Positions 1 to 64,000 of a DNA stretch of 64,000 bases are shown one piece after another. A program made the translations under genes and the position numbers. Source of the DNA: Escherichia phage ERS-1; the sequence record PP337211. One strand, written 5' to 3'. Positions within the stretch are counted from its first letter, which is position 1, and the number at the start of each line of letters is the position of its first letter. The notes below the pieces were generated by a model. That model searched no databases. It saw only the letters and a list, made by a program, of their open reading frames with translations, and had not been told where the DNA came from.

Positions 1-49
1 TGTTATTGCTAAGGTTAACCTGGTAACTGGGACACAAGACTCCAGCACC
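1..49. repeat. Partial copy (3' half) of boundary repeat element E: inner-stem arm ATTGCTAAGGTTAA (5-18), 24-nt variable segment (19-42), outer-stem arm CAGCACC (43-49); cut by window start
   Basis: Matches the 3' half of the complete copy at 57,996-58,128 (same arm sequence, same spacing, same terminal CAGCACC). T4-like DNA starts immediately after pos 49. Confidence 0.6.
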
Positions 50-127
50 ATTCCTATAAATAGCAGACATTAGATATTTCTTTTCTTCGCCTTCACGAAT
101 ACGATACTTCTTACCGATTTTAAACAT
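50..127 (-). pseudogene. Truncated CDS: 26 N-terminal codons (MFKIGKKYRIREGEEKKYLMSAIYRNG) whose reading frame runs into the repeat at 1-49
   Basis: ATG at 125-127 on minus strand; no stop before the repeat or window edge; the body of the gene is absent. Confidence 0.3.
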
Positions 128-129
128 AA

Positions 130-306
130 TTACCCTTTAAGTAAGTCGTAAAAACCACCGTTCACATGCTTAGGAGCAGAAGGCCGACGAGTAGACAGAC
201 GATGACATTTAGGGCAAACATCATTTTCTCGTTCAGAAATCTTTTTAATTTTTTCATATTCATGCCCGCAATCTTCGGATTGGCATTTATAATCATACAT
301 TGGCAT
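130..306 (-). CDS. Small zinc-ribbon protein (58 aa; CxxC..17..CxxC)
   Basis: Own translation of minus strand: MPMYDYKCQSEDCGHEYEKIKKISERENDVCPKCHRLSTRRPSAPKHVNGGFYDLLKG; two Cys pairs typical of a Zn ribbon. Below the 60-aa cut-off of the ORF track. Confidence 0.4.
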   Translation of the reverse strand: MPMYDYKCQSEDCGHEYEKIKKISERENDVCPKCHRLSTRRPSAPKHVNGGFYDLLKG

Positions 307-308
307 AA

Positions 309-545
309 TTATTCCTTAAAGTGTGCTTTCAACATCTGATACAAGGACCATGCCTGTTCATTATTTTCAATAGTAACTTTCATGACAGGAAATGCTGTGA
401 AATCTTCTATTTGTTCTTGCTCTTCCTGCTCTTGTTCTTCAGCAGCCTGATATGGATTTTCAACTTCATCAAAGAATTCAGCTTCGTTAGTAGAAAGCCA
501 CGATAAAGTTTTCGTCAATGACTGTATCACGTGTTGAATATCCAA
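309..545 (-). CDS. Hypothetical acidic protein
   Basis: 78-aa ORF, phage-like AT-rich codon usage, part of a tightly packed minus-strand array; no motif recognised. Confidence 0.35.
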
Positions 546-729
546 TTATGCCAGCAGATGTCACAATTTCAGTAGGACGCCCGTAATAGTCAACATCTAA
601 AATTTTAAAAGGTTCCATACCTAAACGTCGTGCATAGATTCCGTTATCAGTATGGTCTTTAATAAAATTTTCTTGAGCCTGTTTATTTTTAAATTGATAC
701 CATTTATTAACTTCAAATTTAATAGCCAT
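487..729 (-). CDS. Hypothetical protein
   Basis: 80-aa ORF, packed in the same operon-like array; ORF overlap at the 5' side suggests a frameshift or alternative start. Confidence 0.35.
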
Positions 730-944
730 TAATAAATTTCCTTCCAGTAAGTTGTGCCATCTTCAGTGATTTCACGGAATACACCATAAATCGGTTGTTT
801 ATCACCAACCTTTTCATACACATAAACCGAAGTCAAGTGAGTAAACTTAGCAGTGTGTTCCTTTTGAACTACTACCAAATCTGGATCAAATAATATATCT
901 TCAAATTCGTCATTAGTGCAGTTCTGAACAATTTTACGTTTCAT
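729..944 (-). CDS. Hypothetical protein
   Basis: 71-aa ORF with ATGA start/stop overlap with the downstream ORF, typical of T4 early gene packing. Confidence 0.35.
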
Positions 945-1214
945 TACAATTTCCTCATTAATTGAACATTGGAGCGATGCGTTTCAGAAGAGTAGCAGCA
1001 CCTTTGGCGAATTTTCCATTTTATTCTCCAAGTTGTTTTCTGTATCGGTAGTTGATATTGATATAGTACCATAATCAACTACCGATGTATATAGTTTTAT
1101 GAAAAAATTTTAAACTTTATGCATAGCGGGCTTTGCTATAGTGTTTAATCCAACTTTCAGGAATGACTTTGTATGTTCCTAAAAATACCGCGTTGTACAA
1201 CTTAACGCCATCTT

Positions 1215-1484
1215 CTACCCACTGATCGGTAATGTATGCACACATAGCGCGAGTACGGTGTTTTTGAACAACCCCTTCCTCATCTTCAGTAAATTAAATT
1301 CATAAGGAGCAACGAACTTAATAGCCTGACCGAGTTTCCACTTAAAGTCTACACCTACGTGCGAAGTATCAATCGTTTCAATTCCTTTAGCAGGAACAGC
1401 TTTCAAAAACGCAGACTCAAGAAATTTCGCGCGAACATATCCAAACTGGGGTTTAGACTTTCCATCTTTAGGAATGATACGCAC
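1215..1484 (-). CDS. Hypothetical protein (motB-region)
   Basis: 89-aa ORF; position relative to dexA corresponds to the motB/motB.x region of T4; the product itself not recognised. Confidence 0.3.
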   Translation of the reverse strand: MRIIPKDGKSKPQFGYVRAKFLESAFLKAVPAKGIETIDTSHVGVDFKWKLGQAIKFVAPYEFNLLKMRKGLFKNTVLALCVHTLPISG

Positions 1485-1701
1485 TTTTACTTCAGAATCT
1501 TCATCTTATAACACCATGTTTAAGCTGAATGCTTACAATTTCAACCAATTTTCCTGCTGCTTTAGAACGGGATTTATCAGATACACGAGCAATTTCACCA
1601 ATATTAATAATCATAGTTATCTCTCACTTGTTAAAAAGATTTTATACTCCACAGGACCATTATACTCTGGTGAAGAGTTGTAAACTATTAATTCAAAATA
1701 G

Positions 1702-2019
1702 CTACCACTGCACTACGAGGTATACGCTAAAATCACCTGCATGAACAATGTTCAGAAGTTCAACACCATCTTCAATCCACTGGTCTGTTACCCAACCACA
1801 GACCGAAACAAATGGGGTCTTAATAGCTACTGCACGAGTCAAAAGGTCAGTAGGATCGCATTCTTGGAAGAGGATAAGCTCTGCTTCAAAGACTATAGTT
1901 TTAATTACTTCATCATTATCTAAGCGTTGTTTTGAATCACATAAGTTTTTTTTATTCTTATCATACCAATTACTTTTTGAAAAACTTTTAACCACAAACT
2001 CGCCTTTCACCCAAAACAC
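1702..2019 (-). CDS. Hypothetical protein
   Basis: 105-aa ORF on minus strand. Confidence 0.3.
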   Translation of the reverse strand: MFWVKGEFVVKSFSKSNWYDKNKKNLCDSKQRLDNDEVIKTIVFEAELILFQECDPTDLLTRAVAIKTPFVSVCGWVTDQWIEDGVELLNIVHAGDFSVYLVVQW

Positions 2020-2234
2020 CGGTCAATTTTATAACCCAAACTTAGTTCAGTAGTTTTAATTTCAGTTTTCAACCAGTTTGTAGATTTTACCAATTTCTGA
2101 TGGTCCGAGCAGTCATAAAGGTTTCCTTAATTTCTAATGGTTTAACAAGAGTGCCATACATGCTTGCTATATCCATATCAAGCAGCTTATATACAGGATT
2201 CGTGCGTATTCAGAATTATAATTAAATTTCATAA

Positions 2235-2483
2235 TTATCTCATTTCAATAAAATCTACAAGTTCAGCATGGGATTTGCGGAACATTACTTGGTGCCCGCC
2301 AATGATAACTTGGTCATCTGGCACTTCGTATACAGCAAGATAAAATCCTTTAGAAGATAATTCTTCATGCTCTTCTCGTGTGAACCATCTCATCATATCA
2401 TATTCACTAGCGAAAGCAAAATGATAAAGAGCTATAAACCATCCTGGAATATAATGATTACGCCTACATATTCTCTTTCTCAA
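2235..2483 (-). CDS. Hypothetical protein
   Basis: 82-aa ORF on minus strand. Confidence 0.3.
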   Translation of the reverse strand: MRKRICRRNHYIPGWFIALYHFAFASEYDMMRWFTREEHEELSSKGFYLAVYEVPDDQVIIGGHQVMFRKSHAELVDFIEMR

Positions 2484-2792
2484 ATTTAGTATTAATTGCT
2501 ATATTAGCATTTTTAACTAATAATTTGTCTTGCGCGGAGAGGAATTCTTTGTTATCATTACTATGATGCATAAAATTAGGTCTATCATAACCTACGTGTA
2601 ATAACCACTCTTGCTCCATGAATCTATTATACTCCTGTATGGTGTTATTTGAACATAAGACTTTGATGAATTGTTATAGCATCTTCACAATTAAGAATAC
2701 TAAAAGATGACTTTAAGACAAATTTTCATTTTATTATCCTCAGAGTGATGGTGTTTATAATACCACAACTAACCGAGGAAGTAAACAACTTT

Positions 2793-3479
2793 TTATCGTT
2801 TTGTTGGAAGAGACAGAGGATCGCACTCTTCCTCTGACGGAGCATCTTCAAGACCCATAGCATACCGCAAAGCATACTTCATCATCAGGATGTCTTTTGC
2901 ACAGTCATGAATAGAATCATGTGCAACGAATCCATCTAAAGTTCCCTTTGGAAGAGGACATGTAGTCATATCACGAACAAGCAGAAGTGCTTCAATTCTG
3001 GATTTACGAATATCACGCTGATTCCAGAATTTACATGGTTCTAACTTAAATGTATCAAGCTCATTCTCGGAAACGCCGTTAAGACGTTGAATATCACGAA
3101 TGAGATCAACTAAAATAGGAAAATCAAACGACATTCCACGGCACCAGCCATGAGATTTCCAAGGATCGATATTATGCGCATTGATGTAATCATTAAATTT
3201 TGCAATACCATCGATAGTGCTTACATCTTCATCTGATGGCGCAATATTTTTTCGAGCTTCAGGAGATTGATTTTTCCACCATTCGATAGTGCTTTTAGTA
3301 AAAAGACGATGTCCTTTTTGGCTTTTTAAATCAAACTTGATTTTAATGCCGCGTGAAACTAATTCATCAAATGTTTCAACTACTTCTGGATTAGGGTCAA
3401 AGGCAATAACAGCCAAATCAATAACAGCTGCCTTTTCACCGCTTCCCATTGTTTCAAAATCTATAATAAAATCAAACAT
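2793..3479 (-). CDS. dexA: Exonuclease A (3'-5' DnaQ-like exonuclease)
   Basis: 228-aa intact ORF; N-terminus MFDFIIDFETMGSGEKAAVIDLAVIAF matches recalled T4 DexA including the DFET Exo I-type motif; T4 synteny (upstream of dda). Confidence 0.8.
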   Translation of the reverse strand: MFDFIIDFETMGSGEKAAVIDLAVIAFDPNPEVVETFDELVSRGIKIKFDLKSQKGHRLFTKSTIEWWKNQSPEARKNIAPSDEDVSTIDGIAKFNDYINAHNIDPWKSHGWCRGMSFDFPILVDLIRDIQRLNGVSENELDTFKLEPCKFWNQRDIRKSRIEALLLVRDMTTCPLPKGTLDGFVAHDSIHDCAKDILMMKYALRYAMGLEDAPSEEECDPLSLPTKR

Positions 3480-3492
3480 TAAATTTTCCTCG

Positions 3493-3756
3493 CTAAATCG
3501 CGAAAATTTGACCTACAGTATAATCTTGGATATAAACTTTATTAATAGGCTCATCAATAAATTTTGCCATAGATTCAATATCTTTTTGTATCTCTTCAAG
3601 ACTGTATACTATCTTTAAAGCTTTTTCGCGAATAGTAACATTATCAGGTCCTGAATTTTCTTGGATGACAGCTTTAACATTTGTCATAAGAGATTTAAAC
3701 TGCTGCAAACTTAATTCAATCATTAATAACCGCCTTGTAAAGATGGCTAATTTCAC
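3493..3756 (-). CDS. Hypothetical small protein (dexA.1/dexA.2 position)
   Basis: 87-aa ORF between dda and dexA. Confidence 0.35.
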   Translation of the reverse strand: MKLAIFTRRLLMIELSLQQFKSLMTNVKAVIQENSGPDNVTIREKALKIVYSLEEIQKDIESMAKFIDEPINKVYIQDYTVGQIFAI

Positions 3757-3976
3757 CTAAAACATAATCACTGATTGTAACAGTTTTCACTTCGCCGCAA
3801 AAGAATTCTAACGCAATCAAATCTCGTTCAATTTCTTCCAATTGAAGCATTAACTTGCCTGATTCAATTTTCACGTTTTTGCGATTTTTACTATAAGCTA
3901 TTTCATAAATTTCACTCACTTTATCTTGAAGCAGATAAAACTGGTCTTTAGTTATTTCCACGAATAGCTTCCTCAA
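3716..3976 (-). CDS. Hypothetical small protein
   Basis: 86-aa ORF between dda and dexA. Confidence 0.35.
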   Translation of the reverse strand: MRKLFVEITKDQFYLLQDKVSEIYEIAYSKNRKNVKIESGKLMLQLEEIERDLIALEFFCGEVKTVTISDYVLGEISHLYKAVIND

Positions 3977-4208
3977 ATTTAATCAGCAGCTTACAGACAC
4001 TTTCATCTAATGTAATTACCGTATCTGTATTACTGTGATATGATTGTTTTTCAATTCGTTTAATTGCTAGTATAGTATCACTTATAAGATTAAGCTTATA
4101 AAGGAGCTCAGCTCCTGTTACCATAACACTGAGGTTATCTTGCTTATCAGTATGCTTCTTTATACCATCTATTAGACGATTTAAATATTTTGAATTGATG
4201 TTAATCAT
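3948..4208 (-). CDS. Hypothetical small protein
   Basis: 86-aa ORF between dda and dexA. Confidence 0.35.
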   Translation of the reverse strand: MININSKYLNRLIDGIKKHTDKQDNLSVMVTGAELLYKLNLISDTILAIKRIEKQSYHSNTDTVITLDESVCKLLIKFEEAIRGNN

Positions 4209-4214
4209 ATATCC

Positions 4215-5537
4215 TCACACATAAAACACATCATAACGACCACGAGTGACACCAACATAAAGAAGCTGCTGAGCTAATTCAGCATCTGCATAATGAATAC
4301 AAGGCGTATAAATGAAAGCACGGTCTACAGACATACCCTGCGCTTTATGGAATGTTGATGCAGGAAGTGCTTTCACTTTACTAAACTGTGATTTAGCATC
4401 CCAAAAATCGCTCCACGGAGCTTTTCCGCCTTTGTTCCAATTTTTATAAGTTTCTGCCGTTTTACCTAAAAATAGGTTAAACTTATACAATTCTTCATCG
4501 GATTTGAAATTATTTTAATCTTTTCACGATAATATTCATCATCGCCGTAAGTTTCTACTGTTAAATCCCAATGACGAATTAGATATTCTCCAGAAACACC
4601 ACGAGCTTTAACAAATGTTGATGTATACTCTGCTTCTATAATACGAACTAATTGTCCGTTATTAAAAATAATTTCTGACACAGGCTTTCCGTCAATTTTA
4701 TATGTTTTAATTAATGGTTCCTGCATTACAATAATTTCACCAACGATAAAATCTTTATCAGTTTCAAAAATCTTTTTGCGAATAATGCTATTTAACTTAT
4801 CAACAGATTTATTCGTAAATGCCATTACGCGATTTTCAAACAAATCATCTAGTGATTTTACAATTGAAAAATAATTTACCATAAAATCACGTAAAGCGGT
4901 ATCACCAGTAAATCCACGTACTCCATGCCCGTCAACAACTTTATCATAAATCCACTTACCGTTGCGAACATCAGTAGCTACATCAATAATAGGAGCATTA
5001 CTGCGTTTAACTTCAGTGAGTTCACACTGATAAAAATCTTTATGCGTAAAGAATGGACTGATATAAGCAGTGTTTTCTCCTGGGTCAACAGGTCTAATTT
5101 GCTTATTATCGCCTATTCCAATTATAGTACACCACGGCGGGATAGTTGAAAGCAGAATTTTAAATAGCTTTCTATCATACATTGACACTTCGTCGCAGAT
5201 TAATACTCTGCATTTAGCTAAATCCGGTACTTCTTTTGTTCAAAAAGAACGTTTTCTTCATATGTTACTGGGTTAATTTTGAGAATACTGTGAATAGTAC
5301 TCGCTTCTTTCCCTGACAGTTTTGAAAGAATCTTTTTAGCTGCATGAGTAGGAGCTGCTAAAATAATGCCAGTTTCACCCGTAGATATTAAAGCTTCAAT
5401 GATGAACTTAGTAAGAGTAGTCTTACCAGTACCGGCAGGTCCATTAATAGTTACATGATGTTTCTTTTCTTTAATAGCCCTCATAACGATGTTAAAGGCA
5501 TTCTTTTCTGGCCTTCGGTCAAATCATCAAATGTCAT
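4215..5537 (-). CDS. dda: Dda SF1B 5'-3' DNA helicase; reading frame broken at least three times
   Basis: ORFs 5218-5484 (Walker A GPAGTGKTT), 4466-5188 and 4215-4490 together match recalled T4 Dda almost residue for residue; N-terminus MTFDDLTEGQK found in a fourth frame at 5537. Confidence 0.85.
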
Positions 5538-5615
5538 CGTAAATTCCCTGCAATTGGTATACTAACAATACGCCCAGTATCTAAAATTTGCCTATATAAT
5601 CTTTGTGTGTCTACA

Positions 5616-5846
5616 TCAAGGCTTAACATGTTTAACTTCTATTTTATTAAACCAAAACTTGCGTGGAGTCTCAACTAATCTCGGAATTCCCATACCTAAA
5701 GCTAGTTTATACTGCTCTTTAAGAGTAGTAAATACTTTATCAGCAATCTCCCTTTCAAAAAATACAGCAGGACGATGTTCATCAAGAGGAACAGGCACCG
5801 CAAATCCATCTTTATCTCTATACACTATCGCATATACATAAAACAT
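5616..5846 (-). CDS. Hypothetical protein (dda.1 position)
   Basis: 76-aa ORF immediately upstream of dda. Confidence 0.35.
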   Translation of the reverse strand: MFYVYAIVYRDKDGFAVPVPLDEHRPAVFFEREIADKVFTTLKEQYKLALGMGIPRLVETPRKFWFNKIEVKHVKP

Positions 5847-5999
5847 ATTATCCTCGGATAAGTTTAAAAATTGAACAATTTAGCGGGTATCCTCTTTTCA
5901 GTTTAAGTTTATCAATAAAAGACAAGTTTTGATACCGCTCTACACCTTGAATAATTTTATCACACATATCATATTGCATTTCTGCTTCTGACAGCTTTT

Positions 6000-6596
6000 T
6001 CAAACAGTTTTCCAATCAGAGCCCTTAAGAAGAACGTTCAATTTAACAACTTCAGTGCCTTCTGCTATACGAGAACCATCAATACGAGCTTTGAGTGCTA
6101 CAATCGTTAGCTTAATGTCTGAGGTTTGTTTTGATTTAGAAAGCTGAGAAATGTGTTCAATTCGGTTTTCACGTTTTTTCTGTATAGCTTTAATTTGATT
6201 ATAAGTCTTTTTGATTTTAGCCCATTTCTTTTCATCTAAATTTAGTTTATGAACTTTTTTCGCAGATGAACGACCAATTCGCAAAGCAAATAAATCACGC
6301 TTTTCAATCAACTCTTCTAAAGTATAATCAGAACGAAATGTGTTGTACTTTTTCTTTACTGCAATAACATTCCCTTTAATGTATCCAATATTATTATCAA
6401 AACGTTCTAATGATAATTTCTCTCCTTCAATACGATTATCAAAAGGTTCTCCCGAGTAAGCGCAAACTTTCTGATCTAAAATGTTCTTAATGTAATTGAA
6501 GTCTAAGTTAAAATCTTTAGAACGTCTTTTAGCAGATGCCTGAGTATGCTCTAGACGACGTGTAATTTTACGAATTTGATTTTTAGACAGTTTCAT
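6000..6596 (-). CDS. Hypothetical basic protein (srd position); possible degenerate HNH-like CxYSG..N..N segment
   Basis: 198-aa ORF; segment CAYSGEPF..LSLERFDNNIGYIKGNVIAV resembles an HNH core with the catalytic His replaced; weak. Confidence 0.3.
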   Translation of the reverse strand: MKLSKNQIRKITRRLEHTQASAKRRSKDFNLDFNYIKNILDQKVCAYSGEPFDNRIEGEKLSLERFDNNIGYIKGNVIAVKKKYNTFRSDYTLEELIEKRDLFALRIGRSSAKKVHKLNLDEKKWAKIKKTYNQIKAIQKKRENRIEHISQLSKSKQTSDIKLTIVALKARIDGSRIAEGTEVVKLNVLLKGSDWKTV

Positions 6597-6712
6597 ATTT
6601 TTCTCACGGACGGGTTAACTACTTATACTATAACATTTTTACTTCAGTTTGTAAACAACTTTATGAAAAATGCTTTAAAACTTTCGTGGTATAATGAATC
6701 TAAGTCCTTCCA

Positions 6713-7315
6713 TTATAGATTAAATCCTTCAAAATCAAGAGTATAGATAGTGTATGTTGAATACTTTTTATACTCGTACCTATCCGCAATTCTAAATACA
6801 CTTCCAGCTGGTATCATTACTTCTTGTTCATCTGAAACTAATTCCATATTGCGATAACGATGGCTATCCGGAAATTTAAAACTTGGACTATATTCTTTAC
6901 AACGTAGAGCTTTTATAGCATACTTCTGGAAATTAAACACCATAGGAGCTTTGAATTCAAAAATAACTTGTGTGTTGTATTCTAATCCAGAAGCAAAGTG
7001 TAGAGCTATATTTTTATCATATGAAGCTGATACTACTTTATCAAATGTAATAATATCAATTCCTTGATTTAACACCTGTTTAGTCTCAACTGGAACACCT
7101 CTCCAAAGAGGTTTATCGTTTGGAACCAAATGAGATTTGATTATTTCATTTAACCAAGAATGATCGTCTGGCTTATTAGTAATACAATGAATTAAAAGTT
7201 CAATTTCGGATAAATTAAATCCTTCAGAAAGTAATTCTTCACGAATAGAAGCACGCACCGATGCATCCATTGATTCGTTTTTAAAATCTTTTAATTGCAT
7301 TGCTGAATATTTCAT
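6713..7315 (-). CDS. ADP-ribosyltransferase, ModA/ModB family
   Basis: 200-aa ORF with ordered R (LWRGV), S-x-S (VSASY) and Q/E-x-E (DEQEV) elements of the R-S-E ADP-ribosyltransferase fold; position matches modA/modB of T4. Confidence 0.55.
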   Translation of the reverse strand: MKYSAMQLKDFKNESMDASVRASIREELLSEGFNLSEIELLIHCITNKPDDHSWLNEIIKSHLVPNDKPLWRGVPVETKQVLNQGIDIITFDKVVSASYDKNIALHFASGLEYNTQVIFEFKAPMVFNFQKYAIKALRCKEYSPSFKFPDSHRYRNMELVSDEQEVMIPAGSVFRIADRYEYKKYSTYTIYTLDFEGFNL

Positions 7316-7319
7316 TCAA

Positions 7320-7935
7320 CTACCTCAACATCATACACTTTAAATTTTCCAAATGAATCGTGTAATTTTTCTTTTGAAATAGAAGTTATTTTATACTTTC
7401 CAATTGGAATCATCCATTCTTGTTCACGTACAATCATCATTAAGTTATCAGTACGTTCTGAATCTAATCCATCAGTATCTTCATATGTATACTTAAACCT
7501 CAGTATTAGGAGAAGAAAGTATAATATCGCTGATATGGTCAGAATAATTAAAAGCTTTATCAGTTTTTAAGCGAAATATTATTTCAGTGAAATATTCAAC
7601 ATAAGAAAAAGAACACGCTGTGTGCAAACTAGTAGTAAATGAATCTACTCTGCTGTTGAAAACACTTCTCCGACTTGTAAATCTTTAATGAGTTCTTTTG
7701 TCGATTTTGATATACCACGATATAGCTGATAAGGCGATTTAGTTAAATGCTTTTTAACGATTTTATTCAACTGCTGATGAAGAGCTTCATTCTTTTTGGC
7801 TTCCATACATTGCCAAAGAATTGACTGTTCAAAGTCAGTAAATTTTTCACAGACCTTTTTATACATATCATATTGAAAATCGACACTTTCAGCTTTTATA
7901 GATAACTGTTCAACATCTGCAAGATTAATAATCAT
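7320..7935 (-). CDS. Second ModA/ModB-like ADP-ribosyltransferase paralogue, frame-disrupted
   Basis: ORF 7645-7935 (..KHLTKSPYQLYRGISKSTKELIKDLQVGEVFSTAE) parallels the N-terminal half of the 6713-7315 product; the remainder is in other frames down to ~7320. Confidence 0.4.
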
Positions 7936-8196
7936 GATAGCCTCCGTATACTTCAGAAGCTATCATATCATTGTTAGGAAGGAAAGTAAACAACTTTTTT
8001 TTGAATTATTTTGCCCAGGGAGCCCAGGGCGGAGGGTCAAGATGGTATGAAGCTAGTTCTTCTAGAAGAGCATCTGGGGCTTCAATTCCATAATTCTGTA
8101 ATACTATACGGTACTCTTTCTTATAATCACTAGAATCATTCTGGATATTCGTAGAATGATTATCTTCTAACATCTCAAATAAATCCATATTAATTC

Positions 8197-8592
8197 CTAG
8201 CGATAAAAACCAAAATAACGATTAGCTTCAATAATCTTTCTTTCTTCTTCGGACATTCTCCAGCGTAGTCCAACATCAAAATGAGCCCAGACCATCTTAA
8301 CAAATGCATTTATATCTTTAATATCTTCAATAATGAATGTTTTACTTTTAGAAGGTTGACTAGCTAATTTAACTTTATCGTCTTCAAACAGGTCAAAAAG
8401 ACCATATTCATGGGCTCTTTTATAGCCTTTAATAGTTAAAGCTTCAGAAGAAGAAAATGGTGAATCAGTATTCTGCAAAATATCTTCAGTATGCTCCTTT
8501 ATAATTAGAATAACATTTTCTGGATATTTTCTTTCTTTTATATCTTTAATTAAAGATCCGGATTTTCTGCTAAAGGAATAATTAATGAGCAC
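8197..8592 (-). CDS. Hypothetical protein
   Basis: 131-aa ORF in the modB-soc interval. Confidence 0.3.
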   Translation of the reverse strand: MLINYSFSRKSGSLIKDIKERKYPENVILIIKEHTEDILQNTDSPFSSSEALTIKGYKRAHEYGLFDLFEDDKVKLASQPSKSKTFIIEDIKDINAFVKMVWAHFDVGLRWRMSEEERKIIEANRYFGFYR

Positions 8593-9000
8593 TTTTTATC
8601 AAGTGTATTTACTGATTTACCTTCTTTAGACATAAATTCTATTGAATAATGTTTTGCTACTTCAATCATGTGATTTCCTCTTGCCTACTAACGGACCGTC
8701 AGGAATTTTGGTTTCCTGGATATATTTCTCATTTTCTTCCATCATTTTACTGCCAATTTTAAGAAGCAAATCCAGTGCTTCGTTTGCTTTAGCTTTAGCC
8801 TCTTCTAACGTCATATCTCTGTTCACGATTTATCCCCATAGATGTCTCTCATTAATTTAAGCGCTGAGCGTTCTAATTTCTTTTCTTTCTCAGCACTAAT
8901 CATTGATTTCATCCATTCTTCTGATTCGTTCTGCATTTCTTTATTTGCTTGTTCAACCCAACCATCATCAATATACATTGAGTTTGGTCTATTGAACCAT

Positions 9001-9486
9001 TCAAGCATCTTCTTCAGAACTTTCATTTGTTTTACCTAAAACAACAGTAGGAGCATCATCAAATTCATGAATTTTTAGCAAATTTGGATGTAAACTATTC
9101 CATACAGAAGAAATAAAGTATGATAAAGCATCTTCGTCCACAATTATAAATTTATTTCCTTTATCTATTTTCCAGTCATATACTGAATCGTACGAATAAA
9201 AAGATAAAGGTTCATCATTATATTTTTCTGTGTTAACATTAATGTATTCTGATTTAGTAAATGCTTCAATTGCTCTAAATGGAATATTTGGCACAGTTTC
9301 AATAATACCAATCTTTTTAAGTTTTATTTCAGCATCCTCTGGAACTGGCATTGAAACGAAATTTTCTACGAGATACATTGGGTCGCAATAGCCCTTATCA
9401 ATCATTACTGCTACGGTAATTGGAACGTCTTTAGCAAACGACAAACTATTACTGCTAATATACATTTCAAACAAAATCGCTTCCAT
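9001..9486 (-). CDS. Hypothetical protein
   Basis: 161-aa ORF in the modB-soc interval. Confidence 0.3.
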
Positions 9487-9835
9487 AATTTTCCTTCAAT
9501 CACAAGATGTAGATGAACAACTAGAATCACAAGAACTTCCACATGAATCGCCTGCCCACACATGAACAGGAACATTAGTGTCATATGAATCAGAACTAGA
9601 CTGTGCATTCTGTGTGTTAGATGATGCAGTAGGTACTGACCAGCGCCAAGGATTTTTATATATTCTTGGGCTTCTTCATAAGTCATAGTAACTGCTTCTA
9701 CTGTTCCATCTCCCATATAAACATATTCAACTACAGTTAAAGGAAGATTGTCATTTGAAATAGGAACTACACCTTCTCCAGGAGTTGTAGAGAAAAAATC
9801 CGTAAAGAAACTTTTAAACCAATTAAAGATAAACA

Positions 9836-10042
9836 TTACAAAAAGCCTCTTTTGAATTCGACTTGCTTTTCGCCATAATCATATCGAATCTCTGCATTAA
9901 ATTCGACAGAACCATCTGCATACATCATAAATGAATGCACAACAACTTCTGTAGACCATGGCTGTAGTTCATATTTCTTCATTACATGCCGTGAAATGAT
10001 AATATCTAAATCTTCATTTGGTTTAATCCAACGATTTAACAT
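9836..10042 (-). CDS. Hypothetical protein
   Basis: 68-aa ORF upstream of soc. Confidence 0.3.
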   Translation of the reverse strand: MLNRWIKPNEDLDIIISRHVMKKYELQPWSTEVVVHSFMMYADGSVEFNAEIRYDYGEKQVEFKRGFL

Positions 10043-10138
10043 AGCGCTCTCCTCTATAAGATAATTTTATTATACCATACTCATTTTGGAAAGTAAACTG
10101 CAAAAAAAAAAGGACTCCCGAAGGAGTCCTTAAATTAT

Positions 10139-10387
10139 TTAACCACCAATAGTTACTTTCCAAAGACCTTCGTTTGCAGTAATCCATGCATCACGTTGAT
10201 TTTCTTCGTATACAGTAGTATATGCTGCTTTTTCTGAAGGGAATGTCTGGTAATGAGCGCCAGAAATTTTGTGAACGTCAGAATAAAGAGGGAAAGCTAC
10301 AGAAATTTCCTTTCCTTCAATTTTCTTATTTCCGTCTAATTTCTGCTCAAATGTTTTAATATTAACATAACCACGAGTACTAGCCAT
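10139..10387 (-). CDS. soc: Small outer capsid protein Soc
   Basis: 82-aa ORF MASTRGYVNIKTFEQKLDGNKKIEGKEISVAFPLY.. matches recalled T4 Soc in sequence and length; consensus-like RBS upstream. Confidence 0.8.
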   Translation of the reverse strand: MASTRGYVNIKTFEQKLDGNKKIEGKEISVAFPLYSDVHKISGAHYQTFPSEKAAYTTVYEENQRDAWITANEGLWKVTIGG

Positions 10388-10600
10388 GTAATTCTCCTTT
10401 TATTTAAATTACATGATTATTTATAATAAATTCTCTGCTGGAATGTTAAAATATCCAATTTTAGTTAATATAACAACATCACCATTAATAATTACCGGAG
10501 AATAATCTTCTGGAGCATTAAATTTCCAATGGCTCTAATATTATATCCATCAGAACCAATGTCTGACTAGCCGGTCTCCCGGCTCTTTGCCATGTAGAAA

Positions 10601-10801
10601 TCAAATTTCATTTTGAATGTCTATAATTAATTTTAAAGCTTCTTCACTGACAAAAATTTTGTCAGGACCTTTCATAACTTCAACCATATGAAGTTGATTA
10701 GTCAAGAGCTCACACACGAGCTCTTTGTTATAATCTTTAAATAGCTGGTCAATACGTTTCTTATGGGCTTTCTTAAGCTGATGTTTATTTAAATGAGCCA
10801 T
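10601..10801 (-). CDS. Hypothetical small protein
   Basis: 66-aa ORF between gene 56 and soc. Confidence 0.3.
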   Translation of the reverse strand: MAHLNKHQLKKAHKKRIDQLFKDYNKELVCELLTNQLHMVEVMKGPDKIFVSEEALKLIIDIQNEI

Positions 10802-11336
10802 TAATAGCCTTGGTCTTGATGAGTGAAGTTTTTAGCATTTTTCAGATAATAAAGTTTAAAGATTTCTTCAGCTGACATTCCAAGAGCAATGAATTTATTC
10901 ATGAAAAAGTGAAATTGGTCAATTAGTTCAAATTTAATTTCAAGTTGATCTTTAGGAGATAAATCTTCTAAATTTATCTTTGGATTGCATTTCAGAATAA
11001 CGTTTCTTCCAAGGTTTCCATACAGCAGAAGCTTCTTTTTGCCATTGCTCATACCACCAAAGAAGTATATAGCTCGCTGTGAGTTTTGTTGTGATATAAT
11101 GTCTTGGTTTCGCAGCCAAGCAAGAACTTCTCCCGCAGTTTCAAGTGAATCGGGATGACGATTTGTTTCTGGTTTATCGTTAGCCAAACGAATCTGTAAA
11201 TGCCGCTGCATGTCAAGCATAACCTGCAATGGGTCAATACTGTGCATACATATATAGCATATGCACGATTTGCTTTATCAACACCTTCGATCAAATGAGC
11301 ACATTCATTAAAGTAAGCCATTATTTTTCCTTTCAA
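10801..11336 (-). CDS. 56: dCTP/dUTP pyrophosphatase (MazG-like dCTPase gp56), one frameshift
   Basis: Two overlapping ORFs (11049-11336 N-terminal, 10801-11247 C-terminal) covering ~175 codons; T4 synteny between dam and soc; total length matches gp56. Confidence 0.7.
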
Positions 11337-11356
11337 TTCATCAATAAGTTAAATAA

Positions 11357-12172
<816 letters not shown>

Positions 12173-12413
12173 TCATTTATTGCAGCAAAAAACGAATTAT
12201 ATAATTCTTCGTCATATGTATTTGATAGTAATACTAACACGTTTTGTGATTTAGCATATTCATTAAACCTTGCTTGGATAGTTGGATTATCAGTAAATGA
12301 TTCTCTTTTTGTCCATTTATTACGCGGATAATATCCGCATGGCAAAAAATCTAATATCATCAATGACACAGGGTTTTCAGTTTTTGTGTATTCTTTTAAT
12401 TTCTCTTTATCTT

Positions 12414-12725
12414 CTAAATATATTCCAACCGAATCAATAGCTGTACCTCCACCAACTTGATGTTTGAATTTTCAATTATATGCTTTTTACCGTTGCGAGA
12501 AATAACAATATCAAATCTTCTAGTACGCTTCTTAGTTATAAAATTAGAACAAAACAAATTATTTGATTTTTCAGTATCATCGGTTAAAACCATTTTTTCT
12601 TGATAATTAACTGAACAATCAGTGAAATATTCTTTTACTTTATTAAGTATGAAATTTTCAACTACGGCAGATATTTTATATGAATCTCCGTTTAAAGCCA
12701 TTTCATGCACAATTTTATTAATCAT
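12414..12725 (-). CDS. Hypothetical protein
   Basis: 103-aa ORF between gene 61 and dam. Confidence 0.3.
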   Translation of the reverse strand: MINKIVHEMALNGDSYKISAVVENFILNKVKEYFTDCSVNYQEKMVLTDDTEKSNNLFCSNFITKKRTRRFDIVISRNGKKHIIENSNIKLVEVQLLIRLEYI

Positions 12726-13014
12726 TATATCATCCTCAGCAATTTATTTTATAATACCATAACAAGCTGAGAAAGTAAACAAATTTATGATAAATATTAA
12801 TTTAAAGGAGGACATATGGTACAAAAATTAATGGCACTTGTTAATGCCATAAAAGGTAATAAAAAACGTATAGCTTTTACTATTTCTGCTATGGTAGGAA
12901 TTTTACTTTGGAATTTTATTTTATCGCCAGTTGCTATTGCTCATGGTGTTAATATTCCAGTAATTACTCATTTGATACATTCGTAGATTTAGCATTTGCT
13001 TTGGTTGGGTTAAT

Positions 13015-14042
13015 TTAAATCTTAGCATATTTAGATAGCCGCATTTTAGCCATCAACCCCTGGGCAATATTATTTTTCATATATTCCATAATTTGTTTAG
13101 GGGTTGCACCTTCCTTTCTAATCATATCATTAACATCTTTTGATTTCCAGGGAGATTTATCCCAAAACATAACCCTTTCTCCTGCATCAACTAATTTAGT
13201 CATTCGTTTAATAGTGTCAGGGTGACGGGGTTCATTATCTAAAACCCACACACGTCTATCTTTAAATGGAACAATTTCTAGGTCTAATTGACTGCCCGTA
13301 ATAGCTATACCATTTTCAATAAAAAGTGAATCTATAGGTCCTTCTAGAACATATACATCACCATCTTTGACTGTTCAACTCCATAAATTTTTGTTGCCTC
13401 AGGATAAGCTTTGATGGTGATATATTTTTGAGGAGCATCTTTCTTTAATGCACGTCCTTGAAAAGACTCAGGCTTTTCCATTAGCATTATAAATTGGAAT
13501 AACAAGACGAGGCTCAGAAATTTCCTTTTTATATGTTCCCGGTGCTATGCTATTAACCAATTTAGGCCATTCGGTTGTAAACCAAAGATATTTCCATTTA
13601 TCCTTTGGAATACAACGAGCTTTTACATATTTTATAATTGGATGGTCTTCCGCCAGTTTATCTAATCTAACACATGACGGAAGAGATTTAATTATTTTCT
13701 TCTCAGGTTGTTTAGGAAGTTCTTTAGGTTTTTCTACTGGACGACTTTTACCTTTTTCTTTTCTTATTTCAAAGATATACTCACGATATAAATCAGGTTC
13801 AAACTCCTTTAAATATATTCCGATTGGTGCATGATAGTTACAGTTATAACAATGAATATTTCCTTCATTATTATCACCATAATACCATCCACGGGCTTTA
13901 TTTTGGTGGTTTTTGAATCTCCACAAACAGGACATCTAAACCGCAATTTAAAAGTTGAACTATTATTTACTTGTGTGAATTTAGGTAAATGAGCTAATGC
14001 ACGGTATGTGAACTCATTATCAATCCAAGGTATTGATGACAT
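13015..14042 (-). CDS. 61: DNA primase gp61, frame-disrupted into three ORFs
   Basis: N-terminal zinc-binding region (CPVCGDS at 13809-14042; HCYNCNYH at 13468-13935); combined length ~342 codons as in T4; located upstream of sp/dmd/41. Confidence 0.8.
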
Positions 14043-14219
14043 TTTTACTCTTCTTTTTCTTTAGATTTCTCTTTTTTTTTTAGGAATCTGTTCAGGACCT
14101 TTATTTATTACAGCGCCTGATGTTGTTCCAGTAGAGATATTTTCAGGATTACCACCTGAATCTCCAGCGACCATATCTTCTTTGATAAATTCTTTATATG
14201 TTTTCATATTAACCTCTAA

Positions 14220-14513
14220 TTATTCACCTACCACTTCAGCGATGATATTTTTATTATTAAAGTTTTTATCGCAATACAGAACATAATTATACTGCATTAC
14301 ACCACCAGACTTAAGCTGTTTTTGCACTTCAGCTTTCATTTCAGGACGATCACGCTCAACGATATTCATAATATCTGCTTCAATTTGAGTTTCAACCTCA
14401 GTCTGATCTGCAGTCATAGACCATTCGCACAAATCTTTATCATAACCTGCCATAGCAGGCTGAGCAGCACAAGAAGCTAAAGCAAAAATTGCAGCAAAGA
14501 TAAATTTTTTCAT
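14220..14513 (-). CDS. sp: Spackle periplasmic protein (Sp) with signal peptide
   Basis: 97-aa ORF MKKFIFAAIFALASCAAQPAMAGYDKDLCEW..; cleavable signal peptide; size and position as T4 sp. Confidence 0.7.
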   Translation of the reverse strand: MKKFIFAAIFALASCAAQPAMAGYDKDLCEWSMTADQTEVETQIEADIMNIVERDRPEMKAEVQKQLKSGGVMQYNYVLYCDKNFNNKNIIAEVVGE

Positions 14514-14573
14514 GATAATCTCCTCAGTAGTTTATGTTTATATAGTATCTCAATTTCCAACAAAAGTAAACAG

Positions 14574-14873
14574 TTATTTTAAAATTTCTGCGTAATCACA
14601 TGTTACAAACTGTTTCTCTAACTTGACGATTTTACGAAAGTATCTTTTGCATTGACGAATCTGCCGCTTCGTAGGACGCACAGCAAACTTAATAAATTCC
14701 ACTCGACCAAATGGAGGACTTTCTTCTGCTGGAATATCTAACACCAATTCCCACGTATCTGCAATAAGTGCTTTGAATTGAGTATTTTTCCTGACGCTAT
14801 ACGGTGTAGGTTTAAATAAAACAATATGCATATTATCCTCGGCAATCCACTTCGCATACTTTCTTGTCATCAA
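14574..14873 (-). CDS. Hypothetical protein (61.x position)
   Basis: 99-aa ORF between dmd and sp. Confidence 0.3.
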   Translation of the reverse strand: MMTRKYAKWIAEDNMHIVLFKPTPYSVRKNTQFKALIADTWELVLDIPAEESPPFGRVEFIKFAVRPTKRQIRQCKRYFRKIVKLEKQFVTCDYAEILK

Positions 14874-15018
14874 TGAAAGCTTTAACTAGTGCTTTATTAA
14901 CTTCAGCATATTGAGCAGTAGCCCATTGAACGTCATCTTTCATCATTGTGATTTCTTTAGTAAACATGCTTTTTTCGTTCTTAAACCACCCCATAAAAAC
15001 TACCTTTACCAATTCCAT
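14833..15018 (-). CDS. dmd: Dmd (discriminator of mRNA degradation; antitoxin against RnlA/LsoA)
   Basis: 61-aa ORF MELVKVVFMGWFKNEKSMFTKEITMMKDDVQWATAQYAEVNKALVKAFIDDKK..; size (60 aa in T4) and position immediately downstream of gene 41. Confidence 0.6.
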   Translation of the reverse strand: MELVKVVFMGWFKNEKSMFTKEITMMKDDVQWATAQYAEVNKALVKAFIDDKKVCEVDCRG

Positions 15019-15076
15019 AACAATCTCCTCATTTAACCGACAAGACTACTATACCATAATCTTGTCGGCTTGTAAA

Positions 15077-16509
15077 CTAAAATTTTAATTCATTCGCTAA
15101 AGCATCTAACTGAGCTCGAGCAGATTCGTTTCTTTGATAGCGATTCTGTTCAGCCTGAATCTGCTGTGAACCTGCTACTTCGTTCACTTCAGTTGGAGTA
15201 GAATCTTGCTCAATTTCTACCCATTTCTGATTTCCTTTTTGAACACCCATCAAAAACTTATTCCATTTGTTCTTATCACCATATCGTGATTTGATTTGCT
15301 TAATGAGTTGTTGTTCAGCAGCTGCTAGCTCCTCGGTTTCAATGACCGCAAGCATAAAATCGGCTGTTGCTGGAAGACCGGCAGATTCTGCAATATCGCT
15401 CATGTTAACATCAGAAGAGTCCCAAGCTTGCTTACCAACCTGTGCTGCAGTCCAAAGAACAGTTTCGGTTTCAAACAGCCAGAGCACGCAATTCTTCTGC
15501 GATGGCTTTAACAGTTGTGTAACTATTTTCTGAATAAACTCTGATGCGGCAAGATTTACAAATACCCAGATAGTCAACAATAATGATTGTTGGAACAAAA
15601 TTCTTCTTGAGCTTCAATTCGTTCAAAAGAGAACGAAATGTATTAGCGTCTGCTCCACCAGTAGGATATTGCTTAACGATTAAACGTCCAAGAGTAGATT
15701 TCTCACGCCATTTTTCCATTTTTCCTTTATATTCAGCGTAAGAAATATGCCCATCATCAATGTCATCAAGAGAAACGTCAAGCATGTTAGCGTCAATACG
15801 TTTAGCACAGACTTCTTCTGCCATTTCCATGGAAATGTAAAGAACATTATGTCCGAGCTGCAAATAATCTGCTGCCAATGAACACAGACCTAATGACTTA
15901 CCAACGTTAACACCAGCCATTAAAACGTTCAGTGTTCCAGTTTCAGCTCCGCCTTTAGTAATTTTATTTAGAAGTTTTTGAGTTTAAATGGAACCTTACG
16001 AGCTTTATTCATATAAGATAGCCAACGTGCTTCGTAGTCATCCATCCAATCATGACCAACGTAGCTATCAAATGAAATTGATAATGCTTGACGCATGATG
16101 TCAGGAATAGCACCTACATCTGGCATTTTCTTATTTCGTTTTTCTGGAGGAAGCTCAGCATTAGTTTGAATTTCAATTATTTTAGACGTAGCATTAAACA
16201 TCGCCCTTTGCTGAACATATTTTTCTGTTTCTTTTACTAACCAGCTGTGGTCTTCTGGAGAATCAGCTAGTTTTGAAATAAGTGTTTTTACACCAGAATA
16301 TTCTGTTTCAGTAAATGAACTATTTTCTAATGCAACATTTAACGCATTAATAGATGGAACGCTATGGTATTCATTAACATGAGATTTAATTAATTTGAAT
16401 GTATTTTTAGCTGGACCACTTTCAAAATATTCTGAATCCATATATGGCCAAACTTTTGAAAAATAAGCTTGATCAGAAATATGAGATGAGAAAGAATAAT
16501 TTCTACCAC
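15077..16509 (-). CDS. 41: Replicative DnaB-like helicase gp41, frame-disrupted (at least 3 frames)
   Basis: ORFs 15968-16441, 15471-15920 (Walker A GVNVGKSLG) and 15077-15598 match consecutive parts of recalled T4 gp41; a 1-nt insertion is visible near codon 12 relative to the recalled T4 N-terminus. Confidence 0.85.
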
Positions 16510-16846
16510 ACTTACTCCTTAAAAGAATTTAAATTTTTTCTTTGACCTTTTATTAAATGCATCTTGTAGTTGCATTGTAATACATTTTTCTACATGAGGA
16601 GCTAACTCAGCTTTTCTTTCTTTTTCAAGAACAGCAAAGTTTGATTACTGCTTTTCCATCAACCCAATCTAATTTTTTACATACACAATTTGTGTAGAAC
16701 CATTTTCTGTTTAATGACAATTTCCTGGATAACATTTTCCATGGTTTAATTATCTAAGAGATTCATTAAAGTTTTTTTCTTTTCTTTCTCTCTCCCCTGT
16801 TTTTTTTTCATTTCATAATTTCTAGATCTAAATCTAAATCATCTTT

Positions 16847-18027
16847 ATTCATTAAATTCTTCCATATCACTTAACTGATCTAGGTCAGTTTCTAAATCAG
16901 CTGCTGATTTACTTTTACTTTCTGGAGATTTAAATTTTTCAACCTTTGAGTTAATCAATTCATCAACTTCCAGCTTCAACAATTTCATTACTATCAATAG
17001 CACCTAACTGATAAGCACGTTTAATAGCGTCTCGGAATGGTTGATGCTTAAATAAAGGACCCCAGAATGTAGTGCAGTTGGTATCTTTTGCACGCCAAGA
17101 TTTTTCTTCGCGAATCATCTCGCCGGTTTCTTCGTCAAGAAATTCACGAGCATACCAGCCATTTTTAGGTTTTACCACAAATCCTAATTCAAGAGCCATA
17201 TCTAACAATCCAGAATAAGGATCGATACCACCGTCAAATTTAACATCAATAAAGAATTTACTTTTTTCTTTAACGGTACGAGATTTTTCTACATTTAGAA
17301 CAAATTGATACCCCTGAAGATCAGAACCATCTTTAATCTGGCGCTTACCGATAATGAATACAGTATCAGCCGAATACATTACGCCTGTACCACCTGTCAT
17401 CACGGTTTTACTAAACATTTCAATTTTTTCAATTGTATGGTTAACCGCAACACATGGAATATTTTTAATGCTAAAATAAGGAGTAACAATACGGAATAAT
17501 GACTTCAGTGATTTAGCACGAGTCATATCTGCCACAGATTTTTCATTCAAGGCATCTTCCGTTTCTTTCTTAGAAGCCATATTACCAATTGAGTCGATGA
17601 ATACAATAACTTTTTCACCACGCTCAATAGCTTCAAGCTGATTCACCATATCAATTTTCAGCTGTTCAACTGACTGGATTGGTGTATGAATTACTCGTTC
17701 CGGGTCAACTCCCATGGATCGCAAATAAGCTGGAGTAATACCAAATTCGCTATCATAGAATAGACAAACCGCGTCAGGATATTTGTTCAAATACGCCGCA
17801 ACCATAGTCAAAGACATATTTGATTTAAAGTGTTTAGAAGGACCTGCAAAAATGGTTAAACCAGACTGCATACCGCCATCAATCGCACCAGAAATAGCGA
17901 TATTGAGCATTGGAATTTTTGTACGGATTACATCCTTTTCATTAAAGAATTTAGATGTAGTCAGTTCAGCAGTCATTTTAGAAGTGGAAGCTTTAATCAA
18001 ACGGGATTTTAAATCTGCAATAGACAT
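16847..18027 (-). CDS. uvsX: UvsX RecA-like recombinase, C-terminal frameshift
   Basis: 354-aa ORF MSIADLKSRLIKASTSK..GPSKHFKS.. (Walker A) matching T4 UvsX; acidic C-terminal tail (..LSDMEEFNE) continues in another frame to ~16847. Confidence 0.9.
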
Positions 18028-18104
18028 TCATTTTTTCCATAGGCATCATTATATTTTCCTCACTGGTTAAAGATAGGGTAATTATAACACAATAAATTTA
18101 GGCA

Positions 18105-18955
18105 TTAATCAACTGCTATTGGATGAATAGCATTAAACTTATGAAATGCTTCTGATTTTTCTTTGCGCGAAACACACATACGAAGAACCTTTAATGGCTC
18201 GTCTTCTTCACCCAACGATTTTCTCTTTTCGATATTCGATGTTTTCCAACGAGCTTGCTCTGGAAATTCTCTATTGATTTGCTCAAGCGCTCTATTATGT
18301 TTAGAATTACTACGAATTGAACTACACCCGCCAGGAGCTTGTGATTTTCCAGATACAACCAAATATTTGAACAAGGCCAAATGCGGATAACCTTGATTAA
18401 TTAAATTGAGAAATGCATACATATCTTCGCATAAATCAATTTTTCCATACCCAATTTGTTCTGTTGTTTAAGTTTTCCGAGGTCATACCAGGTATTCGTG
18501 AATCCATATGAATTTTCACGATAATTACCCCAAGATGAAGTAATTTTAAAAATTGGTAGACGAGCATGACCGTGATAATACCCGCAATCCATTGCATCCT
18601 CAACGTATTGAATTAATTCATAGAATTGCTCACGAGTCAATTGATTGACTTTATCTACACGCCGTTTATCGTCTCTCTTTCGTATTGAACTCATACGAAT
18701 AGTAGTATCATCATCAATCATCCAGATTCGTTGACCTGCATACATATCAGTAATTGCTTTACGAGTACCAGCAATTCCGTTAACATCATCAGGAATAGTT
18801 ATAATTTTAGCTCTAGACCCGTAAGCGTCATAATAAGCTTTTTCTTCGTGTTCACGTACTACAATATGAGGTTCATAATCAGTCGGAAACATATCAAGGG
18901 CAGAAACTGCCCCGACACGCTGATAACTTGGAATTACGAATTGAATCATTTCCAC
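18105..18955 (-). CDS. GT-A fold (family-2-like) glycosyltransferase at the locus where T4 carries beta-glucosyltransferase; split into two ORFs
   Basis: N-terminal VIPSYQR and DxD motif (RIWMIDDDTT); ~280 codons; does not resemble the T4 bgt N-terminus as I recall it. Confidence 0.5.
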
Positions 18956-19685
18956 TCACCGTTATAATCTTTTTATAATATGAGTTTTCACCAGTGTTCC
19001 ACCAATGGTCAACTAAATAAAACTGATTTTCGTACACATGAAGACTTCCAACGTTCCATATAATAGAACCTGCTTTATATTGCCGCGATGGGTCGCCTGC
19101 ATTCAAATCAGATACTAATTTATCTAGTACGTATTTTTGCCATGCATAATCATTACGATAGCCTGCCCAGCAGTCATTGCTTCTCATATTAACAACTGCA
19201 TTGACTTTCTTGTCACGAATCAGATACTGTACTGTATTCGTACACATGAAATCTGACATACCATCTTTATTGTAGTCAAACTGCATGGATGGACGAGTAT
19301 AAATCATGATACCACGCCGAGAATCAGGATTTTGACCAAGCTCAGCTAAACACATATCATACTGGGCATAGTTATCTTCTGACCAGATGGCCCAACCATA
19401 ATTCGAGTTAATTTCGCCTTTAGAAGATGCTACCTGTTGCCAAATCTTTGGTGTTTCACCTGGAATATCTTTAACAAACAGACTTTGAGACTTATACCAT
19501 TCAAGTTCACGTTGAATGTATTCATCATTAAGAGCGCCAAAAATAAACGGTTCATCTGCTACAAATGATGCACCAATAATTTCAATAGTTTTAACACCAG
19601 TTTTATCAACTACGAAATCTTTTTCCTTTAATGCAAGCCCCAAATGAAGACGGATTTCTTCAACTGTCATAGAGTCACTAATCAT
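18894..19685 (-). CDS. 42: dCMP hydroxymethylase gp42 (C-terminal frameshift extends the ORF)
   Basis: MISDSMTVEEIRLHLGLALKEKDFVVDKTG.. matches recalled T4 gp42; thymidylate-synthase-like fold residues present; T4 gp42 is 246 aa so the true stop is probably near 18945. Confidence 0.85.
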   Translation of the reverse strand: MISDSMTVEEIRLHLGLALKEKDFVVDKTGVKTIEIIGASFVADEPFIFGALNDEYIQRELEWYKSQSLFVKDIPGETPKIWQQVASSKGEINSNYGWAIWSEDNYAQYDMCLAELGQNPDSRRGIMIYTRPSMQFDYNKDGMSDFMCTNTVQYLIRDKKVNAVVNMRSNDCWAGYRNDYAWQKYVLDKLVSDLNAGDPSRQYKAGSIIWNVGSLHVYENQFYLVDHWWNTGENSYYKKIITVSGNDSIRNSKLSACRGSFCP

Positions 19686-19861
19686 TTAAACCTCAATTGA
19701 TACATTCATATTTAACTTGTAACAGTAATAAACCCCAACCTATAATAAGTGTCGGAATCATACAAGGAACCGTTACGCTATAGTATATACTTATTATAAT
19801 CATCAAGATTAAAAGCAATACTGTTAAAATTTTGCTTTTCATTCCTTCTCTCTGATGATAA

Positions 19862-20092
19862 TTACTTGGTTTTGTTGTGCAGATTTTTTAGTTTCACCTG
19901 CAATTGACCAAATAAAGGTAATAAACCAACCAATAATTGACCAATTAAACAGTAAAGATGTGAAAAAAAGATTCCTACTGTCGATTTTGACCCGCGCATC
20001 AAGGCGATGAACCACGGAAGCATGTATATAATAATAGCCAACACGCCTGAAACTAAAACCATAAAAATTGAACCTGCTACTAAAGTTTCCAT
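19862..20092 (-). CDS. imm: Small polytopic membrane protein; Imm (superinfection immunity) by position
   Basis: 76-aa ORF with two hydrophobic helices; located between 42 and 43 as imm in T4. Confidence 0.45.
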   Translation of the reverse strand: METLVAGSIFMVLVSGVLAIIIYMLPWFIALMRGSKSTVGIFFSHLYCLIGQLLVGLLPLFGQLQVKLKNLHNKTK

Positions 20093-20099
20093 GTTTTCC

Positions 20100-20465
20100 T
20101 CACTTAGTCAAATTTTTTACACATGAATTATAAGAATTCACTACATACTCCATTGGAGCATTTTTACCAGTACGCCATTGGTAATTATTAGCCCAATTAG
20201 CCCAAAGTTCAGCACAGTAGTTTTCAATTTTTTCTTCGCGTGTAATTACATCTGAATTACGATATGCTTGAGCAGATTCATCTGGACGAATAGCTTCGTC
20301 AAAATTCGCCTGCATTTGTTCTACTGTCTGTTTTGGAGCTTCTTTATAACACTTAACATTAGGATTATAAAATTTGCTTGAACAATTTACAATTTTTCCT
20401 GCATCAGACTGATTTACTACTGGTCCTTGAGCTACACAGCCAGTAAGACCCAATGTAATAACCAA
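20100..20465 (-). CDS. Putative lipoprotein (imm.1 position)
   Basis: 121-aa ORF starting MVITLGLTGCVAQG (lipobox-like LTGC). Confidence 0.35.
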   Translation of the reverse strand: MVITLGLTGCVAQGPVVNQSDAGKIVNCSSKFYNPNVKCYKEAPKQTVEQMQANFDEAIRPDESAQAYRNSDVITREEKIENYCAELWANWANNYQWRTGKNAPMEYVVNSYNSCVKNLTK

Positions 20466-20492
20466 AGGATAGCAATTTTCATAATAATTTCC

Positions 20493-20750
20493 TCAAATAC
20501 AAGTAGTAATTACTCCAGTAGTGCTTACACAGGTATTACCTAATTGAACACCAAGCGTTCCATTAGTATTCATATGAAGATTATCATCAATTTTTGTTGA
20601 TACTTTACCATTCATGTGAATAACAGTATTAGATTCAATCACATTCTGAGTGTCATTTTCAATATCAATAAATGGAACAGCTGCTAATGCAACTAGAACA
20701 ACTGCTAATGCAACTAAACACGCTGCTAAACAACCATAAACAATTTTCAT
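20493..20750 (-). CDS. Putative membrane protein (43.1 position)
   Basis: Hydrophobic helix MKIVYGCLAACLVALAVVLVALAAVPF within ORF 20493-20939; true start uncertain. Confidence 0.3.
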   Translation of the reverse strand: MKIVYGCLAACLVALAVVLVALAAVPFIDIENDTQNVIESNTVIHMNGKVSTKIDDNLHMNTNGTLGVQLGNTCVSTTGVITTCI

Positions 20751-20931
20751 TTTATTCTCCAAATCCGTATCAGTTGATAGTTGTATAGTACCATGGAAGA
20801 ACAGAGATGTAAACCGTTTTGTGAAAAAATTTTTAATGAATTTACAGGACCTAGAATCATCTATTTTTCCTAAGTATAGATTTATATTACTTGTATGAAA
20901 AAGGGACCTGGAGGTCCCTAGATTTATTCTA

Positions 20932-23630
20932 TCAGCCAAACAGGAAGTCTAACGAAGCTTTTTCCTCATAGTCCATACCTGCCGATTCACACATACCCGC
21001 AAGTGGTTTAACAAACGATTTTTGGAACAAAGTTGAGTAGTCAATCCAAGACAGTACGTCAGAACGAATTTCTTTTGGAAGTTCTGTGCCTGATGGCCAA
21101 GCAATGCACTTGTCACCAAATGGATTTCCTTCACGTAATGGAAGAACCATTACCTTATTTCCATCCAAAATTGGAGCTACACCTAAACCACTAACAGCTC
21201 GACGATAAGTTAGTACGCCACGAATATGGAACGGGCATTTAAATCCTGGCCAACCTTTATCATCATATTTCGCTATATCGTTCGCAGTTTTTACTTCAGC
21301 AATAACTTTATAGTCAAGTTGACGATATTCTTTCTCAAAGTTCTTGTAGTATTCTTGGACAGACTCTTCACCTTCCTGAAGAATACGACGAATACTTTCT
21401 TCGAGAGCTTCTTGTACTGCTTTTGGTGTTGAACTCTGTTGAGTTTCCATACCCATAATTTTTAGATGCGGTTCAGCAAATCGTTTATCTTCCATATCAT
21501 AAACGTTCAGAGCATAACGTTTTTTCGCTTTCCAAAATCCACCAACACCCTTTGAACCAAGCGGAGGGCAAGAAATAGCTTCACGGTCCATATGCATCAG
21601 ATGCTCGCGGTTATTCATATAATCACATAACTCACGATATGCAACATCAATCATAGGTTCCATCTTTTTCTTACCAAACTGATTCATGAATTCAACTAAA
21701 TCATTTTGTTCTTTAAAGCGGTCAAGACCTACTTTTTCAATTACTTTATCTACACAAACATATACCGAATCAGTATCACCTGCTGCGATGAAATCTTCAC
21801 CATTAGTTCCACATACTTTATTCAGATATTCATTAATTTTGCGAGCAATCCACTGAATACCGACTTGACCGAAAATTGTGATAGCAGTAGCATTTCGCAA
21901 ATCATAGTAACGGAAATGAATATTACCAAGAGCACCATAAAGACTGTTAATAAGAATTTTACGGTTTCAGCTGATTTGTGTTAGCAAGTGTAGCGGCTTT
22001 TTCACATTCTTCAATCAGACTATTGAGAACAGATTCGGTGTAATTCGATAATTCGTTTAAGAAATCATCACTGAACTTAACATATCGTTCAACTTCTGGT
22101 TTAGTTGAACAAGACCCTGCACCTTTCATAATAATCTTTTTAATAGCTTCGGCATTCATTTCTTCAGCGAACATTTTCTTTTCCAATCTTTACGCTGGAA
22201 AAATACTTTAGCGATTTCCTTTGGAATGATACCTTCTTGGTGCTTATCATACATCCATCCATTCGGAGAGCAAGAATATTCATCACTTGGCTTAGGAGCT
22301 GTTCCTGCGATATATTCATGAATTGGATGAACTTTAAACTGCCCACGAATAGTCTCAGGACTAATGTTAACCTGACGAATAATGCTAGGATACAGAGACG
22401 TCAAGTCAAAACTCATAATGTATCGACGAGCAATCGGTTTAGGTTCAAACACAAATGCACCTGGCAAAAACTGTTTAACGTGCGAACCTTGTTGAGGAAT
22501 AACCTTATGTTCACCTTTCAGTGAGTTAAAAATAATAGCATCCCAAGTTTTAATAGGACTCATTACACCAGAAAAAGGCATTTTAGCATAATAAGACATA
22601 CTTAAAACTAGATCGATAAACCCACGAATTTTATCAATTGCTTGAACTGATTCTACGTCAATGATGTTATAACTAATGTATCGTTGATGATTAGTCTCAC
22701 GAAGTTTATTAATAGGACCGTCGTATGGTAATTTACCTTTTTTGGTTTCATGTTGAGCAACTGATTCCAAAGAGAATGACGGCAAATTAGTAAATGCGAA
22801 TTTCTTGTACAAATCTAAATAATCAAGAATAGATACGCCATCAATAGAATAAATTTCTTTGCTACCGTACACATTTTGAATTAGTTTAGATTTTACACGA
22901 CCGATTGGAGAGAAACGTTTCATACTGCGTTCACCCAGAATCATTTTAACGCGATTCATGATATATATGGAACGTCAAACCCCTCAATATTCCAACCTGT
23001 AAAAATAGCAGGTCGTTTCTGTTCCCAGAGATTGATATATTCCATGAGCATATCACGCTCATTATCGAACGGCATATAAATTACTGGTCAAGAATTTCTT
23101 GAGGAACTTCATCACCACCTTCACAGTCAAGCTTAGCAGCTAACTTTGCATCCCATTTTGATACTGAACCGTACATTGAATTCAAAAGGTCGAAAACATA
23201 AAAACGATCATCAATTGAATCGTAATGAGTGATAGCATCAATTTCATATTCTGCTTTCATTGGGTCAGGAAATTTATCACCAGTAACCTCAATGTCACAG
23301 TTAGCTATACGAACAAATTTTCGGTCATAAATAATTTCTGAACCATATGTATCACTGATATAAGCGAGTTTAAAATCGTTCATACCGAGAGCTTCGAGAC
23401 CGATGTCTTCCATTTGTTTCATCCAATCTCGTGCATCTTTCATTGATGGAAATTTTTGAGGAGCACAAGTTTTTACCATAAATGTCTTTGTATTTTGACT
23501 CTTCCTTACAATGCCTAAACATAGTTGGAAGATATTCTACTTCACGAGTACGTTCCTTTCCGTTTTCATCAATATAACGTTCAACAATGTTATTTCCGAC
23601 TGTTTCAATAGAGATATAAAATTCTTTCAT
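20932..23630 (-). CDS. 43: Family B DNA polymerase gp43, reading frame broken ~5 times
   Basis: ORFs 23370-23630 (MKEFYISIETVGNNIVERY..), 23081-23479, 22156-22959, 21959-22186 and 20932-21900 (..DTDSVYV.. polymerase motif C, KKRY) follow the T4 gp43 sequence in order; 3'-5' exonuclease (FDIE) and polymerase motifs present. Confidence 0.95.
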
Positions 23631-23708
23631 AGATATTCCTTAGTTTATAGCCCGAGTTATTAGGCTCTTGATATATTATACTCCAAATAAGGGGCCGAAG
23701 CCCCTTGC

Positions 23709-24077
23709 TTAATTACCAATCGTATATTTAGGAACGAGTTTCCATTCATGTTTTTGTTTAAAAGAAATAACTCGGAAGTTATTAGTTAAATCTTTCATAA
23801 AAGTTCTTTGACCAGGAACGATTTCAATCAGTCCCCAATCTTCTAACAGCCATGCAATCGAATCACGACGAACTTCATCTTCTTCTGTCATTTCAACTTG
23901 ACGACCATCCATACGAAGCATTTCTTTAAAATGAACGATATAGTATAGTCCTTTTTTCTGAAGAATGTGGCAGGACTGATACAGAACTTTATCTTTATTA
24001 TTAGCAATTCCCATACGAGTCAAGGTTTCTTTTACTTTCAGAAAATCTTCAGGTTTTTTAAGAGTAATTTCAATCAT
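23709..24077 (-). CDS. regA: Translational repressor RegA
   Basis: Intact 122-aa ORF MIEITLKKPEDFLKVKETLTRMGIANNKDKVLYQSCHILQKKGLYYIVHFKEM.. matching T4 RegA in sequence, length and position. Confidence 0.85.
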   Translation of the reverse strand: MIEITLKKPEDFLKVKETLTRMGIANNKDKVLYQSCHILQKKGLYYIVHFKEMLRMDGRQVEMTEEDEVRRDSIAWLLEDWGLIEIVPGQRTFMKDLTNNFRVISFKQKHEWKLVPKYTIGN

Positions 24078-24078
24078 T

Positions 24079-24637
24079 TTACCATTCCAATGCTAGTTTT
24101 TTGAGTTGTTTCTGTTCTTTTACATTCTTAGTCACTTCTTTTAAAAAATCATCCGTGACTAAACCTTTTAGTTCTTTTAATACTAAAGGAAGTTTTCCAT
24201 TTTTAGTAAGAATTGATTTATAGTTAATTGCATCATTTGTATTAACTTGATACCGCTTAGCAAGTAACTTAATAATCAATACTTCGGTAGAATCTTCGAC
24301 CAGTTTTGCCCATTTACCATATCTTTACCACGAGGAACAGCAGCCATCAGATAATTAAAATGGGCTTCATCGCTTAAACCTGATCCAATTAAATTCATCG
24401 CATATACAGCTGGCATGCATTCAGGAAATTGTGATAATGCATTCTCAACCATGTATTTTGAATAAATCTTTTTGAGCAATAGAGCATTTAGTTTTATTAT
24501 TAATAGCTCCAATTATTTCAAAAAATTCATTTTCAGCTTTTTCCTTAAAAGAATCAGCAGCAGATTGGACAGCTGTCCAATCTTTTGAATACCAAGCAAC
24601 TTGATTTTTTTTAATTGAATATCATCTTCAAATAAGT
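24079..24637 (-). CDS. 62: Clamp-loader small subunit gp62, frame-disrupted
   Basis: Two ORFs (24276-24512, 24079-24279) plus upstream coding signal fill the ~187-codon interval between gene 44 and regA; the 4-nt ATGA stop/start overlap with regA is conserved. Confidence 0.65.
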
Positions 24638-24643
24638 TTGATA

Positions 24644-25618
24644 TCACTTCCACTGCATTTCGCATGCTAATTGAATGAAAAGATATGCTAAATGTAATTC
24701 CGTATTAGCCGCAATTCCATGATACTGGTTATTTTCACCAACAATTTCATACATACGAATAATACTTTGCGGAGTTACGCGTGTATAAATTTCTTCGGCA
24801 AGTTTACCTACGAACCACGAATAATCAGCTGCATATTTTGGCGCTAAAGCTCTGAGTTGTTTAACATCTTTATTTTTGAGAGATTCAAGAACATCATCAA
24901 TAGCACCACGATCGTTAGTAACCAATGATAAAATACCAGCATCCAAAACACCTTTAGATGAATAACTATCGAGCTCGCCAATAGTTTTACGAAAATCAGG
25001 AAAATTCTTTTTAACCAAAGCTGCTACAACTTTCATATCAGCTATAGCAATTCCTTCATGCTTACAGATTTCAGTCAATCGACGAATCATCTGCTTCATC
25101 ATTTCAATTTTATCTTCATCGGTTGGTTGACCGAATGTAATAACTCGGCAGCGTGACTGAAGCGGTTTAATAATACCATCAATATTGTTAGCAGTAATAA
25201 TAATACTACAGTTTGAACTATAAGCTTCCATAAAGGAACGAAGATGTCGCTGAGACTCTGCTAACCCTGAACGGTCAAATTCATCAATAACGATTACTTT
25301 TTGACGACCATCAAATGAAGCTGCACTAGCAAAATTAGTCAAAGGACCACGAACGAAATCAATTTTACAATCTGACCCATTCACAAACATCATATCAGCA
25401 TTTACATCATGACACAATGCTTTTGCTACAGTTGTCTTACCTGTTCCTGGAGAAGGAGAATGAAGAATAATATGTGGAATTTTACCTTTACTTGTAATAG
25501 ATTTAAAGGTTTCTTTATCAAAGGCGGGAAGAATACATTCATCGATAGTAGATGGACGATATTTCTGTTCAAGAATGTGTTCTTTTTCATTTACAGTAAT
25601 CATAATTTCCTCATTCAA
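24644..25618 (-). CDS. 44: Clamp-loader ATPase gp44 (AAA+)
   Basis: Intact 324-aa ORF; Walker A SPSPGTGKTT, Walker B VIVIDEFD, SRC motif (QSRCRVI). Confidence 0.85.
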   Translation of the reverse strand: MNEEIMITVNEKEHILEQKYRPSTIDECILPAFDKETFKSITSKGKIPHIILHSPSPGTGKTTVAKALCHDVNADMMFVNGSDCKIDFVRGPLTNFASAASFDGRQKVIVIDEFDRSGLAESQRHLRSFMEAYSSNCSIIITANNIDGIIKPLQSRCRVITFGQPTDEDKIEMMKQMIRRLTEICKHEGIAIADMKVVAALVKKNFPDFRKTIGELDSYSSKGVLDAGILSLVTNDRGAIDDVLESLKNKDVKQLRALAPKYAADYSWFVGKLAEEIYTRVTPQSIIRMYEIVGENNQYHGIAANTELHLAYLFIQLACEMQWK

Positions 25619-25652
25619 GTTTTAGTGTAAATTTAAGGGCCGAAGCCCTTTA

Positions 25653-26340
25653 TTAAAAATCGTGGGTAGAATCAGCTTCAAGAGCTACTACATAATTCGC
25701 ATGTTCACCTTCAAATTTAGCAGCACCTTGTTTACCTTTTGCCCAGAGCAGAAGTTTATAATTTCCTGGTTGCATTTTCATATTTGCCATATTGATAATG
25801 AAATTAAATGTATTTTCACCATCATAATCACCAAGAGTCAAAGAATATTTAACACGGGTCAAAGCAGAATCTTCTACTTTGTTAAAACCGTTAATTACAA
25901 TTTTACCTTCTTTTACTGTGATAGCAATTGTATCAATCTGCAGACCACGAGATACACGCAACAAAGTTGTTGAAGGTCTTCAGCTTTAATTTCAGTAACA
26001 ACAGATGCTACCGGGAATGGAATTGGTTTATTAGGAGCAACTACTGTACTCGGATCGGCTGCTGGCCAAAAAATTGTTGAACGAGCATCAGCAATTTTAA
26101 TATTTCCATCTTCTGACTGGGAAATTTCTGCATCATCATTAACTAGAGACAGAATACCGAGAAAACCGTTCAAATCGTAAATTGCTACATCGAAATCAAT
26201 AACGTCAGAAATATTTGCTTCCGCATAAGTTGTACCATTAACTGCGCGAGTCATAATAAATTGACCAGATTTAAGCATAATACCAGAGTTAATAGTAGCG
26301 AAATTTTCAAAATATTCAGAGTGTCTTTAGATAATTTCAT
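25653..26340 (-). CDS. 45: Sliding clamp gp45, frame-disrupted
   Basis: ORFs 25913-26278 and 25653-25964 match recalled T4 gp45 (..MLKSGQFIMTRAVNGTTYAEANISDVIDFDVAIYDLNGFLG.., C-terminal ..ALEADSTHDF); N-terminus MKLSKD at 26340 lies in a third frame. Confidence 0.8.
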
Positions 26341-26457
26341 TTAATTTCCTTCAATTCAAATGAGAATTTAATTTTATAACTAATCTAATAAAGCAATTAA
26401 CGATTAAAATCGGCAGCAATTGTTTCCGCAACAATTTGAGCAGCAACAATTAGACGT

Positions 26458-26787
26458 TCATCTCGCATTGCCACAATAATCATCTTCAAGGCGTTCACCA
26501 CATGAAGTCATAATAAATTTAGCACCAGCATTTAAAGATTCTGTCGTATGTTTGCGCATTAGTTCAATCCATTTATTACTTACTTCACGATCGATAGCTT
26601 CATAATACGCATGACGAGCAGGTGCAGATTTAATTTTGCTCTGAATAACTTCCATCGCGTTATCAGAAAGAGACAAAACCCATGCTCGACGAATTTTATT
26701 TTGGTTTTGCGGATTTGATTCAGAACGCACGTGTTTTGGCTGAATATCTTTTACATCAACAGTATAATTCACAGTAATTTTAGTCAT
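26458..26787 (-). CDS. rpbA: RNA polymerase-binding protein RpbA
   Basis: 109-aa ORF immediately downstream of gene 45, as in T4; sequence only partly recalled. Confidence 0.5.
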
Positions 26788-26796
26788 AATACACCT

Positions 26797-26985
26797 TTAG
26801 TCATAATAATCAGTAACAGTCCAAGCTTCATTTCTGTTGGACATTATTTTCGTATATTCTGATTTAAATGCATTCTTAAGCATAGATTCAGTAACTATAT
26901 GCTCTTCATTAGAAAAATTATTTCTCAGAATATATCGTTTTATTTCAGGAATAGTTAATAGATGCTGTCCAGTTGAATATTCCAT
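26797..26985 (-). CDS. Hypothetical small protein (45.2 position)
   Basis: 62-aa ORF. Confidence 0.3.
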   Translation of the reverse strand: MEYSTGQHLLTIPEIKRYILRNNFSNEEHIVTESMLKNAFKSEYTKIMSNRNEAWTVTDYYD

Positions 26986-27040
26986 GTTTTTCCTCCATAG
27001 AGATTATACTCTAATAAATTAAAGCATAATCTCTTATAAA

Positions 27041-28724
27041 TTAAACCATTACAGTAAACCGACCAACTTTCTTCATTTGAAGATGCTGACCATATTCTTG
27101 CGGGTCATGGTCTTTATGCGAAATTATAAAAACATTAGTATTTTTCATTGAATTTATAATATTAGCTACACCTTTAATACCTTCGGCATCAAATGACCCA
27201 TCAAACACTTCATCAAGAATTAATGTACTAATACTAACACCAGATACGATAGAAGCAATATCACGCCAAGTAAATAAAAGAGCAATATCGATTCGTGCTT
27301 TTTCACCTTCACTAAATGAAGCATAACTAAAATCTTCACGACCACGGGATTTAATTGTCTCATTAAATTCTTCATCTAATGTAAACACATAATCCGCTTC
27401 CATTATTTTAAGATAATGGTTAATCTGCTTATTAAATAATGGAATGTACTTTTTAATAATAGCACCTTTAATACCAGAATCTTTGAGCATATCAGTCAAA
27501 ATTCCTCTGTGGTATTTTTCCATTACTAAATTAGTTTTCGTCTTAACAATTTTATCAAGTTCTTCTTGAAGCAGTGCTATTTCATCAGCATGGTCAATAA
27601 ACTCGGATGATGCTTTTTCTATAGCTGCTTTAACTTTTTTAGCTTTATCTACCGTCGTGATTAGAGATTGCTTTTTATTGCGAATATCATTCGCCAACGT
27701 CTGCTGGGTTTTAATATTATCTCGGTATTCATCAACGAGAACTTTTAAATTATCACGATGTGTTGAAAGCTGTTCAAACGAATGTGTGCATTCAGAAACT
27801 TTATCTTTAATTTTAGAAACAACTTTATCACCGGAACTTAATTGTGACAAACAGGTTGGACATAATCCACCTTCGTGATACATATTAATGACTTTATTAT
27901 ACGAGTCAATTTTTGATTTAATTAAAAATGCTTCTTGACCGATTTTATTAAATGCATCAGTCTGGGTCTTCATCCAAAACAATATTAACTAATCTTTCAT
28001 TAGTTTCTTCTATTTCCGATTTTAATTTTCTAGTTTCTTTTGCCAAATCATCATACATATTCTGCAGACGAGTAAGGTTATCACCAGTTAATTTTTTCTG
28101 GCGTTCAACGTTATCATTATATATTTTAATTTGTTGGATAATACTATCTTTTTTAACATCAAGCACTTGGTTTTGTGAATTTAATTCACGTATTAGTGCT
28201 TTATTAAGCTTATCCATTTCAGCTAATGTTCCTACCTCGAGCAGGTCTTCCACAAGCTTTCTTCGCGCAGGGGTCGACAAACCCATGAAAGGGGTATACC
28301 CTGCTGTACCAAGGACAACAATCTGTTTGAAACTGGCATATGACATTCCGATAAGCTGTTCAAATTCTGCTTGGAAATCTTTACTGCTGGCAGATTCATT
28401 AAGACGTGTACCGTTAACGGTGATTTCGAAAACGTTTGGTTTTTGTCCTCTTTTGATATAGTACTTTTTCTCATCATATTCCATCCACAGTTCAACTAAA
28501 AGTTCTTTCTTATTTGTGCTGTTTATTAATTGGCCTTTCTTTACATCACGGAATGGCTTGCCAAAAAGCCCAAATGTGATGGCTTCTAACATAGTAGACT
28601 TACCACCGCCATTTCGTCCAGTAATAAGAGTTTTTTGAACCTTATCTAATTGAATGTCAACTCCATTTTGACCAACTGACATTATATTTTTATATTTTAC
28701 TCTATTAAGTTTAAAATTCTTCAC
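27041..28724 (-). CDS. 46: Recombination endonuclease subunit gp46 (SbcC/Rad50-like ATPase), one frameshift
   Basis: N-terminal ORF with Walker A GRNGGGKST; C-terminal ORF with coiled-coil region, signature motif (SFSEGEKARIDIALLF) and Walker B (LILDEVFD); total ~560 codons. Confidence 0.85.
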
Positions 28725-28984
28725 AAAAGATTCCTTTTAATGTATCTTTTAGACCATTCTATCATATCATCATAATCTAAAAAGTATTCATCAAATTCAG
28801 CCATGCAAACAACACCTTGCGCTGCTTTTGATGTGATATAAATTATTCCAACATATCTAGAATCTTCTTCGGTGTAATCAATATTTGCTATGAATTCATC
28901 GTTAATGTCAAATGTCGAAAACTTCACAGTATGCATCCTTAATACAAGATACAGCCATATCTTGTAATGATTTAGGTGTATCAT
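28721..28984 (-). CDS. Hypothetical small protein (46.1 position)
   Basis: 87-aa ORF. Confidence 0.3.
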   Translation of the reverse strand: MIHLNHYKIWLYLVLRMHTVKFSTFDINDEFIANIDYTEEDSRYVGIIYITSKAAQGVVCMAEFDEYFLDYDDMIEWSKRYIKRNLL

Positions 28985-29171
28985 TATCTAAAATGTTGAA
29001 GTTAAAAGATACAGCCCAGTCAGTGCAGACCGTAACCTTTTTAATACAATTATCTTCAACCTCTAGCGGTTCAAACCAATATTCAATAATTTCTTTATGC
29101 CCAATATCATCTTTTACTTCGCATTCAAAATGCTGACTCATCATAACATTTTTAAATTCATCAAAAGTCAT
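28908..29171 (-). CDS. Hypothetical small protein (46.2 position)
   Basis: 87-aa ORF. Confidence 0.3.
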   Translation of the reverse strand: MTFDEFKNVMMSQHFECEVKDDIGHKEIIEYWFEPLEVEDNCIKKVTVCTDWAVSFNFNILDNDTPKSLQDMAVSCIKDAYCEVFDI

Positions 29172-30191
29172 TGTGTTGCCTCTACATATAACTGATTTGC
29201 ATATTGAATAAGTGCTTCGCGGTCAGAATCAGTGATGTCTGGAATTGCATTAATGTATTCTTCCATCAACGTCTGAAGAGATTGAACTTCAACTTCTTCA
29301 CTATCATCTGACTCGACAGAGTTATCAATCTTTGACACAACTCGTAATGAATGCACAACTTTTTCTAGTTCAGATTCGAACTTCGTTAGATTTTTGTCTA
29401 CTTCAGTTACTATAACACGTACTGATAGATTTGTAAAATCTTTATAGTCAATTTTTCCCTTAAATGGATATTGAATTCGACGATGCCAGGTGGTGTTGTT
29501 TGGAATAAATTCCATTCGTTCTGTTTCTGTATCAAACATCCAGAACCCGCGAGGGTCATTCTCGTCACCTGCAGTTAGTGTCCATGGTGTCCCAATATAT
29601 CTGACGTTAGCAGCCTCAGAGATAGTATGGAAGTGACCAGACCACACCTCTTTATAAGTCTTAAGGAAATCAGGTTCAAGACCGTGAGATTTCATTCCTT
29701 TATAAAAATAAAATCCATTCAGTTCCCAGTGACCAACACAAAAAGAAGCAGATGAAGTTTTGATGTGTTCAAGAATTTCACCAGTATTTTCTTCACACAT
29801 CCAAGGAATTAAATCAATCAAACATCCGTCAAAATCTACTGTAGTAGGCTTATCATATACTTTAACATTAGGATATTTAGCCAAAAGCTCAGTAGAGGCA
29901 TTTGGATGCATTACATTTTTATAGTGGAGATCGTGATTTCCTACAATAGTGTGTAATGTAGACAATTCCAGCATCATCAAGCGTTTGAACTATTTCACGA
30001 GCAAACTCCATAGTTTTATGTGTGATTGCTTTTCGCACATCAAAAATATCACCGTATTGAATCCAGGTAGTAATTCCATTTTTCTTAGAATATTCTATCG
30101 CTTGCTTAATTCCGTCAATTTGAATACCGCGAATCCACTCATCATCAGCTTTAACGCCTAAATGCCAATCACCTAAATTTAAAATTTTCAT
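29168..30191 (-). CDS. 47: Recombination nuclease subunit gp47 (SbcD/Mre11-like metallophosphoesterase), one frameshift
   Basis: N-terminal ORF MKILNLGDWHLG (phosphoesterase motif I), downstream ORF with ..VGNHDLHY.. (GNHD motif); total ~340 codons. Confidence 0.85.
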
Positions 30192-30206
30192 GGTGTCTTT
30201 TCCATC

Positions 30207-30900
30207 CTAATTTAGCTGCTTTTGAAACCAGTTCTTTAATTTTTCCTTTGTCCATTCAGGACCAGGAGGTTCATGACATAACATTTGCTTAACTCCGTTA
30301 TTATACCATTTTTTACCTTTATTATGTGATGAAGCTTTAAATTTATTTGACCTTCCTTTTACATAACCTTCTGAATATAAGGCAAAAAGGGCAGATTTTC
30401 CTGTTAATGGATCATGTGAATGTATATTTCCTTTACAATTATGAGAACCATATAATGGATGATTTTTGTCCTTTATTATCTCTTCCAAATGAACCTTTTG
30501 GAGCAGCATATGACATATTAAAGAATAATGGATTTTTAACTGCATCATGCAATCGTTGATAATATAACTCGCATTTAATAGCTTCTTCACGCGTATCAAA
30601 TTCAGCTAAAATGCATGAATCAAATAAGTGAGGATTATCTGAAAGCTCTTTATTATAAATTTTCTTATACTTTTTAGATAAAAACTGAACCATGATATCC
30701 AGCTAAATGCCTATCTAAAGACGTAGATCCAATATAAAAAGGAGGAAGTTTATCTCCACTATATATTGTTAAATAAGTTATATATTTTTCATATATCAAG
30801 AACCGTCATTGAAATGCAAAATAAAATTATTGAAATAAATCCATCTGGAGTGCTAAAGAACCCAATCCAACATGCTCTGGTGAATAGATAAAATGCAAGA
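30207..30900 (-). CDS. Homing-endonuclease-like protein (GIY-YIG/Seg-type features), frame-disrupted
   Basis: ORF 30439-30693 ends in a GIY-YIG-domain-like segment (..AEFDTREEAIKCELYYQRLHD..); ORF 30207-30599 carries a KxWYNNG-type motif common in phage GIY-YIG endonuclease linkers; free-standing position between 47 and a-gt. Confidence 0.35.
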
Positions 30901-30970
30901 AAAAGTATCACATATCCAAGAAATATCATTATATCAAACTCCCGTATAAAGCTAAAGGGCCGAAAGCCCT

Positions 30971-32173
30971 TTATTTTGTAATAATGTCAAACTGTTCTTT
31001 AAAGCAGAAGCTTGAATCTTGATGCTGATACAAAAATTCATACGCTTTTTCGCGTTCACGGTCATAAAGAGCTCGGTCAGATGACAGTTCTTTAATACGT
31101 TCGAATGTCGATTCCATGTCATTTTCATCAAACCAAATGATACCGCTATCATGTGAGGTCAAAGGAGTATTATCAACACGGAATTTTAAATTTTCGCCAG
31201 TAGATTTCCAAAAACAGGAATTGTACCGCAAGCACCTAATTCAAGATGAGTATATTCGAGTGAGCGTTGTAGATATTTTTATCTAATTTACTCAGCTGAT
31301 AACCAAAGCCGGATTTACTCATGCGTTCAAGCATTTCGCTATTTACATAACGGTCAAGAATTTGCGTTGGCAAATTAGGAGCAATTTTAATTTGATCTAC
31401 TTGATGAAGACCGTAATATTCATACGGAATACCTTTTTCCTTAATTGCAATAAAAGCAGGGGAAACGTTCAAGACCTTCCAATACAGTGGATTTACCAGC
31501 AGGTTTTAAGAATTTTTCATGAAAATCAAACATCTGATAAAAACCTTTCCATGTAGTCGTACGACCAATCCAACGGTTGACATTCATGTTAATTTCAGAA
31601 ACATCTTTCCAGTAGGTTGATCGAACTTTCGCAATATCCATAGGAGGCTGAAAGTTGTATACGGTCGGTGCTTCTTCAATATCATCAAACAGAGAAACCG
31701 TTTCTGGATACCATTCTTTCATCAGAACTTTATTAAAATCGCCATTATCAGAATGACTAAAAATAACATCAGCTCGACGAACAGTTTCTTCTAATCCCAA
31801 ATTTCGGCGCAAAGAAAGCACAGAATGATCATGTTGATAAACTACAACACGAATAGAAGGTTTAATATTATCTAAAAGTTTTTTATAGTTATTAATCGTA
31901 GCTTCTTGAACGGAAGTAGCAGGAACAGAATTAATAATTAGAATATCACAATCATTTACCAGTCTTAAGTGCTTTATCGTATTCTTTAGCTAAAATAACT
32001 GGAATTGAAAATGATTTGTGGTCATGAGAACTTGTACGAGTAAATGATTTATCTTTAGCATAAACCAAAGTTACTTCATGACCATTTTTAATAAACCAAT
32101 CACGTTGCTCAAGAGAAAATTTAGTTACGCCACAACCTTCAAGACCTCGAGCCATAAAAATACATACTTTCAT
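30971..32173 (-). CDS. agt: DNA alpha-glucosyltransferase, frame-disrupted into at least 4 ORFs
   Basis: ORFs 31952-32173 (MKVCIFMARGLEGCGVTKFSLEQRDWFIKNGHEVTLVYAK..), 31441-31821, 31236-31472 and 30971-31231 follow recalled T4 alpha-gt in order; total 1203 nt matches the 400-aa protein. Confidence 0.7.
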
Positions 32174-32197
32174 TTAATATCCTCATTGTTTTGGTTT

Positions 32198-32224
32198 ATT
32201 TTACCAAAAAATTTATAAAGCAAT
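32198..32224 (-). promoter_or_regulatory. Candidate T4 middle (MotA-dependent) promoter upstream of a-gt
   Basis: Minus strand reads ATTGCTTTA (MotA-box-like) then 12 nt then TAAAAT (-10); ends ~25 nt upstream of the a-gt start with a GAGGA RBS between. Confidence 0.4.
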
Positions 32225-32587
32225 ATAGGAGCCGAAGCTCCTATCCGCATAATACACCATACAGAGGCTCATTAGAGCTTCTAAATTTTATACGCTTATA
32301 TGTTATAGTTCCTTCCGCTTTAGCTTTATCATGCGCCTCTTTAAAGCGCCTCATCATTTCTACTTTAGAGGAACGAATTTTATTATAATCTATTTCAGAA
32401 GTCTGGATGTTCATCTTTCACAGTTGCCACCATTTTTTGACTTGATAAGAATCAACCCACACTTTTATTAGGGTCTGCTCTTACAATAGGAGGATTAACT
32501 TCTTTAATTGAACTATCGTGGTATTCTTTTTCAGAAATTTTCACGCAAAGATGACCATTCAAAGATTCAGTAAATCCTGCATTAATT

Positions 32588-32905
32588 TTAAGACGCTTGA
32601 ATTTTACGTGTGTAAGCATCAATCATATCCTCAATCTGCGATCTAGTAGTCTTCCAAAGAATACTAATAAGTTCATCGTTATATGGCTGTTTTAGAATAT
32701 CCCGACTTTTCTTGATAGCATATTCGTATTGAGCAAAATTATTGTTTTCAGCTGCAATCTGAGCGTGCTTATAAAGACGGTTCAGTTCGCGTTTGTTTTT
32801 AGACAATAACTTATTTGCTTTTCTTTCTGCTTCAAGACGGTTCTTTTCTTCAATAGAAGAAATAAGCTTTTCCACTTCATCATTAATTTCGGGTTTATCA
32901 GTCAT
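32588..32905 (-). CDS. Hypothetical protein
   Basis: 105-aa ORF between gene 55 and a-gt. Confidence 0.3.
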   Translation of the reverse strand: MTDKPEINDEVEKLISSIEEKNRLEAERKANKLLSKNKRELNRLYKHAQIAAENNNFAQYEYAIKKSRDILKQPYNDELISILWKTTRSQIEDMIDAYTRKIQAS

Positions 32906-33109
32906 ATTATTTCTCTAATATAAAATAAAAATCATCATCTGTTAAATGATACCGATAGTTTAAAATTCTACACCATTAGATTTAAAAGCGGTATCATACG
33001 GATTTTCTGGATCAATATCAATGTCAAGAGCTAAAACTTCCCTGAGATACATTTTAAGTAAATAGGGAATAGCTTCAACTTCAGGTATTTCTTCCAAGAA
33101 TCCGGAGAG

Positions 33110-33667
33110 GTTAATCGTTAGCCTCATATAAAAAATCCAAACTAGGAGAATCGTCTACAACACTTTTCTTTCAGCCCCCGGTGTTCTATAGGTTGATTCT
33201 TCGTAATGCGTCATTTTATCGTAGATGTCTTGAATAAAAGTTTCATCTACTAACGCAACCATATCGTCGTCACGGCTGTCATAGACATTGTGAACGAAGT
33301 AACTATATTTCTTTGCAACTTCCTTACGTTCTTTTTTAATACGTTGGACGAATGCATTAAAACAAGCTTGAGTTATATACGCATGTGGGTTTTTATATTT
33401 CGTTTCATCAAAATTATGAAGCCCCTTAATAGAAGCTTCTATACCATCTGCAATCATTTCTTGTTTCCAAGATTGGGTGTATCCTGAAAAGTTGAAACGT
33501 TTAGATAAGCCTTCTGCAATAAGCATAATGGCTAATCCGATAGTATCATTCTGACGAACTACTTTATTTGGGTCTTTATTATTTGCTAATTCTGTTTTCC
33601 AATCAATAATAGCTTGTAAAAGCTCTTTATTGTTTACGTAATTATATTTAGGCTTAGTTTCTGACAT
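33110..33667 (-). CDS. 55: Late-transcription sigma factor gp55 (C-terminal frameshift)
   Basis: ORF 33155-33673 contains [31 protein letters not shown].. matching recalled T4 gp55; the last ~20 codons appear to continue in another frame. Confidence 0.75.
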
Positions 33668-33749
33668 TTTCACCTCTTAGCTCAATTCATAGATCTATTA
33701 TATCATAATATTTGAAGATCTATCTTAAAGCATAGAGGATGAATCAATT

Positions 33750-33965
33750 TCACACATTCATTAAGTTAGCCGCTTCAAGAGCTGCATCTAGTGAATCAAA
33801 TTGATCGACATATTCAATCAATTCGCCATAATTAGCGTATAACCACCATTGGCTAAATTCATACTCAAGGATGAATCCATTTCCTTCAATTTGAGTTAAA
33901 CCAATGCAGTTTGTATTTACTTCATATCCGGCAAGACGCAAATCGTTAATAAGAGCTTCGTTCAT
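33750..33965 (-). CDS. Hypothetical small protein (55.x position)
   Basis: 71-aa ORF. Confidence 0.3.
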   Translation of the reverse strand: MNEALINDLRLAGYEVNTNCIGLTQIEGNGFILEYEFSQWWLYANYGELIEYVDQFDSLDAALEAANLMNV

Positions 33966-33967
33966 AA

Positions 33968-34168
33968 TTATACCTTAGCAATTTTTAGGTCTGCAAATTT
34001 TTTCTTGCGTTGATTTTTCATGCGACGAATAGTCTTATCGGAAATTTCATGCTTTTGATAAGCTTTAGATTCTACACCAAAAGCTTTAACATCAAATTCT
34101 GACAAGATATATTGAACCAACAATTCACGGACAGTATTGCGTCCAATTTTCTGATCATTCTGTTTCAT
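33968..34168 (-). CDS. Hypothetical small basic protein
   Basis: 66-aa ORF. Confidence 0.3.
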   Translation of the reverse strand: MKQNDQKIGRNTVRELLVQYILSEFDVKAFGVESKAYQKHEISDKTIRRMKNQRKKKFADLKIAKV

Positions 34169-34546
34169 CGTCTGATGAAGCTTTTTCCCATTTATCCAAA
34201 ATTTGAGGAGTTACAATATCGCCTTTTCTAGCAAAGAAACTACTTTATCATATGCGTAAGAATTGATGGCGTTTTTAATTTGAATAGTCATACATTATCC
34301 TCAATTTCATTAAAATTTTATTATCCAAAAAGGGCCGAAGCCCTTAGCTAAACTGTTTGGCACCCTTCCAGCCTTCGTACATCATTGCGGCTGATATTAA
34401 TATTGCTCCTGAGCAACTTGAATATTTGTGATTCCAAAACCAGTTCAGAAAAACTTACCGTCATCAATACCCTGGGCTATCATATTTTCAAAGAACTGGC
34501 GACGAGCTTCAGCAATTCGTTGTGATAATTTAGATTCAGGATTCAT

Positions 34547-34961
34547 TTAAATTTTCCAGTTACCGTTTTCATCAATGAATTTAATCCAGTCATTTACTGA
34601 CCACTTAGTCGTATCGCCTTTTGGAGCAACATTTAAAGTGTATAATCCTTGTTTAAAAAGCATTCGTTTGATATTCATATTTTCCTCAGCTGTAACGATA
34701 GCACTCGTTTGATTTACGCTTAGCAACTCGTTGAGAAGTATTGTAATCAAAATCATCGTCAATGTAAACTGATTTTTTCAACTTTCTTACTTCACTACGC
34801 AATTGACGGTTTAGCTCATCTTTAACTTCTGAATCAATGCCTTTCATTCTACGCCATTTATCAGAGCGAAAAATGTTTTCAACCATATCTTTATGACTTA
34901 CACCATCAGGAGCTTTACGCTTTCCGAAATAGTCATAATCACGTACTTTTAAATCTTTCAA
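34547..34961 (-). CDS. Hypothetical protein(s), two overlapping ORFs, possibly one frameshifted gene
   Basis: ORFs 34686-34961 and 34547-34762 overlap in different frames. Confidence 0.25.
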
Positions 34962-35308
34962 CGGCGATACGTTTTACCCATGGAGTTTAATTTCCTTAGC
35001 AACTGAACTAAATACGGCACGATCGCAAATCATCTGTTTATTCCATTTAAGTACAGTATAATGAACATCTAGATCATCTACTGCTGTAACAATAACAATA
35101 TGTCCATTAACACGATAATACTGATCCCTTTTAATCTCTTTATCAACCATATCAATTCCTCAAAGGCAATTCATATGTTAATAATACCACAGTTTGAACT
35201 TCTTGTAAACAACTTTGTGAAAATTATTTTAGGGAACGATAAGAAGGGAACGATGGCTTAGAATGGTAATATACAGAATGTGAGAAAGAAAGGCCCAGAG
35301 GGCCCGTC

Positions 35309-35617
35309 TTAATCTTCTATGATATCTCTATCATATCCAAGTGAAATGAGAGTTTCTTTGAAGTGTTTAATGTTCTTTTGTCTAGAATCATTGATGAAAA
35401 TGACTGGATAACGAATGTTAAGAGATGTGAATCCAGCGCGTTTAGCAAGAGATACAATCAGTGGACGATCATACTCAATCTTACCATTATTTGTAAGAAC
35501 TTTATAGAAAGTAAAAGGAGCATTAAGCTCCTTTAGAAGTTTTGTAACTGATTGACATCCAGGACAACGACCTACTTCATCTGGAATTCCATAGACTTCA
35601 ATCTTGTTTTGTTTCAC
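35309..35617 (-). CDS. nrdH: Glutaredoxin-like NrdH
   Basis: 102-aa ORF with redox-active CPGC motif near the N-terminus (..VGRCPGCQSV..); immediately upstream of the nrdG/nrdD region as in T4. Confidence 0.65.
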   Translation of the reverse strand: MKQNKIEVYGIPDEVGRCPGCQSVTKLLKELNAPFTFYKVLTNNGKIEYDRPLIVSLAKRAGFTSLNIRYPVIFINDSRQKNIKHFKETLISLGYDRDIIED

Positions 35618-35619
35618 AA

Positions 35620-35832
35620 CTATTCCTTACTAAGAGCAGCATTCAGTTTGTTAGTAATTTTATCCAGACGCTCATTGAACTCGCTAGAAGACAGTCCTTT
35701 TTCTGGAGAAATCAAACTAATCACGAAAAATATAACAATAAAAGGAATAAGGAAAATAGCTCCAACTGTCATAAACAGAAAGAATGTTACAGTTGTAAGA
35801 AAATCAGCTAAACCTTTACGAAATTTATACAT
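35620..35832 (-). CDS. Small membrane protein
   Basis: 70-aa ORF with one long hydrophobic segment (FLTTVTFFLFMTVGAIFLIPFIVIFFVISLI). Confidence 0.35.
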   Translation of the reverse strand: MYKFRKGLADFLTTVTFFLFMTVGAIFLIPFIVIFFVISLISPEKGLSSSEFNERLDKITNKLNAALSKE

Positions 35833-35951
35833 ATTTTACCCTTAATTGATTAACCAAGCATTGATAAGCACTAAACTATACTGCGAATAAAATTCTGGAC
35901 CAAAATGAAAAATCATATCATTTATAGTGTCCACAATATAATTCAATTTAA

Positions 35952-36419
35952 TCATTTTCCCCACACCCCATCGGTATTTGACCAAAGTCGCTGATTATCT
36001 GATCCTCGCCACAACTTTTTGGTCGGAAGATTTTTCTCATACTTCCCATCAATAATAACATCAACATATTTAAGCATTTCTAGTTGTTTAATATCTTCAA
36101 ACTTATATCCTGTCCACAACCAAATGCTTTTATTGGGATAAAGATTTTTTACTGTTTGAACGATGCAATGAACAACATCTCGGTTATCAGGATAGAGAGG
36201 GTCTCCTCCAGTTATAGTTAATCCTTCTATATAATCATTATTCAAACATTCAATTAATTGCTCCAGTGTTTCACCAGTGAATGGAACGCCATTTCTAGCA
36301 TTCCAAGTACTACGATTATAACAACCTTCGCATTTATGCAAACAACCTGTAACGAAAAGAACGACCCTGCAACCAGGGCCATTCACAAAGCAGCACGGGT
36401 ATATTCTGTCATAATTCAT
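35952..36419 (-). CDS. nrdG: Anaerobic ribonucleotide reductase activating protein NrdG (radical SAM)
   Basis: 155-aa ORF; cysteine cluster CLHKCEGC (CxxxCxxC); length and position as T4 NrdG. Confidence 0.8.
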   Translation of the reverse strand: MNYDRIYPCCFVNGPGCRVVLFVTGCLHKCEGCYNRSTWNARNGVPFTGETLEQLIECLNNDYIEGLTITGGDPLYPDNRDVVHCIVQTVKNLYPNKSIWLWTGYKFEDIKQLEMLKYVDVIIDGKYEKNLPTKKLWRGSDNQRLWSNTDGVWGK

Positions 36420-36446
36420 TGGTGTTTAATCCTATGCATGATTTCT

Positions 36447-36674
36447 TTATTTTTGCCTAAGATTAAATCCGCGTTCGTTCGGATTTCCCAAATATCCGCA
36501 TGTTCTTCTTATTGTGTTCATCTTTTTAGGATCAGTTTCTCCACAAATAGAACAAACAAACCCGTTTTCAGTAGGAGTCATTTCATGGGTACTTCCACAC
36601 GTAAAACATTTATCTACTGGCATATTAACGCCAAAATAATCTAAATGTTGTGCAGCATAATCCCATAGGTTCAT
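36447..36674 (-). pseudogene. nrdD: 3' fragment (last ~75 codons) of anaerobic ribonucleotide reductase nrdD; the 5' ~85% of the gene is missing
   Basis: Translation ..CFTCGSTHEMTPTENGFVCSICGETDPKKMNTIRRTCGYLGNPNERGF.. contains the C-terminal Zn ribbon and glycyl-radical motif (RxCGYLG) of class III RNR; upstream codons (KKKKKG, from the T-run) are not NrdD-like. Confidence 0.8.
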
Positions 36675-36676
36675 GC

Positions 36677-36780
36677 CTTTTTTTTTTTTTTTAGGTGCTG
36701 TCGATTCTGTTTGTAGTCGTCTGTTTAACCTTAGCAATACTAACTGAACCAAGTACAAAACAGTCAATTGCTAAGGTTAA
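36677..36780 (+). repeat. Boundary repeat element E, copy A: T16 run, AGGTGCTGT, 23-nt segment, 14-bp inverted repeat with 28-nt loop; lacks the 3' CAGCACC arm
   Basis: Direct comparison with copies at 36,927-36,971, 57,689-57,776 and 57,996-58,128. Confidence 0.7.
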
Positions 36781-36819
36781 GTCAATTGCGTAGTGAAGTA
36801 AGAAAGTTGAAAAAATCAG

Positions 36820-36848
36820 TTTACATTGACGATGATTTTGATTACAAT
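36820..36848 (+). promoter_or_regulatory. Sigma70-type promoter candidate (TTTACA, 17 bp, TACAAT) pointing into high-GC block 1
   Basis: Read directly: -35 at 36820-36825, -10 at 36843-36848, 17-nt spacer; AT-rich context between repeat copies A and B. Confidence 0.4.
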
Positions 36849-36926
36849 ACTTCTCAACCAGTTTAAGTTTAAATTAATCTTTTGAGGTTTGTCGGAACAA
36901 TTTATATTAAACTGGTTCTTTTTAAA

Positions 36927-36971
36927 CAGGTGCTGTCGATTCCGTTTGTAGTCGTCTGTTTAACCTTAGCA
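36927..36971 (+). repeat. Repeat element E, copy B (5' half only): CAGGTGCTGT + CGATTCCGTTTGTAGTCGTCTG + TTTAACCTTAGCA; left terminus of high-GC block 1
   Basis: Differs by 1 nt from copy A over 32 nt; near-identical inverted copy at 57,689-57,720. Confidence 0.7.
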
Positions 36972-39900
36972 TATGTCTAATGTCGAAGCCACACACCACC
37001 GCCAGAGTTAAAGGATCGACTCCCATGGAACACCAGCACCTTCGGCATCAAGCTGAGCAAGATCTTCCCGTGGCTGGTTCAGGAAGGAGCTGCCGGGATC
37101 AATCGACTTCCCGTGGCGGACCTCCTCAACGCGCCCGGAAGGTGAACAGGCCTGCGCATGACCTTCGCCCAGCTCCGTCCAGGATGACCTGGCGGTGAAC
37201 GGTCGCCTTGGCGGGACGTTCAACCTGCTTCGCCGCCGGAAGGATGACGAAAGCGACGGGACCGCGGGCGCCGCCGCACGGGCGACTGTCCGTGAATGCC
37301 CGAACCTCCCTGGCCGGCTCGGCATGAGTTCGCCCTTCACGTGGTGGGGCCTTCCACCTCCCGGAGGAAGGCCGGGCGTCTGGGCGTCCGGACGATGTCA
37401 CCTGCCTGGAGCTGCGGCGGCGGCTCGTCACGCCTGCTCGGCGAAGGACCTGATTGGTGGGGCCTGGCTGTCTGGGTTGAAGCCCGGGACAGGTACTGTA
37501 CGAACACCGAGCATCCGAGGACCCTCCGGTGATGGTGGACATGGCGGGGATCAAGCGCAAGGACGCCAAAGGAAACTACCTGGGCCGTCCTACGGGATGG
37601 GCGGGGCGAAGATGTGCCTGGGCTCGGGCTCCCGACGATGATGGCCGTGCGCGGCCCCCGCTTCCGCTGTTCGACGCGGCACCTGCCCGGAGGGTCGGCG
37701 CCTGGTCGCGGAAGGGGCGCGGAGGTTCGAGGCCGCGGGGCCGGAGGGTCAGGCCCTCCTGGACACCCTCCACCCGGGTGCCCGTTCGCATCGGAGAAGC
37801 TGGCGAAGGCTTGCGAAGCCCGGGCGAAGGCCGTGGGCGGCGTCACATGACCTGAGCGGTCGCCGCTGCCGCTTCCCGAAGGAGGGGACGGGAACTACGA
37901 CTGGGACCCGGCGACCAACCGGCTGATCGGGCTCCTCCCGCGGACCGGGTCAAGATGGCGATGGTGGCCTGCGCGGAAGCCGGACTGGGGCGTCCCGGGG
38001 CCGGCGATGAGATCGCCTTCGGCTAGGCGAGGCGGAGGAGGCCGCGGAAGCTGCCTGGTTGCGGACGTGTACGCCGCCCCAACTCCCGTCAAGGTGGACG
38101 TGGAGATTGGGCAGGCTGGGGTCATCGCTTGGGCTGGACGGGAGCCGCCTTTGCGGTTCCGCTACGGGTGACGTGGGTGTCGGCTCACTCGTTTGCGGAT
38201 CGCTGCGGGTGTACCCGCTCGACCCCGCAGGAAGTCCGGGCGAACCCCTGGAGAACGATATGCGCCGTGGCAACGACAGCGTCCGTGGACCTCGAAGTGT
38301 TGGCGAGCGTGAGAAAGGGGGCCCTGGTCGACGGCGGCGGTGAGGAGGAAGTCTGGATGCCGGGTTGGTGTCCGCGCGGTCGAGAAGAAGGGCCTGCGGC
38401 CACCTGGACCGTCACCGAATGGATCGCCGGGTCAGAAGGGGCTGATATGAATGATCGCTGTGCGCTGGGAAGTTCTGGGCGGCGATGATCTGGGAGGCGG
38501 TCCTGGTCTGGCTCCTGGTAGGCGGTTGCCGGTGGACGCCTTCGAGTCCTTGACCTGGCCTCCTGCTGGGCGGCACTTCCTCGGAACGTTGCCCGGTTTC
38601 CGCTGAAGGAGGAGGTGAAATGAGCGAACGTCAAGACCGCCTGGGACCGCCGCGATGTTGGGCTGGCCGGTCGTCGCGGGCTGGAAGGGGTGATCAAGGT
38701 CGGAGCCGTCCTGGTCGGCCGGGCGGTGGCGCGGCTTCGACCGGGTTCAACGGCTTCCCGCCCGGTGCGATGACTCGCCGGAGCTGTACGCTGACCGCGG
38801 TGTACCTGCCGTCGGTGGCGGAGGCGTTGGCTCTTTAGGCTCGCCTGCGACGGCTTCGCTCTACATTCTTTCCCTGCTGTCCGAACTGTATGGAGGCCGC
38901 GGGGAAGGCGGGCGTGAAGCGGGTCGCCTTCCCGGTCGACTACGGGCTGCGATCCGGGGTGGGTTGCTGAGTGGAATTCGACGGTTGATGAGGCTTTGGA
39001 AGTCGCCCGCCGTTAGGGGTTGAAGCGAGGTGGGTAGATGTCTGAAGCCGGGCGCGGGACTCCCTCCGCCCCGTCATCCGGTCGCTGGACCCGGTGCGCG
39101 TGGAGAACCCCTTTCGCGCCCGGGACCCCGGATGTGAACTATGCCGGGCTGGATTGAATTGAAGTTCGCTGAACGCTGGCCGCCCTGGGCGGACCGCTTC
39201 CGAGTGGACCGACTCCACCTGCCCAGCACCTGGCTCACCCGTCGCCGGGTGCCGGGGCCGGGCCTTCCTCCTGCTGAAGGTCGGGAGACGGAGTGGTTGC
39301 TGATTCGATGGAGCGGTGGCCGCTGCGACGCCGGGCCGGGTTCCGCGAGAACGCCTGTATGAGGTCTGCGCTGCCGTTGGATGCCTTCCAGAAATGAGGA
39401 GATTTGTAAATGTCGCCGCGGTGAGGCGGGCGGAAGGTGAAAGCCCACCGCTACACCGCCGCTGGCAGGGTTGAACCAAATTGAGGCCGCGAAGGAGTAC
39501 GGGGTCCTTGCACCGCTACCGTGATGGGAAGCGGACCGCCGCCTGGACGATGAACCGTGCCTGTCCCGGCGAGGTCCGAGCCCGAGGTCTGCTTGCTGTT
39601 CCGCCGCCGCTCGGGCAAGACCTGCGCGAAATCGCCGCCGCTCTGGGCTGACTCGCCTCGGGTTGTCCAGATGGCAGGACGGAAAGCGCCGGTTGAGCGC
39701 CTTCGTGAATATTGGGGCTTTTGAGGGGGATCGGAAATGGCGGAACTGCCGAAGTGGAGACGAGGATGGTTGACTTCCTGAAGAAGCGGTGCCGGAGGGG
39801 CCGTGGGTCCTGACGGCCATCGTCCGGACGGGAAAACGGAGACGGTACCGTCTTGTTGCCCACTGCTTAAGGCCGCGGAGTGGATCGAGGGCATCAGGGC

Positions 39901-42900
39901 AAGCGGGCCCCGGATACTTCCTCGCCAACCCGGCTCCGCCGGGCGATGGACGTGAAAGCCTCGAAGGAGGGATGGCCCGCCTCGCCTGGCTTCGCGTCCA
40001 CCCCGCGAGCCGGGAGGACTTCGAGGAGGAGCGGGCGCGGGCGCTCAGCTGCTCCGGTCTGACCGCCGGAGCCGGCGGTCATCGTTGACTCGGGCGGGGG
40101 CTATCCGGGCTTTTGGCGTCGAACCCGTCCGAGGCCTGGAGATTGCTGGATCGGCGGCGAAGGCTGGAGCTGGAAGCGTAGGTGTTCGGCTGGAGAAGGT
40201 GTTTCAGGCGGACCAGTTGCCGGCCACGTGGACCGCATCATGCGCCTCCCGGGCGATCAACATGCCCCGCGAAGAAGGTGGAGAAGGGTCGCCTGCCGAC
40301 CCTCGCCCGTCTGCGTGGAGTGGAATGAGGCCGCTACCCCATCGAGGTTTACCCCCGCGGTTCGAGTCCAGATGGCGGAGCAGGGCCTGGCCGGGGGCCG
40401 TCCGAAGGTGAGATTGGGGCACGTCCGGAGGTTCGGGGACGGAGGAGCTGCGGAGCGGGCCCTTTAGGCGCAAGGCCATCCGTTACCCGCGCTGGCGCTG
40501 ATCGCTACTGGGCAGGGACCCGCCGGACCGACCAAGTACCCCTCCCGGTCGGAAGCCCTGTTCGGGTGCTCGCTGCGACCTCGTGCGGGCGGAGGTCCCT
40601 GATGAACGACTTCGCGGGTGATCGCCGGCTTCGGCGAAATCGCCGCGCAGCCTGTCCGGTAGGGCCCAACTGGGAAGGCTACGCCTGCGGGGGTTCGAAC
40701 GTGCCCTTGAGGAGGCGGTGCACCCTCGGCCTGGGCGGACCAGAAAGCTCGCCGTCGGTGGAGGTTGGCGGAAGTGCCGGGCGGTGAGGTCTGGGACCCG
40801 GCGATGAAGCGGTACGGGTCTGGGGGTCCTTCGAGGACTTCCGGCACGCTACCGCCGGAGGTAGTGGTTGGTCGGAGGAGGGGGTAGCCGTTGAGAAGGC
40901 CGCGGGAGCCTTCTGGATCGATCACCCGTGCTGCCCGGCACGAGACGGTTGGTTCGCCCCCGGCCTGAGGTCGAAGAAGCCTATGCCTCTGGCGCGGGTT
41001 CGCGCGCGATCCTCCCGGCGAGAGCTGCGCCCTCCCGGCACCTTCGTGAGGGCGCCGCCGGGGAACCCGGCTACCACGGTCACCTGGTCGGGTGGATGGC
41101 GCGGATGGTCCCGTTGCACGGCCCGGCGAGTGGCCGTGGTCCTCCGCGGTCGCCGCGGGCCGGGTTCTCTTCCTTCGCCGGTAGTCCTGGCGCGATGTTC
41201 GGGGGCGTCACGACTTCCGGCTTGCGACGAGCTGGTGGGCTCCTCAAACGCTTACCTTTGCATACCGTCCTGCTGTTCGGTGATGAGGCTTTCTTCGCCG
41301 GGAGGAGGCGAAAGCGTGCCGAGACCTCGCGACCGAAGAACGCCTGGTGATCGAGGGTAAGGGCGTGGACGCGGAAGCGGCCCCAACCATGTCCCTGGTC
41401 CTCGCCTCGAACGAAGATTGGGCGGTGCCCGCGGGTCTGGATGAACGCCGGTCTTCGTTGGTGGAGGTGGCGAGGGCCCGGTGACCCCGCCTGATTTCAG
41501 CGGTTGGGTGATGATCTGGAGGGCGCAGGACGCAGCCCGCCCCAGCCTTTCTCCCACCTATGACCTGAGCGCCTTCGAGGTTCGCCAGTTAACCGGGCGC
41601 TGCAGGACCAGAAGATCATGAGCATGTCGCCGGAAACCTGTGGATGTATGAGAAGCTGTGGGAGGGCCGGTCGCTCAAAGACCGACCAGGACTGGCGAAG
41701 CAAGGTGGTGAAGGACAGCTGCTGCCGCATGACGACGACGCAACGACCTCCGCGACCAGGGCCGGAACTTCCGCATGAGCCGCACCCGGCTTCGGCGGCT
41801 GGCTGCCCGGGCCTTCCCGGACGGCTGGCCGCGAAGTGAAATGGCGGAGATCGCTTGGACGGGTCAAGGTTGGCTTCGAGGTGATGATCGAAGAAGCGCG
41901 TGGCCACCACCCGCCGCCGGAGGTGTCCGGCGCCTGGGAGAACTTTGGCGGCCCGTTCGAGTGGCCCGGGGTCCAACCTACCAGGAGCCTCTGAGGACGG
42001 CCCGAAGTCGGAGGCCGTCCCTTCCCAGGATGCCCCCATGAGTGAGCACGCTGTAAGCGACGAAGCGGGAGCTGGAGGGGGCGGGGATCGCCTACACGGT
42101 GGAGCTGGCCGGAGAGGTCAGGAGGCCGCTTCGCCGTGAGGGGGAAAGCCCCGATGGTGACGTGCTCGCGGACTTCCTCCACGTCGCGTGGCCCTCGGTC
42201 GCTCGCCTTCGCGTCTGGTGGAAGACCGCCGCGCGCTGGAATTGACCTGAACCGCTTTACTTCTTCGGACTCTATCACTTCTTTGCCAGTTTGAGAAATG
42301 AACTGGTCCGGCCAGGTCGCGATTCGAGATTGGAAAGGAGCTGACCCTTAAATTAGGAAGAAGCCTTCCGCTGGTGCGGCTTCCCGATCCCGCGCGGTGG
42401 GGGTCCTGGTAAGTTGGGCGAGGACTCGCTGCGCGAAGCCCGTTGCGATTCGAGTTTGAAGTCGGTTCGCCTTCGGGCTATGCGTGGACGCTGACGAGGT
42501 TGTGTGACCGCCCGCTGGGCTGCTCCGCTCGCCTTCGCCGTCCTGCTGCTCTGGGGCCTGGCGGGGGTCTTTGCGGACTATCCTGGACCGCCCGGAGGTT
42601 TGTATCAGCTACCTGACCCGGGAGTGTGTGCGCGTGGTGAACGCGGACGGCTCCCCCGGGATCGTGTGGAGCCCTCCCGGACCGCTATGAGCGAGTGTGG
42701 GTGGAGAAGATTCTGTTTCAACCCTGAGAAAGGAGTTGCGCTACGTCTTTTTGGGTAGGGTGCCGCTTCACTCAGCGGTTGTTGCCTTTGGGGTGGCTGA
42801 GGAGAACCCCGGGGCCGTCGGTTTTCGGGACCGGCCTCAAGACGCCATCGCCTCCTCCTCCGCGAGGGCTGCGCATCCCTTCACGCTGGGAGTGCAAGCT

Positions 42901-45900
42901 GGAGTTCGGCATCAAGCGGATCGCGTCCGGGTCGATGACTTCAACGTGGTCACGATGAACAACCGCCGTCTGGGCTTCACCACGGAGGTCGGCAAGACCT
43001 GGAAGTGTGGCCTTCCGCGAGCTGTATGGCGATGGACGAACGGGGCGAAGTGTTCGAGGCCTGTGAGGTCCCGGAGGTCGCCGCGGACGAAACCGTGATT
43101 GTGGTCCGGGGCGAAAGTTCCTGGATGTCTGGGCTCCCGCTCCACCCTTCCCGTCCTCCTGAACCGCTGGAGTGCGCGAGGCTGTCCGTGCCCTTCCCGG
43201 CCGTCTCGGGTTTCGCGCACGACCGGGGCGCGAGCTACCGGCTGGAGGACCCTTGGGCCGAGGTGTCCGGAAGAAGGTGGACCTGACGGAGGATCGGACC
43301 TTCGGAAGTGGTCCTGGACATGCGCCGCCGTCCGCCGCGGGCTCTGCGAATCCGGCAGGCTCCTCTGATCAAGAAGGCCGCCACCGCGCCCAAGGTGACC
43401 TTCAGCGTGCGCTGGAGTTCGAGGGCGTGGAGCCGTCCTAGCCCTTCCTGGCGACCGTCTCCGAACTCGCCTGCTTCGACTCCTCGCCGCCGCTCCGCGC
43501 CGAAGGCTTCGCGCCTGGACGCATGGATGGCTCCCGCCAAGGAGGCGACCCCGACGCGCCTGAGCGAGCTGGAACGGACCCGGCTGGAGAAGGCCGCGGG
43601 CTTCTGCGAGCGGCTGGGCTTCGCCGTCCAGGAGTACCCGATCCGTTGCTGTGAGTTCCTGGGCGAGGAAGTCCTGGGCCGGCGGCGAGAGGGGGATCAG
43701 GTCCGGGAGCCTGGTCCTTGATGATGGGTACACGCTGGCCGGCACGCTGATCGAGGAGTTTCGCCTTCGCCCCTCCGCTGGACCATGAAACCTGCCGCGG
43801 GTTCCTGATGGACACGTTCGTGTCCTTGGGCGGAACAGACGTTGCAGAACCGCTATGAGCTGGAACACGCCCTTCCGTCTCACCGGAGATGCCTGACCGC
43901 CGCCCGGGCCGTCCGCATCCACGGCCACGCCCAGAAGGCGGAGCTGGAACGCGAGTTTCAGGAGCGACTGAACGAACTCGGCGGACGCCCAGGAGCAGAC
44001 CAGCCGGGCCTGGCCGGTGCTCTGAACGCCGCGGACCTCCCGATGGAGGAGCTGGGCGAGTGGGAGCTGGACGCGAGCTATTGGATGACCCCGGCTGCGC
44101 CTTCCTGAGCAAGCGCGAGGCGGAGGACGCCCGCCCCTCCTTGGGCGACCTCCTCCGTCGTTGCACGGCCTCGGCTAGGCACCTCCGAGGAGCCCGACTA
44201 TGACAAGGAGCCCGATCAGAAACCGCTGCCGATCTTCGCCCTCGCCCTGCTGCCCCTCGCCCGCTCGCGGTCCGGAGGACCGCCCCCGCAGAACGCCGGG
44301 AGACGGTCCGGCGTGCGGGTTGGCGGCTCCTCGCCTCGCCTCGCCCCTCCGTCCCGGGTCCTCCCGGCGGAGGTCGGGGCGAAGCCGGACCCGGCCCGCT
44401 TCGAGCGGCTGGAGTGCTGCCGCGACCCGCCCGACCCCTGGGTGCCGTATCGTTTGCGAACCTCGGAGAAGGGGTCAGAAGATGGAAAACCGGAAGAATT
44501 ACCCGCCTGGGCTGACGAAACCTTCGGCAGTGAAGCACCCGGTGGAAGTCGCCGCCGCGGATGAACGTGGAGGTGGCGGAGCTGGTCGCTGGCCTTGCCA
44601 CCGTCGCCGCCGTCCCGGTCGGAGGATGGACCCGGAGCTGGTCCGGGAACTCCGGAAGGAGTGCGCGGACGTGTTCGGTTGCTCGCCCGTCGCGGAGAAG
44701 CTGGACGTGGACCTTTGGGTCTGTGGTGAACTTAGGGATGGGGGTGCACCGCTGCTGGGCTGGACCCGGAGCCCGTCCGGAAGATGTGCGTGGAAACCTT
44801 CCTGGACCCCGGAAGCGGGCTGAAATGGAGCTGGAAGGTTGACCTTCCCCTGCGACTCGGGGCTCTTTGCTGGGCTTCCACTCCGCCGACGTAGCCCTGA
44901 ACTGGGTCGGTCCGCGGCAGGGGATCGCCGCCGAGCGGAGGACGCCGTGGTGCCGACCTTCCGGCCGGGGCTTCTTCGAGGGCCTGACGGGCGTGAAGGT
45001 TGTACCTGGGCCGCGAGCTGCGCGCCTTCTGGAAAGCCGGACCCTGTGCGAAGGAGAACCTGGGACGTCACGATGGCGGGTGTCCAGGCCCGCCTCGGGC
45101 GCAACCCGGAGGACCCCCGCAAGTACCAGGTGACGGTCCTGGTGTATAGCCAGTTTGCCCCGGCCTGAGCCTCCACGGACATTGACCTGGCCAGTGCGCG
45201 AGCCAGCACCCCTTCCAGCCGATCGGGACGGCGGAGCCGCTTGCGCGGAGTACCTGGGGAGAAGTACGGCGACAACGACCCCGCGGCGGCCTCCCGGGAT
45301 GCGGTCCGCGCCTTCGGGAGGAGTGCCGCTTGATGGCGGAACTCGCCCGCGACGTACCCGGAGAAGCTGAAGCGCCTCGAAGCCGACGTGGCCAAGCTGT
45401 CCGGTCAGAACCCGGCCCGCCGCGCCGCCTGCGCCACCCGTGGATCCCCGCGGAGAAGCTGCTGCCCGCGGGAAGTCGCGTGGCTGAATCAGCGCCTCGG
45501 GAACTCGGAGGGCCTGCTGTGACGGACCTGGACGAAGCGGCCCTGGCCGTTCTGTTCGAGGAGTAACCGGTACGCTTTCCGGTCGCGGACTGGGAGGAGT
45601 TCCTGGTCATTGCCCGGGCGTCCTCGCCTCGGAGCGGGTCCGCTGCCGGTCGGCGCTGGGAGTATTTTGTGGAGGACTACCTGGAAGCCGATCTGCGCCG
45701 CCTTCTCCTCGCCGGCGGTTGTCGTTTGCATCGCCCGCCTGGCGATCCCGGGACCGCGACCGCTCCGCTGAAGGAACTCCCGTGGTGGAGACGCCGGGCG
45801 CTGCTCGCCCTCCTCCCGAAGCCGGATGACGAGGGTCCTGATCCGGGGCGGGAGAGGTTGATGATCGAGAGAATGGCACCCGGGCGGCGGTTTTTCGGCA

Positions 45901-48900
45901 ACCTACGCCCTGAAGAGGGCGAGGAGGCTGCGCGGGTGCTTGGGCCGCGGCCTTCGAGGCGATTGCCCTGATCCCCTCCGCGAAGCCGGAGGAGGTCCTG
46001 GGTTACCTGGACCTGCGCGTATGGGCGTCCCACCGCGGATGAAGTTCTGACGGTACCCGGTCGCCCGCCGGGTGGAGTTCCGCCGGGCTCGCCTCGCGCG
46101 TGCCCTTCGCGGAGATTCAACGCCAAACCGCCCGCGGGGCCTTCGAGGACTGACCATGATACGCTTTGACAAGTCGAAGCCTACGTGGGCGACTTCCTGA
46201 GCGAACTCCGCGGGACGGGGCCTGGGCGGAACATCGTGAAGGACTCGCCCGCCCAGCTCGGCCCTACCCGGAGCGGGCGCTGTGGACCGGGAGGCGGCTC
46301 GCCTTCCTGGGCGAGCCCGGGACTACCGCCTGGAGCTGCGCCGGATCGAAGGCGGGCACTGGGAGGCGATCCGCGAGGAGCGCGACCCGGACCGCTTCAA
46401 CCTGCTGATGAGTCGACCTCGCGTAAGGAGGGCGACGCCATGAAACCAAGACTGAAGCGTAGCGCCCCAAACGGGATGCAGGAGCCGGAAGGCGCAGCGG
46501 GTGCCGCCGGTGAACCTTGACGCGGCGATCGCGGGGCCTCCGCCTTCTCGCCTTCGCCCTGTTCCGTCCGGGCTGTCGTGGAGGCTATCGTGGACCTGCG
46601 CGTAGACGGCCCGGTGTCCGACGGCGACGGCTCCGCGGCGACCTCCTGGGAGGAGCTGGAGCGGTCCTGGGGAGGAGACGGTGGAAGGTATGAGGGCCGG
46701 AACTTGAAGGAGAACCGGGCTGGGAGCTGTGCTGGCATCGTCCCGGAGGTTCCCTTTGTTGGAAGAGGTGACGGGCTACGCCCGCGCCTGCCCTGGAGGC
46801 CAGAATTCCGTTTCGGGATGCGGGGTACCGAAGGAGTGAGAGATGGATCGGAGCGAGTTCTGAGCTGGCTGCGGAGCCTGTTCGGCGGACGCCCGCCGCC
46901 CCGCCGCCGGAGTCGGACTGATCGCCTGGCCCGGATGATGGCCCCGGGCTTCGAACCTTGGCTGCCCCTACCCGGAGAACTTCCCCTTGGAACTTATCGA
47001 ACTGTGGGGGCGTGGTGAAAAATGATTCGACCGGTGACCTTCTCTGGGCGACCGCCTGGGGTTCGGAGTCGCCCGCCTGGTGCACCCGCCCTCCGGCGGA
47101 GGCACTGCCTTGTGGCTAAGGTCGAAAACCACCGCCAGTCCTTCCGGATGTCGCGGAATGGCCGTGGCCAGTCCAGTTTGCCCCTGGGCGCGCCTGGTCG
47201 CCCCGCGTCGCCGCCTGGCCCCGCGGCATCGTCCTGATCCAGGAGCGGACGCGACCCCTGCCCCGGCGGCGAACTGCCGAAGGCAGCTGCCCGACTTCTT
47301 CACCGACCTGAAGCCGGAGAACTTCGGCCTGATCGACGGTGGTGGCGGTGCGGCATACGCCCTCCGCCTCGCCTCCTCGAACCTGGTTGGGGAAGGCGAA
47401 GATGAAGAAGGTGAAGAAGGACGAATGGCGACTGCCTGACAAGATCCATGCCCGATGGGAACGGAGCTGGGGCGGAAGTGTTGAGGCGACGGCACGCCGC
47501 TGCTGAGTTCGGTGATCCGGGCAGGCGCGGCCGACTTCGCGGACGCGATGCGCCTGGAAGTGGAGAAGAAGCGGGCGGAGGGCCGGCGGTTGGACGATCT
47601 TACCCGGTGCCGGCTGGATTCCCTCGCGGTGATGCTGCTGGATCGCCTGGAGAAGGGCGACCCCGTGGACGGTGCCTTCGCCGGCGCCGCAGACCTACCG
47701 CGGCGACGGAGCGGACGGGTGGGCCCTCCGTCCTCGGGGCGACCTTCCGCGAATGGCTGGATCTCCGCCTGGAGGCCCGGGACATCGTTGCCTCAACCTC
47801 CAAGCCGCTTGGAAGGCCGCGGCCCGGATCGCGGAGCTGGAGGGGATCGCCGGACGCCTCGAAGGCGAGCGCAACGAGGCCCGCCGGTCGCTGGAGGAGG
47901 AGCGGGAGGTGTTCGGGCAGGAGCTGGAGGCGGAGCGGACGCCCGCCGCCGGTCGGAGCTGAACCTGGCCCGTGCCGGAGGGGTTCACCGCGTGACGGAA
48001 GGCGAACCGCCGCTGCCGGGAGTGCGGGCGAGGTCGGCGCAGCGGGTCGGAGGTCGGCCGGGCGGTACCGGATCGCCGCGGACCGCGCCTTGACCTGGGC
48101 GAACCCCGCGACCCCTATCAATTCCGCCGATGGCCCGCCGGAAACCCCGCCGCGGGGAGTACGTCTGCCGCGGGGCCTATCCGGTTCCCGCACCGCTTCG
48201 CAGGCGGTCGCTGCTCGGGCTACTTCATCGCCGTGGAGCAGCGGAGTTGGCACTAGGGGACCGGCGACTGCCGCCTACTGTAACTGCCTCAACCGGACGG
48301 AGGCCGTGCCCACTGCGAAGTGGTGGAGGGCGGCGAGTCGGTCCAGGAATGCCCCGTGTGGCAAGAGTTTGTACGATTCAATGAGATCAAACTGAAGAAG
48401 GAGAAGTGAGATGAGTGATGACAACACGATGGACAGGCGTGATGATCGACCTGGAGACGATGGCGACCGGCCCCAGCGCCGGGGTCGTTTGTCGGGGCCA
48501 TCCGTCGTTCAACTGCCGAACCGGATTGGTGAAGCCGGACCTGTTCGAGGTGGACGTGGACCTTCACGCCGACGCTGGGCGGCGAGGTCGATGCTTCCGG
48601 CGGTCGGTCTGGCGGGACCAGGTGGACCCTGCCCAGCGCTGGCCGAAGGCGATGCGCTCCGCGCTGACCGACCTCGCCCTCCTGGTCGGGGTACCCGGAC
48701 CGAAGCGGGTCTGGGCCGGGGCTGTCCTTTGACGTTGCCATCTAGGGTTACTATCGCCGGCGGGCGTCCCGATCCCCTGGCATACTCCGCGCTGATGCTG
48801 ACACCCGAACCGTGTATGACCTGGCGAAGGAGCGGGGCTGGTCGAAGCCGGAGGGGGAACGGGGCCGTTCTGCCGCCTGGAGGACTGCCGCTGCCGTACC

Positions 48901-51900
48901 CTTGCCGTCCATCAGCGCCCTGAACGTCCTCCGGGGCAGCCTGAAGGAGAACCCGGTAATTGGCTGACGAATCGACTTGAAGGATGGAATTCCCTTCCCC
49001 CCTTGCGGACCGCGAAGTGGCCCGGATCGCGGAGGAGGCGGCGACACACCGCCCGGGAGCCGGCGACTGTGACCTGTGTGGCGAATGGAGCGGGAGGCTG
49101 GTGGAGGAGTCTGTGCGCCCTGTCGGACCGCCCGGGCTTTGCCGGTGAATCGAAGAAGTTGTATGAGGGCTCTACTTCTTGCAGGCCCCCCGCCACTCTC
49201 CTTCGTTGCAGGTACCGGCCTGAAAATGGAGAACGGCGATGACCTGGATTTCCGCCTCCAACCCGACACCCGCGCCACTGCCCCGCTTCGTGGCCGGTTT
49301 CACTGTCCTCGCCTCTGGCGGTAGCCCTCCGCGACCCTCGGCTACGCCTTCAGCCGCTAGAGCGTGGTTCCTGGCCTGGTCCGGCGACTCTGCATGGCAT
49401 GCTGGAGGATGTACCGTGAAGGACGTGTACTGGAACCTGGCCCACTACCCCCGTCTGGAAGGCTCGGGTGCCCCCGCCCTCGCCCTCCGAAGTTCCTGGC
49501 GTCATCCCCGACCGTCGCCCGAATTGAAGCCCTGGGTGGAGTTCCGCGCCCCGAAGGCTGCGCCGGTGGTGAAGGCGGGAGCGCTTCTGCCAGGGGCGCC
49601 GGGTGCCCGCCCCGCGCCCGGGCTGGCCAGTCCTGATGGAGCTGGCAAGCCCTGGTCCGCCGCTGCTCCATGGTCCAGCCCCGCGAAAGTCCGGTCGGCG
49701 TAGGAAGGACGGAACCGATCCTCGCCGGCGAGCGCCTGGGCTCGCCGCGGGCCTTCGACCACCACCCGGGTTGAAGGAGCCCGCGTGTATCTGGAAGGAT
49801 GAGCCGCCGCTGGAGGGAAAGGCCCGAGGAAGATGGAAGCGAGTACCAGAAGCGGGAGGGCTCCGGCCCTCCCCCCCGCGGGTCGAAAAAAGTTGTCTGC
49901 TGGGCTGACCTTCTTCGGGTTGGGTCACTTTTTGTTAGGCCGTAGAAATGGAGAACTGAAATCAGCCGACTCCCGCCCAGGTCGCTGCCCGCGAACTGAT
50001 CGCAGGCTGGGGCTCGCCTCGCTGGGCGATGTCCGGGTTGTCAAGCCGCTGACCCTCCCGGCCGGAGTACCTCCGCGGCCCGCTCCTTCGCCGGTGACCG
50101 CGCGATCCGCCGGATCGGTGCCGGTCCTCCGCGGGACGTCCCCCTGGCAGCTGATCGGCTTCGGACCTCGCGGAGGTCGCCGGGCCCTCTGGAAGTCGGC
50201 TGCCGTTGACCGGGAGGGCCTGGCTCTCCCCCTCCCGGAGAAGGAGCCCCTTGTGAACCGGTGGCCGCCTTCCCCACCCCCTCCCCTCGTCCCCACTCCT
50301 GTTCATCGGAGTCGGGGAGCTGGGGCTGCTCTTCACCCTCCGCGAGACGGAGCTGAAGGCCGTCCCGGGTCCTGGCCCACGGACGCGGTGGTGAATGGCG
50401 TGTATCGGGGTCCTCCGAGGTCCGTGCTCCCGTGAAGAACCTGAGCCGGGACCGACGAAGCCTTCGAGAAGGCCCGGAAGCCTCTGCAGCGTATGGGCCG
50501 AGCCGGTGACCTCCCGCGACTCCCTGCGCGAGGAAATGAACGCGATTCACCGCGTGACGCTGCGGAGCTGGAGCGCCGGGAGCGCGAGCGGAAGGAGCGC
50601 GAGGACCGCCTGGGCCGCGGAACGGGCCGCGGAGGAGGAGGAGAAGCGCCTGTACCTTCCTGGGCTGGAAGTTTGCCTTCGGACCTACGCGTGGCGAGTT
50701 CCCAGGCCCCGCGGGCTGGCCTCCGCCGGTCGATCCAGCCTCCGGACTTCGAGGAAGGTGGCCTGATGCGCCTGACCGCCCGTGAGGTCGCCCGCCGGGT
50801 CCCTGTCCTCGCCCGCCGAAGCCGAAGCCCGACCTGTACGTGGGCGAGCCGAGAGTGCATCACCTTCGACGTGACCGTGGTGCGCCGTACCCTTGCGCCC
50901 GTGACGCCTGGAACGGCTACGGTATCGAGACGGTCCAGGCGTTGCGATGATCGACCGCGCGACCGGGGCCTGCCTCGTGTCCAAGTCCGGGGCCTTCTAC
51001 GCGGAGGAAGGCGAGGAGCTGAAGATCAAGGCCACCGTGAAGGAGCACGCGGAGCACCGCGGCCAGGCCCAGACCGTTGTCCAGCGGGTCGCGGTGCTGG
51101 AGGACTACCGGATGCGCCGGGAACCTCTCAGCTCGCGGTTGTTCGGAGGGCGAGCTGTACGCCGCCTGCACCAGGACCCCCTCACCGGGGCTCTTACGCA
51201 GTGGCCTTTGCCGGAGCCCTCGGGGAGGCCCGGCCGTCGCCCTCGTTGACTGGACTCGCTGAAGTGGACGGGTCACCTGCCCGGGCTTACCGCGTGGGTG
51301 ATTAAGCTTCGCGCTTGGCGGACGCCCTCGTGCGATCCTTCGGAGCTGACCGGGCGTTCCGCGCGTCGGGCGATGAGTTCGCCGTTATGGGTGATAGCCG
51401 TGAACGTCTGCCCGGGCTCGCTTCTCCGCGCGAGGGTCCGGGTTTCTGCTTCGGACGGGGATCGGAGGCGGCGGAGGCGGACGGCGACCTGGCGCGTCGA
51501 GGGGCGGAGGGGGAGCGGTCCGGCCTTCGGGGCCGCGCGAGGGCTCCTCGACCGCCTTGGGGTCGATCATCGACCTCCGGGGGGCTTTACTTCTTCGGAG
51601 GCCCCCCGTCACACTTCTTTGTCGGGCGGTCCGGACCCGGAGAACGGCTGCCGGGGCGGCTGGGCATTTACTGTCTCCCCTGTCCAGGCCACGGACCTGC
51701 GCCTCCAAAGTTCTCCCGACCTTCTTTCGGGCGTGACTTCCTCCGGGTCCAAACGGCCCTGGACCGCCTCCTTAGATGGCGGAGGAGTAGGACGGTGCGC
51801 ACTGGTTCATGTACAAGCTGTCCAACGGTGCGACTGACCTGGCCCCGGCGATCACCGACCGGAAGCTGCGACTGACCGTGGACACCAACGGCTACGGGCG

Positions 51901-54601
51901 AGGTCAGCGGAGACGCCGCGGGCCTGATCGCCTGCCTGTTCGTGTCAACGCCCTCGCTGGAATACCCGCAGCGCCAGGACTACGTGGACCTGTCTACAAG
52001 CCGCGCGACTTCGCCTTCGACCGCCGCAGGCTGAGGAAATCACCGCTGCCTTCGACCTGATACCCTCGGCGCAGCCGACCGCCCCAACTTCCCGGCAAGG
52101 AGCAGATGACCGGTAGACCGCCCCCGGACCAAACCTCCTGCAGGAGACTTTCGTTGGTGTCGCCCCTGACGTGACCGCCCGCCGCGTCCGTCCTGGGCGA
52201 CTTCAGGTGCGCCTCGGCGACCGAGTCGATGCCGGCTTCCGTCCTTCGCCCCGGGCGGAAGTCGGACCCGGCGACCCTGAGCTGGAACCCGTTGGCCCGT
52301 TCACGCTGAAATGGCGACCCCGCAGGGCCTGCACATCCCGGCCGAGGTCCGGCTGGAACATCGCCTTGCCCGCCACTTCGACCGCCTGCTTACGATGGTC
52401 GGTGGACCCCCTCTGTAAGGTAGAAAAGGAGCCCGCGATGGCTGGGCGAGCCACCGCCGTTGGGAGAACCCTCCGTCACCTCCGCGACTGCGCGGAGCCG
52501 CGCACCCCCTGGGCGGATCCGGAAGCCCGCGCCCGGGCGTCCTCCTCCAACTCGCCGTGGAGGCGGCTGGAGGAGGTCGGGTGACGATCACCGCCGCGAG
52601 CTGGACGAAGCCCGAGCAACGCGGGAGGTGAGTGATGAGCGGACGCTACAAGGTCCTGGCCGGGTCCCAGTGCCCGGCCACCGCCGCTCGACTACACCGT
52701 GGTGGATGTCCGGAGCCTTTGCCCGCGGGCGCCTCGGGTGCCGTCGATGCGACTGCGAGACGTTTGGCGAGGAGGAAGCCCTGCGGTTGCCCGCGCCCGA
52801 ACGCGGCGATCGGCGAGTTGAAGTGTACCCTCGCCCGGGCCGCTCGCCTGTTCGAGGAGGCCCTGCCGAAGTCGTGCTGGGCGCCAGCGCCCTGGACGCC
52901 GGCGTGATCCGCTGCTTGGTCAGGTCCCGGCGAAGTCCGCGCGGCCCTGAAGGCTTGCGCCCTTGTGCGGAGGGGAAGTGCCCCGTACGGCCCCGAACCG
53001 CCCCTGGGCGAAGGAGGGCGGAGCATCACCCCCGGGCGCTGACGCCCTGATCCTGAGTTCGTGTCGACCTGGGCGGCTAGGGGTCAAGCGGCTGAAGGAC
53101 CGCCGGGCGAAGATCGCCGGCTGTTCGCCCCGGGACGGACGGAAGGCGACCGCCTGGCCCTGTACGTCGCCGGGCGGGCGACCCTCCCGCTTCGACGCGG
53201 CCCGCTGCGCCGGTACGCGCCCGCCGCCCGTTGGACCTCTGCCGCGTGACGACCTAGGTAACGGCTCCGCCCGCGTGGTGCCGAAGTCGTAACGAGACCG
53301 GAGAAGGAGAAGCGGCGAAGCGGGGAATCTACCGCGGCCCGATCCCTGCCCGATTCGGCAGACCTGCGCTGCTGCGCGAGGCGACCCGGCCATGCTCGTG
53401 GCGGTTCGATGACGGAGCCTGACCCGGAGCGGCGACCCGATCCCGGCGGAGAAGCCCGAAGGCCCGCCCGCGGACGCCCTGGGCTACGGCTCGCGCCTTC
53501 CCGGCGGAGGACTTCGAGGAGAACCGGACCTGCCCGACCTGCGAGGCGACCGGCTTTCGGCGGCTCGCGCCGGGTCCTGACCGCTGTACCTTCTGCGACG
53601 GGACGGCAAGGCGGGAACCCGCCGGAGGAGGACGGCGAGGCTGCCGGGGTGCCCCGCCCGACCGCCCGCGCGCGGTCGGTGACCTCCTCCGTGGGCATGA
53701 CCCGCGACGGCTACCGGCTCGCCGGGTGGTTGTCGAGTGCGAGGACGGCGCTGTGGCGAACTCCGCCAGGAACGAAGCCGGGACTGATCCTGGGTCCGGC
53801 TCCCGGTGATCCCGGGAGGTGAACGATGTCCCTGGCTGAGTTCGAGGACCGCGTGGCGGATCCCCTGCCTCATCGTGGTCACCACCGGGAGCCCTGACGT
53901 GCCCGCGAAGTGCTGCGGCCCGCCTGAAGATCGCTACCCGGCGGAAGGCGGATGCGGTGAATGGGAAGTCCGCGACCGCCGCGGACGCCCGCCCCCTGGC
54001 CTGGAGCGGGGTATGACGGAGGCGGAGCGCGAAGCGGTTGACCTGGCCGTGTTCGATCCGTGCGGAGGACCGGCGATGACCTGCGTGCGCGTCCCCGGGG
54101 GTCGCTTGCCGTCGCCCTCTTCCGGCTCCGCCTCGCGGACGGCTCCTGCGCGTCGGAGCCCTGCCACCTGCGGGCTGCCTCTTCCGCGACCGGCGGCTGG
54201 CGTCTTCACACGAGTGGTGGAGGACCCCTGCGATCTGCGCCGCCCTGGACTGGTCCTTCAACGAGGAAAACGGGCCGACCGCCCTCGCCGCGGGATGCCC
54301 CGCCGGGTGGTCCCGCGGTGCCGACTGGTCGAGTCGGAGGCCGAAGGCTGCGGAAAACCGGCGGGCTCCCCCTCCTTCTCCCTTCCACCGGGTGCGCTTG
54401 GGTTACGGGAGTGCGCTTGGGTTCGGCTCCAAAAGTATGAAGGGGTGCGTGGCGGGAAGTTGTAGCCGTCTGGGGTTCCTGCCTTGCGCTTAGGTTACTT
54501 GGGATTCTTACCTGAAACAAATTTGCCCAGGGTTGACCCGGCGGACCGGCCTGAGAATCCTTGTTGAGGCTTCCGGCTGTCCGAGGGCTTCCTGGGGCTA
54601 A

Positions 54602-54648
54602 GGTAAGTAAGTTAAGTAAGTTAAGTATCTATCTATCTATCTATCTAT
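54602..54648. repeat. Simple-sequence repeats: (GTAAGTTAA)-like units followed by (TATC)5
   Basis: Read directly: GTAAGTAAGTTAAGTAAGTTAAG then TATCTATCTATCTATCTATCTA, inside a lower-GC island (~54,470-54,700) within block 1. Confidence 0.8.
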
Positions 54649-55479
54649 AAAGGGCTGTTTTATATGGCCTTTTTGCCCGCTTGACTTTTTACTTTTTCGG
54701 ACGTGGAAGTGAAGCGCGACCCCTCGAACCTAAGCGGAGGACGCCGCGTGCCTGCTTGGGTCTGTTGCCCGTCGCTCCCGCGCCTCCCCCGCGGGCGAGC
54801 GCGACCCGCCCTTGGCGAACGCAGGCTTCGCCAGACTCGCGGCGAGGATGTCCTTGGGCGTGAGGCCGGGACGGATCGCCGCGTGATGCGCGATTGACGG
54901 GCGGTGCTGCCCAAGGGGGAGGTGATGTGCCCATTGAGAAACTGAAGCCGAAGCCGATGGTGCCCTTGCCCTTGGATGGAAGCAGTACCTGGAGTTGTTC
55001 CGCACGTCCCGACCTGGGTGGGTGGAAGTACCGTGCGCGGAGGCGTGGGCGTCTCCGGCTCCGCCGTTCCACTATGCCGTTGAAGAATGACCCGGAGTTT
55101 GCCCTGGCTCTGCAGGACGCCCGCCAAGCGTGGATTGATGAGATCCTGTTGCGCGGCCCTGAAGCGGGCGCGGGACGGCGCGGCAGCGCCCGATCGGTCG
55201 GGGAAGTTCAAGGACGAAATTATTGGATGAGCGGGTGTACTGTGATTCGCTGATGGCCTTGACGCTCCGCGCCCGCCGTGCGGAGTTCGGGAGGACGGGA
55301 GGACGTGGCCTGTATCACTGCCCTCGGCCCGGTGGGCGCCGATCGTCCCGGGCCCCGGCGTCGACCGGACGACTGGGAATTGTTTGGGACCTCGCCCGCG
55401 GGACCGTGGGCCGTCCGACCGGGAGGGCGATGTTCGCCTGGTCCCAAGCGGGCAGGCGGTTGCCATCGCCGCCCGCCCG

Positions 55480-56072
55480 GACTACCCGATCGAGCGGCGC
55501 GAGGCGGAGCCCGGCGAGCTGCGGGCACCACGTGGACCCGGAGACGGGAAGGAGTCGGAGGCGACCTGGTGCGGGTACGGGTTGCAGCTCGCCTTCCTCG
55601 GCGTCCCGATCTTCGAGGTGCTGTATGAGGGGACGCGCGGCCCGGGCAAGACCGACTGCCGATGGACTTCCTCCAGCACGTGGGGAAGGGCTACGGTTGG
55701 AGCGGCGGGGTCCCCGTTCCGTCTGGCAGGGACCCCCGCTGTCGGACGTGATCAGACACAAAACCAACAAGTGGTTCAAGCGTTTCTTCCCGGCTAAGTA
55801 CAGGCAAGGTGGGTTGGCGACCTTCCCGGCACGGCGAGGAGCTGCTGCTGTGTCGGCGGTCGCCGGAGGATTATTGGAACTACCCACGGCCACGTGCCCG
55901 TGGATTGGCTGGGAAGAACTCTTGGGCTGGGCCTGACAGCGCCACCGTTGCGACGTCCTGCCGCCGCTCCCAAGCCGGGGATGCCCCGCCGCGACCCGGG
56001 CGACCGGCCCCACGGCCCCGCCCCTGGCTGGGTCAGGCCCGCTCCCGCCTCCCCCGTTGCGCGGTCGGGTGA
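55480..56072 (+). CDS. Candidate P-loop NTPase, frame-disrupted; function unassigned
   Basis: Walker A-like GTRGPGKT at 55,630-55,653 in context ..GVPIFEVLYEGTRGPGKTD..; protein-like continuation in other frames (..FLQHVGKGYGWSG.., ..LSDVIRHKTNKWFKRFFPAKY..). Boundaries arbitrary. Confidence 0.2.
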
Positions 56073-57688
56073 TCCTGGACGCGATGCGAGACGGCGAGCG
56101 CGAACCGCCCCGGGTCGCCTTCCCGGTTCCTTTCCCATGAGAACCGGGTTGCTCCTCGCTGACCCGGAGGGCCTGGTATTCGAGCCGCGGCCCGGAACCC
56201 CTCCGACTCGCCGCCTGGCTCCACGGCTCCTGCAGGTTGTTTGCGGGAGGATGTTGTACGAGGCTTGCACCGCGGGACGCACCGCGGCGCCCTCCGTCCC
56301 GCTGTCGGTGATCCCGAAGCGGTGGAAGATCGACCTGCGGCTTCCACCGGGCCGGAGCCCTTTGCCGTCCTGTGGTGGGCGGAGTCGAATGGGAGCCGTT
56401 CGAGCGGAATGGCCGCGTGTACGGAAGGTGCGGGGGCGATCTGTACCTGATCCTGTAGCGGGTACGGCTGGAACGGGAACGCGAGCAGGGCGTCCTGCGG
56501 CTCGCCTCGGAGGTCGCCCAGTGGGTGAAGGACCGGGAGGAGGATTGGGCGCTGGAAGGTCGGGTCAGCCCTGGCCCCCGCGACCTTCTCCTCACGTGGA
56601 GGTATGGGGCCTGGATTGCTGTGGAGGCGGAGAGAGGGTGTGCGCCTGGACGCCCGCGGGAGGCTGGGCTCGCGGGTGGGCTGGGAGGGGTTGGCTGTCG
56701 GAGGGCGCTGCCTCCGGCGGCGGGGACCGCGCCAGGTCCCTGGGCTGTTCGGTTTTTTCGACCCGTGCTGGTGTCGTCCAGACGGTCCCGCGCTGCCCCG
56801 CGATGAGGTGTACCTGGGATGACGTGAAGGCGGAGGCGGAGGACCGGTTGGTGACGCGACCGCTACCGCGTGCGGGGTAAGCTGCGTGGTGCGGTGGTGG
56901 CCCGCAGAGGCTCGGCCGGGTCCTCGCCTTCGGGCGAGAATCCGCGAACCTGGAGAACCGACGGCCGGCGAGACGGCAGCCCTGCCGACCTGCGGGGCGT
57001 ATTAACCGCGCTCCCGCGCTGGCCCACGCTCCAGACGCCGCCTGGGCGGGACCGAAGGGCGCGCGAGGCGGGCGAGACGTACCTACCCCGCCCTCGGAGG
57101 AGACGGCAGGGTGGGCTATCGGGAGCGCCTGGCCTCCGCCGCTCCTCCTCGGCGGTTGAACCTGGGCGCCTGGACCTGCCCTGCAGCGGAGCCCTTTGCC
57201 AGCCGATCAAGCCGGCCAGGACGTGCCCGGAGGCGATCCAGGAGATGATCCTGCCTGACGTGGACCTCCTGGGGCTGCCCACGCGTTCGCCCGTCCTGTG
57301 GTTCCGCCAGCCTATCCGGTGAGGCCCTGGCCTCCTCGTCCAGACCGCCTCGCCCGGCCCCGCGGAGGATGGCCTACCCGGACCTGGCGGATGACCGCCG
57401 GGAGGGCCTGCGCCCTGACTGGGTGATGATCCAAGCCGGAGGCGCCCGCTGTTGGCCCGGTCGGAGGTGATCAAATGGGGCCCGAGTCCTCTGCGTGCTG
57501 CTGTCCAAGTTACGAGGCGGAGGCAGGACGGCTTCGCGCAGGCTTGGGAGCGCTGTCCGCGTCCTGGAGCTGGGCCTTGTCCCGGCTCTGGCAGCCGGTG
57601 AGAAGTTGGTGGTCCCGCAAGGAGGAGTGGGTGCTGGCGGATGAGCGGGCCATGGGGCTGAACCACGTCCCTGTGGTTGCCTTTACGC

Positions 57689-57776
57689 CAGACGACTACA
57701 AACGGAATCTACAGCACCTGAGTATGTATTGCTAAGGTTAGAGGGAAACACGATAGAATCCAACAGCACCTAAAAA
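57689..57776 (-). repeat. Repeat element E copies D2 (57,689-57,720, right terminus of block 1, inverted relative to copy B) and D1 (57,721-57,776, 5' half plus inner-stem arm), both in reverse orientation
   Basis: Reverse complement reads TTTTAGGTGCTGT-TGGATTCTATCGTGTTTCCCTC-TAACCTTAGCAAT-ACATACT-CAGGTGCTGT-AGATTCCGTTTGTAGTCGTCTG. Confidence 0.7.
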
Positions 57777-57995
57777 GGTTCAACTTTTTACTAAATAATA
57801 AATGTTGTAGTATCTTCTTAAAACGAAAAATTTAATTTGCTTTAAAACCTTCCCAATTTTTTTTGCCTTTTTTTAACATACGTCAGAACATGGAAGAATG
57901 GTGGCCGTTTTTTACACTGTGAAGAAACAATTTTGAACTTTTAAATGACTTCCATTTATATTGTTTTAATTTCCTTTTTTCCCGTTTGTTGTTAA

Positions 57996-58128
57996 TTTTT
58001 TTTTTTAGGTGCTGTTCCGGATTTATCGTGTTTCCTGATTAACCTTAGCAATACGTAACTGAACGAAGTACATAAAAACACCAATTGCTAAGGTTAAAAG
58101 GTTACACAAACCCTGGACAAGCAGCACC
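57996..58128 (+). repeat. Repeat element E, complete copy C: T11, AGGTGCTGT, 23 nt, TTAACCTTAGCAAT, 31-nt loop, ATTGCTAAGGTTAA, 24 nt, CAGCACC; abuts high-GC block 2
   Basis: Nested inverted repeats (outer 7 bp GGTGCTG/CAGCACC; inner 14 bp) read directly; loop similar to copy A loop. Confidence 0.7.
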
Positions 58129-61100
58129 CTCCCTTTGCGGTGTTCTCCGGCTCCGCCTTGTCCTTTGAGAGCGGAGGGGTGTCGCTTGTTGATGCAGCGG
58201 GCGATGGCGAACATGGACCAGAGGTGCGGGTGGTCCGCGAGGGCTGACGGATGCTTCTCGTCCGGTCCTGGTCCCACCCTTCCGGTTGGCTCCTGGAAGA
58301 TGTTGGGTACTGCCTGTTCCAGACCGGGTCCGCGGTCGGGCCGGGGCTTCCCGGCCTTGCGGTCCGGTAGATGTCGCGCCGGGCCTTCAAGGCGGCGACG
58401 TCGTCGACGCGCGGGGTGGTCGGTGCTGGGTCCTGGTCGGGCCCTCCGATGACGGCCTTGATGTCCTTCAGGGCCGTCTCCCTGTGGATGTCGCGGACCG
58501 TCTCGCCGTCCGCCAGGGCCTCCCGCGGACCTGGGCGATGGCGCGGTGCTTGTTGGTCCTTCCCTGGTCCTCCTCGACGGGCTTCCCGCCGTCGCGCTCC
58601 TGGATGTGCTTTGGCTTCCAGCGGCGTGTCCTGAAGGCCGGGTCGCCGCCGTTCGCCTTCGACCGCCACCCTGCGTTGGTACCTGTAGATGGTGCTGATG
58701 GCCGCCCTCAAACCTTACCGCCTTCACGTCCGGGTCCCGCCCAACCAGCTCCGCGACGGCCTTGGCGGCGGCTTGGGTCTTGATCCGGTCTGGGCCGGCG
58801 GTGGTCGCTCCGGCGGCGGCGGTGTAGTCCCCGATGATGGCGATGCCGTCCGGGGCGTGTTGCCGGGATCGGCTTGTGGTCCGGGGACGATGACGTTGAT
58901 GACGCGGGCGGATCGCGGGCCAGGCTGCGCGGGGGTGTGCTCTGCCGGAGCCGTATGCCCTGCCCGTCGATGTACTTCGGTTGGTTTTCCAGTTTGGTTG
59001 AAAACGGCGGAGCCGGAGCCCCCGCCTGGGGTTGCTGTTGGACCCTGCGCGATCGGATGATCTTGCGCTCGCCGCCGTCCTCCTCCGGCGGGGCTGGTTT
59101 CCCGACCTCTGAGTCTGGGCGAGCGGCCTTCGCCGCCCCAGGTTCCGAACCGCGGGCTCGGCTCGTCGTCGTCCGCGCGGTGGAGACCTGGCCGGTGGGG
59201 GGCGGCTTCCCCTCACCTCCTGGAGGGCTGGCCCGTCGGTCCGGGTGAAGGTTCGGGACGCGCTGGCCGTGGCGGCCCCGCGGCGATCATTTCACGCCTT
59301 CCAAAGCCAGTGCCGGTTCGCCGGTTCCGGGCTTCCCGCGGCGGTCCAGGCGTGTCGTCGCGTAGGTCGTTGCCGCGCTCCGTCGCCGGTTCGGTACCTG
59401 CCGGCGGGCTTCGACCCGGCACGGCTCGCGATGGTCTTTCCGGGCTCCGGCCTGGTTCTCCGCGGGCTGTCGGCGAAGGCTTTGGTGCGCCCCGGGCTGA
59501 ACCGCTTTTGGAGGTGTTCGATCATTGCTGGAGCCCTGCTGTAGCCCGCTTCCCGAATTTTGCGATTGCGTGGTCGTTGCCGACCGCGGCCTGGCGCTCG
59601 AAGCTGTGGCGGATGTCGTCGTGGGTGACGATCCCCGGGATTACCGGATTGACCTGATGGAGGTGTACATGCCCGACGCGCGCTCGCGATTTCGTCGGGA
59701 TGGTCCTGAAGGCTGATGGCCCCGGAGGCTCGTGCCGTTGTGGTCGTTGCCGGTGTTCGGTGACTTCTGGGCGTAGCTGTAGGGGTTCCGCTTCGGAGGT
59801 CGATGGCCGGATGGGGTAGCAGACGGCCGGGAAGAAGACTGGGCCGGGAGTTGGCGAAGGCTTCCGCCCCCGCCTGGGTGTTATGGGGCGCTTTGAAACG
59901 GTGAAGGGGTCCGTGAAGCTGGAGAAGCAGCCCGCGGCGGAGGTCCGGACTTCGAGAGGCATTTTGCGGACCTGCTCGCCGTAGTTCACCGGGACGCTGA
60001 TGAGGCCGGTGCCGCGGTAGCCCCGGAACCCGCTGTCGACGTAGAAGGCGCAACCCACTGTAGCCCCATAAGGCTCCGTCAGGATCGCCTCGCTGCAGGG
60101 GCGGGCGCGGGAGCCTCGCTTGTCGTTGTGCTTGTCCTGGCACCTGCCCTGAAGGGGCTTGGCGTTCGGGATGCGGATGTGCGGGAGGTAGGTGACGACC
60201 CTTTGAAGCCGGTAGGCCCAGCCCTTCACCTCCTTCTTGTCGTCTCTCCTTCGCGTTGCGGACCGTCCCCCCTGCCTTGCCGGAACTTCGCGCGCTGGCG
60301 CCGGTCCTGCACCCTTCTCCCCCATCGGGCCCGGAACTCCCGTTGGTTCGGTCCGGCGGCGAAATACTTGTAAGCCTCCTGAGCGGCTTCGCCGGTGCCT
60401 TCCTGCCCTTGCCTGCGTGGTCCGGTCATTCTCCTTCAACTGTGAAAAAAGTCTTGAGCGCCTTACCCGGAAGAAGTAAGCGGCGTTAATCGGCCCCGGC
60501 TCGCCACGTTGTTTCCGGGAGGTCCCCTGGCCTTCGCTCCTCCGAATGCCGGCGACCGGCGAACTGCCGGAACCGCGCGGCGACCCTTCCGCGTCATATC
60601 CTCCAGGTTGTCCTTTTGGGACCCGAGGGAACAAATGCTCGGGGTTGACGCACAACGGTCGGTCGCAGCGATGAACTTACGTTATCGCCGTCGGGATGGA
60701 CCGTCGAACCTGGCCGAAGGATAGCCGATGAGTGCCGTCTTAGTCTCATGTTGGCGTGCTGCTTATCATTGACTGGGAGCCGTTGGTTGGTCCCGTCTCC
60801 GGTCTTGATAGTGGGCGTCGAAGTAGGTGAGCCGGTCCGTCGATTACCCCATGTTCGGAATGATGGGGCGTGGGATGGACGAAGCCCGTTGAGCGGTTGC
60901 TGCGCTTTAGCTTTTGGGTTGGTAACGGGTTGGGGGAACGGGGCGGAGGCGTCCCGGGCTGCGTCCGCGTACCCGTAGCCCTCGTCGTATTACCGGTCAC
61001 CCGGTTGCCGGGTGCCTGGCCGCGGCCTTCCCCATGTACTCCCGGGTGGCGTCCTGGCTCTGCAGTATCCTTGTGGAGGATGACGTTGTAGTTGCGGGCC

Positions 61101-64000
61101 CGCCCCCTCCAAGCCCTCTTCAGTGCCCGGCGGCGACCGTCCCCGAGCTGAGACTGATGACCGGGGTCCCGGAGTCCGGGAGGTGCGGGGCGGTGCGGAC
61201 GGCCTCCGCGGGCGTTCTCCGTGATCGACTCCGGGAGCTTCGGGTGTTCGGCTGTAGCTGTCGTGGGAGTTCTCCCGTGCTTCTTGGCCGGACGGGGATC
61301 GCGGAGCGGCCCGCCGGCATGTCCAGGTCCGCCCCGAGCTGGCGAGCGCGCCCGCCGCCGGACGCGCGGGGCGTCCGCGGCCCCGTCGCGCTTGAAGCGG
61401 GGCCAGTAGTCCACGGCCTGTTTCCCAGCTGCTGGCAGGCGACCGCCCGGCCCGCCTTCGAGCGGTACGTGTCCGGCTGCCGATGGTGGTTCTTGTGGTC
61501 TCGATATGGGCGAGGCCCCGCCAATCTCGCTGAAGGACGGCACCGGGAGCGGGTGCTCTCCCCGCTTCAGGATCGGACCCCGTTGAGCGGGCGTTTGACC
61601 GGGCGTCGTTGACGACGTTGCTGCCTGGCGTGGTCGAGGAAGGCCCGTGCGGCGGAGGGCGGCCTGCCCGGTTCGAGCCCGCCGTCGATTTCCCGGATGT
61701 TGTTCCGTGGGTAGTGGCCGTTCGACGGTGGGGATTTTCCATTTACACAGCACCGTTCTACCTCTGCATGTTCGGCGGGTGGTTGCCCGGGTGGGCGGGG
61801 CGAGGTCCGCGAACCGCTGGTTTGCAGTCCGCCACCCGGACGCTTGATCGCCTCGCGCTTGGGCTTCGCGTTCTCCGGGTACTGTGAGCCTCGCGCTGCT
61901 CCGCGTTGCGGCCTTCTCCGGGTCCTTGAAGGTTAAGGCGGCGTCGTGCCGAAGTCGGCCGCACTTCACCGGTTCGACCTGTCCGCGATCTTGAAGCCGA
62001 TCCGGTCGGACCGAAGCCGTCGTGCTCCTGGGCGCGGGCGGAGACGGTGCGGAAGGGCAGGCGCTCCTCCGTCGCCCGGGCTCTCCCGTGCCCCGCCTCC
62101 GGGCGGTCGCCGTAGCGGGCCTGGAGGGAGGTTGCGGAGTCACGGTATCGGCCTGTAGCGGCGGTGCTCGCGTCCCCGGGGGCCTGTGCTCCCCCGGCGG
62201 GCGTCTCCTCCTCGTCGCGGGCCGCGACCTTCCCGGTGCGGCAACTCCTCGCCCTCCTCCACCAGGAAGGAGGCCACCCGGCGTGGTAGCTCCAGAATAA
62301 CCGAGGAGCCCGGGAGCTGCGGCACGGAGAAGTCCCCCGCCTCCTCCGCCCGAACCAGGGCCGTGTACACGGGTCCAGATCGCCGGTGGTGATCAGGTGT
62401 CGGCCGGGGTCGTCTCGATGTCCGGTCGCGGGGCAAGTTCTGCTCGGCTTTTTCTGGGTATGCGTGACTGATTTTCCCGGCTCAGGTCTTTGCGATGTCC
62501 GGTTCAGAGAATTGGCGACGAAGGAAGGCTCCGGCGGGACTTTTCGTCACGTGATACGGGAATGGACTTGTCTGGCGCCGCCGTCGCCGTCCTCCGTGAT
62601 CCCTGGTGAACCCGGCAGGAGCTTGAAGGGCTCCGTTCTGTATCCCCGCTCCGCCGGGCACCTGCCCGGCGGGGGTGCGGTGTGCGCTCCGAGGCTCCCG
62701 TTACCCTTGCCCTTGTCGGCCTGGCGGGTCTGGCGGGCGTCTGCCTTCGGCGGACTTTGCGGCTCGTGGGCCGGGATCGCGTGGCCTTCCGGGACCTCCG
62801 ACGTGGAACCGCTCGTGCCGTCCGCGTCGAAGGCGGAGCGGACCCCGCAGCCCTTTGGTCGCTTGTCCTGCTGAAGCCGGAGTGGGCGGTGGCTTCGGTC
62901 CTGGGCTTGTTGCTGCCCTTGGGCTTCGACCTGTTCGGCCGGTCCTCCTGTTTGGGCGGGACCCCCTACGTCGGGAGACGGCCGCTCCGAGCCCTCGCGG
63001 CGGGGGATCGGGGCGTGGCCCGGGCGGCAGGTTGGCGCCGCGCGGGCGCGGGCCTTCCTCCTCCGCGGACTTCGGAGCCTTCTGGGCCTTCGGAGGCGAC
63101 GGGCGGGGGTTGCGGTTTGTTTGCGGTTTCGACCTTCTGGGTTCGGCCTGCTGCTGCTCGGCACTTCCGGGCGCGCTTCGGCGGCGCCAGGCTTCTGTGT
63201 GGGGGTATGGCGGTGGTCTTGTCGGCAAGCGGTGGACGTTCGGGACGGACTTGCCGTTGCGGAAGGTGCCGATGACTTCGTCGGGACCTGCTCGACCGGG
63301 CCGGGCTGGACCTCGCTGGGAGGCTTCGGTGTAGGCGACGTTGTTGAAGTTGATGGTGTTCATGGTAGGCTCCTTCTGGGGTTGAGGTGCGATCTTGTTC
63401 GACCGTGAGAGAAATCTTAACCCTGCCCCCGAAGAAGTAAAGTGGTTTGACTAAACTTTTTCAGTTTCCCGTCCGAAGGCCAGGTGCCCGTTGGACGGCG
63501 GAGGGCGAACCGTTGGCGCCTCTTCCCAGAAGGCCCGGGCGGCGTCTCGTGCCCTGTTCTCCTGTACCAATGGTTGCGCCCCGAGGTGTGCGGGAACCCA
63601 GCGACCTCGAAGCCCCAGCGATGTTGGGTTGCACTGGTGGAAGTCCAGGTGCTGGGCCGGGTAGCCGAAAGCCTCTGCGACGTTCCGCCCAACGAGGATG
63701 ACGTGCCGACCGCCCAACAAGGGCTTCCCTCGCGGCTGCGGGCCCCGCGTCCCGGGCGGGCCGCTGTCGTCCCGCTTCCAGCGCCCCGGGAAGGTGTGGA
63801 GCAGGTGGTGCGGTCGAAGGTCTTGAGGTAGTCCTTGGGCGATAGGCCTGCCTGCTCGCCCGACGCCCTCCCGCGGAGGACCGCGGAGGGGAGCCAGGGG
63901 CCGGTCCGGGTCCGCGTTAGGTCCTGGCGCTGGCCGATCTGGGCTTGTTCGTTCTTTCGGGCACATTTCTCTGGGTGACGTTCTGTTTGAGGTCCGCTCC
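58129..64000 (-). other. High-GC block 2 (at least 5.9 kb, continues past window end): frame-drifting protein-like coding signal on the minus strand
   Basis: Minus-strand translations contain protein-like stretches (e.g. ..PDGIAIIGDYTAAAGATTAGPDRIKTQAAAKAVAELVGRDPDVKAVRFEGG.., ..AILTEPYGATVGCAFYVDSGFRGYRGTGLISVPVNYGEQV..); plus-strand ORFs are low-complexity. Confidence 0.5.
58440..59000 (-). CDS. Candidate protein-coding segment in block 2, frame-disrupted; function unassigned
   Basis: Protein-like segments in two minus-strand frames (..EALADGETVRDIHRETALKDIKAVIGGPDQDPAPTTPRVDDVAALKARRDIY.. and ..DGIAIIGDYTAAAGATTAGPDRIKTQAAAKAVAELVG..); no catalytic motif recognised; boundaries arbitrary. 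Confidence 0.2.

Follow-up and report, generated by a model that had tools for sequence, protein, structure and literature searches.

The window, that is, the whole 64-kb stretch of DNA that was analysed, carries between 54930 and 57688 three consecutive phage genes in the usual order TerS-TerL-portal. Within the TerL gene, the plus strand at 55630-55653 reads GGG ACG CGC GGC CCG GGC AAG ACC (GGGACGCGCGGCCCGGGCAAGACC) and encodes GTRGPGKT, a Walker A octapeptide that a sequence-only reading of 55480-56072 had singled out, with a packaging ATPase (terminase large subunit, TerL) as the first of several suggested identities. The motif was borne out both in its exact codons and at the DNA level, where the octapeptide codons and some 45 bases around them match the aligned TerL gene of phage PaTs-2 without a difference. 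The generic pattern GxxxxGK[ST] has five matches in total across all six frames of the 64-kb window and is by itself weak evidence for a P-loop, so that homology has to decide. Further matches in the high-GC DNA are GHRPDGKT (39815-39838, plus strand) and GTFRNGKS (63247-63270, minus strand), which are candidates for the P-loops of homologues of the primase-helicase or of ORF049, or else products of chance or error. The features of the locus are as follows.

54930-55430, plus strand: TerS gene, garbled, located by tblastn with PAE1 TerS (54930-55426), with 27 indel events relative to PaTs-2 TerS
55430-56908, plus strand: whole TerL gene, delimited by DNA alignment to the 1548-nt TerL gene of PaTs-2 (515 aa)
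55630-55653, plus strand: Walker A motif (P-loop) GTRGPGKT, identical to residues 71-78 of PaTs-2 TerL, as in a TerL ATPase
55895-55921, plus strand: Walker B-like strand with an acidic pair, CPWIGWEEL, placed by alignment to the PaTs-2 TerL coding sequence
56965-57688, plus strand: 5′ part of the portal gene, cut at the end of a library molecule; the start is approximate and the PaTs-2 alignment stops at 57688

For homology searches, a 123-aa fragment was assembled by joining three frames by eye (…VLYEGTRGPGKTD-LPMDFLQHVGKGYG…WFKRFFPAKY…HGEELLL…PEDYWNYHGH…PWIGWEEL…). In a tblastn search against GenBank phages, this stitched fragment matched 423 records, and the best matches, annotated 'terminase large subunit', were 70% identical over the full fragment (E 3e-40 to 6e-40) and belong to the Pseudomonas phages PAE1, PaTs-2, BL4 and their relatives (Yuavirus, Mesyanzhinovviridae). 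PAE1 proteins aligned to the window by tblastn, each in several frames, place TerL at 55453-56893 and residues 20-250 of the portal protein at 57005-57693. The segment 55480-56072 corresponds to about residues 17-215 only of the 515-aa TerL, and the alignment of the gene as a whole extends as far as residue 510 of 515 and takes in the FDWG and GDAIRY segments. Residues 163-171 of PaTs-2 TerL read YPWIGWEEL, of which WIGWEEL is conserved in the window copy; by analogy with TerL ATPases in general, this segment is the putative Walker B strand with the presumed catalytic acidic residue.

In profile searches against PHROGs, the intact PaTs-2 TerL matched phrog_2 (2.8e-36) and phrog_979 (8e-30), both 'terminase large subunit', and the frame-corrected window protein matched phrog_979 under the same annotation (E=1.6e-6), so that the frame-corrected homology search proposed as a check did return a P-loop family; the stitched fragment gave a single spurious weak match in this database. 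The intact PaTs-2 TerL aligned to positions 2-208 of the 215 in the Pfam profile Terminase_6N at 18.3 bits, below the 22-bit curated cut-off, and Pfam yielded no match for the stitched 123 aa or the three raw ORFs and no significant match for the frame-corrected protein. NCBIfam contained nothing for intact TerL or TerS, and a PDB sequence search (phmmer) was insignificant (E=0.74), with no match to a profile or structure of the RNase H-like nuclease domain expected at the C-terminus of a TerL. A protein-database search with the stitched TerL recovered short partial proteins only, the best being a 190-aa 'terminase family protein, partial [Staphylococcus aureus]', 69% identical to the window TerL and encoded on a 1.3-kb contig; this record is probably a contaminant or mislabelled.

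Judged by this homology, GTRGPGKT forms the ATP-binding loop (P-loop) in the TerL of a Pseudomonas siphophage of the Yuavirus type, and the packaging ATPase put forward first by the sequence-only reading was the correct choice (tblastn E ~5e-40 with 70% identity to PAE1-like TerL). By the mechanism established for this protein family, TerL would partner TerS and bind at the portal, hydrolysing ATP at its Walker A and B sites to push DNA into the procapsid, and a C-terminal nuclease would cut the concatemer.

The protein-like continuation in other frames that had been remarked upon is real, since alignment with the intact homologue shows 32 indel events within 55480-56072, and 27 of these shift the frame. 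Over the full 1548-nt gene, the window copy differs from PaTs-2 TerL by 88 indel events and 155 mismatches, and with 78 of those indels frameshifting, an intact TerL ORF is absent from the window; after frame correction, 359 of 516 codons are identical and one in-frame stop remains. Across the Yuavirus blocks, deletions exceed insertions about 2-3 to 1, long runs of perfect identity to PaTs-2 alternate with short garbled patches, and substitutions are spread flatly over the three codon positions (475/435/415, p=0.12). Substitutions in the T4-like part fall mostly at third positions (96/41/518, p=3e-136), an excess that is ordinary divergence under selection. The indels in TerL are attributed to sequencing error, which is silent on the state of the gene in the phage and does not make it a pseudogene. 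Programmed frameshifting was considered and is excluded by the adapter, strand-asymmetry and codon-position results described below, and an RNA-editing-like A>G change fails because A also turns into T or C and is lost altogether in 10-15% of cases.

Beyond the locus, the window is divided by composition and by recurrent library sequences. GC content jumps sharply at ~37 kb, from 33% to 68%, and the high-GC part has dense frameshifts and no long ORFs. The segments and the junctions between them are listed here.

3-42, unstranded: window start, with the ONT native-barcode flank ATTGCTAAGGTTAA and BC03 (reverse complement)
44-36690, unstranded: T4-like molecule (Tequatrovirus) with 94-95.6% identity to Escherichia phage EC.W14-2
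36697-37041, unstranded: junction in which BC02, TTAACCTTAGCAAT and ligation adapter lead to a new flank (36697-36780), followed by a short T4-like fragment (36781-36925) and then by BC02 with its flank and a BC07-like barcode with CAGCACCT (36931-37041)
37042-57688, unstranded: Yuavirus molecule A, running collinear with the PaTs-2 genome between DNA polymerase A and portal, at ~82% raw identity with ~4% gap openings
57684-57767, unstranded: junction of BC02 (reverse complement) and CAGCACCT, 8 nt, then ATTGCTAAGGTTA, BC04 (reverse complement) and CAGCACCT
57768-58007, unstranded: short AT-rich molecule between two BC04 copies, weakly similar to a T4-like helicase-loader gene
58008-58128, unstranded: junction of GGTGCTG, BC04, TTAACCTTAGCAAT and adapter ACGTAACTGAACGAAGTACA, ~10 nt, then ATTGCTAAGGTTAA, BC05 (reverse complement) and CAGCACC
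58130-64000, unstranded: Yuavirus molecule B, PaTs-2-like over 58188-64000, in a genome orientation opposite to that of molecule A
59056-62405, minus strand: genes of molecule B, garbled, for a 'photolyase'-like, probable radical-SAM enzyme, a 'threonine dehydratase' and hyp43, with homologues in PAE1/PaTs-2

The two Yuavirus stretches are collinear with PaTs-2 over 20.6 kb and 5.8 kb, together ~26 kb of a ~62-kb genome, at a raw identity of ~82% in which errors mask the true value; true divergence from PaTs-2 is at most ~6%, as read at sites far from TG/CA. These segments end within genes (DNA polymerase A, portal and ORF055), and one of them is inverted.

The breakpoints were read directly and then scanned by fuzzy search for ONT strings, which identified BC02, BC03, BC04 and BC05 within <=5 edits together with their flanks, the match to BC07 being weaker. 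The 24-nt ONT barcodes are enclosed by AAGGTTAA and CAGCACCT, the flanks of the native-barcoding design. Ligation-adapter sequence (AATGTACTTCGTTCAGTTACGTATTGCT / GCAATACGTAACTGAACGAAGT) is present at 36732-36759 and 58043-58074, and adapters or barcodes stand at the window start and at every break in composition and orientation. The barcodes agree with the published ONT list (PMC9229804 Table 1), and the adapters with those published for ONT ligation reads. The string at 58008-58128 also occupies the outermost 30-64 bases, at the start or the end, of nine unrelated phage entries in GenBank (OQ790081, OR487170, OR809231, OQ378339, OP583592, OP583595, PQ641084, OQ790078 and OP272493), whose phages infect Klebsiella, Bacillus, Yersinia, Xanthomonas, Pseudomonas and Enterobacter. 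Its recurrence at the termini of these records indicates that it behaves as an untrimmed adapter, and that these public records keep nanopore adapter sequence.

Since library sequences lie at the breakpoints, the window consists of several library molecules read in succession, unsplit and untrimmed, rather than of a genome segment. It is a raw untrimmed ONT read, or a contig of raw-read quality; a window-specific 33-mer and the adapter string led to no source record in the viral, metagenome and genome contig collections, so the platform is inferred from sequence alone. At least five native-barcoded molecules were read in turn, namely the 36.6-kb T4-like molecule, two short pieces and a pair of Yuavirus fragments oriented opposite ways. 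A point against this account is the irregular barcode layout, in that the two ends of the T4-like molecule carry different barcodes, BC02 and BC03, and the barcode at 57684-57719 abuts the insert without a AAGGTTAA flank; the mixed barcodes and the missing flank may be ligation artefacts. Of the 240 nt at 57768-58007, 28% align at 87% identity to a T4-like helicase-loader gene and the remainder is low-complexity and T-rich, so this piece is probably a short read of poor quality. The frame changes and the high-GC block noted by the sequence-only reading are thus present, whereas a biological origin for them does not hold: the former are ascribed to nanopore read errors, and the latter to a separate library molecule joined via adapters.

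The T4-like part is also damaged, with the essential genes gp43, gp41, gp61, uvsX, gp45, gp46, gp47 and gp55 each split over 2-5 frames (1-4 frameshifts) and their segments mostly 88-100% identical at the protein level. Gap openings here amount to 0.3-0.6%, far below those in the Yuavirus DNA of the same read. T4-like DNA is expected to contain glucosyl-hydroxymethylcytosine, and its low gap rate despite this expected modification counts against the modification picture developed below. A segment of ~595 nt (30191-30786) is missing from EC.W14-2 and 98.5% identical in other T4-like phages; in these phages it sits next to gp47, and some records label it an HNH or homing endonuclease. Its presence reflects the natural insertion of a mobile element, not an artefact.

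In the Yuavirus parts, total error is ~18%, including the ~4% of gap openings, and its distribution is strongly uneven. On the plus strand of the window, reference A is substituted in 21-30% and deleted in 10-15% of cases, and G is affected in 4-6%. By dinucleotide on the same strand, error at the A reaches 72% in CA, against 9% in GA, 18% in TA and 30% in AA. In each of the four aligned blocks, errors hit the A of CA in 70-75% of cases and the T of TG in 18-27% (p 1e-19 to 1e-97), and this asymmetry is the same in molecules A and B although the phage orientations are opposite; it is not seen in the T4-like part. The damage therefore tracks the read strand and not phage transcription or replication, which rules out an evolutionary process. 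Error decays on both sides of CA to ~6% at >=8 nt, and no extended motif was found around TG at positions -4 to +5.

The direction of the read was deduced from the adapters. Read on the minus strand, a junction opens with an end adapter cut short (…TTAACCTTAGCAAT), continues through 8-10 junk bases and closes with a start adapter that is nearly complete ((A)TGTACTTCGTTCAGTTACGTATTGCT-AAGGTTAA), and in real ONT reads the start adapter is usually more complete than the end adapter. The read itself would therefore run along the minus strand, as the reverse complement of the window, with the T of 5′-TG-3′ on the sequenced strand as the base that is probably miscalled, the completeness of the start and end adapters being the sole basis for naming TG rather than CA as the affected dinucleotide. 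Expressed in this way, ~79% of the minus-strand 5′-TG-3′ sites (CA on the plus strand) in 37042-57688 and 58130-64000 are miscalled, TC sites have 9% error and no excess, and 32.6% of the T residues in the aligned PaTs-2 sequence stand before a G.

In phage M6, ~30% of T is replaced by 5-NedU, 5-(2-aminoethyl)-deoxyuridine (Lee et al. 2018, PMC5889632), and mapping by restriction resistance (Flodman et al. 2019, PMC6449724) implicated T before G and also before C. The nucleoside has a mass of 271 Da in M6, and the M6-type modification cluster consists of a 5-hmdU DNA kinase, a PLP enzyme and a radical-SAM isomerase. Homologues of the PAE1 genes for a 'DNA repair photolyase' and a 'threonine dehydratase' are located on the window minus strand at 59056-61618. 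The 'threonine dehydratase' is possibly the PLP enzyme of hypermodification. At ~58.4-59.0 kb, a putative kinase region aligns at the DNA level to a PaTs-2 stretch that includes PaTs2_66. In the M6 pathway, the radical-SAM isomerase gp53 models on spore photoproduct lyase (PMC8989533), and the photolyase-like gene of the window is plausibly its counterpart. Most likely, a 5-NedU-type T in 5′-TG-3′ on the strand passing through the pore would derail basecalling and give rise to the apparent frameshifts. We consider it somewhat better than an even chance that the error pattern is a single-molecule footprint of Yuavirus thymidine hypermodification, in which essentially every T of TG would be modified, irrespective of wider context, and TC would be unmodified. 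If true, this would refine the TG/TC specificity put forward on the basis of restriction data and point to which sequences the phage 5-hmdU DNA kinase prefers.

Several other explanations were weighed against these observations. The sequence-only reading had also allowed for a helicase or another P-loop enzyme, and the generic nature of the Walker A pattern and the silence of Pfam on the stitched protein would suit an NTPase other than a terminase; yet the fragment shares 70% identity with annotated TerL over 123 aa, the alignment spans the whole 515-aa TerL, the neighbouring genes follow the TerS-TerL-portal order and the PHROG matches are TerL families, so that TerL homology after frame correction excludes these options for all practical purposes. 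Next to no credence attaches to a natural recombinant phage with T4-like and Yuavirus DNA: the presence of both sequences in a single contiguous 64-kb window is what such a phage would provide, but what lies at the junctions is adapter and barcode sequence, the Yuavirus segments are interrupted mid-gene with one of them inverted, and the hosts differ (E. coli versus P. aeruginosa). It is also highly improbable that the high-GC block is a decayed phage remnant or acquired island in a low-GC genome, with TerL a real pseudogene. The GC step at ~37 kb from 33% to 68%, the dense frameshifts with missing long ORFs and the even codon-position substitutions, which neutral decay would give too, all fit that account; nonetheless, nanopore adapters or barcodes lie at each boundary, the low-GC part is itself a lytic T4-like phage with frameshifted essential genes, and the damage is limited to one strand and one dinucleotide, tracking the window strand and not gene or genome orientation, while perfect runs alternate with garbled patches in a way that uniform decay does not produce.

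A further possibility accepts the chimeric nanopore read but holds the excess Yuavirus error to be generic, arising from the high GC content, a basecalling model that performs poorly or a read that is simulated or of low quality, with no modification involved. High-GC DNA is harder to basecall, read simulators add the same ligation adapters, and the T4-like part, which is also expected to be modified, reads well. This account is nevertheless unlikely, though not negligibly so, as generic error would hardly depend on one dinucleotide on one strand (CA 72% versus GA 9%, TA 18% and AA 30%) with no further flank effect, the TG share of T matches the published share of modified T in M6, and the native-barcode flanks and mixed barcodes are unlike the default simulator adapters that have been described. 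Taken as a whole, the best explanation, to which we assign a probability of roughly 0.93, is that GTRGPGKT is the P-loop of a Yuavirus TerL whose gene appears broken by the errors of an unsplit multi-molecule nanopore read, with thymidine hypermodification at TG most likely behind the excess error.

The TerL is an ordinary member of a well-sampled genus, its biology is already known, and nothing in it is deviant once read errors are discounted. The window should be treated as a technical chimera of raw-read quality, in which GC blocks, broken genes and apparent pseudogenes are not biology, and the same caveat applies to any other finding made in it. What it still offers is that nanopore errors on native DNA appear to place M6-like hypermodified T at TG, a cheap readout; the footprint is in line with what has been published for TG and adds a little precision, since TC is without excess.

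Compared with known systems, the window gene is collinear over its full length with the TerL of Yuavirus phages (PaTs-2 QAX98743.1; PAE1 YP_009215693.1; relatives M6, YuA, MP1412, AN14, Lydia and SN1), with which it shares the identical Walker A motif and WIGWEEL, the same gene order, ~82% raw DNA identity and, in the stitched ATPase segment, 70% protein identity; it differs in its 78 frameshifting indels and one in-frame stop, which are attributed to read error. The T4-type TerL ATPase (Terminase_6N; PHROG 2 and 979) is likewise a P-loop packaging ATPase to which the PaTs-2 homologue aligns, but the latter falls below the 22-bit Pfam cut-off and is a distant member at best, and solved structures give no significant sequence match. 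The window resembles unsplit ONT native-barcoding reads in its AAGGTTAA-barcode-CAGCACCT flanks, in its ligation-adapter top and bottom sequences and in the succession of a truncated end adapter, ~8-10 nt and a near-complete start adapter, and departs from them in the combination of BC02 and BC03 within one molecule and in the barcode at 57684-57719 joined straight to the insert. With the 5-NedU system of M6, it has in common the genus, homologues of two modification-cluster genes and a TG share of 32.6% against ~30% modified T; whereas restriction analysis in the M6 literature suggested both TG and TC, TC in the window has no excess (9%) in what is an indirect error signature of modification.
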